64,000 bases of DNA from Deltaproteobacteria bacterium (GCA_016208255.1 JACQYK010000085.1:102996-166995); one strand, 5' to 3'; positions 1 to 64,000 are shown, counted from the stretch's first letter. Program-made: numbers and translations. Notes: generated by a model from the letters alone, not told the origin.

Positions 1-126
1 GAGCAGATCCGACCGGCCCTGGAGCGGTCTTTTAATTCGGGGAAGACTTCCCTGATCAATGTTATTCCCGATAATACCATCCTGCCTCCCCAAATACGGG
101 TCAGCCAGTCCAGAGGTAGTGAGTAA
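1..126 (+). CDS. C-terminal fragment of a thiamine-diphosphate-dependent (acetolactate-synthase-like) enzyme; 5' end outside window
   Basis: Frame-1 ORF open from the window edge to TAA at 124-126 (..ALERSFNSGKTSLINVIPDNTILPP..). The tail resembles C-termini of TPP enzymes, but only 41 codons are visible. Confidence 0.3.
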   Translation, partial: EQIRPALERSFNSGKTSLINVIPDNTILPPQIRVSQSRGSE

Positions 127-146
127 ATCGGGAAGGAGGATGTTCG

Positions 147-875
147 ATGAAGATTGATGAAAAGGAATGCGTGGGGTGCGGAGAGTGTTTGGCCTACTGC
201 CCTATGGGGGCCATCAGCATGGATGATGACGCTGATTTTGCCTCGATTGACGAGGATGAATGTGTGGAATGCGGCGTTTGTTTCCGATCGAAAGTCTGCC
301 CGGTTGACGCTTTTGAGGAGGAGATCCATCCCTGGCCCCGTTCCATTCGGGCGGCCTTTTCCAACCCCCTCCTGGTTCACAAAGAAACCCGGGTTCCGGG
401 GCGGGGAACCGAGGAGGCCAAGACCAATGACGTAACCGGGCAGTTTAGAAAAGGCTTCGTCGGCATCACCACCGAGATGGGCCGACCGGGCCTGGGAGCC
501 AGGTTTTATGATGTCGAAAAGGTGGCCAAAGCCCTGGCCAGGGCCGGGGTGGTCTTCGCGCCCAATAATCCGGTTACCTATTTGATGGTTGATCAGAAAA
601 CGGGCCAATTAAATCCGGAAATCATCAGCGAAAAGGTCTGTTCGGCCATGATCGAGAGCACCACACCCCTTGAAAATCTGCCAGAGGTGATCAAGCAACT
701 GAAAGGAGTTTCCCCTGAGATAGAGACCGTATTCTGTCTGACGATTTCCAGCCGGCTGGAAGAGGACGGCACGGCGCCCTGCGAGAAAGTATTGAAAGAG
801 CTGGAGGTGCTTTTTTATATCAATGGCAAGACCAATGTTGGCCTGGGCCGGCCCTTGTTTAAGGAGGTAGGATAA
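147..875 (+). CDS. 4Fe-4S dicluster ferredoxin-domain protein
   Basis: 242-aa ORF with a GGAAGGAGG SD upstream. Two CxxCxxCxxxCP-type motifs (CVGCGECLAYCP, CVECGVCFRSKVCP). The C-terminal ~170 aa are unassigned. Confidence 0.7.
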   Translation: MKIDEKECVGCGECLAYCPMGAISMDDDADFASIDEDECVECGVCFRSKVCPVDAFEEEIHPWPRSIRAAFSNPLLVHKETRVPGRGTEEAKTNDVTGQFRKGFVGITTEMGRPGLGARFYDVEKVAKALARAGVVFAPNNPVTYLMVDQKTGQLNPEIISEKVCSAMIESTTPLENLPEVIKQLKGVSPEIETVFCLTISSRLEEDGTAPCEKVLKELEVLFYINGKTNVGLGRPLFKEVG

Positions 876-1498
876 TGACTCACACCTTACACCGGCGAGG
901 ATCGGAAAAAAGCTTAGAGAGAGATTATGTCCTGTTGTGCATGGCCGCCAAGGGGATTAATGAAGAAGGCTCTGCGGAAAAAATGCGGGAGTTCCTGAGG
1001 ATTAACCTGCGTTATAATCCGGTCAATATAGGAGATATGAGAACCGGCAATAGGTATAATGTGCCCATCGACGAGATCATGGAAAAAGTTACCAGCACGA
1101 GCATTGTTCATGGGGTCTTTTCCGACCGGGAAACGGTGACCAAGGTCCTGAAGGACCTTAAGGAGGCCGATCTGGGACTATCCGTCGTGGTCAGCGGTCC
1201 TTTTGGCTGTGTCGGAGAGCTGTGTCAGGCGGCCGGATTGAGTCCCCATTCAGTCGATTACTCAGGGGCCATCTGGGGGAAAAGAGATAAATTACCGCCG
1301 GATGAGATACTGGAGGTAACCACTATGTGCGGTCATGCCATGGTGGCCTCAAATCTGGTCAAGTCTCTGGTCGATGAAATAAAAAGCGGAGGGAGAAGCG
1401 CCGCAGATGCCGGCAAAGAACTGGCCAGAATCTGTGAGTGCGGGATATTCAACCCCGTTCGTGCCGCAGAACTTTTGAAGGAGATGGCCTCAAAATAA
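875..1498 (+). CDS. hypothetical protein, translationally coupled to the upstream ferredoxin-domain gene
   Basis: 207-aa ORF. Its ATG overlaps the upstream stop (TAATG), with AAGGAGG at 861-867. No motif I recognise. Confidence 0.5.
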   Translation: MTHTLHRRGSEKSLERDYVLLCMAAKGINEEGSAEKMREFLRINLRYNPVNIGDMRTGNRYNVPIDEIMEKVTSTSIVHGVFSDRETVTKVLKDLKEADLGLSVVVSGPFGCVGELCQAAGLSPHSVDYSGAIWGKRDKLPPDEILEVTTMCGHAMVASNLVKSLVDEIKSGGRSAADAGKELARICECGIFNPVRAAELLKEMASK

Positions 1499-1540
1499 AA
1501 GGTTCAAAGTTCAAAAAATCGTATCAGTTTAGCTTCTTGA

Positions 1541-1728
1541 GATTCAAATACTTTTATTAGACAGGATTTACAGGATTCCTTTGATTTTTGTGCCTTTCCG
1601 GAAGAAAGGCACAAACCGAATCGTTCTGCAGATGGTCTCAGTTTTCGCTGAAAGCGAATCGAGGTTGCTCAGGGTCGTCCGGAGCCTGAGCAAAGTAAAT
1701 GTAAATCCTGTCAATCCTGTCAGATAAT
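1541..1728 (+). repeat. Structured TIR-closed intergenic element, copy 1 of 3
   Basis: Terminal inverted repeat gacaggatttacaggatt (1560-1577) / aatcctgtcaatcctgtc (1704-1721). It encloses three hairpins: gtgcctttc-cggaa-gaaaggcac, ttcgc-tgaa-agcgaa and gctcagg..cctgagc. Homologous copies lie at 7405-7640 and 46200-46415. Confidence 0.85.
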
Positions 1729-1763
1729 TTATTTTCATACGGCTAAAGTGTTACAAAAAATAA

Positions 1764-1784
1764 AGGTTCAAGGTTTAAGGTTTA
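1764..1784. repeat. Heptamer tandem array AGGTTYA x3
   Basis: aggttca aggttta aggttta read directly from the sequence, upstream of the CoA-transferase gene. Confidence 0.75.
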
Positions 1785-1849
1785 TAATAAAACCCTATAC
1801 CCTGCACCTTGGACCTTTTACCGGAATTTATTAATTTAGGAGAGCTGCC

Positions 1850-3028
1850 ATGGGCTTACCATTGGAAGGAATAAGGGTTGTCGATTTCACCCAGTTTCAG
1901 CAGGGAACGGTTTGCACGGAAATGCTGGCGGACTGGGGAGCGGATGTAATCAAAATAGAGCCCCGCAACACCGGTGAACCGGGAAGAGGAGGAAACCCCT
2001 GGGGGCCTGAAGGTGTACCCGTTTATTTTGAAGCCTACAACCGCAACAAGAGAAGCATGACCATAGATCTTAAAAAGGAAAAGGGCCGGGAGATCGTCTA
2101 TCAACTGGTAAAAAAAGCCGACCTGTTTGCCCAGAATTTCCGCCCCGGCGTGGCCGAGCGACTGGGTTTTGGGTATAAGGCCTTGTCGGAGATCAATCCC
2201 GGAATTATCTACCTGAGCGGATCAGGTTTTGGCCTGAAAGGTCCTATGTGGGACCGTCCCGGATTCGATTCCGTTGGCCAGGCCATGGGCGGACTTATGA
2301 GCATCAACGCCCAACCCGGAGGAACCGAACACCTGGTCGGGACAGGGATCGGCGACCAGACGGGGGGATTCCTGCTTAGCTGGGGGGCTCTGCTGGCCTT
2401 GATCGATAGGGAACGGACCGGCAAAGGTCAGGAGGTGGATGTCTCTCTGATTGGCAGTGTGATCGCCTTACAAAGTTCGACCTTCCTGGCCCACCTGTTA
2501 ACCGGCCATGTCCCGGAAAAACGCAGGGGTCGCATCACCAGCACGGTCTTTGCCAGCAGCTTCACGGCCAAGGACGGCCAGGCTTTCATCATACAAACCG
2601 TCGGCGCGGAAAAAAGGGACAAGGTCTTTGAAATAGCCGGTTTGGATAAAGACCCCAGGTTTGATACCAGGGAAAAGCGGCACCAAAATGAAGGACAGAT
2701 GTTTGAGGCATTTGATGCCTTCTTTGCCACCAAGACCCGTGACGAATGGCTGAAGATCCTGGTAGAGGCCGATATTGTTTGCGCTCCGGTCTACAGCTAT
2801 CCTGAAGTGGCCAACGATCCTCAGGTGCTGGCCAATAAATATGTGGTGGAAGTAAACCATCCCACCGAGGGCCCCGCCAGAATTATCGGCAATCCTATCC
2901 ATCTAAGCCGGTGTGAGGCCAGGATCGGTGTGTCCCCTCTGCTGGGGCAGCATACGGATGAGGTTTTAAAAGAAGCAGGGTACTCGGAGGAAGAAATCGC
3001 CCAGTTGAGAGAAGAAAAGGTGGTTTGA
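1850..3028 (+). CDS. Family III CoA-transferase (CaiB/BaiF type)
   Basis: 392 aa. N-terminal signature GIRVVDFTQFQQGTVCTEMLADWGADVIKIEP. SD GGAGAG upstream. Confidence 0.85.
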   Translation: MGLPLEGIRVVDFTQFQQGTVCTEMLADWGADVIKIEPRNTGEPGRGGNPWGPEGVPVYFEAYNRNKRSMTIDLKKEKGREIVYQLVKKADLFAQNFRPGVAERLGFGYKALSEINPGIIYLSGSGFGLKGPMWDRPGFDSVGQAMGGLMSINAQPGGTEHLVGTGIGDQTGGFLLSWGALLALIDRERTGKGQEVDVSLIGSVIALQSSTFLAHLLTGHVPEKRRGRITSTVFASSFTAKDGQAFIIQTVGAEKRDKVFEIAGLDKDPRFDTREKRHQNEGQMFEAFDAFFATKTRDEWLKILVEADIVCAPVYSYPEVANDPQVLANKYVVEVNHPTEGPARIIGNPIHLSRCEARIGVSPLLGQHTDEVLKEAGYSEEEIAQLREEKVV

Positions 3029-3049
3029 ATTCGGTTTAATGAAAATACC

Positions 3050-3077
3050 GTTCAAGGTTCAATGTTCAACGTTCGAT
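3050..3077. repeat. Heptamer tandem array GTTCRAN x4
   Basis: gttcaag gttcaat gttcaac gttcgat, starting 22 nt after the stop of the first CoA-transferase gene. Confidence 0.8.
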
Positions 3078-3132
3078 GTAGCCAGTTTTCATGATTCGCG
3101 ATGCCTTTGTTGGGCAGTAAAGTTTGATGAAT

Positions 3133-3251
3133 TCGTAAAAAGTCGCCGAAAGCCCATTTTCGTCATTCCCGTGAAAACGGGAATCCAGTGTTTTTAGTAG
3201 GTTGTGCAAGGCCTGGATTCCCGCCTCCGCGGGAATGACGACTTTTTACGA
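3133..3251. repeat. Palindromic intergenic repeat (cgtcattccc..gggaatccag / ctggattccc..gggaatgacg family), copy R1
   Basis: Outer arms tcgtaaaaagtcg / cgactttttacga. Inner arms cgtcattcccgtgaaaacgggaatccag and ctggattcccgcctccgcgggaatgacg. Related copies at 42424-42533 and 32563-32868. Confidence 0.85.
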
Positions 3252-3391
3252 GCCTATCAAGTTTAATTAAGCGTGAGTGCGTTAAGCGTCAGGTGAAAAA
3301 CCCTTTTCATGTTTCATCACGCTCGAATTAAGCGGGTAAGAGAATTTCGAAAACAGGAATCAAGGGATGAACCGGTTTAGGAGGAAGGATT

Positions 3392-4552
3392 ATGGATCTT
3401 CCGTTGAAAGGAATCAAGGTTATCGATTTTACCCAGTATCAACAGGGAACCGTAGGCACCCTTTTGCTGGCCGACTGGGGGGCCGATGTCATCAAGCTGG
3501 AACCTCGATTGGTCGGTGAACCGGGAAGGGCCGCCGGCCTGGCCTACTATCAGGCCCACAATCGCAATAAAAGAAGTGTCACCATTGATCTTAAAAAAGA
3601 GAAAGCGAAAGAGATCGTCTATCGGTTAGTTAAAGAGGCCGACATTTTTGCCCAGAATTTTCGTCCGGGAGTGGCTGAACGCCTGGGTTTTGGCTATGAG
3701 GCCCTATCAGCCATCAATCCGAGGATTATTTACCTGACCGGCTCCGGCTTCGGGTTAAAAGGACCCTGGAAGGACAAGCCCGGTTTCGATGCGGTGGGAC
3801 AGGCCATGGGCGGAATCATGAGCCTGGCCGGACCTCCGGGATCACCCGATCTGCCGCTCGGGGCTGCCGTGGCCGATCAGACGGGGGGATTCATGCTGGG
3901 GTATGGAGCCCTTTTGGCTTTGATTGACCGCCAGCGGACCGGAAAAGGGCAGATGGTCGAAGCTTCTCTGATGGGGAGTGTTATCGGGCTGATAGGCTGG
4001 ATCATGCAGGACTATCTCCTTAGCGGGCAGATCCGGGGGAAGACCAGGGCCCGTGTCGGCTCCGGGGTCTTTTCCTGCACCCTGAGGGCCGGAGATGGGA
4101 AATCGTTCATCATCCAGACCTTCGGCCGGGCGGCGAAAGAGAAAGTCTTTAAAGCGGCGGGGATAGATCCCAAAGACCCGAGGTTTGAAACCGGAGAAAA
4201 GATGAGGCAAAATATTGATGAGTTGATCGAGACCCTGGAAAAGTTCTTTTCCAGCAAAACCAGAGAGGAAGCCCTGGAGATTTTGGGAAAGGAAGATGTG
4301 GTCTGTGCCCCGGTTTACAACCTGGCCGAAGTCGCCGCCGAACCCCAGGTAGCGGCCAATGAATATTTAGTCGAGATAGAACATCCCCAGCAGGGGAAAA
4401 TCCGTATCCTGAATAATCCGGTGACTCTGGGCAGACAAAAGGCCCGGGTCGGGGCCGCCCCGGAGCTCGGTCAGCACACCGAGGAGGTTTTAAGAGAGGC
4501 TGGATATTCTGAGGCGGAGATCGCCGCTTTTAGAAAAGAAGAAGTTGTTTGA
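3392..4552 (+). CDS. Family III CoA-transferase (CaiB/BaiF type), tandem paralogue
   Basis: 386 aa. GIKVIDFTQYQQGTVGTLLLADWGADVIKLEP, collinear with the 1850-3028 product. SD AGGAGGAAGG upstream. Confidence 0.85.
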   Translation: MDLPLKGIKVIDFTQYQQGTVGTLLLADWGADVIKLEPRLVGEPGRAAGLAYYQAHNRNKRSVTIDLKKEKAKEIVYRLVKEADIFAQNFRPGVAERLGFGYEALSAINPRIIYLTGSGFGLKGPWKDKPGFDAVGQAMGGIMSLAGPPGSPDLPLGAAVADQTGGFMLGYGALLALIDRQRTGKGQMVEASLMGSVIGLIGWIMQDYLLSGQIRGKTRARVGSGVFSCTLRAGDGKSFIIQTFGRAAKEKVFKAAGIDPKDPRFETGEKMRQNIDELIETLEKFFSSKTREEALEILGKEDVVCAPVYNLAEVAAEPQVAANEYLVEIEHPQQGKIRILNNPVTLGRQKARVGAAPELGQHTEEVLREAGYSEAEIAAFRKEEVV

Positions 4553-4570
4553 TTGTTTCCCCAAAAAAAA

Positions 4571-4598
4571 GTTCAACGTTCAAGGTTCGAGGTTCAAA
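4571..4598. repeat. Heptamer tandem array GTTCRAN x4
   Basis: gttcaac gttcaag gttcgag gttcaaa. An inverted partner array lies at 4721-4748. Confidence 0.8.
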
Positions 4599-4667
4599 GA
4601 AAACCGTAAACCACATACTTATATCGTAAACCGGTTTTTTTGAATCTTCGAACTCTATAATTAGACT

Positions 4668-4718
4668 AAACCCTCATACCCTTTGTAGCGACAAGGAGTA
4701 TGAGGGTTTAGTTTTTTT
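4668..4718 (+). terminator. Rho-independent-type terminator between convergent genes
   Basis: 12-bp stem aaaccctcatac / gtatgagggttt (4668-4679 / 4698-4709) followed by a T-run (agttttttt). Confidence 0.6.
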
Positions 4719-4720
4719 CC

Positions 4721-4748
4721 GAACTTTGAACTTTGAACTTTGAACGTT
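4721..4748. repeat. Heptamer tandem array GAACKTT x4 (reverse complement of the GTTCAAN type)
   Basis: gaacttt gaacttt gaacttt gaacgtt, directly 3' of the KARI-like gene on the minus strand. Confidence 0.8.
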
Positions 4749-4756
4749 TTTTTAGA

Positions 4757-5854
4757 TCAGGCCTTCCGCCCGCCCAGCCCTTTAGTGCTCTTGGAGACTA
4801 TTTTGGCCTTTTCTTTGGGTCGCAAAGCCCGCACGGCCGCACCGGCCCGCCACATTTCAGAGTTACGCATCAGACCCAGTTCCTTGGCCAGCACCTTCTG
4901 GTAGTCCTTCCCGCCACAGGTCATGATGACGTGTTCGGCTTCCTGACCTGTGGAGACGCGTTTGTAGAGGTCTTTGAAAACAGGCGCGACGGCCTTTTTG
5001 AATTTCGGCTTCCAATCCAGGGCTCCGCGTTGAGCGGTGACGGAGCAGTTGGAATACATCCAATCCATGCCGTTTTCGTCCACGAGGCGAATCAGGCTCT
5101 GGGTGAGCTCTTCAACGGTTTCGTTGAAGGCTTCACTGGGGGAATGACCATGCCGGCGAAGTTCGTCATACTGGGCTTCCATGACCCCGGCCAGACAGCC
5201 CATGAGTACCCCCCTTTCGCCTACCAGATCGCTGTTGGTTTCATGAGGGAAGGTAGTTGGGAAAAGATAGCCTGATCCGATGGCGATGCCGACCGCCAGA
5301 CATCTTTCTTCGGCCCTTCCGGTATAATCCTGCAAGACCGCGTAGCTGGAATTGATCCCGGCCCCGGAAAGAAAGTTTCTCCGGACGTTAAGGCCCGACC
5401 CTTTGGGAGCGACCATGATGACGTCTACATCCTTCGGCGGGACGACGCCTGTCTTTTTCTTATAGGTAATGGAAAAGCCGTGAGAGAAATAAAGGGCGTC
5501 TCCCGGTTTCAGGTTGGCTTTTATGGTGGGCCACACCGCCCGTTGAGCGGCGTCGGAAATGAGCATCTGGATGATCGTGCCCCGTTTGACCGCTTCGGCG
5601 ATGGGGAAAAGGGTTTTGCCGGGAACCCAGCCATCGGCGACGGCACGGTCCCAGTCCTTCTTAATATCCGGAGACTGACCGACGATGACCTTGAAGCCGT
5701 TGTCTTTCATATTGAGGGCCTGAGCCGGCCCCTGAACGCCATACCCGATCACGGCGATGACTTCCTTTTTCAAAACTTTGCGGGCTTTAGCCAAAGGAAA
5801 TTCCTTCCGGGTGATCACGGTTTCCTTGACGCCGCCAAAATCAATTCTTGCCAT
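4757..5854 (-). CDS. ilvC: Ketol-acid reductoisomerase-like NAD(P)H oxidoreductase
   Basis: IAVIGYGVQGPAQALNMKDNGFKVIVGQ Rossmann motif typical of class I KARI. The ATG at 5854 is preceded by GAGGAGGAAG; the track ORF extends to 5902 without an SD. Confidence 0.7.
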   Translation of the reverse strand: MARIDFGGVKETVITRKEFPLAKARKVLKKEVIAVIGYGVQGPAQALNMKDNGFKVIVGQSPDIKKDWDRAVADGWVPGKTLFPIAEAVKRGTIIQMLISDAAQRAVWPTIKANLKPGDALYFSHGFSITYKKKTGVVPPKDVDVIMVAPKGSGLNVRRNFLSGAGINSSYAVLQDYTGRAEERCLAVGIAIGSGYLFPTTFPHETNSDLVGERGVLMGCLAGVMEAQYDELRRHGHSPSEAFNETVEELTQSLIRLVDENGMDWMYSNCSVTAQRGALDWKPKFKKAVAPVFKDLYKRVSTGQEAEHVIMTCGGKDYQKVLAKELGLMRNSEMWRAGAAVRALRPKEKAKIVSKSTKGLGGRKA

Positions 5855-5984
5855 AACTTCTTCCTCCTCTAATTTGAATGCGGCGGGTATTCCCGTCGTC
5901 ATCCATTTTCCAGAAATCCAAAATGGTATTGTTTACTTATATCATAATGGAACTACAGTGACAAGACTATTTCTTGGCGATGCT

Positions 5985-6090
5985 TAGAATCCAGAAGTCA
6001 GGAGACGGGATCCAGAATAAATACTCTATTTTTATGATGGTGGGTCAACCTTCTGCATTCTGGCTTCTGCATTCTGAATTCATGGATTCT
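5985..6090. repeat. Opposed short tandem repeats (AGAATCC AGAAGTC .. / CTTCTGC ATTCTGG CTTCTGC ATTCTGA)
   Basis: Direct 14-nt duplication cttctgcattctgg/cttctgcattctga at 6050-6077, with purine-rich counterparts at 5987-6020. Boundaries are approximate. Confidence 0.5.
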
Positions 6091-7378
6091 AAAACACCCT
6101 GGAAATCAAAAAGAAAGCACCTGCGGCTATCATAACCGTCAGTAAGGGTTTGAGGATGGACCGATAACTGTCAATAAGGCCGGCTTTAAAATAGTCCTTG
6201 GTCACCAGGAAACAGAGGTGGACCGGGGAGAGCATCATCCCCATAAAGCCGAAGACATAGGCCAGGGCGGCATAGGAAAGAAAATCAAAAAGGGGAGAGG
6301 CCGGAAAGAGGGGAATGATCAAAGGGAAAGAGGTCCCCACAAATCCGATACCGATCCCGGTGATGATTCCGGAGAGAAAGGGCATAATGACAACGACCAG
6401 CAGTATCGGAATCCGGTAAGCCATCAATTCGGTTCTTATGTCGACCACGGCCCGGCTGTCTTTCATAAGGCCCTGGAAAATCATGATAGCCGCCACCAGT
6501 AATAAAATGGAGAGGATGCCCCGGTCAAAAACCGCCGCCGCCAACTGCCTGAGGGAAATCCGGTTGACCACCACGACCCAGATCAGGGAAACCAATAGAC
6601 CGGGAAGAATGGATAGAACCCCCGGCAGGCTGATGTTGATCCCGGCCCAATTCAGCGGGGCGGTCAACCCTTCCAGCAGGATGATGACCATGACTACGAT
6701 CAGAATAGGCATGATCTCCCATAAAAATGTTTTCAACCCTGAAGAGGAGAAGACTTCCTTCCGCTGAACCGGTTGGAGTTGAATAGGTTTCAAAATAAAG
6801 ACCACCCCGGCCACAATCATAACCAGGGTCATGGGCATCATGACGGCTATAAACTGCCAGGTCTCCACCTTCAGCAAGGCCACGGCCAGGACCACCGCCG
6901 GATAGAGGGGCCACCAGTATTCCCAGATATGACGGAACCAATAATTGACCGCGGTTTGCTGTTCGCCGGTTAAAGCGCACTTGTTAAAAGTGGTTTCGAC
7001 CATGGGGGCCGAGAAAAGAGCGCCTCCGGGCATGGGCAGGAGCCCGATCAAGGCCGGCAATACCGATCCGGCGGTACGTTCATCGCCCGACAGCCCGGCA
7101 AAGCGTTCGACGATCCGGTCCATATGACGGCTTTCTTTCATCAGGCGGCTGATGACCAGAATAGACCCAACAATCAGGAACAGACTGATGGTCTGGAGTT
7201 GGGAAAGGCTATGCAAGGCACTCCCAAACACCTGTCCGGGGCCCAGCTTCATCCACAACCCCAGCACCAGAGAACCGATGATGAGGCAAAGACTCAGGCC
7301 AAGACGTAATCGGTTGAGAAGGAGGATTAGGCCGAAGACACCCAGGACTTTTATCAGAGCAGGGATTGTCGTTAACAT
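6089..7378 (-). CDS. Polytopic integral membrane protein (transporter-like, family not assigned)
   Basis: Hydrophobic throughout, with about 10-12 predicted segments. Motif LLPMPGGALFSAPMV. The ATG at 7378 was chosen because the longer track ORF runs into repeat copy 2. Confidence 0.6.
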   Translation of the reverse strand: MLTTIPALIKVLGVFGLILLLNRLRLGLSLCLIIGSLVLGLWMKLGPGQVFGSALHSLSQLQTISLFLIVGSILVISRLMKESRHMDRIVERFAGLSGDERTAGSVLPALIGLLPMPGGALFSAPMVETTFNKCALTGEQQTAVNYWFRHIWEYWWPLYPAVVLAVALLKVETWQFIAVMMPMTLVMIVAGVVFILKPIQLQPVQRKEVFSSSGLKTFLWEIMPILIVVMVIILLEGLTAPLNWAGINISLPGVLSILPGLLVSLIWVVVVNRISLRQLAAAVFDRGILSILLLVAAIMIFQGLMKDSRAVVDIRTELMAYRIPILLVVVIMPFLSGIITGIGIGFVGTSFPLIIPLFPASPLFDFLSYAALAYVFGFMGMMLSPVHLCFLVTKDYFKAGLIDSYRSILKPLLTVMIAAGAFFLISRVF

Positions 7379-7404
7379 AGATTCATTGTGTCTGTTTAGC
7401 TTTT

Positions 7405-7640
7405 TGAAATTCAAATACTATTTTAGACAGGATTTACAGGATTACCTTGATTTTTGTGCCTTTCCGGAAGAAAGGCACAAACCGAATCACTTGACTGACA
7501 GAGTCATCTGTTTCCGCTGGAAGCGGATTGAAGTTGCTCAGGGTCTTCCGGAACCTGAGCAAAAACCTGTAAATCCGTTCGGTCGGCTCTGGCCGACCTC
7601 AAAAAGGTTCCTTTTGGGGAACCGCTTAATCCTGTCTGGT
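7405..7640 (+). repeat. Structured TIR-closed intergenic element, copy 2 of 3 (with ~50-bp insertion)
   Basis: Same order of TIR and three hairpins as copy 1. The insertion at 7577-7625 carries two extra hairpins (ggtcggc/gccgacc, ggttcc/ggaacc). Confidence 0.85.
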
Positions 7641-7798
7641 AATTTTTTTTATAAAGCTAAGATCTCCAGCAGGCTGGAAAAAAATATTAAAATTGAAGAA
7701 AGGGTTCAATTCCTGAAATCCTCGAACCCTTTTCCCCTATTTTGTTTTTTATTTTTCGCTTTACCCCTCACGCCTCACCCCTGACGGCTTTTTGGGCT

Positions 7799-9736
7799 TT
7801 ACAGTTTCCAAACGGCCTGCGCCCCTTCTTCGACGGCTTCAAAAATCCGGCGGGGTTGCCGGGCATCGCCGATGACCGAAAAGGGAATTTTTAGAGACTC
7901 CAAAATCCCTTTCAACTCGTCCCGGGGCTTCAGGCCCACGGCCATCACGACCTGGTCGACGGGAGACAGGGTCGAGGTTTCCCCTTTGGTTTCGATTTCA
8001 ACACTCCCGTCGCCGATAGACTTTAAGACCGTGCCAAATAGGAGACGGCATTTTTTCTCCTGAAGGCGTTGGTGCAGCATATATCCGTGGGAGGTGATCT
8101 TCCGGACCGGTGACCGCTCCAGCATCTCAACCAGGGTCACTTCCTTTCCCTGTTCGCTGAGAAAATCAGCGGTTTCCATCCCGATCAGCCCTCCGCCGAC
8201 GACCAGAATGTGATCTTTGGGCGCCACCGTGCCGCTCAGGATCTGCCAGGCGTCGCAAACACTGGGTTTTTCAATTCCGGCGATTGGGGGAATTATCTTT
8301 TCTCCGCCGCTGGCCAGGATGACATGATCCGGGTTTTGATCCCTCAATAACCTTTCGTTAACCGGTGTGCCGCTTTGGATCGTTACCCCGGCTTTTCTGA
8401 CCTGATCGATCTGCCAGTCGATCCATTCTCCGTAGATTTTTTTATAGGGCGGGATCCGGGCATAACGGAGCTGGCCGCCCAGTTCTTCTTCCTGTTCGAA
8501 AAGGGTCACCCGGTGTCCCAATCGTGCTGCTTCGAAGGCCGCCGTGAGACCTCCGGGGCCTGAACCCACCACCAGCACTTTCTTGGGTTTTGCCGCCGGA
8601 CCTTTCGGATAGATGGTTTCCTGACCGGTTTCAGGATTGATGGAACAGCGGATATTGCCTTCACCAAGGATTTCACGCTCGATGCAGCCCTGATTACAGG
8701 CGATGCATTTTCGTATCTCCGCGGTTCGACCGGCCTTGGCTTTGATCAGAAAATCCGGATCGGCCAGAAATTGACGTCCGAAGGCCACCAGTTCCGCGTC
8801 ACCGCGGCCGATCACCTCATCAGCCAGGGCCGGATCACTAAACCGTCCGACCGCGATAACCGGCACCGAAACAACCTCCTTTATCTTTTTTGCCAGCCCG
8901 ACATTAAAGCCCGGTTCGTATTCGGGAGTGGCCTGAGTGATAGCCCCGGGACTCCCGTGAGTGCCTATGGAAGCATGAATGATATCGGCCCCGGCCCGGA
9001 CTATATCCGGGAGGATAGTCTGCATATCCTCGATGGTGTAGCCACCCCGGATGTATTCTTCGCCCGAAATCCGGACCGAGATGGGAAATCCCGGCCCTAC
9101 CTGTCTTCGAACCTCGGTGATGACCTCAATAACAAATCGCGATCGTTCTTTTAAAGTGGCTCCGCCGTATTCGTCGGTCCGCCGGTTGGATATGGCCGAT
9201 AGAAACTGGGTCAGCAGGTAGCCGTGAGCCCCATGGAGCTCCACCGCGTCGAATCCGGCTTCACGGGCCCGGACCGCGGCTGATCCGAAGGCCAGGATGA
9301 CTTCTTTGATATCTTCCAGGGTCATCTCCCGGGGTGTTCTTCGGAAGACGATACTCGGGACCGGCGAGGGTGCCACGGCCTTCCCTTGTTCCAGGAGAAA
9401 GGTACTCTCCCGGCCGGCATGATGGATCTGCATGGCAATCTTAGACCCGGCCTCATGGGCCACAGCCACCAGCCTGGACAATCCCGGTATGAACCGGTCG
9501 TCATAGGCGCCCAACTGGTTCGGAGAGGCAATGCCTTCCGGGTGGGCGGCGGTTATTTCGGTGATGATCAATCCCGGCTGACCCTGGGCCCGGCGTTTCA
9601 GATAGGCCAAATTTTCCGGGCTGACCGTTCCGTCATCCCGGCCCAGGTTGGTGCCCATGGGGGGCATTACCACCCAGTTGGTCAGGGACATGGATTTGAT
9701 GGTAATGGGGGACAGAAGTTGGTTTAGCGGACTCAT
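7799..9736 (-). CDS. OYE-family FMN/[4Fe-4S]/FAD enoate reductase (2,4-dienoyl-CoA reductase-like)
   Basis: 645 aa with three parts: an N-terminal NADH:flavin oxidoreductase domain, a CIACNQGCIE Cys motif, and a C-terminal VLVVGSGPGGLTAAFEAARLGHRVTLFEQ dinucleotide-binding domain. Confidence 0.8.
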   Translation of the reverse strand: MSPLNQLLSPITIKSMSLTNWVVMPPMGTNLGRDDGTVSPENLAYLKRRAQGQPGLIITEITAAHPEGIASPNQLGAYDDRFIPGLSRLVAVAHEAGSKIAMQIHHAGRESTFLLEQGKAVAPSPVPSIVFRRTPREMTLEDIKEVILAFGSAAVRAREAGFDAVELHGAHGYLLTQFLSAISNRRTDEYGGATLKERSRFVIEVITEVRRQVGPGFPISVRISGEEYIRGGYTIEDMQTILPDIVRAGADIIHASIGTHGSPGAITQATPEYEPGFNVGLAKKIKEVVSVPVIAVGRFSDPALADEVIGRGDAELVAFGRQFLADPDFLIKAKAGRTAEIRKCIACNQGCIEREILGEGNIRCSINPETGQETIYPKGPAAKPKKVLVVGSGPGGLTAAFEAARLGHRVTLFEQEEELGGQLRYARIPPYKKIYGEWIDWQIDQVRKAGVTIQSGTPVNERLLRDQNPDHVILASGGEKIIPPIAGIEKPSVCDAWQILSGTVAPKDHILVVGGGLIGMETADFLSEQGKEVTLVEMLERSPVRKITSHGYMLHQRLQEKKCRLLFGTVLKSIGDGSVEIETKGETSTLSPVDQVVMAVGLKPRDELKGILESLKIPFSVIGDARQPRRIFEAVEEGAQAVWKL

Positions 9737-9964
9737 GAATGTCTCCTTTTCAATCTTAGAGATAAAGGCATATTGGAAAAAATAGCTAATATCTTATCAT
9801 AATCGACCTATTGATGGATAATCCTTTTTTGGATTACCAATTTGACAATATAAGTTGCTTGTTTTAAAATAAAATTATTCGTTAAAAAAACCTCCTTGGT
9901 ATTTTAATTAAAGTTCTTCAATAGTTCGGACAAAGATCTCAGGGAGACCTCGATCAGGGCTGTC

Positions 9965-10705
9965 ATGTTTAGAGAATGGATTGGAGATTTTAAAGAAAAG
10001 AATACAAGCCTTATCATCTCCTATCTTTCTCTGCGTCAATTGATCGGTTGGCTCGGCATGCTTTTACCCCTTATCTGCGTAGGGGGCGGATTTCTCTTTT
10101 CTAAACTTCCCCTGCAGCCATCGATCAGCGCTTATTACCACACCAATATGAGGGACTTTTTCGTCGGACTTATGATTTGTGTGTCATTTTTTCTCGTCAC
10201 CTATAAAGGATATGAGAGGATTGATAAAAGAATTACCACGCTGATTGGGATCGCTGGTTTTGGTATCGCGGTCTTCCCTTGTCTGGATAGCGGTACCAGC
10301 ACCCGGGCCGTGGGGATTTTTCAATTAAGCTCTTCCCTCTCAGACAAAATTCATATCGGGTGCGCGCTCATCTTTTTCATTCTTCTGGCCATTAATTCGA
10401 TATTCCTTTTCACCTTAGGCCAGGACCCCAAAAAAAATTCCATCTACAGGATTTGCGGAATTGTCATTCTTTCTTCCATTATTTTATTGGCAATCGGAGT
10501 GGTCGCGATTAACGATGAAGTTGTAAAAAAAATGAAAATAGTTCTGGCCCTGGAAACGGTCATGCTCTGGGCCTTTGGAATATCCTGGTTGGTAAAAGGA
10601 AAGACCCTGGAAAACCTTGCCGAACTATCTGTTTTGTTAAAAGAAAAAACACAGCAATATCTTTCCGAGATAAAAAGATTGGTAAAAAAGGAGTCCGTTA
10701 AATGA
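9965..10705 (+). CDS. Hypothetical integral membrane protein
   Basis: 246 aa with about 6 hydrophobic segments (..PSISAYYHTNMRDFFVGLMI..). Lies in the AT-rich island. Confidence 0.5.
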   Translation: MFREWIGDFKEKNTSLIISYLSLRQLIGWLGMLLPLICVGGGFLFSKLPLQPSISAYYHTNMRDFFVGLMICVSFFLVTYKGYERIDKRITTLIGIAGFGIAVFPCLDSGTSTRAVGIFQLSSSLSDKIHIGCALIFFILLAINSIFLFTLGQDPKKNSIYRICGIVILSSIILLAIGVVAINDEVVKKMKIVLALETVMLWAFGISWLVKGKTLENLAELSVLLKEKTQQYLSEIKRLVKKESVK

Positions 10706-11214
10706 CGCACTGCGAAGGAGGGGACAGCCTTTTTTTATTCGGCTAAGGTTTCAAAGGAAATCTTAAGAGGTCCTGATTTGGCAGAAGAAAAATTTACTAC
10801 CGGAGGCCTTAAATGGATTTTTAAAGACCTTCTGGAAAGTCTGTCCAAGGCTGATATTGCCTCTTCGGCGGGAAATCTTGATCTGGTCCTGAATGAGGCC
10901 GGGGAGGCGGAAGTTCCGTGTTTGGGGAGGGCTATCTTGACAGCTACTTCCACCAGTTCATAGTTTCACTTGGCCAGTTCTCCTCTATTATCTATTTTCC
11001 CTTAACCTATATGATGTTATCGGTTTTTATCCTGCCATAAGATCCTGGAAGCCGTCAAACAGAAAAATAAAAGCAAGGCGGAAAGAGCCGTTCAAGGGTC
11101 TATCAAAACCTTGTTCAAATTTAATTACCTTTTTTCTTGATAATAAAGACGGTACTCATTGGCGCGATAGAGTCGGCGGAACCTTCTTTAGACTTCTTCG
11201 ATTTATATCTTCTC

Positions 11215-11243
11215 TTGACTAACTATGCCCTTCATTTTATAAT
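11215..11243 (+). promoter_or_regulatory. Sigma70-type promoter candidate for the methyltransferase gene
   Basis: TTGACT (11215-11220), a 17-nt spacer, then TATAAT (11238-11243), about 120 nt upstream of the ATG at 11365. Confidence 0.5.
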
Positions 11244-11364
11244 CATTAATCAATTTTGTAAAATCAAAGTCTTACGGCAAATCGTCCAAGCTAACAAATC
11301 CATAATCATATCGCCGTTTTTCGAATACGACTTACATTTTCTATTTTACTCAGGATTCTCCACT

Positions 11365-13365
11365 ATGGATTCAACCCAATTAGCCCTTGCTTTTTCGGAG
11401 GTTGATGCCCCTTTAGTGCATCTTCAAAAGACTGTGCCAATAGACACGACTTTCCCGGAAGAAGAGGCCAACAGACTGGCTATAATCGAGTCGTTTAATA
11501 AACACCTTTTCAGGCCTAATACCTATTTGCATAAGTGGTGGGCGCGACGGTCAGGGACCACCTTTCGCCATATCTTAAAACAACTCGTGCCGGATCCATC
11601 GAAAAGGGATTATTATATTGCCGGAGGTTTGGAAGGGGTTACCATTCTCGATCCCATGATCGGTGGTGGAACCACTTTGCACGAGGCTATCCGATTAGGG
11701 GCTAATGTAATCGGATACGACATCGACCCGATTCCCATACTTCAGGCCAGGGCCTCTCTCTCAAGTATCTCCGTTTCTGAAAAGGAACAGGTCTACCGTT
11801 CTTTCGAAAGGGAATTAACCAAGCGTATAGCTAAGTACTTCAAGACTTCTTGCCCAACTTGTCGAAGCAGTGCCGATCTTCAGTTTACGTTATATGGTTT
11901 GAGAAAACGATGCGATGCAGATGAAGTCTTAGTTGTGGACTCCATGGTTCTCAGGGAGGAGCCTGATGGTACCCAGAGGACTCTCAATGAGTTTTATCCT
12001 TCCTGTCAAATCAATTTAACAGGAAAAACCTGGAAGATAATAACCAGAGAAGAAGCTCGGGGAAAGGGGATTAACGGAAAAAATTCAGACCTCATATCGG
12101 TCCCCTTTGACGAACGGTATGTCCCTCTGGCTATCGCCGGGTATTGCCCGGTTCACCAAAATTTTTATAAACCACTCGACAGTCAGGATATTAAACTTCT
12201 TCAATCCACCCGACGTCGGTCATCCAAGAATATCAAACTACCATCCCATGATTTTGAGATACCCAACGGTCCCAAGTCAGATGATTTGAAAAACAGGAAT
12301 ATTCATTATTTCTTCGAACTTTTTTTCCCCCGTCAGTTGATCTATATTGTCGAGTCCCAGTCTATACTTGCTACTATCCCCGAAAAGCACACCCTTTGGC
12401 TGAGCTTGTTAATATCGACCTCCCTGGAATTTAATGCCGCCCTCTGTGGGTATAAAGGTGTGGATAAAAGACGTCCTGGGGCTATCCGGCATGTTTTTTC
12501 CCATCATGCCTATTCATTCCCCTATACTGCATTGGAAAACAATCCCTTGTTCCATCGCAACACCTCAGGTACTCTCGGCAATCTTTTTGAGACCCGGATA
12601 GCCTCAGCCGGGCAGTGGGCCAAGGCTCCGATTGAACGATATTATAACAACCACCACTGGGTGAAGACGGCGATCCAAAACGAGATCGACCAGGGCCAGG
12701 AAGCCTCTTCTCTCTCAGACTTTTCCGGCCAGAAAAAAATGTTCCTGGTCGGCCAGCAGGATTCGACCCAAATGCCCTTACCTGTCAGATCAGTTGATTT
12801 TGTAGTAACCGACCCGCCTTATTTTAACAGTGTTCAGTATAGCGATTTATCTCATTTTTTTCGCTGCTGGCTGAAAACCTTTATTCCAACCCAAGCTAAT
12901 TGGCATTATGTGGCCCAATCCTCGGCCGTTGCGGAATCAATAGAAAACGAAGAGAAGTTCGGTTTGGTTCTTGGACAAATCTGGCAGGAATGCAACAGGG
13001 TGTTAAAACGTCCCCATGGCCGGCTCATTTTTACCTATCATCACTGGAATCCTAATGCATGGGCGCAATTAACCAAGGCACTGAAAAAGGCCCGCTTTCT
13101 CCTGACCAGCGCCTTTGTAGTCCATTCGGAAAATCCGATTTCCGTTCACATCATGAATTTACGCGCTCTGAAGCATGACACCATACTCGTCCTGAAGCCA
13201 AGGGGGCCACAGAAAAAGGCACACTGGCCAAGACCCGGACCGATTGAAGGTTTTGATAGCTATTCTTTTTGCACGGCCTGCGGGAATATGATGGGCTGGA
13301 TTCTCGAACAGAACCTGTCTGATCAAGAACTAACCAAAACCTGGGCAGAATTCCTGAAAGGTTGA
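11365..13365 (+). CDS. DNA methyltransferase (N6-adenine/N4-cytosine type, DUF1156-like N-terminus)
   Basis: HKWWARRSG motif, SAM motif I ILDPMIGGGTTLHEA, a CPTCRSS Zn-ribbon-like segment and catalytic VVTDPPYFNSVQY. The ATG at 11365 is preferred over the TTG at 11137. Confidence 0.75.
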   Translation: MDSTQLALAFSEVDAPLVHLQKTVPIDTTFPEEEANRLAIIESFNKHLFRPNTYLHKWWARRSGTTFRHILKQLVPDPSKRDYYIAGGLEGVTILDPMIGGGTTLHEAIRLGANVIGYDIDPIPILQARASLSSISVSEKEQVYRSFERELTKRIAKYFKTSCPTCRSSADLQFTLYGLRKRCDADEVLVVDSMVLREEPDGTQRTLNEFYPSCQINLTGKTWKIITREEARGKGINGKNSDLISVPFDERYVPLAIAGYCPVHQNFYKPLDSQDIKLLQSTRRRSSKNIKLPSHDFEIPNGPKSDDLKNRNIHYFFELFFPRQLIYIVESQSILATIPEKHTLWLSLLISTSLEFNAALCGYKGVDKRRPGAIRHVFSHHAYSFPYTALENNPLFHRNTSGTLGNLFETRIASAGQWAKAPIERYYNNHHWVKTAIQNEIDQGQEASSLSDFSGQKKMFLVGQQDSTQMPLPVRSVDFVVTDPPYFNSVQYSDLSHFFRCWLKTFIPTQANWHYVAQSSAVAESIENEEKFGLVLGQIWQECNRVLKRPHGRLIFTYHHWNPNAWAQLTKALKKARFLLTSAFVVHSENPISVHIMNLRALKHDTILVLKPRGPQKKAHWPRPGPIEGFDSYSFCTACGNMMGWILEQNLSDQELTKTWAEFLKG

Positions 13366-13369
13366 ATTG

Positions 13370-14296
13370 ATGGCCAAATACCCTTCCGAGATTTTTGGAT
13401 ATTATTGGAAAGACTCTTCGATAGAGGCAAAATCAGCCAGGGAAGCCCATAATTGCCCCTTTCATGATTCTCAGTGCTATAAAAAAAGTCGGCTGGTTGA
13501 CTATCCCTTTGGGGTATGCACGGCTTACACCGACGGACAAGAGATTGCCCTATGCCCCCGCAGGTTTCTGGAGAAAGGCATTATTTTTCGAGACATTTCC
13601 AAGGATCACTTTGGCTCTATTGACAACATCCTGGTTTTTAGTGAAGTCGGTCTTCCCGGGATCGGTAACTTCGACTTCATCATGGTCAAACACAAGCCGC
13701 TTAGCACGGTAGTAGAAGACTTCGTTGTCATCGAGCTTCAGACCGGACAGACCACCAGCACCGGCAAGCTGGTCCAGGGATTTAAAGAATTTATGGGAGC
13801 AGGGACCTTGGCCCCACAGGCCACCTACAATTTTGGCATAAACACCTATGATATATGGAAGAGAACCTTTACCCAAATTCTCAACAAGGGAATAATCTTA
13901 GAGAAATGGAAACGAAAGATTTTCTGGGTTGTCCAGGAACCGATCTTTGAATATTTCCGGCACAAATATCGTCTCGGCTCCATCCAGTACGACCCCAGCC
14001 ATACCTCGGTTTTTCTTCTCTATGACCTTAATCTTACGGATAATCGATTAGTCCTTTCTCAAACCAAGAAATATTCCTCGACCATAGACGCACTTTTTGA
14101 AGCCTTCAGAAAAAATGACGATATTCCTCCCGTTGAAAAGTTCGTGGAACGATTGCAGACCAAGGTGGATTCCGATCTCAAACTCGGCCTTCGTTTGGAT
14201 AAAAAAATATCCCCCAGCTATTTTGATGCCCCTAAGCCGACTTCTTCTGGAAGGGTTAAAGAGGAACAGGCGGATTTTGGATTTGAGGATCTTTAG
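13370..14296 (+). CDS. Putative type II restriction endonuclease (NotI-family-like)
   Basis: Starts 5 nt after the methylase stop. The N-terminal Cys pattern CPF..C.K..(n)..GVC..(n)..CPRRF resembles, from memory, the Cys4 motif of NotI-family enzymes. The assignment is not verified. Confidence 0.5.
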   Translation: MAKYPSEIFGYYWKDSSIEAKSAREAHNCPFHDSQCYKKSRLVDYPFGVCTAYTDGQEIALCPRRFLEKGIIFRDISKDHFGSIDNILVFSEVGLPGIGNFDFIMVKHKPLSTVVEDFVVIELQTGQTTSTGKLVQGFKEFMGAGTLAPQATYNFGINTYDIWKRTFTQILNKGIILEKWKRKIFWVVQEPIFEYFRHKYRLGSIQYDPSHTSVFLLYDLNLTDNRLVLSQTKKYSSTIDALFEAFRKNDDIPPVEKFVERLQTKVDSDLKLGLRLDKKISPSYFDAPKPTSSGRVKEEQADFGFEDL

Positions 14297-14315
14297 AGGA
14301 TAAGGCCGAACCTGT

Positions 14316-14367
14316 CCGGGCGCTGTCCCTATTTTAATCATCATGTCCAGGTGGATTCCAGTTCAAA
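14316..14367 (+). repeat. 52-bp unit X-12bp-Y whose halves recur (inverted) at 57395-57415 and 50764-50782
   Basis: X is ccgggcgctgtccctatttta (14316-14336). Y is aggtggattccagttcaaa (14349-14367). Exact reverse-complement matches were found by eye. Confidence 0.85.
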
Positions 14368-14375
14368 ATGCACCA

Positions 14376-15308
14376 CTAACAATTTGAAGATTTATTATGA
14401 TTACCTTGCCTGTCTACAATGCTGGGGATTGATGCGGAAATGCTGTTCGGGTATTTAACACTGAAACTAAATTGTCTTAAAATATTTTGTCCCTCCTCAA
14501 TGGAGTATTTATTATCGAGGTGAATGCGATAGGCAATCGCTTCTAAAGATCCTACAAGTGCATAGGCCGTGAGTTCAGGATCCATCTCCGGGAAAATTCC
14601 TTGATCTATTCCCTTTTTGAGATCACTGATGACTGGACGGACAAATTTAGCATATATTTCGTTATATTTTCCTTCAAACCCCTCCTCCTTGCTCACAGAT
14701 GCACCACGTACCAATTGTAAAATATCCTTGATTCGAGGATAAACTCTTATAAAAGCTTCCCCTCTCAGCCTCAATCTGGATCTCATGTCGGTCTCTTCTC
14801 TGATTCGAACAAAATCCTCCTTCCATAAATTCTCAAAAATATCATCTATGCAATGTAAAAAAACTTCTTTCTTGTTTTTAAAACTGAGATAAAAAGAGCT
14901 TTTCCCTATGCCCAGTTCATCGGTAATGTCGCTAATATTGGTCTGATAATACCCTTTTTCTGAAAATATCTTTCCGGCGGCTTTTATGATCTCTTCCCTC
15001 TTCGATTCTTTGCCCTTCATTGATTGTCGTGAGGCTATGGTCTTTTTATTGGTATGGGGGAGATTATCATCCACCGATTTTTGCGAAAGTACCTGATAGA
15101 TGACGTATAACGAAAATCCTTCATCTCGCAGAGATACAATTTTTTTTAAGGACATTAAATGTTCATCTCCGTAATAGGCCATCGTCTGGTTCTTCCTTTG
15201 AGGCGGCGGAAGAAGTCCAAGTCGCAGGTAATGATGTATTGAATACCGAGATACACCGCTGATTTTAGAAAGATCTCCTATTTTCATATAATGAATATTT
15301 TTCTGCAA
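14376..15308 (-). CDS. Dual-HTH transcriptional regulator (MerR-type N-terminus fused to TetR-type domain)
   Basis: MKIGDLSKISGVSRYSIHHYLRLGLLPPP is MerR-like. EEIIKAAGKIFSEKGYYQTNISDITDELGIGKSSFYLSFKNK is a TetR HTH. The TTG at 15308 has a GGGAGGG SD; an alternative ATG lies at 15287. Confidence 0.75.
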   Translation of the reverse strand: MQKNIHYMKIGDLSKISGVSRYSIHHYLRLGLLPPPQRKNQTMAYYGDEHLMSLKKIVSLRDEGFSLYVIYQVLSQKSVDDNLPHTNKKTIASRQSMKGKESKREEIIKAAGKIFSEKGYYQTNISDITDELGIGKSSFYLSFKNKKEVFLHCIDDIFENLWKEDFVRIREETDMRSRLRLRGEAFIRVYPRIKDILQLVRGASVSKEEGFEGKYNEIYAKFVRPVISDLKKGIDQGIFPEMDPELTAYALVGSLEAIAYRIHLDNKYSIEEGQNILRQFSFSVKYPNSISASIPSIVDRQGNHNKSSNC

Positions 15309-15483
15309 GCTAATGCCCTCCCAATGCTTTAAATCTTATTTCTTAACATAGCAGAACGCCTTCCTATAAATAGGAAAGACCCGATAAATGTTCCAATCCT
15401 TGTTTCTTTAATAGATTAGCTCCACCCCTTAAATCGGAATCCGGTTACCCTATCTCTATTCAGTAGGAGCCATTTATTTGGAA

Positions 15484-15512
15484 ATATTAAGAGAAAAAAC
15501 GACAAATGTCAA
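15484..15512 (-). promoter_or_regulatory. Sigma70-type promoter candidate for the regulator gene
   Basis: Minus strand: TTGACA (15512-15507), a 17-nt spacer, then TAATAT (15489-15484). Confidence 0.45.
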
Positions 15513-15596
15513 GAAATTATATAATAACTGTGTAATTTTATTGCCTCACTTTTGATGATTATAATCATATTATATATAAATTATTGTATTTTTTGC

Positions 15597-15642
15597 TTGA
15601 CATTTACTGGTAATTATATAATATGGACCGACAAGTCAGTCC
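15597..15642 (+). promoter_or_regulatory. Promoter candidate plus palindromic operator for the crotonase operon
   Basis: TTGACA (15597-15602), a 16-nt spacer, then TAATAT (15619-15624). This is immediately followed by ggaccgacaagtcagtcc (15625-15642, half-sites GGACNGAC/GTCAGTCC). Confidence 0.5.
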
Positions 15643-15733
15643 TTATTATATAGTCAGTTTCTGCTTTGATTGAGCTTAGATGAGGTTTTTAAAACAATCT
15701 CCAGGGAATTTATCAAGTCAAATGAGGTGTTCC

Positions 15734-16636
15734 ATGGCCGGAAAGAACAAAGATAAGGTTAATATCATCTCAAGCGGGTCCGAGAATTCGGGAAAATTGG
15801 TTAAAGAAAATGAGTTCACCAAAACTCCTCAAACCCCGGAGCATCTCAAATTTGAAAATCTCCGTTACGAAATTGAAGAAGGAGTCTGTTGGCTCACCAT
15901 TGACAATGAAGAAATGAGAAATGCCTTAACCGACCAGATCCAACAAGACCTGATGACGGCCTTTCATCAGATCCAGAAAGACCGTTCTATTCGGGCCGTT
16001 GTCCTTACCGGCGCTGGAGACAAAGCCTTCAGCTCAGGTGGAGATATTACACTTTTTGGAAGGCTTGATCCAACTGTCGGCATGTGGGATTTTATGAAAA
16101 ACCGTGGGGCCGAGATATGCAGACAAATTGAAAACCTGGATAAACCCGTTATTGCCATGGTCAACGGGCTTTGTTATGCCGGCGGACTGGAACTTGCTTT
16201 ATGCTGTGACATTATCTATGCCTCAGAAACAGCCACCTTCGGGCTTCTGGAAGGCCGTTTAGGTGTACTGCCCGGATGGGGAGGGACGGTTCGCCTTCCG
16301 AGGGCTATTCCCCAGCGACGAGCCAAGGAAATGATCATGACTGCGGAAAGAATCAGGGCTTATGAGGCTAGAGAATTGGGTCTGGTCAATAAAGTCTGTC
16401 CTGCTGATAAACTCAAAGAAGAAACCCAAAAATTGCTCGACAGGATGAAAAAAGTAGGACCTTTGGCTATTCAGGCCTGTAAGAATGTTATCAATACGAC
16501 CCTTGACGTTGAGAGTATGGACAATGCCATGGCCATAGAGAGAGGTGCCATTATGTGGCTTCGTGGAACCAACGATGCCAGAGAAGGAGTCGTGGCCTGG
16601 CTTGAAAAAAGAGCCCCCAATTTTACTGCCACCTAA
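15734..16636 (+). CDS. Enoyl-CoA hydratase/isomerase (crotonase family)
   Basis: VVLTGAGDKAFSSGGDI and MVNGLCYAGGLELALCCDI motifs. The ATG at 15734 follows GAGGTG. Confidence 0.85.
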   Translation: MAGKNKDKVNIISSGSENSGKLVKENEFTKTPQTPEHLKFENLRYEIEEGVCWLTIDNEEMRNALTDQIQQDLMTAFHQIQKDRSIRAVVLTGAGDKAFSSGGDITLFGRLDPTVGMWDFMKNRGAEICRQIENLDKPVIAMVNGLCYAGGLELALCCDIIYASETATFGLLEGRLGVLPGWGGTVRLPRAIPQRRAKEMIMTAERIRAYEARELGLVNKVCPADKLKEETQKLLDRMKKVGPLAIQACKNVINTTLDVESMDNAMAIERGAIMWLRGTNDAREGVVAWLEKRAPNFTAT

Positions 16637-16742
16637 ACGAAATTTTACAACCTGCGGGTCACTGCCCCTAGTGATAAATAGTTTTAGTCTTCTTATAAGC
16701 ATTTTTTACTCAAGGGGTGAAAGACCCAGAGGGAGGGGGAAT

Positions 16743-17981
16743 ATGCCCTATTATGGTTGGGATGAAGAACATCTTTCCTTAGTTAGGAATACAATTCAAA
16801 AGTTTTGCCAAAAAGAATTAACCCGGGAATATGTTCGCTGGATGGATGAGAATGTCGATTTTCCCTCGGAGGATCTTTGGAAAAAACTTGCCGATTTTGG
16901 ATATTTTGCAAGTGGTATCCCGGAAGAATATGGTGGGAGCGGTCCTCCTGTGAATCCCTATGAACCCCTGATTCTCCAGGAAGAAATTGCAACGGCAGCG
17001 GTCGCCGTGATGCTGGGTATCGGCGCCGCTCATGGTTTTGGGACGGGTTTTATTAGTGCCCTGGGTAATGAGGAACAAAGAAGGGAATTTCTTCCAAAAT
17101 TTGCCAAAGGGAAGATCAAGATGTGTATGGCTCTGACCGAACCAGGCGGTGGGACAGATATCCTGGGGTCTCTGCGAACCACTGCCGAGGAAGACGGCAA
17201 TGATTATGTCCTTAATGGACAGAAGGTTTTTATAACCGGCGCCCATGTAGCCGACTTTATTCCCACCTTTGCCATCACAGAAAAGAACCCATCCAAGAGA
17301 TCAGAGGCCTGGTCCATTTTTCTTGTCCCGGCCAATACACCGGGGCTGACAATTAGAAAGATACCCAAGTTGGGGATCCATGCCTGTGCCTGTAATGAAA
17401 TTTTTTATGACGAGGTCCGGGTTCGTAAAGATCTCTTGCTTGGCCGGAAAAATAAAGGGTACCATTTTTTGCTGGGGGGAGGAGGCGCGGTAAGCGAGGG
17501 AAATGCCGGCGAGGCCCGGGCCAGACAGGCGGCGATGGGTCTGTTGAATGCCGAGAGGATTGCTACTTCCTTACTCTCTCTTGGGATTGCCAAATCGGCC
17601 TATGCGGATGCCTTGAAATATTCCCTGGAAAGGATTGCCTTCGGCAAACCGATCGGCCAATTTCAGATTATCCAGAACTACCTGGTTGAAATGGCTATTC
17701 AAATCGAAAACGCCCGCAACCTGATATACGGGACGATCGCCTTATCCTTGATGGGAAAACCGAGTATGATTCAGGCCCAAATGTCCAAAATCGTAGCCGC
17801 CCGGGCTTCGGAGTATTGTGCCATTAAGGGAATGGAGATTCTGGGAGGATATGGTTTTACCATGGAATATGATATGCAGCGCCATTTCAGGGACTACAAG
17901 CAAATGGTTTTTGCTCCCATTACGGATGAGATGGCCGTCAATGTGATAGCCCGTATGTTAGGATTGCCAAAATCCTATTAA
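16743..17981 (+). CDS. Acyl-CoA dehydrogenase
   Basis: ACAD architecture (..CMALTEPGGGTDI.., ..GQKVFITGA.., C-terminal ..GGYGFTMEYDMQRHFRD..). The ATG at 16743 follows GGGAGGGGG. Confidence 0.85.
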   Translation: MPYYGWDEEHLSLVRNTIQKFCQKELTREYVRWMDENVDFPSEDLWKKLADFGYFASGIPEEYGGSGPPVNPYEPLILQEEIATAAVAVMLGIGAAHGFGTGFISALGNEEQRREFLPKFAKGKIKMCMALTEPGGGTDILGSLRTTAEEDGNDYVLNGQKVFITGAHVADFIPTFAITEKNPSKRSEAWSIFLVPANTPGLTIRKIPKLGIHACACNEIFYDEVRVRKDLLLGRKNKGYHFLLGGGGAVSEGNAGEARARQAAMGLLNAERIATSLLSLGIAKSAYADALKYSLERIAFGKPIGQFQIIQNYLVEMAIQIENARNLIYGTIALSLMGKPSMIQAQMSKIVAARASEYCAIKGMEILGGYGFTMEYDMQRHFRDYKQMVFAPITDEMAVNVIARMLGLPKSY

Positions 17982-18013
17982 TAAGACTGCACCATTCAAA
18001 AAAGGAGGGAAAA

Positions 18014-19327
18014 ATGGCCTATGAAAAAATTTTTAAACCCTTAAAAATTGGAACCTGTGAAATTAAAAACCGTATCGCTCTGGCCCCCATGAATACCCTG
18101 TATACCATCGCCAATAACGGGCTGGTAAACGATCAAGTCTTAAACTACTATGCCAAGCGGGCCCGGGGGGGGATCGGATTGATCATCACCGAGTGTGTTC
18201 TGGCCACCGCCCTGGCCTCCAAGTTTCCTTATACCACAAACTTGCACCTCTATCATACCGGCCATCTGGCAGGGCATGAAGAACTGGTCAATGTCGTCCA
18301 CCATTTTGGGGCGAAGATATTTATTCAACTCTCTATCGGCTTCGGGAGACAAGGTCATGCCCTCGACGGAACCCCCCCTCCGGCCCCTTCTCCAATTCCC
18401 CTGGAAATAAAACCGGAAAATTTGCCTCCCTCTCTTGCAAAACTTGTCCTGGAAAACATGGGACTCCTGGCCACACGCCGGGAAGAACAGATTCCTTATG
18501 AGATGACCGTGGAAGAGATAAAAAATCAGATAAAGGAATTCCAATATTCCTGTCTCCTGGCGGTTATAGCCGGATATGACGGTATTGAGATCCACGCCCC
18601 TCATGGATATCTGGAACATCAATTTTTTTCACCAAGGTCCAACAAGAGAACAGATCTCTATGGGGGTAGTTTTGAAAACAGGGCCCGTTTTACCATCGAA
18701 GTCTTTGAAGCCGCCAGACTAGCGGTGGGACCGAATTTTCCACTGGGTATTCGACTAAGCGCCAATGAACATATGGAAGATGGTTTTACCCACGAGGACA
18801 TGAAACGTCTGGTAGCCATTCTGGCCGCCGGTAACCCCATGGGCAGCCGGCGCCCGGGCGTTGGCAATAACCCCATCCCCATTCCCGGAATCGATTATTT
18901 GAATATTTCCGACGGATCCTATGAGGCGGTCAAATATTTCTTCCCCGACGAAGAAGCTTTTCATATGTTGGGTGAAGCCACCTCTTTGAAGGAGGTGGTC
19001 AAGGTCCCCACCATTTGTCCTTCCATCCATGATCCGAATAACGTCGAAAAGGTCCTCAAAGAAGACAAAATCGATATGATCTCCCTTGGCAGGCAGACCT
19101 TCGCCGATCCCGATTGGGTGAATAAGGTTAAGGAAGGAAAAAAAATCAAGAAATGTATCCGCTGCAACAGGTGCCTGCTCAGGACCCTGCAAGGACTGCC
19201 CGTGCGCTGCTTTATCAATCCGGAAACCGGTTTTGAAAAATACGATGAGTCACTCCGGATGAAAATCCCGAAAAAATCCCTGATCGGGCTAAAGATCCCT
19301 GATCAGTTTGCCAGTCTGCGCGGTTAA
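18014..19327 (+). CDS. NADH:flavin oxidoreductase (Old Yellow Enzyme family) with C-terminal Cys motif
   Basis: IKNRIALAPMNT.., HAPHGYLEHQFFSPRSNKRTDLYGGSFENRARF, CIRCNRC. SD AAGGAGGG upstream. Confidence 0.8.
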   Translation: MAYEKIFKPLKIGTCEIKNRIALAPMNTLYTIANNGLVNDQVLNYYAKRARGGIGLIITECVLATALASKFPYTTNLHLYHTGHLAGHEELVNVVHHFGAKIFIQLSIGFGRQGHALDGTPPPAPSPIPLEIKPENLPPSLAKLVLENMGLLATRREEQIPYEMTVEEIKNQIKEFQYSCLLAVIAGYDGIEIHAPHGYLEHQFFSPRSNKRTDLYGGSFENRARFTIEVFEAARLAVGPNFPLGIRLSANEHMEDGFTHEDMKRLVAILAAGNPMGSRRPGVGNNPIPIPGIDYLNISDGSYEAVKYFFPDEEAFHMLGEATSLKEVVKVPTICPSIHDPNNVEKVLKEDKIDMISLGRQTFADPDWVNKVKEGKKIKKCIRCNRCLLRTLQGLPVRCFINPETGFEKYDESLRMKIPKKSLIGLKIPDQFASLRG

Positions 19328-19345
19328 TGAAAGGAGTACAAAACA

Positions 19346-20530
19346 ATGAGCAAAGGAAAAATAGCGATTGTGGGCATAGGCGAAGTTCCTACTAGAATCA
19401 TGCCTGAAAGAAGTCCGTGGGATATTATTTATGATATTTGCATGGAGGCCGTAAGAGATGCCGGGATAGATAAAAATGATGTTGAAGGGGTTATATCGGT
19501 CGCTCCTCAGGGGCAACCCCAGCTTGCCGCCGAGATCTCTTTTGGAAAAATCCCCGAAGAGTTGGGGTTAAAAGGATGTCGGGACGTTTGCGTATGTAAC
19601 GCCGGTGGTGCATCCACCTCCAATTGTCTGCGACTGGCCGAGCAATGGATTCATAGCGGGGTGGCCAAGATCGTCCTGATTCCTCAGGTGACGGTCCACT
19701 CAACCATTCCCCTTGAAGATTTGATCAATTTTTTTGCCTTGGCCGGTATGGACAGGCAATGGGAGTATCCCTTTGGGACCACTTACAATGGTGCCATTGC
19801 TATGATGACCAGACGATACATGAAAGAAACGGGAACTACCCCGGAGGAGATGGCCTCGGTTGTGGTTTCACTGCGGAAATGGGCCACTCTTGACCCTAAT
19901 TCCATGTTTTATCAAAAACCGGTGCCTTCTATAGAACAAGTTTTATCATCGCCGCTGGTATCAGACCCTTTGCACCGCCGGGAAGGAAATATCCTCGCAG
20001 ATGGAGGTGCAGCGATGGTGGTCACCTCCCCTGATTTGGCCCGGCAAATAACCAAGACCCCGGTTTATAAGCTCGGTGAGGGGACAGCCTTTTTCGGAGC
20101 CGTCCCCGTCCTCAGAGACAATAAAAAAACTGCGGATGGGTTCAAAAATTCTTGTCAAGAAGCCTTTAATGAAGCCGGAATTTCCAAAGAGAATATCGAC
20201 ATCTGGAATATTTATCTCGCCTATCCGGTGGGTCATCCTGTGATCATGGAGAGATTGGGGCTTTGTGAACCGGGCCAAGCAGGGAAAATTTTTATGGAAG
20301 GGCATACCTGGCCCGGGGGAAAGCTTCCTTGGTCCACAATCGGGGACGCGGTTGGACGGGGACATACGGGTTCCGGCGTGAGTACGGCCACCTATGTGGA
20401 AACGGCACGCCAGTTAATGGATAAGGCCGGGGCGCGGCAGGTACCAAAGGCAAAATACGTTTTCCAGAACACTTCCGGGGGGTCCGGTATGAACAATATA
20501 GCCACGATTTGGGGGAGGGAATTATCATGA
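19346..20530 (+). CDS. Thiolase-like protein (SCP-x/non-condensing thiolase type)
   Basis: 394 aa, KIAIVGIGEVP.. N-terminus. Paired with a downstream DUF35 OB-fold gene, as is typical for this family. Confidence 0.8.
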   Translation: MSKGKIAIVGIGEVPTRIMPERSPWDIIYDICMEAVRDAGIDKNDVEGVISVAPQGQPQLAAEISFGKIPEELGLKGCRDVCVCNAGGASTSNCLRLAEQWIHSGVAKIVLIPQVTVHSTIPLEDLINFFALAGMDRQWEYPFGTTYNGAIAMMTRRYMKETGTTPEEMASVVVSLRKWATLDPNSMFYQKPVPSIEQVLSSPLVSDPLHRREGNILADGGAAMVVTSPDLARQITKTPVYKLGEGTAFFGAVPVLRDNKKTADGFKNSCQEAFNEAGISKENIDIWNIYLAYPVGHPVIMERLGLCEPGQAGKIFMEGHTWPGGKLPWSTIGDAVGRGHTGSGVSTATYVETARQLMDKAGARQVPKAKYVFQNTSGGSGMNNIATIWGRELS

Positions 20531-20943
20531 AACAAGCATATCAAAAACCGATACCAGTGATGCAACCCTGGACCAAGGAGTTTTGGAAGGCTACAAAGGA
20601 CCATATATTACTTATCCAGACCTGTAAGGAATGTAAATCCAAGATATTTTATCCCAGGAAATTCTGTCCTGAATGCTGGTCAGGCAATCTGGACTGGATA
20701 GAAGCCGGAGGGAAAGGCAAGGTCTTTGCTTTTACGATAACCAGGGATATGGTCGAGCCCAAATTTATGACGGATCTTCCCTATGTTTTGGCTATGGTGA
20801 CTCTCGAAGAAGGAATTCGAATGATGACCAGAATCGTGGAATGTGACCCGGAAAAAGTCGAGATGGGTATGGATGTGGAGGTTGTCTTCGAAGATATTTC
20901 AGAGGAATGCTCTTTGCCCATGTTTAGGCCCATTAAAAAATAG
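20527..20943 (+). CDS. DUF35-type Zn-ribbon/OB-fold protein (thiolase partner)
   Basis: CKECKSKIFYPRKFCPECWS zinc ribbon followed by an OB-fold-like segment. ATGA overlap with the thiolase stop. Confidence 0.8.
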   Translation: MKQAYQKPIPVMQPWTKEFWKATKDHILLIQTCKECKSKIFYPRKFCPECWSGNLDWIEAGGKGKVFAFTITRDMVEPKFMTDLPYVLAMVTLEEGIRMMTRIVECDPEKVEMGMDVEVVFEDISEECSLPMFRPIKK

Positions 20944-20988
20944 GAGGAGTTTCAGGGAAAAGAAATTGGAATAAAAAGGAGACAACTT

Positions 20989-22533
20989 ATGTACACTTTA
21001 GGTGATATACCGCGTAACCGTGCCTTACATTCTCCCGACGATGAAGCCGTTGTTTTCGAATCAGTCCGGCTTACCTACGGAAAACTCAATAACAGGGTGA
21101 ACCGTCTGGCCAATACGCTCATAAGATTGGGTTACCAGAAGGGGGACCGTTTAATGGTTCTGGCAGAAAACACACACAAGTACATCGAGATATATTTTGC
21201 GGCCTCAAAAGCCGGTATGAGTGTAACCCCTCTCAACACCCGTCTTTCCGATTCAGAGCTTGAACACATCATTAACGACAGTGAAGCCTCTTGTTTCCTC
21301 GTCGGCGACGCCTTTGAAGATCGTGCCTTAGTTCTTAAAAATAATTCAAAATACATCAAAAACTCGATAACCCTTGACAAAAGGATGGATGGCTTTCTCT
21401 ATTATGAAGACCTGATCAAAGAGGCTTCTTTCCAAGAACCGGAAGTTGAAGTTGATGAGAATGATATGGCCGTTCTCATGTATACCGGTGGGACTACAGG
21501 TCTTCCCAAAGGCGTTATGATGTCGCACCGGAATCTCATGACGGCCGTTTTAGCCGCAACGGTTTCGGCGGGATTTCGCCGTGAGGATATAACCTGCTTT
21601 GTCCTCCCCCTTTTTCATGTCTCTTTCTGGCCGGCCCTCTGTCTGTTACTCGTTGGTGGTAAGGTCGTCATTAACAGAAAAGTGGATCTTACCCTTATAT
21701 TAAAACTCATCCAGGATGAGAAGTGCACACACATGAATGCTGTGCCTGTTTTGTATACCTGGCTTCTTTTGGCGGATGTGGATAAATATGATTTATCCAG
21801 CCTCAGGGTGCTGGGATATGTAGGAAGTCCCTTCCCTCCGGAGATTTTGAAGCAATGCATCCAGAAATTCGGAAATATATTTCAACAGGGATACGGGATG
21901 ACCGAGGCTTAGGGGGCAACAGGATTGTCATCAACGGACCATGTGTTGGAAGGAGAAAAATCCCGTTTGTTGGCCAGTGCTGGGAGAGAGATGATCTGCG
22001 CCAGAGTTCGCGTCGTCGATGAAAATGACCGGGAGGTAAAACCCGGAGAGATCGGAGAGATTGTTGTTCGCGGAAAGCATGTCATGATGGGCTATTGGAA
22101 AAACCCGGAACTGACCAAGGAAACACTTCGCAATGGGTGGTACCATACGGGGGACATGGGTTACATGGATGAGGCCCGTTACCTGTTCCTGATGGATCGT
22201 AAAGCGGATATGATCGTTACCGGAGGTGAAAATGTCTATCCCAAGGAAACGGAAGATGTCCTCTATCAACACCCGGCTGTATTGGAATGTGCCGTTGTTT
22301 CGGCCCCTGATGTAAAATGGGGCGAAAGGGTGCAGGCCGCGGTAGTGTTAAAGCCGGACATGGCAGTAACAGAGGAAGAGTTGATCGATCATTGCAAGAA
22401 GCACCTGGCCGGGTACAAATGCCCAAAAGGGGTGGAATTCTGGGATGTCCTGCCCAAGACTCCGGTTCAAAAAATATTAAGGAAAGAAATAAAGAAGAAA
22501 TTTTGGGAGGGGCGCGAGCGTTCCATAGGTTAA
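20989..22533 (+). pseudogene. AMP-dependent acyl-CoA ligase interrupted by an in-frame TAG (21910-21912)
   Basis: LMYTGGTTGLPKGV and GYGMTEA-TAG-GATGL.. The two track ORFs (20989-21912, 21925-22533) are in the same frame and together form one ligase (..TGDMGY.., ..GGENVYPKE..). Confidence 0.75.
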
Positions 22534-22624
22534 TAGGCACCGATGATAAATAATTCATGAAACTTCGATAAAATTAGGAGTAATGGACGACCAACAACCC
22601 GATCAGGGGAACAAGGAGGAACTC

Positions 22625-23644
22625 ATGAGCAACGGAGGCACCCAGGACAATTATTTCAAGATTGATCCCGAGCCGCACCTTATTGGGAATATGGAGCTCG
22701 TTAATCATTTCCCAGGTGTCCAGATGTGGTGGAGGGCGATCGACTCCATACGTAGACCACTTATGACCGGGGCACCTCTGGAATCCTTTCAAGGTATGGA
22801 ACCATGGGAGATGGAGAAGACGGCAGACCCGGAGAGCCTCTTGAGAGCCATGAATAAATATGGTGTCGATATTGCCTGTCTGCTCCCTGAATCCATGATG
22901 GATACCACGGGATATACCACAAGATGGTGCTCCAACGGTGAGATGGCAAAAATCGTGGAAACCCACCCCGACCGGTTCATCTACCAGCCCAATGTTTCAC
23001 CTATAAAACACAAAGGGGTAAAAAATAGCGTTTGGGAACTGGAATACTGGGTTAAGGAAAAAGGAGCAAAAATATTTAAGTTCTATCCTCCTGAAGATAC
23101 GTTTATCAACGACCCTGATCTGTGGCCATTTTATAAGAAAGCAGAAGAATTGGACATCGTGTTGGACATCCACACCGGATTCTGCTGGGTCCCCCCGGGA
23201 AAAAGCAAACATGCGCTGCCGATACTTTTAGATGATGTGGCTAGGGATTTCCCGGATCTGAAAATTAACGCTTTTCATATGGGATATCCCTATTGCGATG
23301 ATCTCAATATGATTGCTATGGGGCATCCCAATGTTTATGTCTGCCTGAGCCTGCTGATACCCTGGGCGGCAGCCGCACCCAGAAAATTCGCCAAAATCAT
23401 TGGAGAGGCCCTGCGCTGGGTCGGGCCGGACAAGATCATTTGGGGGACCGATTATGCCGGGTACGGGGCCCAGGTCAGGGCTGCCGTGAACGGAATGAGA
23501 GTATTCCAGATCCCGGAAGATATGCAGAGAGACTACGGATACCCTCCTATAACCGATGAGGATCGGGCCAAGATATTCGGTGGAAATTTGGCCGGTCTGA
23601 TAGACATTGATACGTCCGAGAGACGAATCAACATGAAATCATAA
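22625..23644 (+). CDS. Amidohydrolase-2 family metal-dependent hydrolase/decarboxylase
   Basis: TIM-barrel amidohydrolase-like pattern (..GAKIFKFYPPED.., ..LDIHTGF.., ..FHMGYPY.., ..IWGTDY..). The ATG at 22625 follows AAGGAGGA. Confidence 0.7.
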   Translation: MSNGGTQDNYFKIDPEPHLIGNMELVNHFPGVQMWWRAIDSIRRPLMTGAPLESFQGMEPWEMEKTADPESLLRAMNKYGVDIACLLPESMMDTTGYTTRWCSNGEMAKIVETHPDRFIYQPNVSPIKHKGVKNSVWELEYWVKEKGAKIFKFYPPEDTFINDPDLWPFYKKAEELDIVLDIHTGFCWVPPGKSKHALPILLDDVARDFPDLKINAFHMGYPYCDDLNMIAMGHPNVYVCLSLLIPWAAAAPRKFAKIIGEALRWVGPDKIIWGTDYAGYGAQVRAAVNGMRVFQIPEDMQRDYGYPPITDEDRAKIFGGNLAGLIDIDTSERRINMKS

Positions 23645-23646
23645 AA

Positions 23647-24458
23647 ATGAACCGACGTCACTTTATAAAAGGATTTCTGCTTGGATCCGGGGCAACCCTG
23701 GGTTCGTTGGTCGGAATTAAGGCAACACAGGGTGATTATCGGCCTCTGGTCGATCCATTGGGGGTAATGATGGATCCCTTGCCGGAATTCCAGGCCGTAA
23801 TGAAGGTCATACTGTTAGGGACCGGTACCCCTTTGCCCAACCCGTATAGGTCCAAACCTGCCCTGGTTGTTCTGGCCGGGAAGAAAGTATCTCTGGTTGA
23901 TTGCGGTGCCGGGACCATCGAACGACTTCTTCAGGCCCGAATCTGTCCGGAAAGAATTGAGGACGTCTTTATTACCCATCACCACAGCGATCATAATTCT
24001 GGCTTGGTAGATTTCTTTATTACCGGTTGGGGTGGTACGACGCTTCCGGGAAGATCAAAACCGCTGAATCTCTACGGCCCCGGGAATACCCAGAAAATCA
24101 TCTCCAATCTCATGGACCATTTGGCCTGGGATATCCACTTAAGGACTCTTCAGGCACATAACCCTCCCAATGGAGCCTAGATAAACTATTGCATGAAGCC
24201 TATAGCCAGCCTTGGATCGATGAAGGTGTAAAGAGATTTCCTGAAAAAAGAGCAACTGCCGAAGGAATTGTTAAATACCATAGTTCGACTCTTGAGGTGG
24301 CAGAAATAGCCAGAAAAGCGGATATCAAGCATCTCGTTCTTACCCATCTTATGCCCTCCCCTTCCCCGGTTTGGTATTTTGAAAGGGATTGGGTGAAAGG
24401 TGTTTCAGATATCTACAAGGGAAATGTAACCGTCGGCCGGGATCTTATGGTGTTTTAA
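23647..24458 (+). pseudogene. Tat-signal metallo-beta-lactamase-fold hydrolase, frame broken and internally shortened
   Basis: MNRRHFIKGF.. is a twin-arginine signal; HHHSDH is the MBL motif. Frame 1 stops at TAG 24178-24180. The conserved ..LDKLLHEAY..HLVLTHL.. C-terminus continues in frame 3 from about 24162. Confidence 0.6.
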
Positions 24459-24703
24459 ACCTGTTCGACATCATCAGTTCATTTATTCTTATTACAACAA
24501 AACAAAATGGAGAACGAAATGGATCATTCCGGGGATATTCTGTCTGAGTCCAAAGAAGGACAGAAATATAAAGTCAGTAGAGGTCAATTTATTAGGAACC
24601 TATAATGTGACCAAGGCTGACTTAGCCAAGGTAATAACAGGGCAGGCCATTAATATATGTGCCGGTTCGGTCTTTTCTTAAACCTTAAACCGAGGAGGAA
24701 AAA

Positions 24704-26422
24704 ATGAAAAAGATATTTTCTTGGATCTTTTTATCTTTGCTGACTCTATCGCTATTGTTGCTCGGGATGTTTAACTCCGGGGCCGGTGCAGCCGATAAAG
24801 TACAGACCGGAGGTACGTTAACCTACCTGGATATGACTCCAACACTAGATCCAATGACCTGGGACATAGAGGATTGGAACTGGAAACATGGTTACGATAC
24901 GGGATTTTATATGGAGTACCTTCTCATGGGGGATCTCCAGAAGGGGCCGAGAGGTACCAAAAAATTCCTCTTTCATGCCAATGCCTGGATACCACCGGAC
25001 ATCATGACAGGCGAGCTTCTGGAGAAATGGGAAGTGAAGAAAAATCCGGTGCAGATCGTCCTTCATCTCCGCAAGGGCGTCTATTGGCAGGATAAGCCCG
25101 GGATCATGAATGCCAGAGAGCTGGTGGCCGATGATGTCGTTTACGCGATTACCCGCACCAAAAACTCACGAAAGGCCCTTCCCCATTATATGGATTTTGT
25201 CGGTAAAATGGAAACCCCCGATAAATATACCGTGGTCATAAATATGACCGAGTGGTGTGCGGACTGGTCCCTCCGCATCGGTTATGGATACTTTAATGCC
25301 ATCCAAGCACCGGAGCAGGAAAAAGCCCCGGGCGGGCCCAAAAAATGGGAGAATGCTTGCGGCACCGGGCCTTATATGATCACCGATTATAAGGAGGGCC
25401 ATTCCCAGACCTATACCAAAAACCCGAATTATTGGGGTTGGGAAACCATCGGAGGGAAGAATTGCAAACTCCCCTTGACCGACAAGGTGGTGATGATGAT
25501 CATCAAGGATGAAGCCACCCAGATTGCCTCGTTAAGGACCGGTAAGATTGATCTGATGATGCTCATAAACTGGAAACATGTCGAGGGCCTCAAGAAGAGC
25601 AACCCCCCGTTGCAATGGTCGCGCTTTCTTGGGACCGGTAATTTTACCATGGCCATGCGCATGGATCGAAAACCCTTTAACGACATCCGGGTGAGACGGG
25701 CCATGAACCTGGCCATCAACAAAAAGGAGATCATCAACTCTTTCTACGGCGGTAATGCCGAACTACACACCTATCCCTTCCCTCCCACTTTCAAGGATGT
25801 TTACACCCCGCTGGAGAAACTGCCCCCATCGGTGAGGGAGCTATACACCTACAATCCGGAAAAGGCCAAAAAGCTTTTGGCCGAGGCCGGTTACCCCAAT
25901 GGTTTTACCTTTAAGGCCCAAATTTCCAATGCCGGCCAAACCGGACTTGACCTGGCCGCTATGGTGGCGTCCTATCTAGCCAAGATCGGGGTCACCCTCG
26001 TGTTGGAACCCATGGATTACCCCTCCTATCTCAGCCGGATGACGAGAAAGAATCATTCTGAAGGGTATTTTTTCGCCAATGACCACGGGAACCCATTTTC
26101 CGGTATCCGAAAGAACTTCTTTACCGGCGAGCCCTGGAATCCGCACATGATGAGTGATCCCTATGTGGACAAGACCTTAGAGGATACCTTGAAAAACCTC
26201 AACCTGACCGACAATCAAGCGCTTGAGGCCATGAAAAAATTGACTGTTTATATAATGGAACAGGTGCCTTGCCTAATACTTCCCACCGCTTATAGCTATT
26301 CCGCCTGGTGGCCTTGGGTCAAGAATTCTTTCGGGGAACTTCGTGTGGGTGCTCACCGGTCCGCCCCAATCATAAGCCGTATCTGGATCGACCAGGAATT
26401 GAAGAAGAAGATGGGATATTAA
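24704..26422 (+). CDS. ABC transporter substrate-binding protein (family 5, peptide/nickel type)
   Basis: 572 aa with an N-terminal signal peptide (..LLLLGMFNSGAGAA), family-5-like length and motifs. SD GAGGAGGA upstream. Confidence 0.8.
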   Translation: MKKIFSWIFLSLLTLSLLLLGMFNSGAGAADKVQTGGTLTYLDMTPTLDPMTWDIEDWNWKHGYDTGFYMEYLLMGDLQKGPRGTKKFLFHANAWIPPDIMTGELLEKWEVKKNPVQIVLHLRKGVYWQDKPGIMNARELVADDVVYAITRTKNSRKALPHYMDFVGKMETPDKYTVVINMTEWCADWSLRIGYGYFNAIQAPEQEKAPGGPKKWENACGTGPYMITDYKEGHSQTYTKNPNYWGWETIGGKNCKLPLTDKVVMMIIKDEATQIASLRTGKIDLMMLINWKHVEGLKKSNPPLQWSRFLGTGNFTMAMRMDRKPFNDIRVRRAMNLAINKKEIINSFYGGNAELHTYPFPPTFKDVYTPLEKLPPSVRELYTYNPEKAKKLLAEAGYPNGFTFKAQISNAGQTGLDLAAMVASYLAKIGVTLVLEPMDYPSYLSRMTRKNHSEGYFFANDHGNPFSGIRKNFFTGEPWNPHMMSDPYVDKTLEDTLKNLNLTDNQALEAMKKLTVYIMEQVPCLILPTAYSYSAWWPWVKNSFGELRVGAHRSAPIISRIWIDQELKKKMGY

Positions 26423-28104
26423 ATTGGGTTCGAGGATTCCAGGGCGGGTTTGGAGGTCTGTTTGCGGCCATTAAAGCCAAACAGAATGGGGTCGAGGACG
26501 TTATTATAGTGGATAAAGGAGCCGTGGCCTTGACCGGCCAATCCAGGTTAGCAGCCGGTGCAACGATTTACCTCTATCCCGGAGATGATATTCAAGAATG
26601 GACGAAAGCCATCTTTCTTGGTCAAAAGGGTCTTTGTAAACAGGACATGGTGGAATCCTATCTTGGCCAGTCTTTTGAGCGATTAAGAGAACTCGAAGCG
26701 ATGGGTATTGTCTTTAGAAAAGATCCCCGGACAAATGATTATTTCCGTTTGCCGTCACGAGGTCTCGTGCCTGTGCAAATGACCATTGGAGCGAGCTTTA
26801 AGAATATGATTGGAGGAACAGCTTTAACCAGTGTCCTCTTTAATAAAGTGAGCAGCCTAGGCGTACATTTTTATAATAAAATATTTATTAGTGACCTGAT
26901 CGTAAAGGGGAATCAGGTCCAGGGTGCTGTCGGTTGTCATAGGAGGACAGGGGAATTCTTCATCTTCAAATCACGTGCGGTGGTCATGGCTGCTTGCGAC
27001 TGCAGCTTTCGGGGTAACTATTGTTGTGTAGAGTCCACTACGGGCGATGCCTTTGCCATGGCCTACCGGGCAGGTGCGGATCTAGAGAATATGGAAATGA
27101 TGGTGACTAATACAGCTCCCCTTCACTTCAATTTTGAAGGAACAGGTCCAACCGGGCAAGCCGGTGCAAAATTCCTAAACGCCCGGGATGAAAATTTTAT
27201 GCCCCAATATCATCCTGCCGGGAGTAGTGCCGAGATAAATCATATTGTTCAAGCCATGGCCTGGGAACATAAAAAAGGCAACGGACCTCCTTTCTATTTT
27301 GATTTCAGGCCAATTCCAGAAAATATGGAAGAAGCCTTCATCAGTTTTTTTGGCGGTTGGATGCCTAGAAACCTGGTCAGACTGAAAGAAAAGGGCCTGC
27401 GGGTTTTCCGATCAAAAGTGGATTGGGCTCCCGCCCTACAAACACTCAGGGGGGGGATTAAAACTGACATTCATTGCATGACCAGTGTGGAAGGGTTATT
27501 TGCCGGGGGAACGGCCCAGTCCATGGGGCCGGGACTCTTTAACGGTTGGTCATCGGGAAAATCCATCTGGTCTGGAGCAACCGCCGGTAGATCGGCCGCA
27601 GAATACCTGAGAAACAGAGAATCCCCCCCGCTGGATTCGGATCATATCTTGGATCTTAAAAGTGACCTTTTTAATAGGGAGATTCCTTCTGAAAAAGGTG
27701 ATATATCGATGTATGAAATGACTCGGAAGCTTCAACGTTGCATGTTTGCCTATGATGTTTCCATCCTTAAAAATGAAAGCAGTCTGAAAAGGGCGGTCAA
27801 GGAAGTAGCGGTTATCAAGGAAATTGATCTGACACGTACGCTATTGCGAGATTTTCATGACTTTATCTCCTTTAAAGAGACGGAAAACATGATTCTTGTT
27901 ACGGATCTATTTCTAAAGTCTTCTTTCCTCAGAAAAGAATCGAGAAGTGATCATATGAGAGAAGATTTTCCCAAGGCGGAAAAAAATTGGCTCAAATGGA
28001 TCGTTTTTAACAAAAATTTGAAAGAGGGCTCCCGATTTGAGAATCTTCCCTGGGATCAATACAGGTTCAAACCCGAAGATCTGGATAGGGGGGCTCCCAA
28101 ATGA
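26308..28104 (+). CDS. FAD-dependent oxidoreductase (fumarate reductase/succinate dehydrogenase/AprA-like flavoprotein); start unresolved
   Basis: ..GGFGGLFAAIKAKQNGVEDVIIVDKG.. dinucleotide fold and ..VEGLFAGGTA... No canonical start codon lies between the upstream stop (26420-26422) and the FAD motif. Confidence 0.65.
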   Translation: MALGQEFFRGTSCGCSPVRPNHKPYLDRPGIEEEDGILNWVRGFQGGFGGLFAAIKAKQNGVEDVIIVDKGAVALTGQSRLAAGATIYLYPGDDIQEWTKAIFLGQKGLCKQDMVESYLGQSFERLRELEAMGIVFRKDPRTNDYFRLPSRGLVPVQMTIGASFKNMIGGTALTSVLFNKVSSLGVHFYNKIFISDLIVKGNQVQGAVGCHRRTGEFFIFKSRAVVMAACDCSFRGNYCCVESTTGDAFAMAYRAGADLENMEMMVTNTAPLHFNFEGTGPTGQAGAKFLNARDENFMPQYHPAGSSAEINHIVQAMAWEHKKGNGPPFYFDFRPIPENMEEAFISFFGGWMPRNLVRLKEKGLRVFRSKVDWAPALQTLRGGIKTDIHCMTSVEGLFAGGTAQSMGPGLFNGWSSGKSIWSGATAGRSAAEYLRNRESPPLDSDHILDLKSDLFNREIPSEKGDISMYEMTRKLQRCMFAYDVSILKNESSLKRAVKEVAVIKEIDLTRTLLRDFHDFISFKETENMILVTDLFLKSSFLRKESRSDHMREDFPKAEKNWLKWIVFNKNLKEGSRFENLPWDQYRFKPEDLDRGAPK

Positions 28105-28313
28105 TTGAATCGATCAACGAAGAATTGTGTACGGGCTGCGGAAGCTGTGATCTTTGTTGTCCAATGGATGTCATTTATCTCAACGAGGAAAAGGAAAAGG
28201 CTGAGATAAGATATCTTGAAGAATGCATGACCTGTTTCAACTGTGAGTTGGAATGCCCAACTGAGGCTATCTATGTTGATCCCATAAAAGCGGAAAAACT
28301 TCAACCTTGGTAA
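28101..28313 (+). CDS. 2x[4Fe-4S] ferredoxin (partner of the flavoprotein)
   Basis: 70 aa, CTGCGSCDLCCP and CMTCFNCELECP. ATGA overlap with the upstream stop. Confidence 0.8.
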   Translation: MIESINEELCTGCGSCDLCCPMDVIYLNEEKEKAEIRYLEECMTCFNCELECPTEAIYVDPIKAEKLQPW

Positions 28314-28371
28314 AATAGGTCTTAAATTTTGTTGCCCTTTTCGGGGGGGGCTTGAAGATTGAAATCAGATT

Positions 28372-29148
28372 TTATTGATCGGGGGCGATGATATGGGCCC
28401 AGATATTGCCACTAGCCTCATAGGACGGAGAATCACCAGGCAGTTCCAGGAGCGGTCTTCCCTCCAGGTCAAATTGAGTGAGGCGGGGATCCTCAGGGAC
28501 GAAACCGAAGAGATCCAGGCCTGTTTTCAAGATATGGGGCTGAAGTTGTTTTTCCTGGCCGTGGATACGGTTTAAGACCAGCCCCAATTTTTGATATTTA
28601 AATATTTCTTTATGGGAGGTGATGACCTCTTTGATGAGGGCCGCGGTTTGCAGTCCCCGGTTGGAAATATCGGAGACGATCACCACCGTATCGACGTTCT
28701 GCATGACCTGTCGATTGATCTGCTCCACCCCGGCTTCCCCGTCGATGATAACCACATCATAATTTTCCGCCAGCATTTCGATCCCGCTTCTTAAGAAATC
28801 ATTGACCGGACAATAACAGCCCAGGGATTCCGGCCGGCCCATGACCAGAAAGCTGAAACGGTCGGCTTCGATCAAGGCTTCGAAGAGCAGGTAGTCCAGG
28901 GAGCGGGCCAGATTGTTTTTTTCTGCTTTTCCCGCCGTTCGTGCTTCCCGGATGATTTGTTCCCGAATCGTATTGACGGTTTTCCCGGGGAACAGGCCCA
29001 ACACCGAAGATAAATTCATGGTCGGATCGGCGTCAATGATCAATAACCGGTGTTTTTTATTTTCCAAAAGATATTTGGTCAGCAGGGCCACCAGGGCGGT
29101 CTTTCCACTCCCGCCTTTTCCGCAAACCGCTATCAGTTTTTTCTCCAT
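28372..29148 (-). CDS. CooC/AcsF-like P-loop ATPase (MinD/ParA superfamily, metallocentre maturation type)
   Basis: IAVCGKGGSGKTALVALL deviant Walker A, ..LLIIDADP.., ..CYCP... ATG at 29148, 13 nt after the upstream stop. Confidence 0.75.
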   Translation of the reverse strand: MEKKLIAVCGKGGSGKTALVALLTKYLLENKKHRLLIIDADPTMNLSSVLGLFPGKTVNTIREQIIREARTAGKAEKNNLARSLDYLLFEALIEADRFSFLVMGRPESLGCYCPVNDFLRSGIEMLAENYDVVIIDGEAGVEQINRQVMQNVDTVVIVSDISNRGLQTAALIKEVITSHKEIFKYQKLGLVLNRIHGQEKQLQPHILKTGLDLFGFVPEDPRLTQFDLEGRPLLELPGDSPSYEASGNIWAHIIAPDQ

Positions 29149-29161
29149 GGTTCTTTTCCTT

Positions 29162-29998
29162 TTATTCTGGGGCGCTTCCGGGATTTTCTTCCTCTCGGAC
29201 AGCAACCAACCGGTCACCTTTCCGGATCCGGATCACATCCCGGATGGTATCACAGACGACCTGTTCGGAGCAGGCGCTGCAATTGATCTCCCGGGTGCAT
29301 TCCAATTCCCCATCGGAACCGACGGCATAGGTCTCAAGCTTTCTTTGTTTGACCCGGGCCTTTTCAATCAGTTCGTCCAATTGCTCGACCTCAATTTTCG
29401 AGCTGGTGACAAAGAAAATCTCACAGGCCGCTACCGGGTGGCATTGTTGTTTTATGGCGGCGATCAATCTTTCTCCCAGCCCTTTCAGCGAAAACCCGGA
29501 GAGGCAAGCTTCTTTGCTGACTCTGGCCCATATCAGATTCGGGACGCTTCGGATCATGTAACCGTTGGTTTGGGCGCAGCGGTGAGCTATACGATCCATG
29601 GTTGAAGCCGTATTTTCAATTTCAGAAGTGGCCTGGGAGGCGGCCTCAATCTTATTTTTACTTTTCAGTGCAGCGATGAGGATCTGGGCAAAGGGCAACA
29701 TGGCTTCCCGGGTCTCAAAGATTTCAGGACCGACCAGAGTGATGCATCCATCCGACACCAAATCCAACCGATGGGTAGCCAAGGTGGCAGCGCTCGAACC
29801 CAGGGAAGGATGCCCCAGTTCCACCAGGGTGTCTTCCTTCAGGACAATTCGCCCATTTCCTCCATCAGCAGGAAGACTATTTGCTGAAAAGGAGTGGCTG
29901 ATTAAAGGCGAAACGAAATAAGAACGGGACTGACCGGAAATCCTTTTAGCCTCGAACCAGTCTCTTATTTCTATGATGGTGTCATCGAACAGGTCCAT
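29162..29998 (-). CDS. Hypothetical protein with C-terminal Cys cluster, operonic with the CooC-like ATPase
   Basis: 278 aa. C-x6-C-x2-C-x5-C (ECTREINCSACSEQVVCD). Family not recognised. Confidence 0.5.
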   Translation of the reverse strand: MDLFDDTIIEIRDWFEAKRISGQSRSYFVSPLISHSFSANSLPADGGNGRIVLKEDTLVELGHPSLGSSAATLATHRLDLVSDGCITLVGPEIFETREAMLPFAQILIAALKSKNKIEAASQATSEIENTASTMDRIAHRCAQTNGYMIRSVPNLIWARVSKEACLSGFSLKGLGERLIAAIKQQCHPVAACEIFFVTSSKIEVEQLDELIEKARVKQRKLETYAVGSDGELECTREINCSACSEQVVCDTIRDVIRIRKGDRLVAVREEENPGSAPE

Positions 29999-30120
29999 TT
30001 GATCTCATCATCTTTAAATAACCCCTGGGGGATAATCCAGGAATAACCTCCACAACCAGGGGGTAGTGGTTTTTACCGTACTCTGATCTTAGCCATAAAA
30101 TTCTGACCGGATCCCTTGGG

Positions 30121-31200
30121 TTACTTGAAGGCGGTAAAGTCCACGCCACGGGCCTGAGCCCGCTTTTCGTACCAGTCCATCTCGTCTTTGGCCGGAGGAT
30201 GAAGCTCTTCCGGACTCTTATGAATCAGTCTGGCAGCCTCGGTAGGACAAGCCGTTACGCATAACCCGCAGCCGATACACCTGGTTTTGATAACGCGATA
30301 GGAGCCGTCCACCTCCTCAATGGCCTTGACCTGGCAGCGTTCTTCAGCACAAAGGCCGCAGGCGCTGCAAAGGTCCGGATCGATTTCAGCGTAATAATGG
30401 GAATTAACTGTGCCCTCCAGGCCCATGGCTATGGCCCCCAGTTGTCCGTCGCAGCACCCGCAGCAATTGCAGATATACCAATGACCTTCCTTTACATTGC
30501 CGGTCATGTGGACCAGGGCGGCTTCCTCAGCTTCCTGCAGGAGGGCGTAAGCCGCTTCTTTAGAAATAATCCTGAGGCCATGGGGAGAATCGACAAAATC
30601 ACCGGCCTCGCTGCTGATAGACATGCATATTTCCAAAGGTTTGTCACACCCCTGATTCAACAGCCGGCTCTGCTTCCGGCAGATACAGTCGGCCACGCCG
30701 AAGGACTTTCCCTTTTCAATAATGCTGGAGACCTTTTCATAAGGGAGGGCCTCAAAGTTGGTGGGGATTATTTTTTCAACAGGCAAAACCTGCATTATTT
30801 GAGGCATGGTGGTAACCAGCTGTGGTCCCAGAAAAGGACCATACGCCTGACACAATTCCGCAAATTCCTTATCCATTCGTTTTTGTTGGAATTCGTAGAT
30901 CCCGATGATCCAGGGTACCATCTTGAAGCTTCTGGCGCCTCCTGAAACCTGGCTCTCAATCTGTCCCTTCTGCCACATGGTGACCAGTTTGTCGGCTAAC
31001 CCCCGCAATGGAAGTCCGGTGCGCTCGGCGATCTGTTTCGGGGTTTCATAACTCAACTTCAGACGGCAGAAGAGTTCGGCCTCGGAGGGGTCAAAGACCT
31101 TTTTTAAAAGTTGGATTTCGACACCGCTCTCGGTGGATGGAAATCCATTGGGTAAGGTGTCAAGAACTTTGGCCAATTTCTGATAGATCTCATCGCTCAT
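30121..31200 (-). CDS. Cys-rich iron-sulfur protein with C-terminal 2x[4Fe-4S] ferredoxin domain
   Basis: CNCCGCCDG cluster plus CSACGLCAEERC and CIGCGLCVTACP motifs. N-terminal ~230 aa unassigned. Confidence 0.65.
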   Translation of the reverse strand: MSDEIYQKLAKVLDTLPNGFPSTESGVEIQLLKKVFDPSEAELFCRLKLSYETPKQIAERTGLPLRGLADKLVTMWQKGQIESQVSGGARSFKMVPWIIGIYEFQQKRMDKEFAELCQAYGPFLGPQLVTTMPQIMQVLPVEKIIPTNFEALPYEKVSSIIEKGKSFGVADCICRKQSRLLNQGCDKPLEICMSISSEAGDFVDSPHGLRIISKEAAYALLQEAEEAALVHMTGNVKEGHWYICNCCGCCDGQLGAIAMGLEGTVNSHYYAEIDPDLCSACGLCAEERCQVKAIEEVDGSYRVIKTRCIGCGLCVTACPTEAARLIHKSPEELHPPAKDEMDWYEKRAQARGVDFTAFK

Positions 31201-31281
31201 CGGTATTTCCTTTCTGTTTCTCGGATATTATTTTTTCAACTAAAGCGAATACTGTTACATTATCTGGGTTGAAAATTATCT

Positions 31282-32502
31282 TTAGGCCCCGATTTTATAG
31301 GGATAATAGCGCCGGACCACGTCGAACTGGGCCAGTTGATGCCCCCCCAGCCAAAGTTGGATCTCTTTGACGTCCCGCCAGTATTTTTCCACATGATAGT
31401 CTCGGATATATCCATAAGAACCCATCAGTTCCATGAGCCGGCCGATGATGGTGTTGGCCATCTGGCAGGCTTGGTTCTTGGCCGCACTGGCATGGCTGAT
31501 CATGGCCGGGGAATGGACTTCTCCAAATTTGTCGGGGTGACTCAACATATAGGCCACCTGGAGATAATAGGCCCGAGCCGTCTCAATCCCGGTGATGGCA
31601 TCGGCCAGGATGCCGGCGGCAATGGAGTGCTCACGAATGGGTTTGCCCCCGACTTCCCGTTCCCCGGTATAGCGCAGGCATTCTTCGAAGGCCCCCCGGG
31701 CGCAGCCCACGGCCGCGGCGGCGCTGACCACCCTTCCAAGGGATACATTACGTTTGAGGATGACCGCATCCTCCCCGGGTCCGGAGGCCCGGTATGATAA
31801 AGGCACCCGCACGTCGTCGAAAAAGATATCGCAATTGCGGTCCGACTGCAGCCCGGCCTTGACTTCAAATTTACCGAAACTGAGGCCTTTGGCATTATCG
31901 GGCACATAAATCAGAGCAATGCCCTCTTCTCCCTTTTCCTGAGCTGTTTGGCAGACCACGCAATAGAAAGAAGAAATACCGGCATTGCTCGGAAATCGTT
32001 TGGCCCCATTGACCACCCAGCTGTCTCCATCTTGAACGGCGCGGGTTTTAATGGTCTTTCCATGCATCTCTGGCAGATTTTCTACGTCGCATCCGCTGGC
32101 CGGTTCGGTCATGGCAAAGCAGGCAAAGGTCGGCTGTTTCTCCTGCTGCCGCTTTTTATAGGCTTCGATGACTTCCCGGTTTCGGCCGTATACGGCGCCG
32201 GCCATAGCCCAGCTGTTAATGCCGGCCACCAGCCCTATCCCCGCATCCCCCCGGGCAAATTCTTCGATAACGGCGCAGGCCATGGGGAGGGACGGACCTT
32301 CGGAATCCGATCCTTCTTCGGGCATATTTACATTAAAGACCCCCAGGGCGGACATCTTGATCAGCAAATCGTTGATGAGCTTGTGTTCGGTATCGGCATC
32401 GAACTGGTCTCTAAGGGGCATGATCTCGGTTTCCACAAATTTGCGGACCACGTCAACGACCATGGCTCCGCCTTCGTCTACGAATAAGGGAAAATATTTC
32501 AT
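31282..32502 (-). CDS. Acyl-CoA dehydrogenase
   Basis: 406 aa. ..CFAMTEPASGCDV.., ..GAKRFPSNA.., ..GSYGYIRDYHVEKYWRD... SD AAGGAGG upstream of the ATG at 32502. Confidence 0.85.
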   Translation of the reverse strand: MKYFPLFVDEGGAMVVDVVRKFVETEIMPLRDQFDADTEHKLINDLLIKMSALGVFNVNMPEEGSDSEGPSLPMACAVIEEFARGDAGIGLVAGINSWAMAGAVYGRNREVIEAYKKRQQEKQPTFACFAMTEPASGCDVENLPEMHGKTIKTRAVQDGDSWVVNGAKRFPSNAGISSFYCVVCQTAQEKGEEGIALIYVPDNAKGLSFGKFEVKAGLQSDRNCDIFFDDVRVPLSYRASGPGEDAVILKRNVSLGRVVSAAAAVGCARGAFEECLRYTGEREVGGKPIREHSIAAGILADAITGIETARAYYLQVAYMLSHPDKFGEVHSPAMISHASAAKNQACQMANTIIGRLMELMGSYGYIRDYHVEKYWRDVKEIQLWLGGHQLAQFDVVRRYYPYKIGA

Positions 32503-32562
32503 GACTGACAGCCTCCTTTTCTTCTAGAATTTTTTTTCTTGGCAAGGGTCTCATGAGATGGA

Positions 32563-32868
32563 CTCGAAAAAGTCGGCGGAAGCCCGAATTCGTCATTCCA
32601 TACGGTCGGCCTGTCGGCTCCTGAAGGGAGCCTCTTCGAAAGCTCGGCGTTCGGCTTCCAACTGAAAGCCTCTTCAAAAGCTCGACTAAGTCGAGCGGCC
32701 CGACCGGCCCGACCTTCAAAAGAGACTTCCTGTCCGACTCCCTCCGGGAGTCTCCCTAAAAGCTCGACAAAGTCGAGCGGCAGGAAGTCGAGAGAAAGCC
32801 GGAATCAAGGAATTTTAATCGCGTATAGATTCCCTGGACCCCGGCCTTCGCCGGGGTGACGACTTTTA
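32563..32868. repeat. Palindromic intergenic repeat family, copy R3 with ~230-bp internal repeat-rich insertion
   Basis: The left arm (ctcgaaaaagtcggcggaagcccgaattcgtcattcc) and right arm (ccccggccttcgccggggtgacgacttttaaaa) match the R1 arms. The interior holds reiterated ..aaaagctcgac(t/a)aagtcgagcgg.. hairpins. Confidence 0.7.
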
Positions 32869-32975
32869 AAAATCCATCCCAAGATAATATTTCCCAAATA
32901 AGTCCGAGCCGATCCTGTTCAATAAGCATCAGTATCATGCCAGAACTTTCATGATAATCTTGATAAACCGTCGGC

Positions 32976-34097
32976 CTAAAGCATCTCTAAAAAAGCCTGA
33001 AGGCGGGTGCTTAGCTGCCCGGATTTGGTGGTATTGTACTCCCGTTCAAAATCGATTACCGGGACACTTTGGTCTTGACGCAATCGATCCGCCAGCAACT
33101 TCCTTCCCCCGGCAAAGTGATCGCAGAATTTTAAGCGGGCATAAACGATACCCTGCACCTTAGACCCATCAATAAGGGTTTTTAAAATATCATGACTCAA
33201 CTCCAAACCGTCTATCATGGCCGGGCAGGGAAAACGGCTAAGATATCGATCGGCAATGGCTTCCAGAGGGTCTTCGGACCTCTCATCTATGAGGCCCCTA
33301 TAATGGCGCTGTCCGAAACACAAGCCGTCGGCGACGACCGTTGCGCCCCGGCTTTCAATAAAATCAATAAAATCAGGAGAATCACAAGCCCCTCCGATAA
33401 CCAGCAACCGTGGAAGATGATGCTTTGGCAAATCTCTTTTTTCCAACTCCGGTAGAAGCGCTTCCAGTTTTTGGTTAAATATTTCCCGGGGAATAGACAT
33501 CCCGGTCAGGGCAATATTCATATATTCCGAACCGGTCAAAAGGGGCGGATCTTTTTTTCTAAGGTCATTTAGCCGGTTCATGAGTAGGCGCGTATGGTTA
33601 TAAACAGTTATGGTTTCTCTTAATTGATCTTTGGAAATCGAAGTTCCGAAAACCTCTTCAATATGCCGATCCAATTTTTTCATTTCCTGCAGCAGCCACT
33701 CTTTTCCACCCGGACCCAGGGTATGATGTATCCGGAAATAGTGAAAAAACTTAAGGGTGGATTTATCTTCGATTTCGCTGACCAGACGGAAATGATGGTC
33801 ACAGGTATTGGCGGTCACCAACCCGTCTAAAAAATCCAATTGCCCGGTCAGGAGAGCCTCCAGGACCGACCGGGAATAGGAACAATTGATCCGGTGCAGA
33901 TGGGCATCGGCATTTTTTGTATTTTGCAGACCCGGCACGCGAACCCTCATGGGCAGCAGGCCGGCGGCGTGGATAATCTCTTCCGGGATACTGGAGCATA
34001 GGAGACCGATGATGGAGCCACCGTTATTTTTCCAGGAAAGGACCTCGGTATTGGATAAGGATTGAGCCATAGTTTTAAAATATTTCAGATTTTCCAT
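32976..34097 (-). CDS. 2-hydroxyacyl-CoA dehydratase / benzoyl-CoA reductase BcrC-HgdB family subunit
   Basis: Collinear with the 38677-39804 product (..CSSIPEEIIHAAGLLP.R.., ..NTCDH.., ..CFGQRHY.., ..KFCD..). The ATG at 34097 was chosen over the track start at 34217. Confidence 0.75.
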   Translation of the reverse strand: MENLKYFKTMAQSLSNTEVLSWKNNGGSIIGLLCSSIPEEIIHAAGLLPMRVRVPGLQNTKNADAHLHRINCSYSRSVLEALLTGQLDFLDGLVTANTCDHHFRLVSEIEDKSTLKFFHYFRIHHTLGPGGKEWLLQEMKKLDRHIEEVFGTSISKDQLRETITVYNHTRLLMNRLNDLRKKDPPLLTGSEYMNIALTGMSIPREIFNQKLEALLPELEKRDLPKHHLPRLLVIGGACDSPDFIDFIESRGATVVADGLCFGQRHYRGLIDERSEDPLEAIADRYLSRFPCPAMIDGLELSHDILKTLIDGSKVQGIVYARLKFCDHFAGGRKLLADRLRQDQSVPVIDFEREYNTTKSGQLSTRLQAFLEML

Positions 34098-34273
34098 AAA
34101 TTCCCCTTCAAACTTAAATGATGACCTCGTAAAAAGTGAAAAAAGACTTTTTACGAAGCGGGAAAGGGCTTCCCCTCTCCCGCCGCTTGAAGTGAATTCA
34201 AGCGGTTCCACCCTCACCCCAGGCCGGGACTTAATCGTCCACGGCCTGCTGATGGACTATTTACAAGTCCATC

Positions 34274-35545
34274 CTATATCGTCGAAAAAAATTCTTCGAT
34301 CTGATTCTTAAGCGTATCACTGGATACGATCCGGTCATCATTATAATCCATCTCTAAAAAAAGGGCCGGGATGCCCTCTCGCTGAAAATAGCGACGCATA
34401 ATCCCCCCGGCCCCGCAAATGCTGTTGCACCCGACGTGTTGGGTCATGATAACCGAATCACAACGGTACTGATGATACAGCTTCATGGTGTATTCGAGAA
34501 TTTTCCGGGAATCAAAGCGCATGAGAGACATGGTCATATCCAGACCCTGCCAGGCATACCCCTCGAACATCGTTTCGACACTGGTGGTATCGATGGGACG
34601 AAGGATGGCTGATCCCGACAGCATATGCATGACCATAGACACTTTAAGCTCCTTTTCCATCCAGTCGAAGAATAGCGGGTCGAAGGTCGGGGGAACATGT
34701 CCCCAGATCACCCGGTGTTTTTCTTCGATCGGATTGGGGATACCCTCCTTCAACCGCCGCATGACCTCCGCGTGAAAGGTTTGGATACTCTTGGTGGCCC
34801 TGGGATGTCCGGCCGCGGCCAGAAACATCTCCCAGGGAAAACCTCGCAAAGTCGCAGGGACCGGCATGGGTGTTGTTGTGTAGGTATCGTAAACATCCAG
34901 CATAAGTTCGTAAGCCCGGTTGGATTCTTCAATGATTTCCCGGAAGCGGTCACCATCGAATTTTTTCCCGGTTACCTCCTCCAAAAATGGGATCAGTTCC
35001 TTCCGGATTTGCTGTCCATACCAGCGGGCCGATTCCCTCTCATAGGTGCTGGGAAGTTCCAGAAAGAGGGTGGGGACTTCCAGCGCTTTTTGCATGATGG
35101 GATAGGCGATACGGGTCCCGTCACACGGCCCGGAGCAGGTGACGAAAAAAGCATTCTTCGGGAATTCTCCGCTGAGGGCGGCTCCCACTAGAAAACGATC
35201 GGTGGAACAAACGTCGGAGGGCAGCCCGGATGATTCGGCGGCATCGAGAAATTCATGAACAACCTGTTTCTGGGTGGCCGTAAACCGCATCGGAAAGGTT
35301 TCCATACAAAGGGGAAGGCAGTCAAAGACGTAAAACAATTGGGGCGTTAAGCCGAATTCAAAAAGGGCTACCCTTTTCTCCGGATTGGACGCTGCCTCAG
35401 TGAGATCCTCCAGACGTTCAACCAGACTTTCCACCCTCAGGGCCTGGAGTTTCATATCTTCATCATCCAGGACACGCAGAAATTCGAGGGCCGGTTTGGC
35501 ATACTCGTTGATCATTCGGGTTGTTTTTTCGAATGGGTTTTTCAT
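34274..35545 (-). CDS. 2-hydroxyacyl-CoA dehydratase / benzoyl-CoA reductase BcrB-HgdA family subunit
   Basis: 423 aa, collinear with the 37292-38680 product. Conserved Cys positions (..CSTDRF.., ..GPCDG.., ..HVGCNS..). Confidence 0.75.
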   Translation of the reverse strand: MKNPFEKTTRMINEYAKPALEFLRVLDDEDMKLQALRVESLVERLEDLTEAASNPEKRVALFEFGLTPQLFYVFDCLPLCMETFPMRFTATQKQVVHEFLDAAESSGLPSDVCSTDRFLVGAALSGEFPKNAFFVTCSGPCDGTRIAYPIMQKALEVPTLFLELPSTYERESARWYGQQIRKELIPFLEEVTGKKFDGDRFREIIEESNRAYELMLDVYDTYTTTPMPVPATLRGFPWEMFLAAAGHPRATKSIQTFHAEVMRRLKEGIPNPIEEKHRVIWGHVPPTFDPLFFDWMEKELKVSMVMHMLSGSAILRPIDTTSVETMFEGYAWQGLDMTMSLMRFDSRKILEYTMKLYHQYRCDSVIMTQHVGCNSICGAGGIMRRYFQREGIPALFLEMDYNDDRIVSSDTLKNQIEEFFSTI

Positions 35546-35683
35546 AAATTTCTCTCTTCCCTTTAACCGGTGTGGATGGCGAAGTGATTAAGAGGTCCAT
35601 AATCATATAATAATATTTACTAAATCGCCAAGCGGAGACTTAAGGTCTCGAAACGCTGCATTCTCAGGGGCCATAAGACCTAT

Positions 35684-36463
35684 CTATCCGGCATGCCTTT
35701 CTTCGGCCACCAGGGCTGCCCCATAGGCGGCTACCGCCCTGGGATCCAGGTTGTATTCGGCAAAAGAAATTCCCAGTTCCTTCTCAATATCGCGAACGAC
35801 AATGGGATTCTTGGCCAACCCCCCGACAATGACTATCGGCTGGTCCAGGCTGATTCGTCGAGCCACGGCGGCCACTTTGCCGGCCACCGACAAGGAAATT
35901 CCGGCAAAGATATCCAGCCGGTCTTTCCCCTCGTTGACATGGGTAATGACTTCACTCTCAGCAAAGACACCGCATTGACTGGTAATCGGCAGGGCCTGAC
36001 CGGATTCCAGTGCCGCGGCGCTCAGTTCTTCAATCGGCATTTCCAGGGCCTGGGCCATGACTTCCATAAACTTGCCGGTCCCGGCGGCGCATTTTTCATT
36101 GGTCGCCGAAGAGGTGACCTTGCCCGAGCTATCCATATTAAAAGCCCTGATAGTACTGCCGCCGGCATCGATAACCGTTCTAATTTCCGGATTGAGTTTA
36201 TGGACGGCCCGGCTAAGGCAAATAAACTCCGGGATGTCTTTATCGGCAAAAGAAACCGCTTTTTTCCCAAAACCAGTGGATAAGCAGTAGGCGATGGGGT
36301 CTTTTGTTAACCCGGCTTCTTTTTTAGCCATTTCCATGACCTGGATGGCCGCCTGTTTGGGAAGGTTTTTATAAGGAAGAATTTCAACGGCCAGGATGTT
36401 GCCGTTTTCAATAATAACCGCCTTGGCGGATATGGTTCCTAAATCACAACCGGCATAAATCAA
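35684..36463 (-). CDS. BcrAD/BadFG-family ATPase (activase / reductase ATP-binding subunit)
   Basis: AGCDLGTISAKAV, IDAGGST, NEKCAAGTGKF, SQCGVFAESEV. These are the hallmark acetate/sugar-kinase-fold motifs with cluster-bridging Cys. Confidence 0.85.
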   Translation of the reverse strand: MIYAGCDLGTISAKAVIIENGNILAVEILPYKNLPKQAAIQVMEMAKKEAGLTKDPIAYCLSTGFGKKAVSFADKDIPEFICLSRAVHKLNPEIRTVIDAGGSTIRAFNMDSSGKVTSSATNEKCAAGTGKFMEVMAQALEMPIEELSAAALESGQALPITSQCGVFAESEVITHVNEGKDRLDIFAGISLSVAGKVAAVARRISLDQPIVIVGGLAKNPIVVRDIEKELGISFAEYNLDPRAVAAYGAALVAEERHAG

Positions 36464-37305
36464 TGGGGGTCACTCCTTTCTTTCTTTTTTTGAAGTCTTT
36501 TAAAGCGATCGGCGGCAAAAACCGCCGCTCCCAGGGCACCCACGATTTGCGGATCTTCGCTCAAGGGAATGAAACGGAGGCCCAGCATCGCTTCCAAATT
36601 TTTAACCACCCCGCTGTTTTTACAAACCCCGCCGCTGATGGTCATTTCCGGTTTGATGCCCACTCGGCCGACCAGCATTTTGACCCTTCTGGCCATAGCT
36701 TCGTTGATTCCTGCGGCGATATCCGCCGGATCTTTATCTTCCATTAGGTAATGCATGATTTCCAGTTCGGAAAATATGCCGCATTGATTGGTAATGGTAA
36801 TCGTCTGGCCTGCCTTTTCGGCCAAGGCGGCCAGCTCGCTGAAATGGACCCCCAGATATTTGGACATCAGCTCCAGGGAACGACCGGTGCCGGCGGCACA
36901 TTTGTCATTCATCACAAAATCCTCCAGCGCCCCGTTTTCATCCAGGCGGATGACTTTACAGTCCTGACCGCCGATGTCGATAATAGTGCGGATACCAGGG
37001 GCCAAAAAATGAGCCCCTTTGCCGTGACAGGAAATTTCACTGATATTATGATCCGCAAAGGATATGGATTCACGTCCGTATCCCGTGGATACGGTATAGT
37101 CGATATCATCGTATGTAAGCTGGATTGAGGTCAGGGCCATATCCATTACCTCCCGGGCGGATTGTTCCGGCCGAGGCCGGACCTGAATGATTTCCGAGGC
37201 CACTATTTTATCGTCATTTAAGATAACCGCTTCGGCTGACAGGGAGCCGACATCACATCCGGCAACGATCATTTTTTCTGCAATCCTTTCATTAATTTTC
37301 ACCAT
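36460..37305 (-). CDS. BcrAD/BadFG-family ATPase, second subunit (start uncertain: 37305 or 37272)
   Basis: AGCDVGSLSAEAV, IDIGGQDCKVI, NDKCAAGTGRSLE, NQCGIFSELEI. 4-nt overlap with the downstream ATPase gene. Confidence 0.8.
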   Translation of the reverse strand: MVKINERIAEKMIVAGCDVGSLSAEAVILNDDKIVASEIIQVRPRPEQSAREVMDMALTSIQLTYDDIDYTVSTGYGRESISFADHNISEISCHGKGAHFLAPGIRTIIDIGGQDCKVIRLDENGALEDFVMNDKCAAGTGRSLELMSKYLGVHFSELAALAEKAGQTITITNQCGIFSELEIMHYLMEDKDPADIAAGINEAMARRVKMLVGRVGIKPEMTISGGVCKNSGVVKNLEAMLGLRFIPLSEDPQIVGALGAAVFAADRFKRLQKKKERSDPH

Positions 37306-38680
37306 GGTATTTAGGGATGGTTTCAAAGAATTCTTCCCACTGCTCTTTGAGAACCTCCATGGATGTGGTTCGAGAATCCCATCCATCCGCTTCCATGCGG
37401 AGCGTGGGGGTACCGAGTTCCTTTTGAATCCGATCGGCCACCATCCGATAGACGCCCCAGACCTGCTTGCAGGCCGTGTGGCCGGTAAAAACCACGCAGT
37501 CGGCTTTATATTTTTCGATGTAATACAATAAGTCCGAGATCCACCCGCCGTGGAAACTATTTTTGCCTTTTAACTGCCGGGTCATGGGAAGGTTCATATT
37601 GACGGCGGCCAGTCCGGCGAGCATAGTGTCGGTGTTGCGGAGGTCGAGGTAGGGCACGTGATCGCTGAAAATCAGCATATCCATAATATAGGAAATACCC
37701 TTTTCCTCCTGAAACCAGGCGTGAAAAGAATTGTCAAAATAAATACCCGTATACATAAACATAAAACGGAGTCTCTCTTCCGGTAACACGTGCTTGCCCT
37801 TTTTAAAACGGTCCAATGACCGGTCATAAGCTATTTGATAAAAATCCACGGCATCCTGGGTCCCCAGTTTGGTGAGTCTGGTAGCCAGGTGATTCATATT
37901 GTAATAATTGGGAACCGGGTTGGGCACATGACGTTTGAGATCGCTGATCTCCATGGCCAGTTCATTGGCCTTATTGGACAAGGAACAGACTTCACGGAGC
38001 CGGTCTTCATCCAGCTTGTTCCCGGAAACTTCTTCCAGGATTTTCACCACCTCCTTGAAGCCCTGTTCATAATATTGGAAGGACCTTTTATCATGGTAAT
38101 AGGGCACATCAATAAAAAGTGTGGGAATATCGAATTTTTCCCCCATGTATTCAAATATCTTGGTGTTCGGATCACAACCGCCCAAAGCGCCGTTGACCAA
38201 TAAATCCGGTTTTCCCAAAACACCCGCTTCCAGCATGCCGACTACCGCCCTTTGGGCCGAGCACATGGTCTCCGGCAGTCCTTTCTCTATGGAAAGATCC
38301 AGGTAGGGGGAAATACCTTCTTCCAGGGTCATGGTCATGGTGTCCAATACTTCAACGCCCACAGGGACCATGTCCAGGGCATAAAAAATTTCCGGGGAAA
38401 AATTAAAGGGGATAAACACCACCTTCTTGCCCTTGTCCTTGGCGGTAAGGACGCTCTCCCAATAATTGCCCATGCCCCGGTTGAAGACATTGGAAATCAT
38501 TCGTACGTCGGGGTCCTTGGCCATGGTGATAAACATTGCCCGCCGGCGTTCAGGCAAGCTGTCCAGTAACAATTTTACATCCGGGGATTCGAAGTCTAAC
38601 TCCTCAGGGATGGCGGAACCCATCTGAAACGCAGCTACCATTCTTTCCAGTGCATTCGGCTGTATACTCATTTTATTCAC
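37292..38680 (-). CDS. Benzoyl-CoA reductase BcrB/BzdO-like (HgdA family) subunit
   Basis: 462 aa. Second gene in the C-B-A-D order. 4-nt overlap with the upstream gene. Confidence 0.75.
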   Translation of the reverse strand: MNKMSIQPNALERMVAAFQMGSAIPEELDFESPDVKLLLDSLPERRRAMFITMAKDPDVRMISNVFNRGMGNYWESVLTAKDKGKKVVFIPFNFSPEIFYALDMVPVGVEVLDTMTMTLEEGISPYLDLSIEKGLPETMCSAQRAVVGMLEAGVLGKPDLLVNGALGGCDPNTKIFEYMGEKFDIPTLFIDVPYYHDKRSFQYYEQGFKEVVKILEEVSGNKLDEDRLREVCSLSNKANELAMEISDLKRHVPNPVPNYYNMNHLATRLTKLGTQDAVDFYQIAYDRSLDRFKKGKHVLPEERLRFMFMYTGIYFDNSFHAWFQEEKGISYIMDMLIFSDHVPYLDLRNTDTMLAGLAAVNMNLPMTRQLKGKNSFHGGWISDLLYYIEKYKADCVVFTGHTACKQVWGVYRMVADRIQKELGTPTLRMEADGWDSRTTSMEVLKEQWEEFFETIPKYHGEN

Positions 38681-39804
38681 CCGATCCTTTCCAGAAATGC
38701 CTGCACCCTGGTCCTTAGCCGTCCGGCGTCGGCCAGGGGACCGTATTGTCTCTCCAATTCGATAACGGGGATATTCTCTTTTTCCAGGTTTATTTTTAAA
38801 AGGGCGTTATCCGTCCCGTGCTGATCGCAAAATTTGATATATTCCAGAATCGCCCCATCGGCATGGCTTCGCTGGATCTGATCCTTGACAAAGTCAAGCC
38901 TGCGCTTGAATTCACCGGCCATTCTGGGACAGGGTTCATGGTTGTAATACCTTCGACACAAGGCCTCAAAGGGTTCCTGATTCTCATCCGTGAGATTCCA
39001 GATACTTCTGGCCCCGAAACATAAGGCATCGGAGACGACAATCGCCCCCAGGCTTTCCACATTTTCAATAAACTCCGGATCATCCAGTTCGCTTCCAGCC
39101 ACCACCAGCCTGGTCTTATTGTTTTTCTTCTGTGGCCCCCTCTCCATGGTCTTTAGAATTTCCTTCAATAATTGATTAAAGGTTTCTTTGGGCATCAGGG
39201 TTGAGGCCGTAACCAGGATCAGGGCTTCGGCGCCGGTAATGGGTGGGTTTTCTCCCGCCCTCAGATCATAGACTTTTCTAAGCAGCCGGCGGGTTTCGTT
39301 ATAGACCGCGATCGCCTTTTTCAGGTTTTCCGGCGTCACCTTTACGCCAAAGCGCATTTCAAAAGCCGCTCTTAATCTGGAAACTTCTTCTTTAAACCAT
39401 TCATAGCCGTTTTCCGAAAGGCGGTGTGGCACCGGCAGGATGTACATAAACGGCAGGGCTGCGGTTTCGTGGGCCTCCCAGTTTTCATAGCACCTCCGGA
39501 TATGATCGCAGCCATTGACAAAAATGGCCCCGTCTAAAAATGCAAATTTCGCATCCAGGGCCGCCTCCAGGCAGCAACGGGCAAAGCTGCAATTGACTCT
39601 TGATAAATAGGAGTCGGCTTTGGATGAATCCGTGATCCCCCGGCCGGTAATCCTGTAGGGGAGAATATCAACCGCATACAGAAGTTCTTCGGGAAGATAG
39701 GTGCAGGCATATCCCATCACCTTTTTCCCTTGGGCCTTCCACTCGGTCACAGAGGGATTCTCCAGGGATTTGCAAACGTTCGACAATTCTTCCATGGCCT
39801 TCAC
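38677..39804 (-). CDS. Benzoyl-CoA reductase BcrC/BzdN-like (HgdB family) subunit
   Basis: 375 aa, first gene of the operon. ..CTYLPEELLYAVDILPYR.., ..NGCDH.., ..CFGARS.., ..KFCD... SD AAAGGAGG upstream. Confidence 0.75.
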   Translation of the reverse strand: MKAMEELSNVCKSLENPSVTEWKAQGKKVMGYACTYLPEELLYAVDILPYRITGRGITDSSKADSYLSRVNCSFARCCLEAALDAKFAFLDGAIFVNGCDHIRRCYENWEAHETAALPFMYILPVPHRLSENGYEWFKEEVSRLRAAFEMRFGVKVTPENLKKAIAVYNETRRLLRKVYDLRAGENPPITGAEALILVTASTLMPKETFNQLLKEILKTMERGPQKKNNKTRLVVAGSELDDPEFIENVESLGAIVVSDALCFGARSIWNLTDENQEPFEALCRRYYNHEPCPRMAGEFKRRLDFVKDQIQRSHADGAILEYIKFCDQHGTDNALLKINLEKENIPVIELERQYGPLADAGRLRTRVQAFLERIG

Positions 39805-40248
39805 TTTAATACCTCCTTTGAAAAAGGTTGGGATGGAAAAAAACGTACAGCCGCTCGATAACTCTTGGGTGAAAACGACTTCAATCGGTAATAGAAACGT
39901 TGTTGAGCTGCGTCCCGTTTAACATAACGTCGGTTATCTTCTCGACACGTTATTTGGTGTTAAGCTGTTTTTTCATCAGCATAAATGAGGAGGTTTTGTT
40001 TAAAAAGACTTCCAGTAAAATCAGCCAAGGTCTCGGAATCTTCCGAGTTAAATTAATCGGCCTGGACGTCTCTTTTCATCTGTTACTGGAGAAGCTTGAC
40101 AAAGTTTTGAAAGGCCTCCTGATCTTCTCAAAAAAGGCTTCCGTGGCCTTTGGTTCCCGGGAAAAGCAGCCTTGAGATATTGATCTTCTGCTTTTACATC
40201 TCAAGCAATTGTTTGAGAAATTTGATGGAGGTTGATGATTGTTTTTTC

Positions 40249-40279
40249 ACTGACTGACATGCCAGTCAGTTTTATTATA
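40249..40279 (-). promoter_or_regulatory. -10 element plus palindromic operator upstream of the reductase operon
   Basis: Minus strand: TATAAT (40279-40274), aaa, then ACTGACTG-N6-CAGTCAGT (40270-40249). The -35 at 17-nt spacing is poor (TTTCTT). Confidence 0.4.
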
Positions 40280-40408
40280 CCTTTTTTTTCTTGTCAAGAA
40301 AAAAAGGTTCGCAAAAATTTTGCTGAAATTTTTAAAATTTCATTTCCGCATTTCTTTGTTGAAATAAAGACTGGATAACGAACGTTCTCCGATAGGGAGG
40401 GTGGAAGA

Positions 40409-41299
40409 TTACCTTCCCTTGTGGTTCCTCCTTTGAGCTGAAAGTCGGAAATTATGGTACAAATTTTTTTTTCTGGGCGGGGAATTCAAATAGTTTTCAT
40501 CCCGCATGCCCGAGACCACCGGCAGGCCATCCATCTCCGGCGGCAGGAAGTTGAAAAGCACTTCCAGGATAACCATGACGATGCGGTAGGTCACTCCCCA
40601 AAGCACTTCCTGGCCTTCGTCATCCTCATGTAAAAATCCGGGAAAATCCTGAAGAGTCTCCTCTCCATCCACGTAAGCTTCAAAACTCATTCGAAAGCGG
40701 ACATATTTTTCAGGATTCAATAAACTCCTGATCGGGATGGAGACCACTTTTTCCACTTCCCCCCGATTGAGGAAGAACCGTTTACGATGCCCGACCCAGA
40801 CCACCATGGGGTAAAGGAATCTCTGGAAAGATTGCAGAGCCTGGGGAGGCAGGGGGCCGAGAAACTGGGTTCGGAAGGGATTGAGACGCATTTCCTCGGC
40901 ACACTCCCTCAGGCCGGTGGCCAGTAGAAGGGCCAGCCGATCGGCTTCCTTTCTTCTCTGTTTCTTCCATTGCTTCCAATAAGGCCAGCGGCCCAAGGGG
41001 AAGAAGGGCCATCCCAGGAATTTGGCCGCCAGGGAGTCGATATGATGAATTCCTCCCCCCGGGAAGCAGAGGTCCCCGGCCTGCCTCACCCACTTCGACC
41101 GTTTATTAAAGACGAAGCAGAGTTCTTTCCCTTTGCCTTTTCCCTGAAGACATTCACTGAAAAGACAAAGGACCACGGAAGAACCGGACGAATTGTATAA
41201 ATGATCCGAATAAAGGCAGGCGTCACGGTTCCACTTCTCCAGGGTTTCGCTGACCTGGTTTATAAATTGTTTGGGGTCCTTGGTTAACAGGGTGTTCAT
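40409..41299 (-). CDS. Nudix hydrolase (CoA pyrophosphatase-like) with an insertion in the Nudix box
   Basis: ..NKRSKWVRQAGDLCFPGGG.. then ..GLRECAEEMRLNP.. (RE..EE core), separated by about 45 extra residues. Confidence 0.5.
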   Translation of the reverse strand: MNTLLTKDPKQFINQVSETLEKWNRDACLYSDHLYNSSGSSVVLCLFSECLQGKGKGKELCFVFNKRSKWVRQAGDLCFPGGGIHHIDSLAAKFLGWPFFPLGRWPYWKQWKKQRRKEADRLALLLATGLRECAEEMRLNPFRTQFLGPLPPQALQSFQRFLYPMVVWVGHRKRFFLNRGEVEKVVSIPIRSLLNPEKYVRFRMSFEAYVDGEETLQDFPGFLHEDDEGQEVLWGVTYRIVMVILEVLFNFLPPEMDGLPVVSGMRDENYLNSPPRKKNLYHNFRLSAQRRNHKGR

Positions 41300-41395
41300 T
41301 TTTCCATTTTCTGTTGTGATTTTTTCAGACCTGTAATATCTTTTATCAAATATATCTATTTTATACCAATTTTTTCAACCGAAAGGAAATGGGAT

Positions 41396-42388
41396 ATGAC
41401 AGAAGAATGGAACCCTGGAAAGCTTTTAGGTCTTTCCGGTAATTATTGGGCGACCTGTGCCCTCCAGGCCGGGGTCAAATTGGCAATCTTCAGCCATCTC
41501 GGCAGCCGGAGCCTCAGCGGTGAGGAAATCGCGAAGCAACTTAAAGGAGATCCCCGGGGGGTCACCACCCTGCTTAACGCTTTGACAGCCATGGATCTTT
41601 TGACCAAGCAGGAAGGGCTTTATTCCAACACCCCCTTCAGTTCCTCATTTTTATCCAAAGAATCCCCTCAATATCTTGGCTACATGATCATGCATCATCA
41701 TCATCTGATGCCCTCCTGGGCGAAGTTAGATGAAGCGGTTATCAGCGGCCGGCCGATTCGGGGCCGGGCCTCCTTTGAGGATGAAACAGTTCGGGAAAGC
41801 TTTCTGATGGGTATGTTCAATCTGGCTATGATGCTGGCCCCGCACCTGGCCTCGGTGATCGATCTTTCCGGGAAAAAACATTTTCTCGACCTGGGCGGCG
41901 GCCCCGGGACCTATGCCATTCATTTTTGTTTGAAAAATCCCGGGCTCAAAGCCACGGTCTATGATCTCAAAACCACAAGGCCTTTTGCGGAAAAGACCAT
42001 CGCCCGATTCGGGCTGAGGGAGAGAATTGCTTTTCAGGACGGCAATTACCTGCAGGAAGAAATCCGGGGGACCTTTGATGGGGCCTGGTTGTCTCAGATC
42101 CTTCACGGCGAAGGGCCGGAGGAGGCCCAGCGGATTATCCGGAAAGCGGTCTCGGTCCTTGAACCGGGAGGTCAAATTTTCGTCCACGAATTCCTGTTAA
42201 ACAATACATTGGACGGCCCTCTGCATCCGGCCCTCTTTTCTTTGAACATGCTCCTGGGCACGGAACACGGCCAGTCCTATTCGGAACAGCAGGTCATGGA
42301 TATGCTGGCTCAGGCCGGGACCAGGGAAATCCGCCGCCTGCCTTTGCAGACCCCCAATGATTCCGGGGTGATTGTGGGGACGGTATGA
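41396..42388 (+). CDS. Class I SAM-dependent O-methyltransferase (Methyltransf_2-like with N-terminal dimerisation domain)
   Basis: HFLDLGGGPGTYAIHF SAM motif. 330 aa. Confidence 0.75.
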   Translation: MTEEWNPGKLLGLSGNYWATCALQAGVKLAIFSHLGSRSLSGEEIAKQLKGDPRGVTTLLNALTAMDLLTKQEGLYSNTPFSSSFLSKESPQYLGYMIMHHHHLMPSWAKLDEAVISGRPIRGRASFEDETVRESFLMGMFNLAMMLAPHLASVIDLSGKKHFLDLGGGPGTYAIHFCLKNPGLKATVYDLKTTRPFAEKTIARFGLRERIAFQDGNYLQEEIRGTFDGAWLSQILHGEGPEEAQRIIRKAVSVLEPGGQIFVHEFLLNNTLDGPLHPALFSLNMLLGTEHGQSYSEQQVMDMLAQAGTREIRRLPLQTPNDSGVIVGTV

Positions 42389-42423
42389 CCCGAAAGCGGG
42401 TACTAAGGACAAACTTTCAGAAC

Positions 42424-42533
42424 GTCGCCAAAGACCCTTTTTTGTCATTCCCGTGAAAACGGGAATCCAGTGTTTTTAATTGGTTGTTCATGACTGGATT
42501 CCCGCTTGCGCGGGAATGACGATTTTTTGAGGG
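42424..42533. repeat. Palindromic intergenic repeat family, copy R2
   Basis: tgtcattcccgtgaaaacgggaatccag .. ctggattcccgcttgcgcgggaatgacg, near-identical to R1. Confidence 0.85.
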
Positions 42534-42552
42534 TCCATCAACACTAATTACC

Positions 42553-43254
42553 TTAAACCGGCTTGACGTATATTTCCCGGCCGATGCTTTCATCCAGGGC
42601 AATGGAGGTTTCGCCAATCTGGATGATACAGGTCGGGTGACGCTGCTTGAGCTGAATGACGACGCCGGGGATAACTCCAAAAGAGCCAAGGGGCTCCAGC
42701 CGGTCTTTGACTTTGGTTGAAATAAAAACCACCCGTCCCTCCTGACCCAGGGCCAGATCATTCAGGGGGCGGATCAGGGGTTTCATCTCCCGGGTCAATT
42801 TCTTGCAGCAATCACCCTGGGGGATCGATTTCCCATGGGGACAGACCGGGGGATGACCCAGGAAGGAACAGACGCTGTCAGTTACCGCCGGGCTGAGAAT
42901 GTGTTCCAGTTTGCAGGCTTCTTTTTCGGCCTCTTCCTCGGACATCTCGAAGAGTTCCATTAAAAGACGTTCGGTCAGCCGGTGACGGCGGATGATCCCT
43001 TCGGCCAGGGCTTCTCCTTTTTCCTTGAAATTCAGAATATCCCCATCCAATTCAAAAAGGCCTTCCTTCATCATATGGTTCAAGACGGCCCTGGCTTCCG
43101 GGTCGGAGGTGTTTTGAAAGAGGCTGTGGATATCAGTGACTCCTTTTTCCCGGAGGGTCCAGATCAATTCCAATAGTTCATCAATGCTTTCCTCCGGGGT
43201 TCGAGCCGGCCGGCTGCTGTTATCGGTTTTCGAATTTTCAAGGTTGGAGTTCAT
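42553..43254 (-). CDS. DtxR/MntR-family metal-dependent regulator fused to a FeoA (SH3-like) domain
   Basis: ..IIRRHRLTERLL.., ..EHILSPAVTDSVCSFLGHPPVCPHGKSIP.., and a C-terminal ..GQEGRVVFI..GVIPGVVIQL.. FeoA-like domain. The ATG at 43254 follows AGAGGGA. Confidence 0.75.
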   Translation of the reverse strand: MNSNLENSKTDNSSRPARTPEESIDELLELIWTLREKGVTDIHSLFQNTSDPEARAVLNHMMKEGLFELDGDILNFKEKGEALAEGIIRRHRLTERLLMELFEMSEEEAEKEACKLEHILSPAVTDSVCSFLGHPPVCPHGKSIPQGDCCKKLTREMKPLIRPLNDLALGQEGRVVFISTKVKDRLEPLGSFGVIPGVVIQLKQRHPTCIIQIGETSIALDESIGREIYVKPV

Positions 43255-43280
43255 GTTTTTCCCTCTTTCGGTTGAAAAAA

Positions 43281-43301
43281 AGTTTGGAGTTCGGAGTTCG
43301 G
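43281..43301. repeat. Heptamer tandem array AGTTYGG x3
   Basis: agtttgg agttcgg agttcgg read directly. Confidence 0.75.
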
Positions 43302-43356
43302 AGAACCCATTATTCAAGCCCTGTCCGGACCCTTTCCAGATCATTAAAAAAAATAA

Positions 43357-43572
43357 TTAAACCTTTTGACGCCTCAAACTGATATGAATTTTTTGAATAA
43401 GACGTTTAATAAACTCAACGGTCCGCGATCCTTTTGGAAAACTGAAGCCGCAGTTGGGACAGCAAACCAGATTGCAATGGCGGCTCAGGGGACAGGCCGA
43501 GGGACAGGTCCGCCTGTCCATGACAAAGGTCTGGCCGCACAGGGAACAGGTGTATTTTGCTTCCTTATCCAT
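43357..43572 (-). CDS. Small Cys-rich Zn-ribbon protein downstream of feoB
   Basis: 71 aa, CSLCG..CPSACP..CCPNCG. 8-nt overlap with the feoB stop. Confidence 0.45.
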   Translation of the reverse strand: MDKEAKYTCSLCGQTFVMDRRTCPSACPLSRHCNLVCCPNCGFSFPKGSRTVEFIKRLIQKIHISLRRQKV

Positions 43573-45541
43573 TCGCTAACCCCATTAATACCCAATTCAG
43601 CAGTCCGCCCATCAGCAGAGCGATAAAAATAACCACCCCAACAATGACCAGGGCCATTCTCCAGCCTCGTTCCTTGATGATTACAAAGAAGTTGGCAATG
43701 CAGGGGACAAAAAGAGTGATGGTCACCAGGGCCACCAAGACCTGATGATGGTTCAGGAGTCCTTTCTGGGCCAGGGCAAAAAAGCCCGCTGCCCCGTAAT
43801 CGCGCCGTAAAAAGCCGATGATAAAGGAAGAGGTGGATTCGACCGGCAGACCCAGCCAGTTGACCACTAACGGCTTGGCCCCGTGTTCCAGAGAGGTCAT
43901 AGCCCCGGTTTTGTCCAGGACAAAGAGGATCAAGGTCCCCAAAATAAATAAAGGCACGGCTTCCTGGAGATACCATTCGATACGGGACAGGGTCTTGATC
44001 AAAATATTTTTCATCTGAGGCCAGCGCAGCGGAGGGAGTTCCAGGATAAAGCTGGCACATTCTCCAGGAACCAATTTACCGGCCAGGAACCCGACCAGGA
44101 GAAGCACTCCGGAAACAATGATGACCCAGGAAATAAAAATCCAGGCCGGGAATCCGGCCAGCATTCCGAAAATGACCGCCAGTTGAGCCGAACAGGGGAC
44201 CCCCAGGGCCAGGAGAAGAGTGACAATGATTTTGTCCTTGCGGGTCTCCAAAATCCGGGTGGTCATGGTGGCCATGGTATCGCACCCCAACCCCAGGATC
44301 ATGGGTAAAATGGCTTTGCCGTTCAGCCCCATGATTTTGAAAATGCGGTTGCTCATAACCGCCAACCTCGGCAGGTAACCGGAATCTTCCAGGAAGCCGA
44401 AGATGAGGAAAAAGAACCCGACAATCGGCAGGATCAGGGCCAGGGCGTAAGTCAGGGCCATGGTGAAGACCCCATAGGGTCCGATCAATAGATCCTGTAA
44501 AAAAGGGAAGGGGATGATCCACTTGACCAATCGGGTCAGGAAAGGATTAATAAACTCCCCGAAAACCTTTTCTTCCATAAAACCCACGGCGATGTCGGCC
44601 CCCAGGACGCCAATAATTTCGTAGGATAAAAACAAAACCGCCAACATCCAGATGAATCCCACCACCCGGTGGGTGGACCACTCACCCAAACGGCGGGACC
44701 AGCCGGGGGGGGAAGTTTCCTTTTTGGTTTGGATCCGGCTGAGTAAGCGGTCTATTATTTCCAGACGTTCAACATTGATCCGATAGTTTAATGGTTGGCT
44801 ATGATTTTTCTGGGATTGGGCGCAAAGGGTTTCAATTCGCACCAGTTCTTGAGGTCCCAATCTTTCTTCGAGCCAGGATCTGAGGGAATCATCTCCGGCC
44901 AGGAGCATCAGGGCCAGTGACCTTCCGCTGATCGGGGCCGGAGGCAACAGGGGAAGAAGACAGGCTATCCCCGCTTCGATGGGTTCGGAATACTGAAAGG
45001 AAAAGGTGGATTTGGGGCTTTTTCCCAAGGCCGGCAGGAGCTGGTCCAACCCTTTTTTTTGGGTGGCCACTGCTGAAAAGACCGGGAGCCCGAACATCTC
45101 CTTCAGGGCTTTCAGGTTGATCTCAAACCCACGGCTTTGGGCCTCATCCATCATATTCAGGACCAGAATCAGCGGGACTCCCATCTCGATCAATTGCAGG
45201 GCGATCAGCAGACCCCGGCGCAGATTCTTGGCATCCAGGACATTGATCACCGAAAAGCCGGTTTCGGATAGAAGGATATCCCTGGTGACTTTTTCATCTT
45301 CCGAATTGGGAATCAAGCTGTTAACGCCGGGCGTATCGAGAATAGTATAGGAAGACTCGCCGCTTTTCGCTGAACCGGAGGAAATCTCTACGGTGGTCCC
45401 GGGGTAGTTGGAGACCACCCGGTAAGTCCCGGTCAGGAAATTGAAGATGACGCTTTTTCCCACGTTGGGATTGCCGACCAGGATCACTTTAGCCGGGCCT
45501 GAGGTTTTGAGATTTTCTTGCATTAAGGTTTTGTGTTTCAT
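43565..45541 (-). CDS. feoB: Ferrous iron transporter FeoB
   Basis: 658 aa. VILVGNPNVGKSVIFNFLTG G-domain followed by a polytopic membrane domain. Confidence 0.9.
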   Translation of the reverse strand: MKHKTLMQENLKTSGPAKVILVGNPNVGKSVIFNFLTGTYRVVSNYPGTTVEISSGSAKSGESSYTILDTPGVNSLIPNSEDEKVTRDILLSETGFSVINVLDAKNLRRGLLIALQLIEMGVPLILVLNMMDEAQSRGFEINLKALKEMFGLPVFSAVATQKKGLDQLLPALGKSPKSTFSFQYSEPIEAGIACLLPLLPPAPISGRSLALMLLAGDDSLRSWLEERLGPQELVRIETLCAQSQKNHSQPLNYRINVERLEIIDRLLSRIQTKKETSPPGWSRRLGEWSTHRVVGFIWMLAVLFLSYEIIGVLGADIAVGFMEEKVFGEFINPFLTRLVKWIIPFPFLQDLLIGPYGVFTMALTYALALILPIVGFFFLIFGFLEDSGYLPRLAVMSNRIFKIMGLNGKAILPMILGLGCDTMATMTTRILETRKDKIIVTLLLALGVPCSAQLAVIFGMLAGFPAWIFISWVIIVSGVLLLVGFLAGKLVPGECASFILELPPLRWPQMKNILIKTLSRIEWYLQEAVPLFILGTLILFVLDKTGAMTSLEHGAKPLVVNWLGLPVESTSSFIIGFLRRDYGAAGFFALAQKGLLNHHQVLVALVTITLFVPCIANFFVIIKERGWRMALVIVGVVIFIALLMGGLLNWVLMGLANG

Positions 45542-45987
45542 CGGGTATTTGATTTTTTTTCTGATTTTTTAGAACACTTCAAACAATAGCCGTACAACTC
45601 CAGGACATGATGGGTAATAAAAAAGCCGTGTTCCCGGGCCACATCCTCCTGCAGGGTTTCGATGCTCTTATTCTCAAACTCCGATATCCGGCCGCAACTG
45701 AGGCAGATGAGATGATCATGATGCTGTCCCCGCCGGGCCGGCTCAAAGGTACTCTCCTGGCGGTTGAACTTTCGCTCCACGGCCAGCCCGCATTGAGTCA
45801 GCAGCTTCAGGGTCCGATAAATAGTGGTCAAGCCCACCCGTTTGTCCTTTATCCGGACTTGGGAAAGGAGCTCTTCGGCCGAAATGTGCCCTTTTTGCTT
45901 AAAAAAAGTTTCCATCACCAGGTCCCGTTGGCCGGACTGGCGCAGTCCCCGGCTTTTGACAATATTTTTTAAAATTGAAGGCTCCAT
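45538..45987 (-). CDS. fur: Fur-family metal uptake regulator
   Basis: ..HHDHLICLSCGRI..YGYCLKC.. metal sites and a winged-helix N-terminus. ATGA overlap with feoB. Confidence 0.85.
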   Translation of the reverse strand: MEPSILKNIVKSRGLRQSGQRDLVMETFFKQKGHISAEELLSQVRIKDKRVGLTTIYRTLKLLTQCGLAVERKFNRQESTFEPARRGQHHDHLICLSCGRISEFENKSIETLQEDVAREHGFFITHHVLELYGYCLKCSKKSEKKSNTR

Positions 45988-46001
45988 GGGGCGCGATCCT
46001 T

Positions 46002-46040
46002 AAATGAAAATGGTTTTCATTTTCATTATAATCATTTTAA
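46002..46040. promoter_or_regulatory. Fur-box-like operator upstream of fur-feoB
   Basis: aaatgaaaa-tgg-ttttcattt palindrome (46002-46022) containing TGAAAAT-g-GTTTTCA (7-1-7-like). It is followed by tcattataatcatttt, 15-50 nt upstream of the fur ATG. Confidence 0.55.
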
Positions 46041-46199
46041 GTCCTATGTCAAATTAAAAATTTTTCCAAGGGGGAGGGGATAACGATCGCCAGGGTTTAA
46101 TAGGGGGTGGAGGCTGAAAAGGCCGGTTTAAGGCCTTGTTTCAACCTCGTTCTATAAGAATTTTTTGGTTTGTAACAATTTAGGCTTATGAAAAAATAT

Positions 46200-46415
46200 A
46201 TCTGACAGGATTAACATGTAGTTTGCTCAGGGTCCTGAAGACCCTGAGCAACATCGATCCGCTTCCCGCGGAAACTAAGGCTCTTCTCCGCAGGACGGTT
46301 CGGTTTGTGCCTTTCTTCCCCATGCTTTTCTGCGGCCTTCAGGCAGAAAAGTCGAAAGGCACAAAACTCCGGGTAATCCTGTAAATCCTGTCTAATAAAT
46401 ATTTTTAATTTCAAA
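46200..46415 (-). repeat. Structured TIR-closed intergenic element, copy 3 of 3 (inverted orientation)
   Basis: Reverse complement matches copies 1 and 2. The gtgcctttc/gaaaggcac stem is kept around a 37-nt insertion that itself folds (cttttctgc/gcagaaaag). Confidence 0.85.
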
Positions 46416-46517
46416 ACAGGCAGCGGATTTTTGGGGTTAGCGGCGGAAGAAGGCGGTCTTCACCAATCAAAGCCGGTTTTAAATTCACCGGTAAACAAAA
46501 AGTTTGAGCATCTCCCA

Positions 46518-47228
46518 CTAATCACCCTTCAGTTTGATCACTCGAAAGGCTTCTGCATACTTCAGGCCGTGTTTTTTGCCGGTATCCGCTGATCGCTGGC
46601 GGATCATAGCTTCCAGCCCCCGGATGCCGTCGAGTTGGCTGTGATGTTCAGCTAAGGCTTTGATCTTCAAATCCATCGTGCCGGTGATATCGATCCAGGT
46701 ATCGACCAGCGTCAAATCACGCACATAGACCCCGTGTACCTCATGGGCCGGGCCTTCTTCAGGCCATAGCAATTCCATTGAAGCACAGGGAAAGATGGCA
46801 TCGATCGCCGCCAGCGCCGCCGCCCGATGATCGGGATGGTTGATGCGGTTGCCCCAGAACACTTGGTTCGGATCGCCGCAAAAGACAACTTGGGGCTGAT
46901 ATTTTCGAATCAGATAAACAAGTTCACGCCTCAAAGTCAGGTCGGCCACCAGACGGCTGTCTTCGTGGCGCAGGAATTCAACCTGTTGCACGCCAAGCAG
47001 CGCACAGGCGTTGCGCTGCTCCTGTTCCCGCAAAACGGTTAAGGATTCCGGGGAATACTTTAAATCGTGGGTGCCGACATCGCCGCTGGTGCACAGCACA
47101 TAGGTGATTTCGCAACCCTCCCCGGCCCACTTCGCTATTGTGCCGCTGCATGAAAACTCGGTATCATCGGGATGGGCAAAAATCGTCATCGCCGACTTGG
47201 GGATCCATTCACTATCAAACTTTGCCAT
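46518..47228 (-). CDS. PIG-L/LmbE-family N-acetylglucosaminyl deacetylase
   Basis: TIFAHPDDTEFSCSGTI and ..HPDHRA.. motifs. Confidence 0.75.
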   Translation of the reverse strand: MAKFDSEWIPKSAMTIFAHPDDTEFSCSGTIAKWAGEGCEITYVLCTSGDVGTHDLKYSPESLTVLREQEQRNACALLGVQQVEFLRHEDSRLVADLTLRRELVYLIRKYQPQVVFCGDPNQVFWGNRINHPDHRAAALAAIDAIFPCASMELLWPEEGPAHEVHGVYVRDLTLVDTWIDITGTMDLKIKALAEHHSQLDGIRGLEAMIRQRSADTGKKHGLKYAEAFRVIKLKGD

Positions 47229-47324
47229 GAGATCTCAATTCCTTTTACTCCTTATCGCAATCCAGGGATATAAACCATTTTCGATACACCGATCATAGGA
47301 GAAGCTCTGACTGAATCTCTCCCA

Positions 47325-48047
47325 CTATTCCTCCTCTTTTTCCATTTCCACCCTTTTTACACGGGGAGGATTCCAGCCGACCACTGAGCCGGATTTAATC
47401 TTTGACAAATAGGGGGAAAGGGTAGTGCCGGGGAGGGTCCGGACATTATCCTCGATCTTGATCGGACCGATCCCTGTCCCGGCCCCTATCGTGCAATTAT
47501 TTCCGATTTCAATCAATCCGAACCGAAATTTTCCCGATCCTTCATAGCCATGGACGGTCAGACGGCTGAAGGCCCCCAACAAAGTGTTTTCACCAATGAA
47601 AATAAGTTCAGGGCGGAAATGATCCAACCAGACCATCTGCATGATCTCCGTGCCTTTTCCGATATGGACACCCATCCAGCGAAAAAATTTATTTTTACCC
47701 GGGGTCCCCTTCAAGAAAAAGGAAATTCCTGTCAGAAAGAGCAACAGGATCCTCCTGGGCAAGGGAAGATTGAGGGTCCGCCAATTGACGGCGGTTGGTT
47801 CTTCCTGAGAACCCAGGCCGTAAATGGTGTAATGCCTCCGCACGGGAGATAAAAATTTTTCCAGATTTTCTTTACCTTCACGGGTCTTGCGATTCATTGT
47901 TTGGACATCGATCCCCTTCCCGCCGGAGGTTTTACTGATGTAGATAGACCGGTTCTTTTGGGCCCCCATCTTTATGGCCCGTCCGATAATTTCGGCGGTG
48001 ACCATTCTCATGACTTCTTCAGGGGTCTTGTTACGATATTTTCTCAT
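47325..48047 (-). CDS. Left-handed beta-helix (hexapeptide-repeat) acyltransferase-like protein
   Basis: C-terminal hexapeptide-like repeats (IGENTLLGA.., IGNNCTIGAGTGIGPIKIEDNV..). N-terminal half unassigned. Confidence 0.5.
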   Translation of the reverse strand: MRKYRNKTPEEVMRMVTAEIIGRAIKMGAQKNRSIYISKTSGGKGIDVQTMNRKTREGKENLEKFLSPVRRHYTIYGLGSQEEPTAVNWRTLNLPLPRRILLLFLTGISFFLKGTPGKNKFFRWMGVHIGKGTEIMQMVWLDHFRPELIFIGENTLLGAFSRLTVHGYEGSGKFRFGLIEIGNNCTIGAGTGIGPIKIEDNVRTLPGTTLSPYLSKIKSGSVVGWNPPRVKRVEMEKEEE

Positions 48048-48113
48048 TCAGGCCTGCCGGTTGGATTCTAAAATTATAACGATGAAAATTTATCTCTGAC
48101 TTTTTTTGTGCAA

Positions 48114-48329
48114 GGTCATAGGGGGTCTTGTTTTTTGAGGTTGTCCACTAATAAGCCATGAGCTTCTTTACCGGGCAAAAACTCGAACATAAATCCGAGA
48201 GCAGGCCTTCACCATTGATTGAAACAGGCTTTGGCGAATGCCCTGCTTCTGATCAACTTAGCTTTTGGGCCAGGATGGGGCGATGAATCGCCTTTTGGAC
48301 AACCTCAAAAAACAAGACCCCCTATGACC
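48114..48329. repeat. 34-bp perfect inverted repeat flanking a 148-bp segment
   Basis: ggtcatagggggtcttgttttttgaggttgtcca (48114-48147) and its exact reverse complement (48296-48329). Confidence 0.9.
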
Positions 48330-48524
48330 ATCCCAATTTCAAATAGATTTGGTTAGAATTCATGGGAAACTGAAAGATATTTCTCCAAAATATCCCTCTA
48401 CCCTTTTCCGGTTGTTCAAAGAGGAAGGGATTCTCAAGAATTACCCGGACCGGTTCTTTTCCAAATATCAGTCCGGGTTGCCCGGGTCTTAATGCCTGCC
48501 TTCCTTGATTTAGGCACTTCGAAG

Positions 48525-48962
48525 TTAATTGGCCTTCAACTCCGAAGTACAACTGGGACATCGGGTGGCTTTGATCGGGATTTCGGAAAAACAATAGGGG
48601 CAATCTTTGGAGGTCGGCACAGCCGGTTCCGGTTCCTTTTTCAGCCTGTTGATTTGCCGGATCATCATGAAGATGACAAAGGCCACGATTAAAAAATCAA
48701 CAACGGTATTGAGAAAACTGCCGTAGTTAAGAGTCACTACTCCGGCTTTTTTGGCCTCTTCCAGGGTGGCAAAGGATTGGCTGGAAAGGGAGATAAAAAG
48801 TTTGCTGAAATCCACCTTACCCAAAAGCAGGCCGATCGGAGGCATCAAAACATCATTGACAAATGAGGTTATAATCTTGCCAAAGGCCGCTCCGATAATG
48901 ATACCCACGGCCATGTCCATCACGTTTCCCCTCATGGCAAATTCCTTAAACTCTTTCCACAT
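48525..48962 (-). CDS. mscL: Large-conductance mechanosensitive channel MscL with C-terminal Zn-ribbon extension
   Basis: [30 protein letters not shown].. plus a CPYC..CPSC tail. Confidence 0.85.
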
Positions 48963-49093
48963 GATAACCCTCCTTTCCAAATTTAACGGTTAACTGCCCT
49001 GCTCCGGTTCGGTAAAGTTGCCCTCCTATTTCCGATCAAAAAGTTCTTTCAAGACCATATCCACAATGCTTTTGCCATATAACTTACTGTCTG

Positions 49094-49642
49094 TCAAATC
49101 AACCCGGGGATGAACATCTTGGTGGTCTTTCGGTAGCGGGAATATTCCTCTCCGAATCTGGAAAAGTTTTCTTTTTCTTCCGCCTTGGCGGTGGCTACCA
49201 GAAAGGCCGATATCCCCAGGGCCAAGGCCCCGCTGAACCAAGTCATATGTTTGAAAAAGATCCCCCAAGCCAGCAATAACAGGGAGGCGTAAAGGGGATG
49301 ACGAATATATCGATAAGCTCCCATAGTCACTAAATGAGTGGTGTTTTCAAATCCCAGGTCGGACGATCCTTGAAAAGCGGCCTGGGGTTTCCCGATTACC
49401 CGGAGCAGATAAAATCCGTGGATGGCCAGAAGGAGGGAGACCGCCAATAAAAACCAGGAAATCAATTGGGGAAAGGAAAGACGATCTTCGAACCAATACC
49501 CCACGTTGTTCAATAAAAGGATCAGTATCAACTCAAGAGCAAAAAAGCGGTAGAAACCGTGGGACTGAGGTTTGGGCAAGGATTTCCAGGAAAATAAAAC
49601 AATCCCCAAAGAAGCCAATACAAAAACAATCCATTTTATCAA
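49094..49642 (-). CDS. Isoprenylcysteine carboxyl methyltransferase (ICMT)/phospholipid methyltransferase-family membrane protein
   Basis: ..GAYRYIRHPLYASLLLLAWG.. motif and multiple TM segments. Confidence 0.55.
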   Translation of the reverse strand: MIKWIVFVLASLGIVLFSWKSLPKPQSHGFYRFFALELILILLLNNVGYWFEDRLSFPQLISWFLLAVSLLLAIHGFYLLRVIGKPQAAFQGSSDLGFENTTHLVTMGAYRYIRHPLYASLLLLAWGIFFKHMTWFSGALALGISAFLVATAKAEEKENFSRFGEEYSRYRKTTKMFIPGLI

Positions 49643-49952
49643 TATCGGCCCTTCCTCAATTGATTAATGCCTCATTTCTTAAGGTATCCTATCATCGAAT
49701 TCTCTTTAATTTCCTTAGAGATAGGAGCGAAAAAGCCGTCGGGGGTTTTTGAACAAAGAAACTATATTATTTCAAAAATCCCCTATTGATTTTTAAACAA
49801 TTATATCATGATTTTCGAATTCTCACCAGAATTTCCTGACGGCGGCTTCCAGATAACGTTAAAGATCTCAAAGAAGGGCCTCAAGCACTCTGTTATCTAT
49901 CTGTTGCCGCATACATTGAGAAAGAAAATAGGGAAGTGTCCCTCGTTTCCCC

Positions 49953-50609
49953 TCAGCTGATATCGTAAATGGTTTTAAAAGCATAATACAATGATATAAA
50001 CCCAAACATTATTAAGCAAAGATTTGAAAGAAGAATCAGCCATTTTTTTAATGGATCGTTTATTTTCTTTTTTAATTTACTAACAATAAAAATAAGTGGA
50101 ACAAACCAAATAAACACTCCGACCATAATGAATGATACCGTTAAGATCCCATAATTTCTATAATTTGGAAAATTATGATTCCAAATTAAGAAGAAATTCC
50201 CGGCCACAACAATCCAACCCACTATGGTCAAAGGATTAGATAAGGTGATTACAATCCCGGAAATGAATGTGGCCAGAGGATTAGATTGAAACCCCGGTTT
50301 ATTTTCTTCGATCCCCTGGTTCTTTCTTATTGAATTTATCGATGACACTCCAAGAACGATCAAAATGATTCCGCAGACAACCCAAAGCGCGATTTTTAGA
50401 TATGGATTATTTGAAATGAGATTGGCCACCCCAAGATAAACCAGAGTGATATAAAAGATATCCGACAGACAGGATCCCAAAGTGAAAATGGCGCTGTTTC
50501 TAAATCCATATTGAAGCGCTCTTTGACAAGCTACAATAGTAACTGCGCCCGGAGGAACCGCAACAACGAACCCTAAAAAAACTGCTGATACTAAATATTC
50601 AAGTGGCAT
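49953..50609 (-). CDS. LysE/RhtB-type exporter-like membrane protein
   Basis: 218 aa with six hydrophobic segments and a ..VPPGAVTIV.. N-terminal motif. AT-rich codon usage. Confidence 0.5.
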   Translation of the reverse strand: MPLEYLVSAVFLGFVVAVPPGAVTIVACQRALQYGFRNSAIFTLGSCLSDIFYITLVYLGVANLISNNPYLKIALWVVCGIILIVLGVSSINSIRKNQGIEENKPGFQSNPLATFISGIVITLSNPLTIVGWIVVAGNFFLIWNHNFPNYRNYGILTVSFIMVGVFIWFVPLIFIVSKLKKKINDPLKKWLILLSNLCLIMFGFISLYYAFKTIYDIS

Positions 50610-50763
50610 CTTTACTCAAATCCATTTTCGCCCTTTCGCAGAAAAATGGGTGACCCCAGTGATTCCTGTAGTTTTTGTTCGGGCTTAACGAGTACCGGAC
50701 AAAATCATTAATTGAAAGATATCCTGGGCAAGTTGTTATTTCATGGATGTCTCCAATTCCACC

Positions 50764-50782
50764 TTTGAACTGGAATCCACCT
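50764..50782. repeat. Y' half of the split 52-bp unit (reverse complement of 14349-14367)
   Basis: tttgaactggaatccacct is an exact 19-nt match. A 20-nt inverted-repeat arm gttgttatttcatggatgtc lies at 50732-50751. Confidence 0.85.
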
Positions 50783-50893
50783 CCATCACCTTAGCAAGAT
50801 CGAATGAAGGGGAATGAAGAGATAAAAAAGTTATGCAACATAGAAACTGCGTCCTCCTTTACGCCGATTGACTGCAGTGGCTCTTTGGACGAT

Positions 50894-51502
50894 TCATATC
50901 CATCCTTTTGTGTGTTTGGCATAGTTGTACTCGTCAATGAGCTTTAACAGAGTTTTCCCGCCGGATGAAGCCTGTGATCCAATCTGTTGGGCCAAGTTCT
51001 GCATCTTGTAGGAGAAGGAGAGATATTTGTCACAAGGGTGGGGGTTGTAATAAGAATCGTATGCCCGTGCTATCTTGTCGTCCCACAACGTGAAGAACGC
51101 TGGCCCGAGAAGGTGTAACGCCTTTGACACAGCAACAGGACTTTTCCTACCTTTCATCTTGCCGTCAGCAATTTGCAAGGCCTCAAGAAGCTCCTCGAAT
51201 AATTCCTTGATGACGGGCTCATCAGAGGTGCTAAGTGTCAAGATGTCTCTATCATGAAAACCTTCAATTGCAGTGAAGTTGGACTCAATAGTTCGTTCGA
51301 GTTTGTCGAAATCGAAGGGGCCATACCGATAGAAAGCTTGGTTCCATGTAAGAAGAAGGACTCCCATACCATCAGCCATGTCTGCTGGCTTGCCCCAAAA
51401 GTGATTGACAAGAAAGATGGCAGTTTTGTACATTGCATCCCTTCGTTCACGTCGTTGGAATTCCCCATACCCATTTACAAATTCATGAAGAGATATTGAC
51501 AT
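50894..51502 (-). CDS. Hypothetical protein (defence-island module 1, distal gene)
   Basis: 202 aa from the ATG at 51502 (GGAG 9 nt upstream). No recognised motif. Confidence 0.5.
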   Translation of the reverse strand: MSISLHEFVNGYGEFQRRERRDAMYKTAIFLVNHFWGKPADMADGMGVLLLTWNQAFYRYGPFDFDKLERTIESNFTAIEGFHDRDILTLSTSDEPVIKELFEELLEALQIADGKMKGRKSPVAVSKALHLLGPAFFTLWDDKIARAYDSYYNPHPCDKYLSFSYKMQNLAQQIGSQASSGGKTLLKLIDEYNYAKHTKGWI

Positions 51503-51773
51503 TCGATTCACTCCATAGGTCCAACATCTGCGTCAGCGGGAGACGGCAGTTTCGGCGATCCGCTACATGGGGCTAGCCGGTAATCCGCTCTGTATCAACA
51601 ATGAACTTACGGATTGCCTTGCCTGCTTCCGCGTCCAACCCAAACATCGTTTGCATAAACCTGTAGTCAACACCCGTGGCCCTCTTTATATCAGCAGCGA
51701 TCATCGGCGGGTCAATATTCCGGAAATCAGGAAGCTTCATGAAGTATTCTTCGTCAGGATGTTCAGGCTTGCC

Positions 51774-52583
51774 TTAGTATGGGGCCTTAACCAGCTTTCC
51801 ATTAGCTTTGCCCATTGCTACTATTCCCACCCTTGACTGATAAAGATACACGACGTCACCTTTTGCAAGGCGCTCAATCTTATATTTCCATGGGTCGAAA
51901 TAAGCAGCGGCCTTATGATTTGCGAGCATATCGCCGTGGTCTGTTTCGTCATTGCTGATGTTTGTATTGAGAATGTAGTAGCCCTCTGCAATGTCTTCAT
52001 ATGGGTTGTCCTCAACACGGAATGCCGACATTTCCAATAGGATTTCATTCGGTTGACCCTCGTAAACCCGGTAGACCCAAGGCCGAATATCAAGCCCACA
52101 GGATCGCCAGTATTGGATTGCCTCACGTGTTTTGTAGTCAAGACCGTTCGTCATCACAACAAACATTTGTTTTCCGTTGAATGCTTCTTCGTCGAGGTCC
52201 GTACCGAACTTGGCAGCGTGTGCAATCTTTAGTGACTGGGAAGGATCCGTCGCTTTCTTATACCAAGCGTCAAGATCGCCGTATTTGGAGGGGCCGTACA
52301 ACTGCGCGTAACGGAGCACCTGAAGAAGATTAGACGGATGCGATTCCCATGCCTTCAACTCAAATATGTAGAGGTAACCGTTTTTGTCCACTGCCATTAA
52401 GTCAGGCTCTTCCTGCCAGCGGCGAGACTGCATGAGAAGGATCAACTCATCATCGGGGAATAGCCGGTCCAAAGTCCTAAAAAGAATGTCCTGCAAACCA
52501 CGCTCGTCAAGACCCATTGCTTTTAGCTTTGATCCCGTTTTCTTTTGGGTTAAACGATTGCTCTTATCAATGCTCAGCAGCAT
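51774..52583 (-). CDS. PD-(D/E)XK nuclease-like protein with C-terminal PUA/EVE-like region (possibly truncated by TAA)
   Basis: ..EEPDLMAVDKNGYLYIFELKAWES.. (D-x14-ExK) preceded by ..GLDERGLQDILF... The C-terminal ..GDVVYLYQSRVGIVAMGKA.. resembles EVE/ASCH-type folds. SD AAGGAG upstream. Confidence 0.6.
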   Translation of the reverse strand: MLLSIDKSNRLTQKKTGSKLKAMGLDERGLQDILFRTLDRLFPDDELILLMQSRRWQEEPDLMAVDKNGYLYIFELKAWESHPSNLLQVLRYAQLYGPSKYGDLDAWYKKATDPSQSLKIAHAAKFGTDLDEEAFNGKQMFVVMTNGLDYKTREAIQYWRSCGLDIRPWVYRVYEGQPNEILLEMSAFRVEDNPYEDIAEGYYILNTNISNDETDHGDMLANHKAAAYFDPWKYKIERLAKGDVVYLYQSRVGIVAMGKANGKLVKAPY

Positions 52584-52594
52584 CTTTGCTCCTT

Positions 52595-52678
52595 AAGGCT
52601 AAAAAGTTATTCTATGGTTTCTGCAAAACTCCACAATCCGGGGATTTTCTTTAAGTTTCTATAAAATGACGATCCGGA
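52595..52678 (-). repeat. ~85-bp promoter-like repeat D1 (partner D2 at 55818-55900)
   Basis: The core gttattctatggtttctgcaaaactccaca matches D2 at 28/30. On the minus strand it reads TTGTGG-17-TAGAAT and ends at the SD of the 51774-52583 gene. Confidence 0.8.
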
Positions 52679-52895
52679 GAGAAATAAAGGACGTCCATGA
52701 AATAACAACCTCAGCCAAATAACATTTTAAGTCTCTAAATATCTTTCTGCGCTCAATCCCTCTCTCATGGTACAGTAATAAAGGAGACGTCCCCTTTATT
52801 ATTGTATTATTGAAGAACCAACGTTCTCACTTTTTTCATAAGCCCCAGACTGTAGCTGGTCGGGTGAATGACGATGTTGGGCAATATCCTGTCTA

Positions 52896-53759
52896 TTAAT
52901 TCTCCTCATCGTCATCTCGGTACTCTGCCAGATTTAAATATGAGTAATTTCGCTGATTAAGCAATAAATTTTGGAAGGCATCATGTGCATGTGACACGTT
53001 TGGATGATTTAACCAGCCATGAGCTAATTCTGGTTTTCCTTTAGCGAGTTCAGAATGCGACAATGCATGCATTGGTACAGGCCAAGTACCTCCTTTACCT
53101 GTTCGTACAAGATATTTAACGCTACTTGCAGTTCCCGAAAGCCAATCAAGGGTATGGATCCGCATGAACATTCTATGATCATGTGCCAAACGTCTAAGTT
53201 TTCTTTTTGTATCATTTGTAAGATGAGACCGCCTACCAATAAAAACGAACCCAAGAGGGTACTCAATCAGTGGCATTAGTTTTCGAACGTAGTTTAAATT
53301 TTCATGAATCCATGTGTGCCAATCCCGAACTTGTTGAATTGCATGGGTCAAATCTGATGTAGGATCTCCGGATTTGGTAAACAACTTTTTGGCGGGAGCT
53401 TCAATCTCTATTAAATACCACTCAGGTCCAAAGCTCCCTGTATCGAAACAGGCAAAATCAACTTCATACTCAGCCCCGAGTTTAACCTTAGAATAAATTG
53501 GCGACTCCCCATATAATCTTAGGATACCGTTGAAAAAATAGCTGTGTGAAGCAAGAAAATCGTGAACATTTTGCTCAGAGCTTTCATTGTCGAGAAGGCT
53601 TTGATATTCTTTTATGTCCTGATCAATTTTTTTTTCGGTGAGGGCTTTAACTAAAGGATCAATAAGTAATGGAGGTGGTTTCTCAAGTTCAATTTTCATT
53701 TTTTTGTCCCCCAGTGTCAGAAGTGAAATATTATTCGAAATCCAGTTCGTTGGATTCAT
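52896..53759 (-). CDS. Shedu-like nuclease (DUF4263/SduA-type PD-(D/E)XK domain)
   Basis: ..EQNVHDFLASHSYFF.., ..EYEVDFACFD..(n)..WYLIEIEAPAKKLFTK..(n)..LTHAIQQVRDW.. and ..FVFIGRRS.. are the typical DUF4263 order. Alternative start at 53699. Confidence 0.65.
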   Translation of the reverse strand: MNPTNWISNNISLLTLGDKKMKIELEKPPPLLIDPLVKALTEKKIDQDIKEYQSLLDNESSEQNVHDFLASHSYFFNGILRLYGESPIYSKVKLGAEYEVDFACFDTGSFGPEWYLIEIEAPAKKLFTKSGDPTSDLTHAIQQVRDWHTWIHENLNYVRKLMPLIEYPLGFVFIGRRSHLTNDTKRKLRRLAHDHRMFMRIHTLDWLSGTASSVKYLVRTGKGGTWPVPMHALSHSELAKGKPELAHGWLNHPNVSHAHDAFQNLLLNQRNYSYLNLAEYRDDDEEN

Positions 53760-53816
53760 TTCGCTCCATTCGGCATCACCGGGAGCCGGATTTATTGGCG
53801 CTCCGGTATGCCGTGG

Positions 53817-54394
53817 TTATGCAAGCTCTTTTGCATCTTCATAGAGAAGGAAGACTTCATGCCAATCCGGGAATCCCTTGAGGCGAAAAAGGCCTAACCG
53901 CCTTGAATTAAGACGATATCCCCGTCTTTTCAGGATTTCGTTAACGGGTTCGCTACATAGAATGTAGTCGCGCAGTGGTAGCTGATCTGGAGGCAGTGCA
54001 TCAATGGCTTCGTGCATGGACTCTCGGTTTATTGCTTCCAGTCTGAAAGTATAAGCGACATATGGGCCTTCCCTATCGTTCTCCACCACATCGACTTGCC
54101 CAAAATGAACAGCAATCCTGACGCTGATCGTCCGCTCCTCTCGTTTCCATATGCCAGAAGGTATCCGTCGCCCGTGCTTTTCGTGCACAGGAGATTGTGG
54201 TTAGCACCTATGTTCTGAACGGCCCTCCTTAGGTCGCGCATCAGCCCCCGGCCAACGGCGTACCAACCAAAAAGGTTGCTCGTGAGGGTCGATTCGACCA
54301 CATCCACCACGACTATCGCTTCTGAGGCAATAATAACCCCACCTTCCGATTTCCGTCCCGATTTCAGGATAAGTGATATGCTTCTCTCACTCAT
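53817..54394 (-). pseudogene. Stand-alone class III nucleotidyl cyclase-homology protein, reading frame broken near 54150
   Basis: ORF 54029-54394 carries ..VVVVDVVESTLTS.. and ..STGDGYLLAY... ORF 53817-54188, in another frame, carries ..VRIAVHFGQVDV.., ..YVAYTFRLEA.. and ..LFRLKGF... The linker between them is about 18 aa shorter than in the neighbouring cyclase. Confidence 0.55.
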
Positions 54395-55373
54395 CGCCGG
54401 ACCTCTTGCCCGATAGGCTCAGAACCGACACTTCCTGTTTTTGAGCTACACCTTTCAGACTAAGTTCTCTCTTGGAGAGAACACTTCCAAAGCGGTTTGT
54501 CGACAGAGAACTCATAGCAGTGCTAGAAAGGAGGATTTCGCCAAGACCAGCGGCGTCAGCAAGTCGCGCAGCAATCACAACCGCTTTTCCAAAAACGTCC
54601 TCGCCGTAGGGTGTGCGCCGAATTGAGACTGGCCCAAAGTGGATACCGAATCTGATCTGGATTGTAGGTGCCTTCGGAATTGCGTCGTCTAAACGTGTCT
54701 TGCCAAGGTCAAAGGCGAAGGCCACAGCGTCGTCCGAGGTACTGAAAACTGCCAAGAAACTATCGCCCAGAAACTTGAGCAAGTCTCCTTCGTGTTTTCT
54801 CACTATGCCGTCTACTCGGACAAAATAGTGTTTGAGAAACTGTCCGAAATCGAGTTCACCCAATGTCCGCATCATCGCCGACGAACCCACAATATCACCG
54901 AAAACGATAGCTGAGATCCGCTCTTGTGCAACACCAGGTTCTGCTTTCCGTTTTCCTCGCCTCTGGCCTTCCCGCTGTGGCAAAACATCCTTCAGCGCTC
55001 TTGATAACTCCTCTCTCAAGCCAATTTCCCCTCTACCAGAGAAGATTATTCGGTGTGCAGCTAGGTCGACCGGAACATCCTGAGGATTTTCGGCCAAAAG
55101 CAAGGTGTTCTTGCCCAAGGCGTGAGCATAGCCTAACTCATACCAGACGTTCGGGTTCGCCTGTGAGATGTCGGCGATAACCACGTCTGCCTTGGCTATC
55201 CTGAAATAAATCTCTTGGAGTATGCTCCCTGCGAATGCAAGCTCATCCGCGCGCTCGCAGACAGCACCCGCCGAATGGCAGGCTGGCTTGATTACGAGCT
55301 GATACTTCTCGTCACTTTTCCTTCCTAGTGGCATTGAAACAAAGACCGAGGGCATAGGTCGGGATGGTTTCAT
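54387..55373 (-). CDS. Fusion protein: nucleoside 2-deoxyribosyltransferase/TIR-like N-terminal domain + class III nucleotidyl cyclase domain
   Basis: N-terminus: ..VFVSMP..(n)..ADVVIADISQANPNVWYELGYAHALGKNTLLL... C-terminus: ..AIVFGDIVGSSAMM.., ..LKFLGDSFLAVF.., ..IRFGIHFGPV.., ..GKAVVIAARL... SD GAAGGAA upstream; 8-nt overlap with the next gene. Confidence 0.65.
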   Translation of the reverse strand: MKPSRPMPSVFVSMPLGRKSDEKYQLVIKPACHSAGAVCERADELAFAGSILQEIYFRIAKADVVIADISQANPNVWYELGYAHALGKNTLLLAENPQDVPVDLAAHRIIFSGRGEIGLREELSRALKDVLPQREGQRRGKRKAEPGVAQERISAIVFGDIVGSSAMMRTLGELDFGQFLKHYFVRVDGIVRKHEGDLLKFLGDSFLAVFSTSDDAVAFAFDLGKTRLDDAIPKAPTIQIRFGIHFGPVSIRRTPYGEDVFGKAVVIAARLADAAGLGEILLSSTAMSSLSTNRFGSVLSKRELSLKGVAQKQEVSVLSLSGKRSGDE

Positions 55374-55817
55374 TTCATCATTCCTTCATGTATAAAACTT
55401 AGGGGCTGGGCAATGATGACCGAAAGCCTATTCAAGAGGCAGTAAATATCGATAAAAATATGGCTTTCCGAAAGTGGCACGGCTTTGCCCGGTCCCTCTC
55501 CAGCGACAGGTTAGCTTTAGTCTTCTTCCAGATAGGTATCGCGTACCGAACCGAGTTTTGTTTGACCTTTGACAGAATTACCATCGCCATCGAACACCGT
55601 GACTTCAAAACCTGGGTAAGATTGAGCGAACCGTACCTTTTTCCATTCATTCACCGTCATGTCATTTTTTGCAGCCTTGTTGTAAGAATACTGCGGTATT
55701 CCTTCTTTATCGCCGTGGACGTCTTTGCCGTTTTGTAGAAACTTACGTCAAATCCTTCCGTGTCCCATATTTATTTCTCGACATTCTTTAGTTTCGGTAA
55801 TTTTTCTCTCCTTTTGA

Positions 55818-55900
55818 AAGCCAACAAGTTATTCTATAGTTTCTGCATAACTCCACAGCCAGGAAAATTTCTCTTTGCCTCTATAAAATGACAACCCGGA
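55818..55900 (-). repeat. ~85-bp promoter-like repeat D2
   Basis: gttattctatagtttctgcataactccaca..tctataaaatgacaacccgga, collinear with D1. It ends at an AAGGAGAG SD-like element. Confidence 0.8.
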
Positions 55901-55904
55901 CTGT

Positions 55905-56768
55905 CTATCCTGCCCGGGAATCCACATCATCATGATTTGTTTCCACACTAAACTGTTTATTAGAAAAGATTAGTGTGTCTACATCGGAGAAGAAGGAGAG
56001 CGCATTTTCGTCTGAAACAGTTGTGTCTCCAGGGTGAGCGCACGTATTTCTCAAAGTGAAACAAATTCCCAGGCGTTCATGCTGGTTTCCATCTATGACA
56101 CCCAAAAACTCAAGTATCCATAATAAGTCCCCATCAAATATGGACATTTGTAGCTCGCTTAAATTATGCACCTCAAATTTCTTATTAAAGCGTTTGTAAC
56201 GGCCAGTTTGTATAGCTGACATTTGCAGCGAAGCTTGATTGAATCTTGTAAAGCCCTCCTTTTGGATATACAAATGAAGGCGATTTATCGCTGCACACCA
56301 ACCCAAGATAATTGCAGCTCTGCGCTTACCGAGTCGGGCACAGTCAATAGCCTCAGTTAGATAATCGTTTTCAAGGCCAGTTGTATGGTTTAGAATTGTA
56401 TCGAGATTCGGGAATTTAGATAATATTCCTTGGTATTTCTGAACAGGCACCAGAAGGTTAATATGAAATGATCGTAAAATGGCATCGAAAATTGTCTGTA
56501 CGACTCTTTTGGAGGGTTTCCCCCCCGATAGTTCTAAGAGTTTTCCAAATTGTTCTCGATATATTAGAATAACATCCTCGTCCAGATTGAAAGAGGATCT
56601 TAGTAATGGCTCAAGATGTTCAAACCATTTCGTAGATAAGTTCTCGATTTGGTTTAGAAGTGTTCTGTTTTGTAATTGTTTCCCTGTTACTCTCTCTGAT
56701 TTTCTTAACGTAATTCCGCATTCTTTCTTAAACTCTTTAAGAACCGCTATAAAATTCTCTTTATCCAT
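55905..56768 (-). CDS. HEPN-like (Rx4H) Abi-type protein
   Basis: 287 aa. C-terminal ..FTLRNTCAHPGDTTVSDENALSFF.. (R-x4-H) preceded by an ..AAIILGWCAAINRLHLYI.. helix. AT-rich. Confidence 0.5.
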   Translation of the reverse strand: MDKENFIAVLKEFKKECGITLRKSERVTGKQLQNRTLLNQIENLSTKWFEHLEPLLRSSFNLDEDVILIYREQFGKLLELSGGKPSKRVVQTIFDAILRSFHINLLVPVQKYQGILSKFPNLDTILNHTTGLENDYLTEAIDCARLGKRRAAIILGWCAAINRLHLYIQKEGFTRFNQASLQMSAIQTGRYKRFNKKFEVHNLSELQMSIFDGDLLWILEFLGVIDGNQHERLGICFTLRNTCAHPGDTTVSDENALSFFSDVDTLIFSNKQFSVETNHDDVDSRAG

Positions 56769-56769
56769 T

Positions 56770-57354
56770 TTAGCTTTTCATTTCTTCTAATAAATCAGCG
56801 AGATCAGATTTACCATCCGGAGAAAGTATCAAAGGTTTGTCGCTTGATACTTCTTTAAAGAACTTTTCATTAAGTTTGAGATTCTTCATGAAATTAGGAC
56901 TGTCATAGCATTTATGTTCACCGCATTGCTTGCGTAATTCTTCTATGTCGACCTGAAACTGCCCAGTGGAAATGGCATTTTGCAGTGCCATTAAGAGAGC
57001 AAGAGAAATTTGAGCTTTCGCCTTTTTTGTTGTCTTTAAATTGTAAATTGGACGAATCTCCGTGCCTTCAATTAAAAACAATTTCCAAAGAAGTGAATCC
57101 TCAATGCCATATTGACTGAGAAATGCTTTTACATCCATTGGAAGTCTGAACTGTTTATGTTTAATTGGTGGCGTCTGGTGAGTTTGGTCATCAGTTGGTG
57201 GAGGCACCAGTTTATTAGTTGGCTCAGTTGCTTGCAAAGAATGTTGCAGCAAAAGTTCAAAACATTTTTGTCTAAATTCTTCTGGGACAGTTTTGCAAAG
57301 CTCAACAATTTTTTTCAACCCTTCGACTGTAATCATTGATCCATGTACCTCCAT
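56770..57354 (-). CDS. Hypothetical protein, tightly coupled upstream partner of the HEPN-like gene
   Basis: 194 aa. The TAA stop is 1 nt from the downstream ATG. The alternative ATG at 57336 follows GGAGGT. No recognised motif. Confidence 0.45.
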   Translation of the reverse strand: MEVHGSMITVEGLKKIVELCKTVPEEFRQKCFELLLQHSLQATEPTNKLVPPPTDDQTHQTPPIKHKQFRLPMDVKAFLSQYGIEDSLLWKLFLIEGTEIRPIYNLKTTKKAKAQISLALLMALQNAISTGQFQVDIEELRKQCGEHKCYDSPNFMKNLKLNEKFFKEVSSDKPLILSPDGKSDLADLLEEMKS

Positions 57355-57394
57355 GTTGTATTATTTTAGGATCACGTTAAGGCCCAAACTGTAG

Positions 57395-57415
57395 TAAAAT
57401 AGGGACAGCGCCCGG
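57395..57415. repeat. X' half of the split 52-bp unit (reverse complement of 14316-14336)
   Basis: taaaatagggacagcgcccgg, an exact 21-nt match. Confidence 0.85.
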
Positions 57416-57673
57416 TTATTTTCCCAATTTGAAATATATAAAGGAAACTCTGCAACTCTAAAAGAAAAAGGGTTTTAGCCTTCATAATAAATAAATGAAA
57501 ATGTGTAGACAGAGATAAGAGGTGTTTGTTTGGGTGGATCTTTTGAGATATGGAACTGGGCCATGAATCTCCTTAAGATCTTAAAGAGGTTTTTGTAAGA
57601 TTGAAATTCTTTGTAAAAATTAACAAAACCGATTCATTTGTCAAGGATATTGTTTTCAAAAGTATTTTAGTAC

Positions 57674-57702
57674 TTGACGAATGTTAGCAAACTTGCTAAC
57701 AT
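57674..57702 (+). promoter_or_regulatory. higBA promoter candidate with embedded palindromic operator
   Basis: TTGACG (57674-57679), a 17-nt spacer, then TAACAT (57697-57702). The palindrome ATGTTAGCAA-ac-TTGCTAACAT (57681-57702) overlaps it. The ATG at 57709 would be at or near the transcription start. Confidence 0.5.
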
Positions 57703-57708
57703 ATTTCC

Positions 57709-58031
57709 ATGAATTATGCGATAGAATATTTCCATTCTCGTGTCAAAGCAGAGATCGAAAGATGGCCGGATGATTTATTGGCTGATTATGCGCGGATAGT
57801 GGAATTATTAATCGATTCGGGCCAAATTTGTGAATGCCGCACTCCCGGGCCCTGGGTGGCGGCCTTTTCGAGTTAAGGCCTCGATGGCGGGGGGGTATTG
57901 GACGGGCATTTTACTGTTTTATCATTGGTCAGCGTGTCGTGATCCTTCACGCCTTCTTAAAAAAAACACAAGATACTCCGGATCAAGAATTAAGAATTGC
58001 CCGGAGAAGAATGAAAGAGGTACAGAAATGA
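57709..58031 (+). pseudogene. higB: HigB/Gp49-family (RelE/ParE superfamily) toxin, frameshifted with an in-frame TGA
   Basis: N-terminal MNYAIEYFHSRVKAEIERWPDDLLADYARIVELL.. is in frame 1. The conserved ..GPNL-TGA-MPHSRALGGGLFELR..VILHAFLKKTQDTP.. is in frame 3. Confidence 0.6.
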
Positions 58032-58387
58032 AAGACTTAAAATATCAACCTGTTTCCCATGATCATACGTCCTTCCTAAAAGAAGCACTTAAGCGGAAAG
58101 GATTCAGGAGAGTCTACGAGGAATTGGAGGAAGAGTATGCCCTTACCCGGGAGATGCTTTCCGCACGCACCAGATTCGGCCTGACACAGGAAGCTGTTGC
58201 GGAGCTGATGGGAACGACCAAAAGTGCGATTTCACGTTTGGAAGCAGCTGACAAACATGCGCCATCCCTCACCACACTCAAGAAATATGCTCAGGCTGTC
58301 GGCTGTCGCCTTGAAATCAAGCTGGTTCCAAACTCCCCCTTAATCAAACGCAAAACGCGGACCGTAAAAAAACAGGCTATCGGTTAG
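58028..58387 (+). CDS. higA: HigA-type XRE-family antitoxin
   Basis: ..GLTQEAVAELMGTTKSAISRLEA.. HTH. ATGA overlap with the toxin stop. Confidence 0.75.
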   Translation: MKDLKYQPVSHDHTSFLKEALKRKGFRRVYEELEEEYALTREMLSARTRFGLTQEAVAELMGTTKSAISRLEAADKHAPSLTTLKKYAQAVGCRLEIKLVPNSPLIKRKTRTVKKQAIG

Positions 58388-58544
58388 CCTTCAGAAAAGG
58401 GAAGACGACAAACTGAGGAGGGTTTTGATCTCGGTTGCTATTAAAGAATCATCGGCGAAGGCTGTTTGATTGTAATAAATGGGAGGCCCCTTTGTTTACG
58501 GGCAGGCTTGTTGACGGCTCTGACGATTTTTTACTGCGCCGTCA

Positions 58545-61500
58545 TTATTTGATTTCGTATTCCTTTTGCAAAGCCGTAAAATAAAGGAAAAGACGGATGA
58601 GGGCCGGGTCGAGGGAACGGGCGTGGCCCAGCATTTCCCGGTAGGCCAGCAGTTGTTTCCGATATAAAACATCCTGCTCCTGTAAAAAGGTTTCCACCGC
58701 CATCCCTTCCGGCAGCGGGGTGGTTTTATAATCCACCACAAACCACTCCCGACCGTTAAAAACGATGCGGTCGATCACCCCGCTGCGCAGCGTGTGTTCA
58801 TCCACCTGATCTTCCAGGGCCCATTCGCAGGCGGAAAAAGGATGGTCTGTGCGGAGCATGGCGGCACAGAATGGTTCTTGTCGACAGGCCTCCACTTCCG
58901 CCAATATTTGGGGGGCCATTTCCTGGGCCGCTTCTTGAACTACGCCCTCGGCCGTCAGCGCCCGGACCACAGCCTTTCCCGTGGGAAGGCCCTTTCCCAT
59001 CCCCAGGTGTTCCAGTATTCGATGGATAACCGTGCCTCTGGCCATTCCATAAGGCCCTTTAAATTCTTCCTGCAGGAAAATGGCCGTCCGGTCCGCTTCC
59101 TCGGGAAACAGGTCCTCTTCCTGGAGTCCCGAAGGAAGGATCATTCGGTAGGGAACCGGTTCCGATTCAAAGGGCAGGGGGAGGATTTCTTCCATATTTA
59201 GCGGTGGGATGATTTCTTTTTGCTCCTCCGGCCCCAGGGGGTCATAATGGATTTCCAAAAATTTTTCTTTCCCGGGGTGGTTTAAGAGATACTCCAGCAG
59301 AGATTGTTTCGGGGCCTTTTCTTCCTCTTCCTTCCTGGAGTAAAGACCACTCAGGAAAAGGTTCTCTTTGGCCCTGGTCAGGGCCACATAATAAAGCCGC
59401 TTGGCCTCTCCCAGACCGCGTTCCTTTTTTAAGTCCTTCAACAATCCTAAAACTCCCGGATCATTTTGGGTCCGGCGATCCGGTTTCAAAGCGATCAGGT
59501 GTTCTTCCCTGTCTCCCGGCAACCGCTCTAAAAGATAGGGAAGATCCTCTCTTTGACTCCCTTCCAGGGGATTGCGGTCCAGGTGGGGGAGGAAGACGGT
59601 GTCAAATTCCAGGCCTTTGGCATGATGGACGGTCATAATCGCAACTTGGGAACGAGAGGCCAATGGGTCGGGCGGGGCATAGGCTGTAGCCAGAAGAAAT
59701 TCCAGGCTGGACAGGGTTTCTTCCGGCAGGCCTTTTTCGGCCAGAAATAGAAGCTGTAAAAATTGACGGCAGTTTCGAACCCCGGACAAACCGTAACGCT
59801 CAGCCACCGTCTTCGGGCCTGATAATTCTTCCCAGATTTTTTGCACCACCCGATGCAGGGGGAGACGGCCGACCTGGTTCTGATAACTTTCCAAAACCTG
59901 TCCCAGATTTTTCACCGACGGCTGGGCCTGGGGCATTTGAGAAAAGACCATGATTTTTTCGGCAAAGGAGGCCATTGGAATTTGCGAGATTTGAAGCAGA
60001 TCGTCCAATCCAATCCAACACCAGGCCGAACGGACCAATGAGGCCCAGGCCAGATCATCCTGGGGGCGAACCAAAGACCGGGTCAGGGAAAGGAGATCCT
60101 GAACCTCCGGCCGGGCCTCAAGATTAAGACCTTCCTGGACCTGGACCTGTATTCCCTGTTCATAAAGGGCCTTGAGGTAAAGGGGCAGATGGGTCCGGGC
60201 GAATAGGAGAATACCTATGGACCCGGAGCGGGGATCCTGGGAGGTCCGGCTTACCGCTCCGGCTAACCAGTCGGCTTCTTTGAGCCGAGACCCATGGGCA
60301 TCCTCTTCTTTACTAAAGAGGGCCAGCTTGATGGTCCCGGGGTCTCTGGTTAACATTTCCGGGGACGGTTGAGCTTTCAGGAAAGGGACCTCATCGGCTT
60401 CCAGGTTGGGCCGGGCCATAACAGTTTTGGAGAAAAGATCGTTGGTGAAATCGATCAGGTTTTTGCGAGACCGGAAATTGGTGCTGATATAAAGAGGTTT
60501 CAAAGGCAAGAGGCCCTGACCCGGCAGGGGAAGGCCGCTTCGGGCCTTCATGAAAAGGGAGACCTCGGCCTTGGGTTCCATCCGGCGCAGAGGTATTGGA
60601 TAAGCAGCCACTGGTTCAGACTGGTGTCCTGAAATTCATCCACCAGGATATGGTTGATTCGCTGGTCGAGAATGAGCTGCAGATCCGTGGGGGCTTCATC
60701 GCTGCCCAGGACCCGCAGGGCGGCCTGTTCCAGTTCGACAAAGTCGATGACCCCGCGAATCCGGCATAACCCGCGATAATGATCCACCACCTGATTGATC
60801 AGAAGGATCAAATCAAAAAGCAAACCCACGTCAACCGGTGATGTTTCCGGTAGAGGAAATGATTTGACCTTGTGCAGCCGTTCCAGGACCGGTTGAGTCA
60901 GAGATTCCAGATATTCCGCCCAGGGGGTGTTCTTAAATCCGGAATAAAAACCGATTTTCGGACCGAATTGTTTCCGGGCTGTGCCGCTTTTGGTAGTACA
61001 TATCTCGGCAATTCCCTGCCAGGCCGGAAGATCCGCCCAGCCGCACCCGGGTAAAAGACCGGGCATTTGCCCGGATACAGCCGCCCCCTTGAGGACCAGA
61101 TGATCATAGAAAAGGGCCCAGTGCCGCCCGAGGTCGGTGGATTCCAGGTGGGCCTTTAAGGCCTGCAGCTGAAGGCCGATTAAAAACCCTAAACGGTCTC
61201 TTAACAGCAGATCCAGATGAGCCGGGTCGGGTTGTCCCTTGACCACCTTCAACAGATCCGAAAGAAGGTCTCTTTGAGCGGTTAATTGAGCCAGATCGGA
61301 GGAAAGGGCCCGCCAGTCGTTATTGAAATAAAGCAGAATTCTTTCCAGCGCTTTTCGGTTGGGATCCGGGGGGGGTAAGGCCATCAGGATCTGCTGGGTG
61401 CGGCAGAGAGATTCCCGGATCAGTTCGTCCTGTTCCTCCTCGGTTAGGATGGCGGCTTCCAGAGGGCCCTGGGCCTCGACCGGGGCCTGTTTGATGATTT

Positions 61501-61873
61501 GATTGCAGAAGCTGTGAAAGGTCGTGATTTGTAGACCGTCGGAACCCAGGATAAGATGTTGGTGGGCCCTATGTTTTTTTAAGGCCTTTCTGGCGATGGT
61601 AAAGAGTTCATTCATCCAGGCCGAATCAGGAGCTGTCTCCTGCCTGGCCTGAAGAAGGAGGGTCTGGATCCTTTCCTGCATTTCATTGGCCGCTTTATTG
61701 GTAAAAGTCAAGGCCAGGATTTCCCGGGGATGGTTAACTTGAGCCAACAAGTGGATAAAACGGGCGGTCAACAAAGAAGTCTTCCCCGCCCCGGCCGGAG
61801 ATTCCACGTGGAAGCTTGCTTGAGGAGAGAGGGCGGCTTTTCGTATTTCAAGGTCTTTTAGTGTCTCAGACAT
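58545..61873 (-). pseudogene. addA: AddA-like UvrD/Rep helicase-nuclease, frame broken at about 60550-60610 with loss of helicase motif III region
   Basis: ESPAGAGKTSLL (motif I) and ILVDEFQDTS (motif II) are in the 60548-61879 ORF. ..STNFRS.., ..VHHAKGLEF.., ..YVALTRAK.. and the nuclease ..VIDRIVF..VVDYKT.. are in the 58545-60611 ORF. The expected VGD..QSIY.FR segment is absent. Confidence 0.7.
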
Positions 61874-61902
61874 TGTCAATCCATAACCCGAAAAATTTAT
61901 CC

Positions 61903-61972
61903 GTTACTGGTTACTCGTTACTCGTTATAACCAGCAACCAGCAACCAGTAACCAGTAACGAGCAATGAGTAT
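61903..61972. repeat. Ten-unit heptamer array, two opposed blocks (GTTAYWN x4, CSAGYAA x6)
   Basis: gttactg gttactc gttactc gttataa ccagcaa ccagcaa ccagtaa ccagtaa cgagcaa tgagtat. gttactggttac (61903-61914) is exactly complementary to gtaaccagtaac (61948-61959). Confidence 0.85.
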
Positions 61973-62005
61973 CAAATGCCAAGTTTAGCTTCCAGCTATG
62001 AGCTA

Positions 62006-64000
62006 TCAGCTTTGAGCTGACTTCCAATAAGTGCACATATTTTTATAAGGACAATAAGTGCAGGCCCCTTGATTTTTCCCTTTGGGTTCCGGTCTGGGGT
62101 CGGGCGAGAAATCATTGGTCTTTAATCTTTCCCCGATCCGCCCGATTTCATTTTCCCAATCCGGCAAACAAACCTCCCAGCCCGAGGCCTCCGGCCAGAG
62201 GTCCTTCATAACCACTTCTCCTTCTGATTTGAGACCGATATATCCGGCCCTGGAGCCCACCAGGGTTTTTTTCTGCAATTCGTTTATGGTTTTTAAAGCC
62301 AGGAGGTAGAGGGGTAACTGGGGGGCCAGGAACTTTTTATTAATGTCGCTGGAAGAGGGGAGAGTGCCTGTTTTGTAATCCCAACAACAGACTTCCCCCA
62401 GGGATTCGTTAAGGTCGAGGCGGTCAATACGGCCTTGTACGGAAAACGACCAGGATGGAAAATGGAGATCAAAAAAAGACATCTCCTCCTTCTCCCAGCG
62501 CCAGCCTTTTTCCCAATGTTCCTTTTCCGTTTCCAGCCAGATGCGCAAGAGCCCACTTAGAGTTTCCCCCTCACCGATCAGACGCGCTTTTTCCACGAGC
62601 CAGTGAGGATTGGAGGATTTATCGCTGAGCGACTCATCAACACACCGGGTAATCACGGGTTCAACCGCTTTTGGATCGGTAAGTGGAATTCCCCGGGAGC
62701 GCAAGGTCTTGGTTATCAAGGCCAGAATTTTATGCAAGGTCTCCCCCTTTTCCAGAGGAGAAATCCCGACGATGATTTCATCCAGGGGAGAAATTCGCAG
62801 CAAGCGCTCGACAAAAAATTTAAAGGGACAGGCCAGAAGGGTTTCCACTGCGGTCACGGAAAGATTTGAGACCTGGGGGGGTATTTCAAACCCGAGGGAC
62901 CGGGAGGGAAAGGAATCCCGATCAGTTTCCGAAGTCGGGGGATTCCCCGGAACCGGAGCCGGGGAAATATCCAAGGGTTGATGGGCCAGGGGATAATTTT
63001 GTATCCCCTGAAGGGTTTGTTTAAGCCATTCGGCCCGGGCCCAGACCTTCCCCGGGACCGCCCAGTAGTTTTGCTCCCCTTTTTCAGCCTGGGAGGGCCA
63101 AAAAGGAGAAGGAGGAACCGGGTCTCCCCTTTCTTCTTCCGGCCGGGTCAGCGCAATTTTGGGAGAAACGGTTTTGAGATGAGAGAAAGAAACCCGGGCA
63201 AAATCAAACTGGCTTTTTAAAGTCGCCCCTTGAACCAGCTGCCGTTCTTCAGGGCCCAGAAAGGGAAAGGTTCGGACCGGCTGCGGCAGGCTGCTTTTGG
63301 ATAGGCCGGCCAGAAAGAGGTGATCAAAAGCCAGTCCTCTGGACTCGATCAGACCCAGGACCTGGATGCCGGATTGTTCGTAACCGGGTTCATTAACCAG
63401 GGTTTGACTGAGCAGGTATTTCAACCAGGCAAAAAAATGAGGTCCGTCCAGATCTTCGGTTTCTAAATCCCGGCTTAAATCCAGCAGGATTTGCCTAAGG
63501 TGTTTGTAGATGCCTTCCTCGCCCGGCAGGGCTATGGCCGGAAAGCCGAGTAGTCGCCAGCAATGCAACAGCGATTCCACCCAACGGGCCAGGCCTTGGC
63601 CTGGTTGATTGAAGGTTTTTAACAGGGAGGCCAGGGTTTCTTCCGGGGGGTCCAAATAGGATAAGCCGGAAAATTTTTGATGTTTAAGACCGTTAAGAAG
63701 GGTTTCCAGACCAAAATCCAGGGAATGCTTACGCCAGATCAAGTCCGCCTGGGCCAGTTGAGGGTGATGGCCCCTCCAAATTCGATAATAGGGGGAGAGG
63801 AGCAGGGAGAGGAACAAGGCCCGCGTTTCCCCTTCCAGGAAAAAACGCAAAGGCAGGATGCCGGCCTGGATCAAAGGTTGTTCCCATAATGACTGCCCCA
63901 GAGAAATGTTGTAACTTCCTGCTTCCTCGAATATTGAAGGACCGATCAACTCCCGGAAGGCGGAAGAGATTAAAGGGGTATATTGGGAGAGATTAGGCAC
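62006..64000 (-). CDS. addB: AddB-like PD-(D/E)XK nuclease subunit with C-terminal Fe-S Cys motif; N-terminus outside window
   Basis: ..GRIDRLDL..CCWDYKTG.. nuclease motif and ..CTYCPYKNMC.. at the C-terminus. The ORF is open to the window edge. Confidence 0.7.
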   Translation of the reverse strand: MPNLSQYTPLISSAFRELIGPSIFEEAGSYNISLGQSLWEQPLIQAGILPLRFFLEGETRALFLSLLLSPYYRIWRGHHPQLAQADLIWRKHSLDFGLETLLNGLKHQKFSGLSYLDPPEETLASLLKTFNQPGQGLARWVESLLHCWRLLGFPAIALPGEEGIYKHLRQILLDLSRDLETEDLDGPHFFAWLKYLLSQTLVNEPGYEQSGIQVLGLIESRGLAFDHLFLAGLSKSSLPQPVRTFPFLGPEERQLVQGATLKSQFDFARVSFSHLKTVSPKIALTRPEEERGDPVPPSPFWPSQAEKGEQNYWAVPGKVWARAEWLKQTLQGIQNYPLAHQPLDISPAPVPGNPPTSETDRDSFPSRSLGFEIPPQVSNLSVTAVETLLACPFKFFVERLLRISPLDEIIVGISPLEKGETLHKILALITKTLRSRGIPLTDPKAVEPVITRCVDESLSDKSSNPHWLVEKARLIGEGETLSGLLRIWLETEKEHWEKGWRWEKEEMSFFDLHFPSWSFSVQGRIDRLDLNESLGEVCCWDYKTGTLPSSSDINKKFLAPQLPLYLLALKTINELQKKTLVGSRAGYIGLKSEGEVVMKDLWPEASGWEVCLPDWENEIGRIGERLKTNDFSPDPRPEPKGKNQGACTYCPYKNMCTYWKSAQS

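Follow-up and report, generated by a model that had tools for sequence, protein, structure and literature searches.

A candidate paired-cyclase module with a fused NDT/TIR-like domain, broken by a deletion, beside a Type 2-like Shedu gene in a deltaproteobacterial genome

We analyzed a 64,000-nt stretch of DNA from a Deltaproteobacteria bacterium (GCA_016208255.1, JACQYK010000085.1:102996-166995), referred to here as the window, in which ORF calls placed three genes of interest, cyc1, cyc2, and SduA, on the minus strand. A preliminary description of the same DNA had proposed that these genes form a single nucleotide-signaling defense string. The features are listed below in window coordinates; L176 is the nearest related locus, about 96% identical in its DNA.

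54387..55373, minus strand: cyc1, a 328-aa fusion gene (ORF call; Pfam, PADLOC, structural model, and alignments)
54969..55373, minus strand: NDT/TIR-like domain of N-glycosidase type at the N terminus of cyc1, residues ~1 to 135
cyc1 residues ~136 to 149, minus strand: linker
~54390..54926, minus strand: class III cyclase homology domain of cyc1, residues ~150 to 320
53817..54394, minus strand: cyc2, a pseudogene; second cyclase-homology gene with a 94-nt out-of-frame deletion
54139..54142, minus strand: deletion junction in cyc2, where 94 nt of L176 are absent; AGA microhomology
53771..53813, minus strand: imperfect hairpin just past the cyc2 stop (dG of -27.2 kcal/mol, z of -4.2)
52896..53759, minus strand: SduA, a 287-aa DUF4263-only (Type 2-like) Shedu nuclease gene (Pfam and PADLOC; 39% GC)

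The fusion of an NDT/TIR-like domain to a class III cyclase in cyc1 was borne out by the domain searches. At the N terminus, residues 50 to 100 matched Pfam Nuc_deoxyrib_tr (PF05014; E value = 2.1e-5) at 25.1 bits, which falls short of the curated cut-off of 28.8 bits. The PADLOC model "Effector TIR" (PDLC00733) matched the same domain (E value = 1.5e-9), as it did the N-domain of every family member tested. Against the PDB, the domain matched Rcl/DNPH1 (E value = 2.7e-4) over the pattern ADVV.A....Q.....V.YELG.A.ALGK, and the alignment paired the YELG of cyc1 with that of Rcl/DNPH1 residue for residue. The glutamate of the (Y/F)E(L/I)G motif is the catalytic nucleophile in NDT and DNPH1; in cyc1 it is E79, within NPNVWYELG, and the YELG glutamate was invariant in all 143 of 143 diverse N-domain proteins. 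The structural model of the domain showed a Rossmann-like order (beta-alpha-beta-alpha-beta-alpha-beta-beta-alpha) with high pLDDT across residues 9 to 130, and the 50 Foldseek matches listed for the whole fusion were all cyclases. The N-domain resembles DNPH1 (Rcl)/NDT proteins and the TIR-like effectors of CBASS and Pycsar in its YELG motif and its "Effector TIR" match, and perhaps in its modeled order. It differs from DNPH1/NDT in lying under the Pfam threshold and in forming its own large family with the signature NPNVxYELG, and we predict that it is of the N-glycosidase type. In other proteins it is fused to SIR2_2 plus DUF4145, to TPR-S, and to TIR domains (Pfam, 10 cluster representatives of the 143 proteins). 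The fusion to a cyclase is very rare: of 1.84 billion representatives, about 6 clusters (50% identity) carry it, and a full-length search of 185,579 species genomes returned matches to the N-domain only. A tblastn search of the window found no second NDT-like protein of the kind present at the related loci L001, L002, and L164.

The cyclase domain of cyc1 matched Pfam Guanylate_cyc over residues 155 to 312 (E value = 3.2e-15, 56.6 bits) and LipJ at 66.4 bits, and PADLOC models for the Pycsar cyclase PycC matched it weakly (E values of 5.9e-9 to 1.2e-3, best score of 33.7 bits). The predicted structure of cyc1 (pLDDT of 85.7) had its best fold matches in the cyclase domains of Rv1900c (TMt of 0.87) and Ma1120 (Foldseek). 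The best sequence and fold matches were mycobacterial adenylyl cyclases and not Pycsar cyclases; PDB entry 7r65 (deposition title "Adenylate/guanylate cyclase"), which we take to be a Pycsar cyclase, matched cyc1 only at an E value of 0.33. The metal-binding residues of cyc1, D160 and D204, do not vary within the fusion family; K200 and D259 make up an adenine-type pair, and the transition-state arginine is kept as R270. When 19 cyc1-family sequences were aligned, the lysine, D204, and D259 were present in every one, D160 was absent only from a 168-aa fragment (P0138), the R241 position was lost in one bare-cyc1 sequence, and the R270 position was lost in two. As had been noted earlier, the asparagine of the usual cyclase motif is replaced in both cyclase domains, by V266 in cyc1 (V, I, or L where cyc1 has the NDT-like domain) and by S or A in the cyc2 family. 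At that column the asparagine is likewise missing from two adenylyl cyclases of solved structure, Ma1120 (Ala) and Rv1900c (His), which probably weakens the replacement as an objection to the cyclase reading without removing it. These two structures, the closest to the pair, also share with it the fold (TM-scores of 0.84 to 0.89), the Asp pair, the K/D pair, and the Arg.

The second cyclase-fold gene, cyc2, stands alone and overlaps cyc1 by 8 nt (54387-54394), as first described. Its intact homologues are 223 aa long, and in the window its sequence is divided between the ORFs 54029-54394 and 53817-54188, which lie in different frames. DNA alignment with L176 revealed a single clean 94-nt gap at 54142|54141. 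Both defects that had been seen near 54150, the short linker and the broken frame, follow from this one deletion, and the deleted nucleotides encode the whole of helix 88-111 of the cyc2 model. That model (pLDDT of 89.4) gave TM-scores of 0.86 to 0.89 to the adenylyl cyclase Ma1120 in Foldseek, and an intact relative (P0019) scored 23.8 bits in Pfam, above the cut-off of 21.9 bits; no PADLOC model matched cyc2. A search with cyc2 gave 296 matches, the 120 listed all having E values of 2e-70 or lower. Across 101 sequences the mean column identity was 58%, and the metal aspartates D31 and D76 and the arginine R149 were invariant. Because of the deletion, the cyclase module is most likely dead in this genome, inactivated through the loss of cyc2, and would not be a working defense string at this site. 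We think it quite improbable that the break is an assembly or sequencing artifact and that the organism itself carries an unbroken module. Two more genes within 8 kb, encoding a Gp49/HigB-like toxin and an AddA/UvrD-like helicase-nuclease, are also split by frameshifts, which suggests an indel-prone assembly of uncertain quality; however, the lesion in cyc2 consists of a single clean gap of 94 nt, with 3 nt of microhomology and flanks that are about 96% identical, unlike homopolymer indel errors.

We then looked at how cyc1 and cyc2 are arranged elsewhere. In 13 further contexts cyc1 is followed by a codirectional cyc2 (L001/L085, L084, L002, L003, L164-166, L167, L168, L169-171, L172/173, L174/175, L176/177, L178, and Logan ERR12035939). 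The spacing runs from overlapping ends (8 nt, or as much as 32 nt by the L002 gene call) to a gap of 75 nt. The two genes are a conserved and translationally coupled pair. The N terminus of cyc1 varies by context, being NDT-like in eight, TIR_2 in three, and bare in three; two of the homologues, P0140 and P0142, are likewise of the TIR_2 form, and in the three TIR_2 contexts the TIR matches the PADLOC "TIR-TM" model (E value = 2e-46). Bare pairs lack an effector domain, and housekeeping genes surround some of them (L167, L168, and L174), with ThiC, glycosidases, Rho, and heme biosynthesis genes as neighbors. TIR-cyc1 and bare pairs often have no third gene, and the pairs in L003, L164, and L178 are followed by opposite-strand or transposase genes. 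The flanks differ between close relatives. No description of such a cyclase pair was found in PADLOC or in the literature searched, which was mostly nonsubscription; the searches there covered Pycsar with deoxyribosyltransferase, Shedu with cyclase, TIR-cyclase fusions, and two-gene cyclase defense. The pair is rare and apparently undescribed, and to that extent the novelty claimed for the locus stands; the claimed coupling of cyclases to DUF4263 is unsupported, for DUF4263 adjoins the pair only in this window among the loci examined.

The third gene was correctly recognized as a DUF4263/SduA nuclease starting 57 nt past the cyc2 stop. It matched Pfam SduA_C (E value = 2.8e-13; 50.8 bits against a cut-off of 27 bits) and nine PADLOC SduA models (best E value = 1e-30). 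DUF4263 spans residues 44 to 218 of the 287, which leaves no room for a nucleotide-sensing domain. An alignment of three short SduA homologues showed D101, E118, E120, and K129 to be common to them, giving an E-x-E motif with a downstream lysine, as against the E-x-K motif of Bacillus cereus Shedu; a phmmer search of PDB chains with SduA gave no Shedu match. Relatives on plasmids of Rhodococcus and Leptospira (254 and 274 aa) are close in size to the window SduA and 27 to 40% identical to it, and no annotated cyclase lies within 3 kb of them in either direction. Type 2 Shedu, with DUF4263 only, has been described as a class that stands alone (bioRxiv 10.1101/2023.08.10.552793). The window gene has the DUF4263-only architecture of that class, and it lies in a defense island, as is reported for Shedu.

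Comparison with other copies of the pair separated SduA from the cyclases. A tblastn search of 175 loci found no SduA homologue, and no DUF4263 gene was called in L176-L178; the second cyclase recurs with cyc1 in the 13 further contexts, DUF4263 at none of them. In L176 the same slot is occupied by a bSEFIR gene (PADLOC E value = 1.3e-66). Homology with L176 stops at 53767, 7 nt before the SduA ATG, and the GC content falls at this cassette border from 50-52% to 39%, with a step of 11 to 13 points between the pair and the third gene in the window and L176 alike. These results run against the proposal that DUF4263 is part of one signaling string: SduA is a neighbor in a variable slot and not a conserved partner of the cyclases. 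Shedu versus bSEFIR is a clean example of single-gene systems swapped at one precise defense-island slot.

The intergenic hairpin that had been suggested to separate the nuclease into its own transcript is real (53771-53813; none of 200 shuffles folded as well), and it is conserved in L176; the cyc1-cyc2 cassette common to the two loci ends with it. A separating role is improbable: no T-tract follows it, and a terminator scan found no terminator-like site there, which rejects a canonical intrinsic terminator. A repeated REP or attC-type element was likewise rejected, since neither the window nor the loci held a second convincing copy. Upstream of SduA there is a ribosome-binding site only, with no promoter-like site or terminator between cyc2 and SduA. 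SduA is probably cotranscribed with the cyclases, leaving room for coupling.

The surroundings of the pair contain other defense genes. The window holds, besides Shedu, PDC-S11 and a HigBA-like pair; PADLOC found bSEFIR in L176 and PDC-S02 in L003, and the cyclases have a Bpu10I restriction-modification pair beside them in L169 and DUF4145 in L084. This apparent defense-island association covers 14 contexts. As had been stated, no cNMP-binding domain is evident: Pfam and PADLOC profiles found none across the eight genes at 50894-57354, and no cNMP-binding family was found among the called genes of the related loci. An Rfam scan of the window gave no match.

On balance we lean, if only slightly, toward reading the locus as a decayed candidate defense module, a heterodimeric cyclase with a built-in N-glycosidase effector, that lies beside a separate and autonomous Type 2 Shedu. 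Because the pairing is invariant, cyc1 and cyc2 may assemble into a heterodimeric class III cyclase; because the N terminus of cyc1 is swappable (none, TIR_2, or NDT-like), the N-domain may be a built-in effector that cleaves NAD+ or nucleotides. We infer from these patterns a defense role, an enzymatic product, and an order of events in which an infection cue would switch the cyclase dimer, probably yielding a purine cNMP, and the switched dimer would license the N-glycosidase domain, with NAD+ or nucleotide depletion and an abortive-infection-type defense as the outcome. SduA would act autonomously, likely from the same transcript, with no functional tie to the cyclases. Two different cyclase-homology polypeptides are encoded together here, as in heterodimeric or asymmetric class III cyclases. 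In the classical heterodimers (mammalian adenylyl cyclase C1/C2 and soluble guanylyl cyclase alpha/beta) one site is degenerate, whereas both subunits here keep the full residue set, so that homodimers of cyc1 and of cyc2 are equally possible. The present subunits also differ from the classical ones in being small and stand-alone, in a two-gene operon whose first member often carries a TIR or NDT-like domain. Given the bare pairs, the pair may have no defense role, or it may signal to a product encoded elsewhere.

Three other readings of the module were weighed. That cyc1-cyc2 is an ordinary cAMP-signaling heterodimer, with the NDT-like or TIR domain as a regulatory nucleotide-binding input and a coincidental place in the defense island here, seems unlikely to us. 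It would account for the canonical cyclase residues with their K/D adenine pair, for nearest matches among mycobacterial adenylyl cyclases instead of Pycsar, and for bare pairs beside ThiC, glycosidases, Rho, and heme biosynthesis genes, but it sits poorly with TIR_2 fusions in three contexts that match "TIR-TM" at 2e-46, with an invariant catalytic-type Glu in the NDT-like fusions, with the known or candidate defense genes that adjoin many copies, and with flanks that vary between close relatives and a gene decaying here. We give rather less credence to the idea that all three genes are one system, in which a cyclase-made cyclic nucleotide activates the DUF4263 nuclease and the third gene is a swappable effector (Shedu, bSEFIR, a membrane protein, or an NDT-like protein). 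The GC step in the window and L176, the presence of DUF4263 beside the pair in this window only, the absence of space in SduA for a nucleotide-sensing domain, and the status of Shedu and bSEFIR as known single-gene systems all argue against it, as do the TIR-cyc1 and bare pairs that often lack a third gene and the opposite-strand or transposase genes after L003, L164, and L178. Some observations do fit such a system: cyc2 and SduA share a strand across a 57-nt gap that lacks terminator- or promoter-like sites, the border just 7 nt before the ATG means that SduA probably needs an upstream transcript, and codirectional downstream genes are effector-like in four NDT-cyc1 contexts (SduA; bSEFIR; a 160-aa multi-TM protein in L001; and, in L002, an NDT-like protein and then a TM protein).

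A Pycsar variant, in which a pyrimidine cyclase would carry its own TIR-type effector in cis, appears very improbable. Pycsar is reported to combine a cyclase with a cyclic-pyrimidine receptor (PMC11224242). What the module here has in common with it is a class III-type nucleotide cyclase, matched by PycC models at 5.9e-9 to 1.2e-3, and an N-domain resembling, at 1.5e-9, the TIR-type effector model (PDLC00733) that PADLOC lists beside PycC. The differences weigh more: canonical cyclase scores are far higher (Pfam 56.6 and LipJ 66.4 versus PycC 33.7 bits), the match to 7r65 reaches only 0.33, and the cyclase domains are nearer canonical adenylyl cyclases, with a K/D pair that predicts a purine substrate. 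Moreover, there are two cyclase subunits where Pycsar has one, the second of them without a PADLOC match; the effector-type domain sits on the cyclase, in Pycsar on the cNMP-binding receptor; and no gene for such a receptor lies among the eight at 50894-57354.

If the preferred reading of a cyclase-based defense module is correct, the pair would represent a new nucleotide-immunity architecture, with two cyclase subunits, an effector fused to the signal-making enzyme, and no separate receptor, and it would raise the question of whether the cyclase domain generates a signal, works as a switch, or serves as an NTP sink. More tentatively, cyc1-cyc2 could be a widespread, undescribed antiphage system and a purine-cNMP counterpart of Pycsar, in which a heterodimeric cyclase is wired in cis to interchangeable NADase or N-glycosidase domains (TIR or NDT-like) and in some lineages perhaps acts in trans on Shedu, bSEFIR, or small membrane proteins; we regard this broader proposal as possible though doubtful. 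As for this window, its cyclase module has decayed and its Shedu gene is an ordinary one. The family is nonetheless large enough for study, with about 300 cyc2 matches in a word-indexed search, and intact close relatives of the broken copy exist.

The three minus-strand genes that the preliminary description had read as one defence string lie in a defence island that stretches between LysE (49953-50609) and a group of AddAB-like genes (from 58545). The island genes and the AddAB-like border are as follows.

51774-52583, minus: PDC-S11 candidate (PADLOC, 2e-19), downstream of Shedu
52896-53759, minus: SduA (gene 3), DUF4263 Shedu nuclease, 287 aa, beginning 57 nt past the gene 2 stop
54029-54394 and 53817-54188, minus: cyc2 (gene 2), second cyclase-fold gene, two ORFs in different frames, 8-nt overlap with gene 1
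54387-55373, minus: cyc1 (gene 1), 328 aa, NDT/TIR-like domain fused to a cyclase (NDT, nucleoside 2-deoxyribosyltransferase)
55905-57354, minus: two genes of low GC content (37-39%), encoding 287 aa and 194 aa, immediately upstream of the cyclase pair
57709-57876 and 57834-58031, plus: Gp49/HigB-like toxin, split by a frameshift, the second ORF matching Pfam Gp49 positions 30-90 of 90
ending at 58387, plus: HTH_3 antitoxin-like ORF, after the toxin
58545-61879, minus: AddA/UvrD-type helicase-nuclease, a split gene of two overlapping ORFs (UvrD-helicase N-terminal part, 60548-61879; UvrD_C and PDDEXK_1, 58545-60611)
62006-64000, minus: AddB-like PDDEXK_1 protein, upstream of the AddA/UvrD gene

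We looked into both cyclase genes by profile, structure and residue. Residues 155-312 of cyc1 matched Guanylate_cyc (Pfam, E = 3.2e-15), the top NCBIfam match was the cyclase part of LipJ (2e-18), and PycC models matched weakly (PADLOC). The fusion protein model (pLDDT 85.7) had Rv1900c and Ma1120 as its top PDB fold matches (target TM-scores, 0.84-0.89); these were also its best PDB sequence matches (1e-17 and 3e-16), with PDB 7r65, which we take to be a Pycsar cyclase, reaching only E = 0.33. The metal residues D160 and D204 are kept in cyc1, as is R270, and K200 and D259, which align with the Ma1120 K and D, form an adenine-type pair. For cyc2, we modeled P0019, the intact protein of L176, a metagenomic relative with ~96% DNA identity; the model (pLDDT 89.4, pTM 0.85) matched the fold of Ma1120 (TM-score, 0.86-0.89). 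Across 101 cyc2 sequences D31, D76, D138 and R149 were invariant or nearly so, and the consensus at position 72 was Lys. Both proteins are thus genuine class III cyclase homology domains. Replacement of the canonical Asn, raised earlier as a caveat, is real: NDT-fused cyc1 has V, I or L at this position, and cyc2 has S or A. It is a weak objection, since two adenylyl cyclases of solved structure have no Asn at that column either, Ma1120 carrying Ala and Rv1900c carrying His.

The N-terminal domain of cyc1 matched Nuc_deoxyrib_tr at residues 50-100 (Pfam, 2.1e-5) with 25.1 bits, below the cut-off of 28.8 bits, and matched the PADLOC model "Effector TIR" (PDLC00733) at residues 49-106 (1.5e-9). 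It also aligned with Rcl/DNPH1, a 2'-deoxynucleoside 5'-phosphate N-hydrolase (E = 2.7e-4), with the ADVV.A....Q.....V.YELG.A.ALGK motif matched. Together with the Guanylate_cyc match, these alignments uphold the proposed fusion of an NDT/TIR-like domain to a cyclase. The N-domain family is large (>500 loci in species genomes, >500 in metagenomes, and 462 matches at E <= 1e-30 when 1.84 billion representatives were scanned in full with HMMER). Its YELG motif has an invariant Glu and Gly across 143 diverse members, and NPNV is nearly invariant. All ten architectures tested matched "Effector TIR"; their fusion partners included SIR2_2 plus DUF4145, TPR-S and a TIR domain, and several representatives had no additional Pfam domain. 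Because of these partners and the conserved catalytic-type Glu, the domain is probably not a passive sensor but an effector, acting as an NAD+/nucleotide N-glycosidase.

The preliminary description had noted both a shortened linker and a frame break in cyc2, and a single event explains the two. Intact homologues have 223 aa, and the window copy is short by 32 alignment columns. Pairwise DNA alignment with L176 showed one clean 94-nt gap at 54142|54141 with AGA microhomology; as 94 = 3 x 31 + 1, one deletion accounts for the loss of length and of frame. The missing segment is the long helix 88-111 of the P0019 model. The window cyc2 is therefore a pseudogene, and the module is most likely inactivated in this genome. 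Assembly quality is a caveat because the reading frame is broken in two further genes within 8 kb; nevertheless, a 94-nt microhomology deletion is unlike a sequencing indel. With cyc2, three genes are broken in 8 kb, either because genes are decaying or because the assembly is prone to indels.

In every context fetched, a cyclase-domain gene lay directly upstream of cyc2 on the same strand, with spacing that varied between an 8-nt overlap and a 75-nt gap; as called, the L002 genes overlap by up to 32 nt. Loci from other genomes and metagenomes (L numbers) and one further context, Logan ERR12035939, took three forms.

NDT-like-cyc1 + cyc2: window, L176/177, L178, L003, L001/L085, L084, L002, L164-166
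TIR_2-cyc1 + cyc2: L169-171, L172/173, Logan ERR12035939
bare cyc1 (190-230 aa) + cyc2: L167, L168, L174/175

The conserved unit is thus cyc1+cyc2, and the TIR-type N-domain of cyc1 is optional and exchangeable; the TIR of the TIR-cyc1 forms matched the PADLOC model "TIR-TM" (2e-46), whereas PADLOC holds no model for cyc2. Full-length NDT-cyclase fusions are very rare (six proteins in a word-indexed search; about six clusters at 50% identity in an exhaustive scan of 1.84 billion representatives), and in 185,579 species genomes the cyclase half was covered by none of the 80 best matches, which were those kept. The cyc2 family is abundant and tightly conserved: it gave 296 matches, and the 120 listed among these were 47-70% identical to the query, the query itself excepted.

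Whether SduA belongs with this pair was the remaining part of the proposed string. Its identity is clear (Pfam SduA_C, 2.8e-13; PADLOC SduA, 1e-30), and cyc2-SduA co-transcription is likely, because no promoter-like or terminator-like site lies between them and the cassette border falls just before the SduA ribosome-binding site. The hairpin near 53770-53805, which the preliminary description thought might give the nuclease its own transcript, is real (53771-53813; dG, -27.2 kcal/mol; z, -4.2), but it lacks a T-tract, and scanning for terminator-like sites gave none there. Shared transcription would suit a single system of cyclases and DUF4263, which we nevertheless consider improbable. No SduA homologue was present in the 175 loci searched and no DUF4263 gene among the genes called in L176-L178, so that of the expected co-occurrence only that of the two cyclases held. 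Homology between the window and L176 spans cyc2 and the hairpin to window 53767 and ends 7 nt short of the SduA ATG; the next gene in L176 is bSEFIR (PADLOC, 1.3e-66; Pfam TIR_2 and SEFIR), which, like Shedu, is a defence system of one gene, but not the same one. GC content falls at this border, from 51.6% (cyc1) and 50.3% (cyc2) to 39.1% (SduA) in the window and from about 52.5% to 38.8% (bSEFIR) in L176.

The window SduA, being DUF4263-only, fits Type 2 Shedu, a class that takes in 2,286 of 7,687 proteins and is described as acting alone, probably with constitutive activity. Links to restriction-modification, BREX, transposons and prophages are reported in that survey, and cyclases go unmentioned in its text (10.1101/2023.08.10.552793). 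Short plasmid relatives from Rhodococcus (254 aa) and Leptospira (274 aa) share D101, E118, E120 and K129 with it, and the 3 kb flanking them on each side contain no annotated cyclase. The Shedu gene belongs to a known kind of system, and DUF4263 lies beside the cyclase pair without being its partner. The hairpin is conserved after cyc2 (window 53767-53813; L176 1541-1616) at the exact end of homology, and Shedu and bSEFIR begin 7-26 nt past it, each with a ribosome-binding site only; the site looks like a precise cassette-exchange point.

With moderate confidence, we read the pair as a heterodimeric cyclase with a built-in effector, acting in abortive-infection-type defence; our confidence in the individual biochemical steps is lower. 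Cyc1 and cyc2 would form the heterodimer, the TIR or NDT-like N-terminal domain would cleave NAD+ or nucleotides, and infection would switch the cyclase dimer and release the effector. Judging by the K/D pair, the product would be a purine cNMP. What the analysis shows is the gene pairing, the folds and residues, the exchangeable domains and the neighbourhoods; complex, trigger, product and phenotype are inferred. Cyclase- or TIR-based abortive-infection systems would be closest in working, but the layout is new. Membership in Pycsar was rejected: the pair has a second cyclase subunit and purine-type specificity residues, lacks a cNMP-binding receptor among the eight genes at 50894-57354 and the genes called in related loci, and resembles PycC weakly in cyc1. 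The preliminary description knew of no system that fuses an NDT/TIR-like domain to the cyclase, and a literature search of incomplete coverage found no paper describing the pair. Although the window copy is broken, the two-gene family behind it offers a concrete, testable lead.

Other copies adjoin a Bpu10I-type restriction-modification system, PDC-S02, a DUF4145 protein or extra stand-alone NDT-like proteins, and some bare pairs sit among housekeeping genes. Stand-alone NDT/TIR-like proteins lie beside NDT-cyc1+cyc2 in three independent contexts (L001 4100-4837, AbiJ_NTD5-NDT of 245 aa; L002 3105-4217, 370 aa; L164 5769-6983, 404 aa). The L002 cyc2 has an extra 240-aa C-terminal extension, and a 214-aa weakly cyclase-like third gene (Guanylate_cyc, 3.9e-4, under the Pfam cut-off) follows TIR-cyc1+cyc2 in L172 (6782-7426) and L173 (3324-3968). 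Within the window, the PDC-S11 candidate has a faint NucS-like NCBIfam match, and neither Pfam, PADLOC nor NCBIfam assigned the 287-aa and 194-aa genes to a family; on visual inspection, the larger protein (287 aa) carries an R-x4-H motif (RNTCAHPG) reminiscent of HEPN domains. TIR-cyc1+cyc2 (L169-L171, also adjoining a Bpu10I-type restriction-modification pair) and a bare pair (L167) occupy the same place beside ThiC in different metagenomic genomes, which suggests an integration hotspot.
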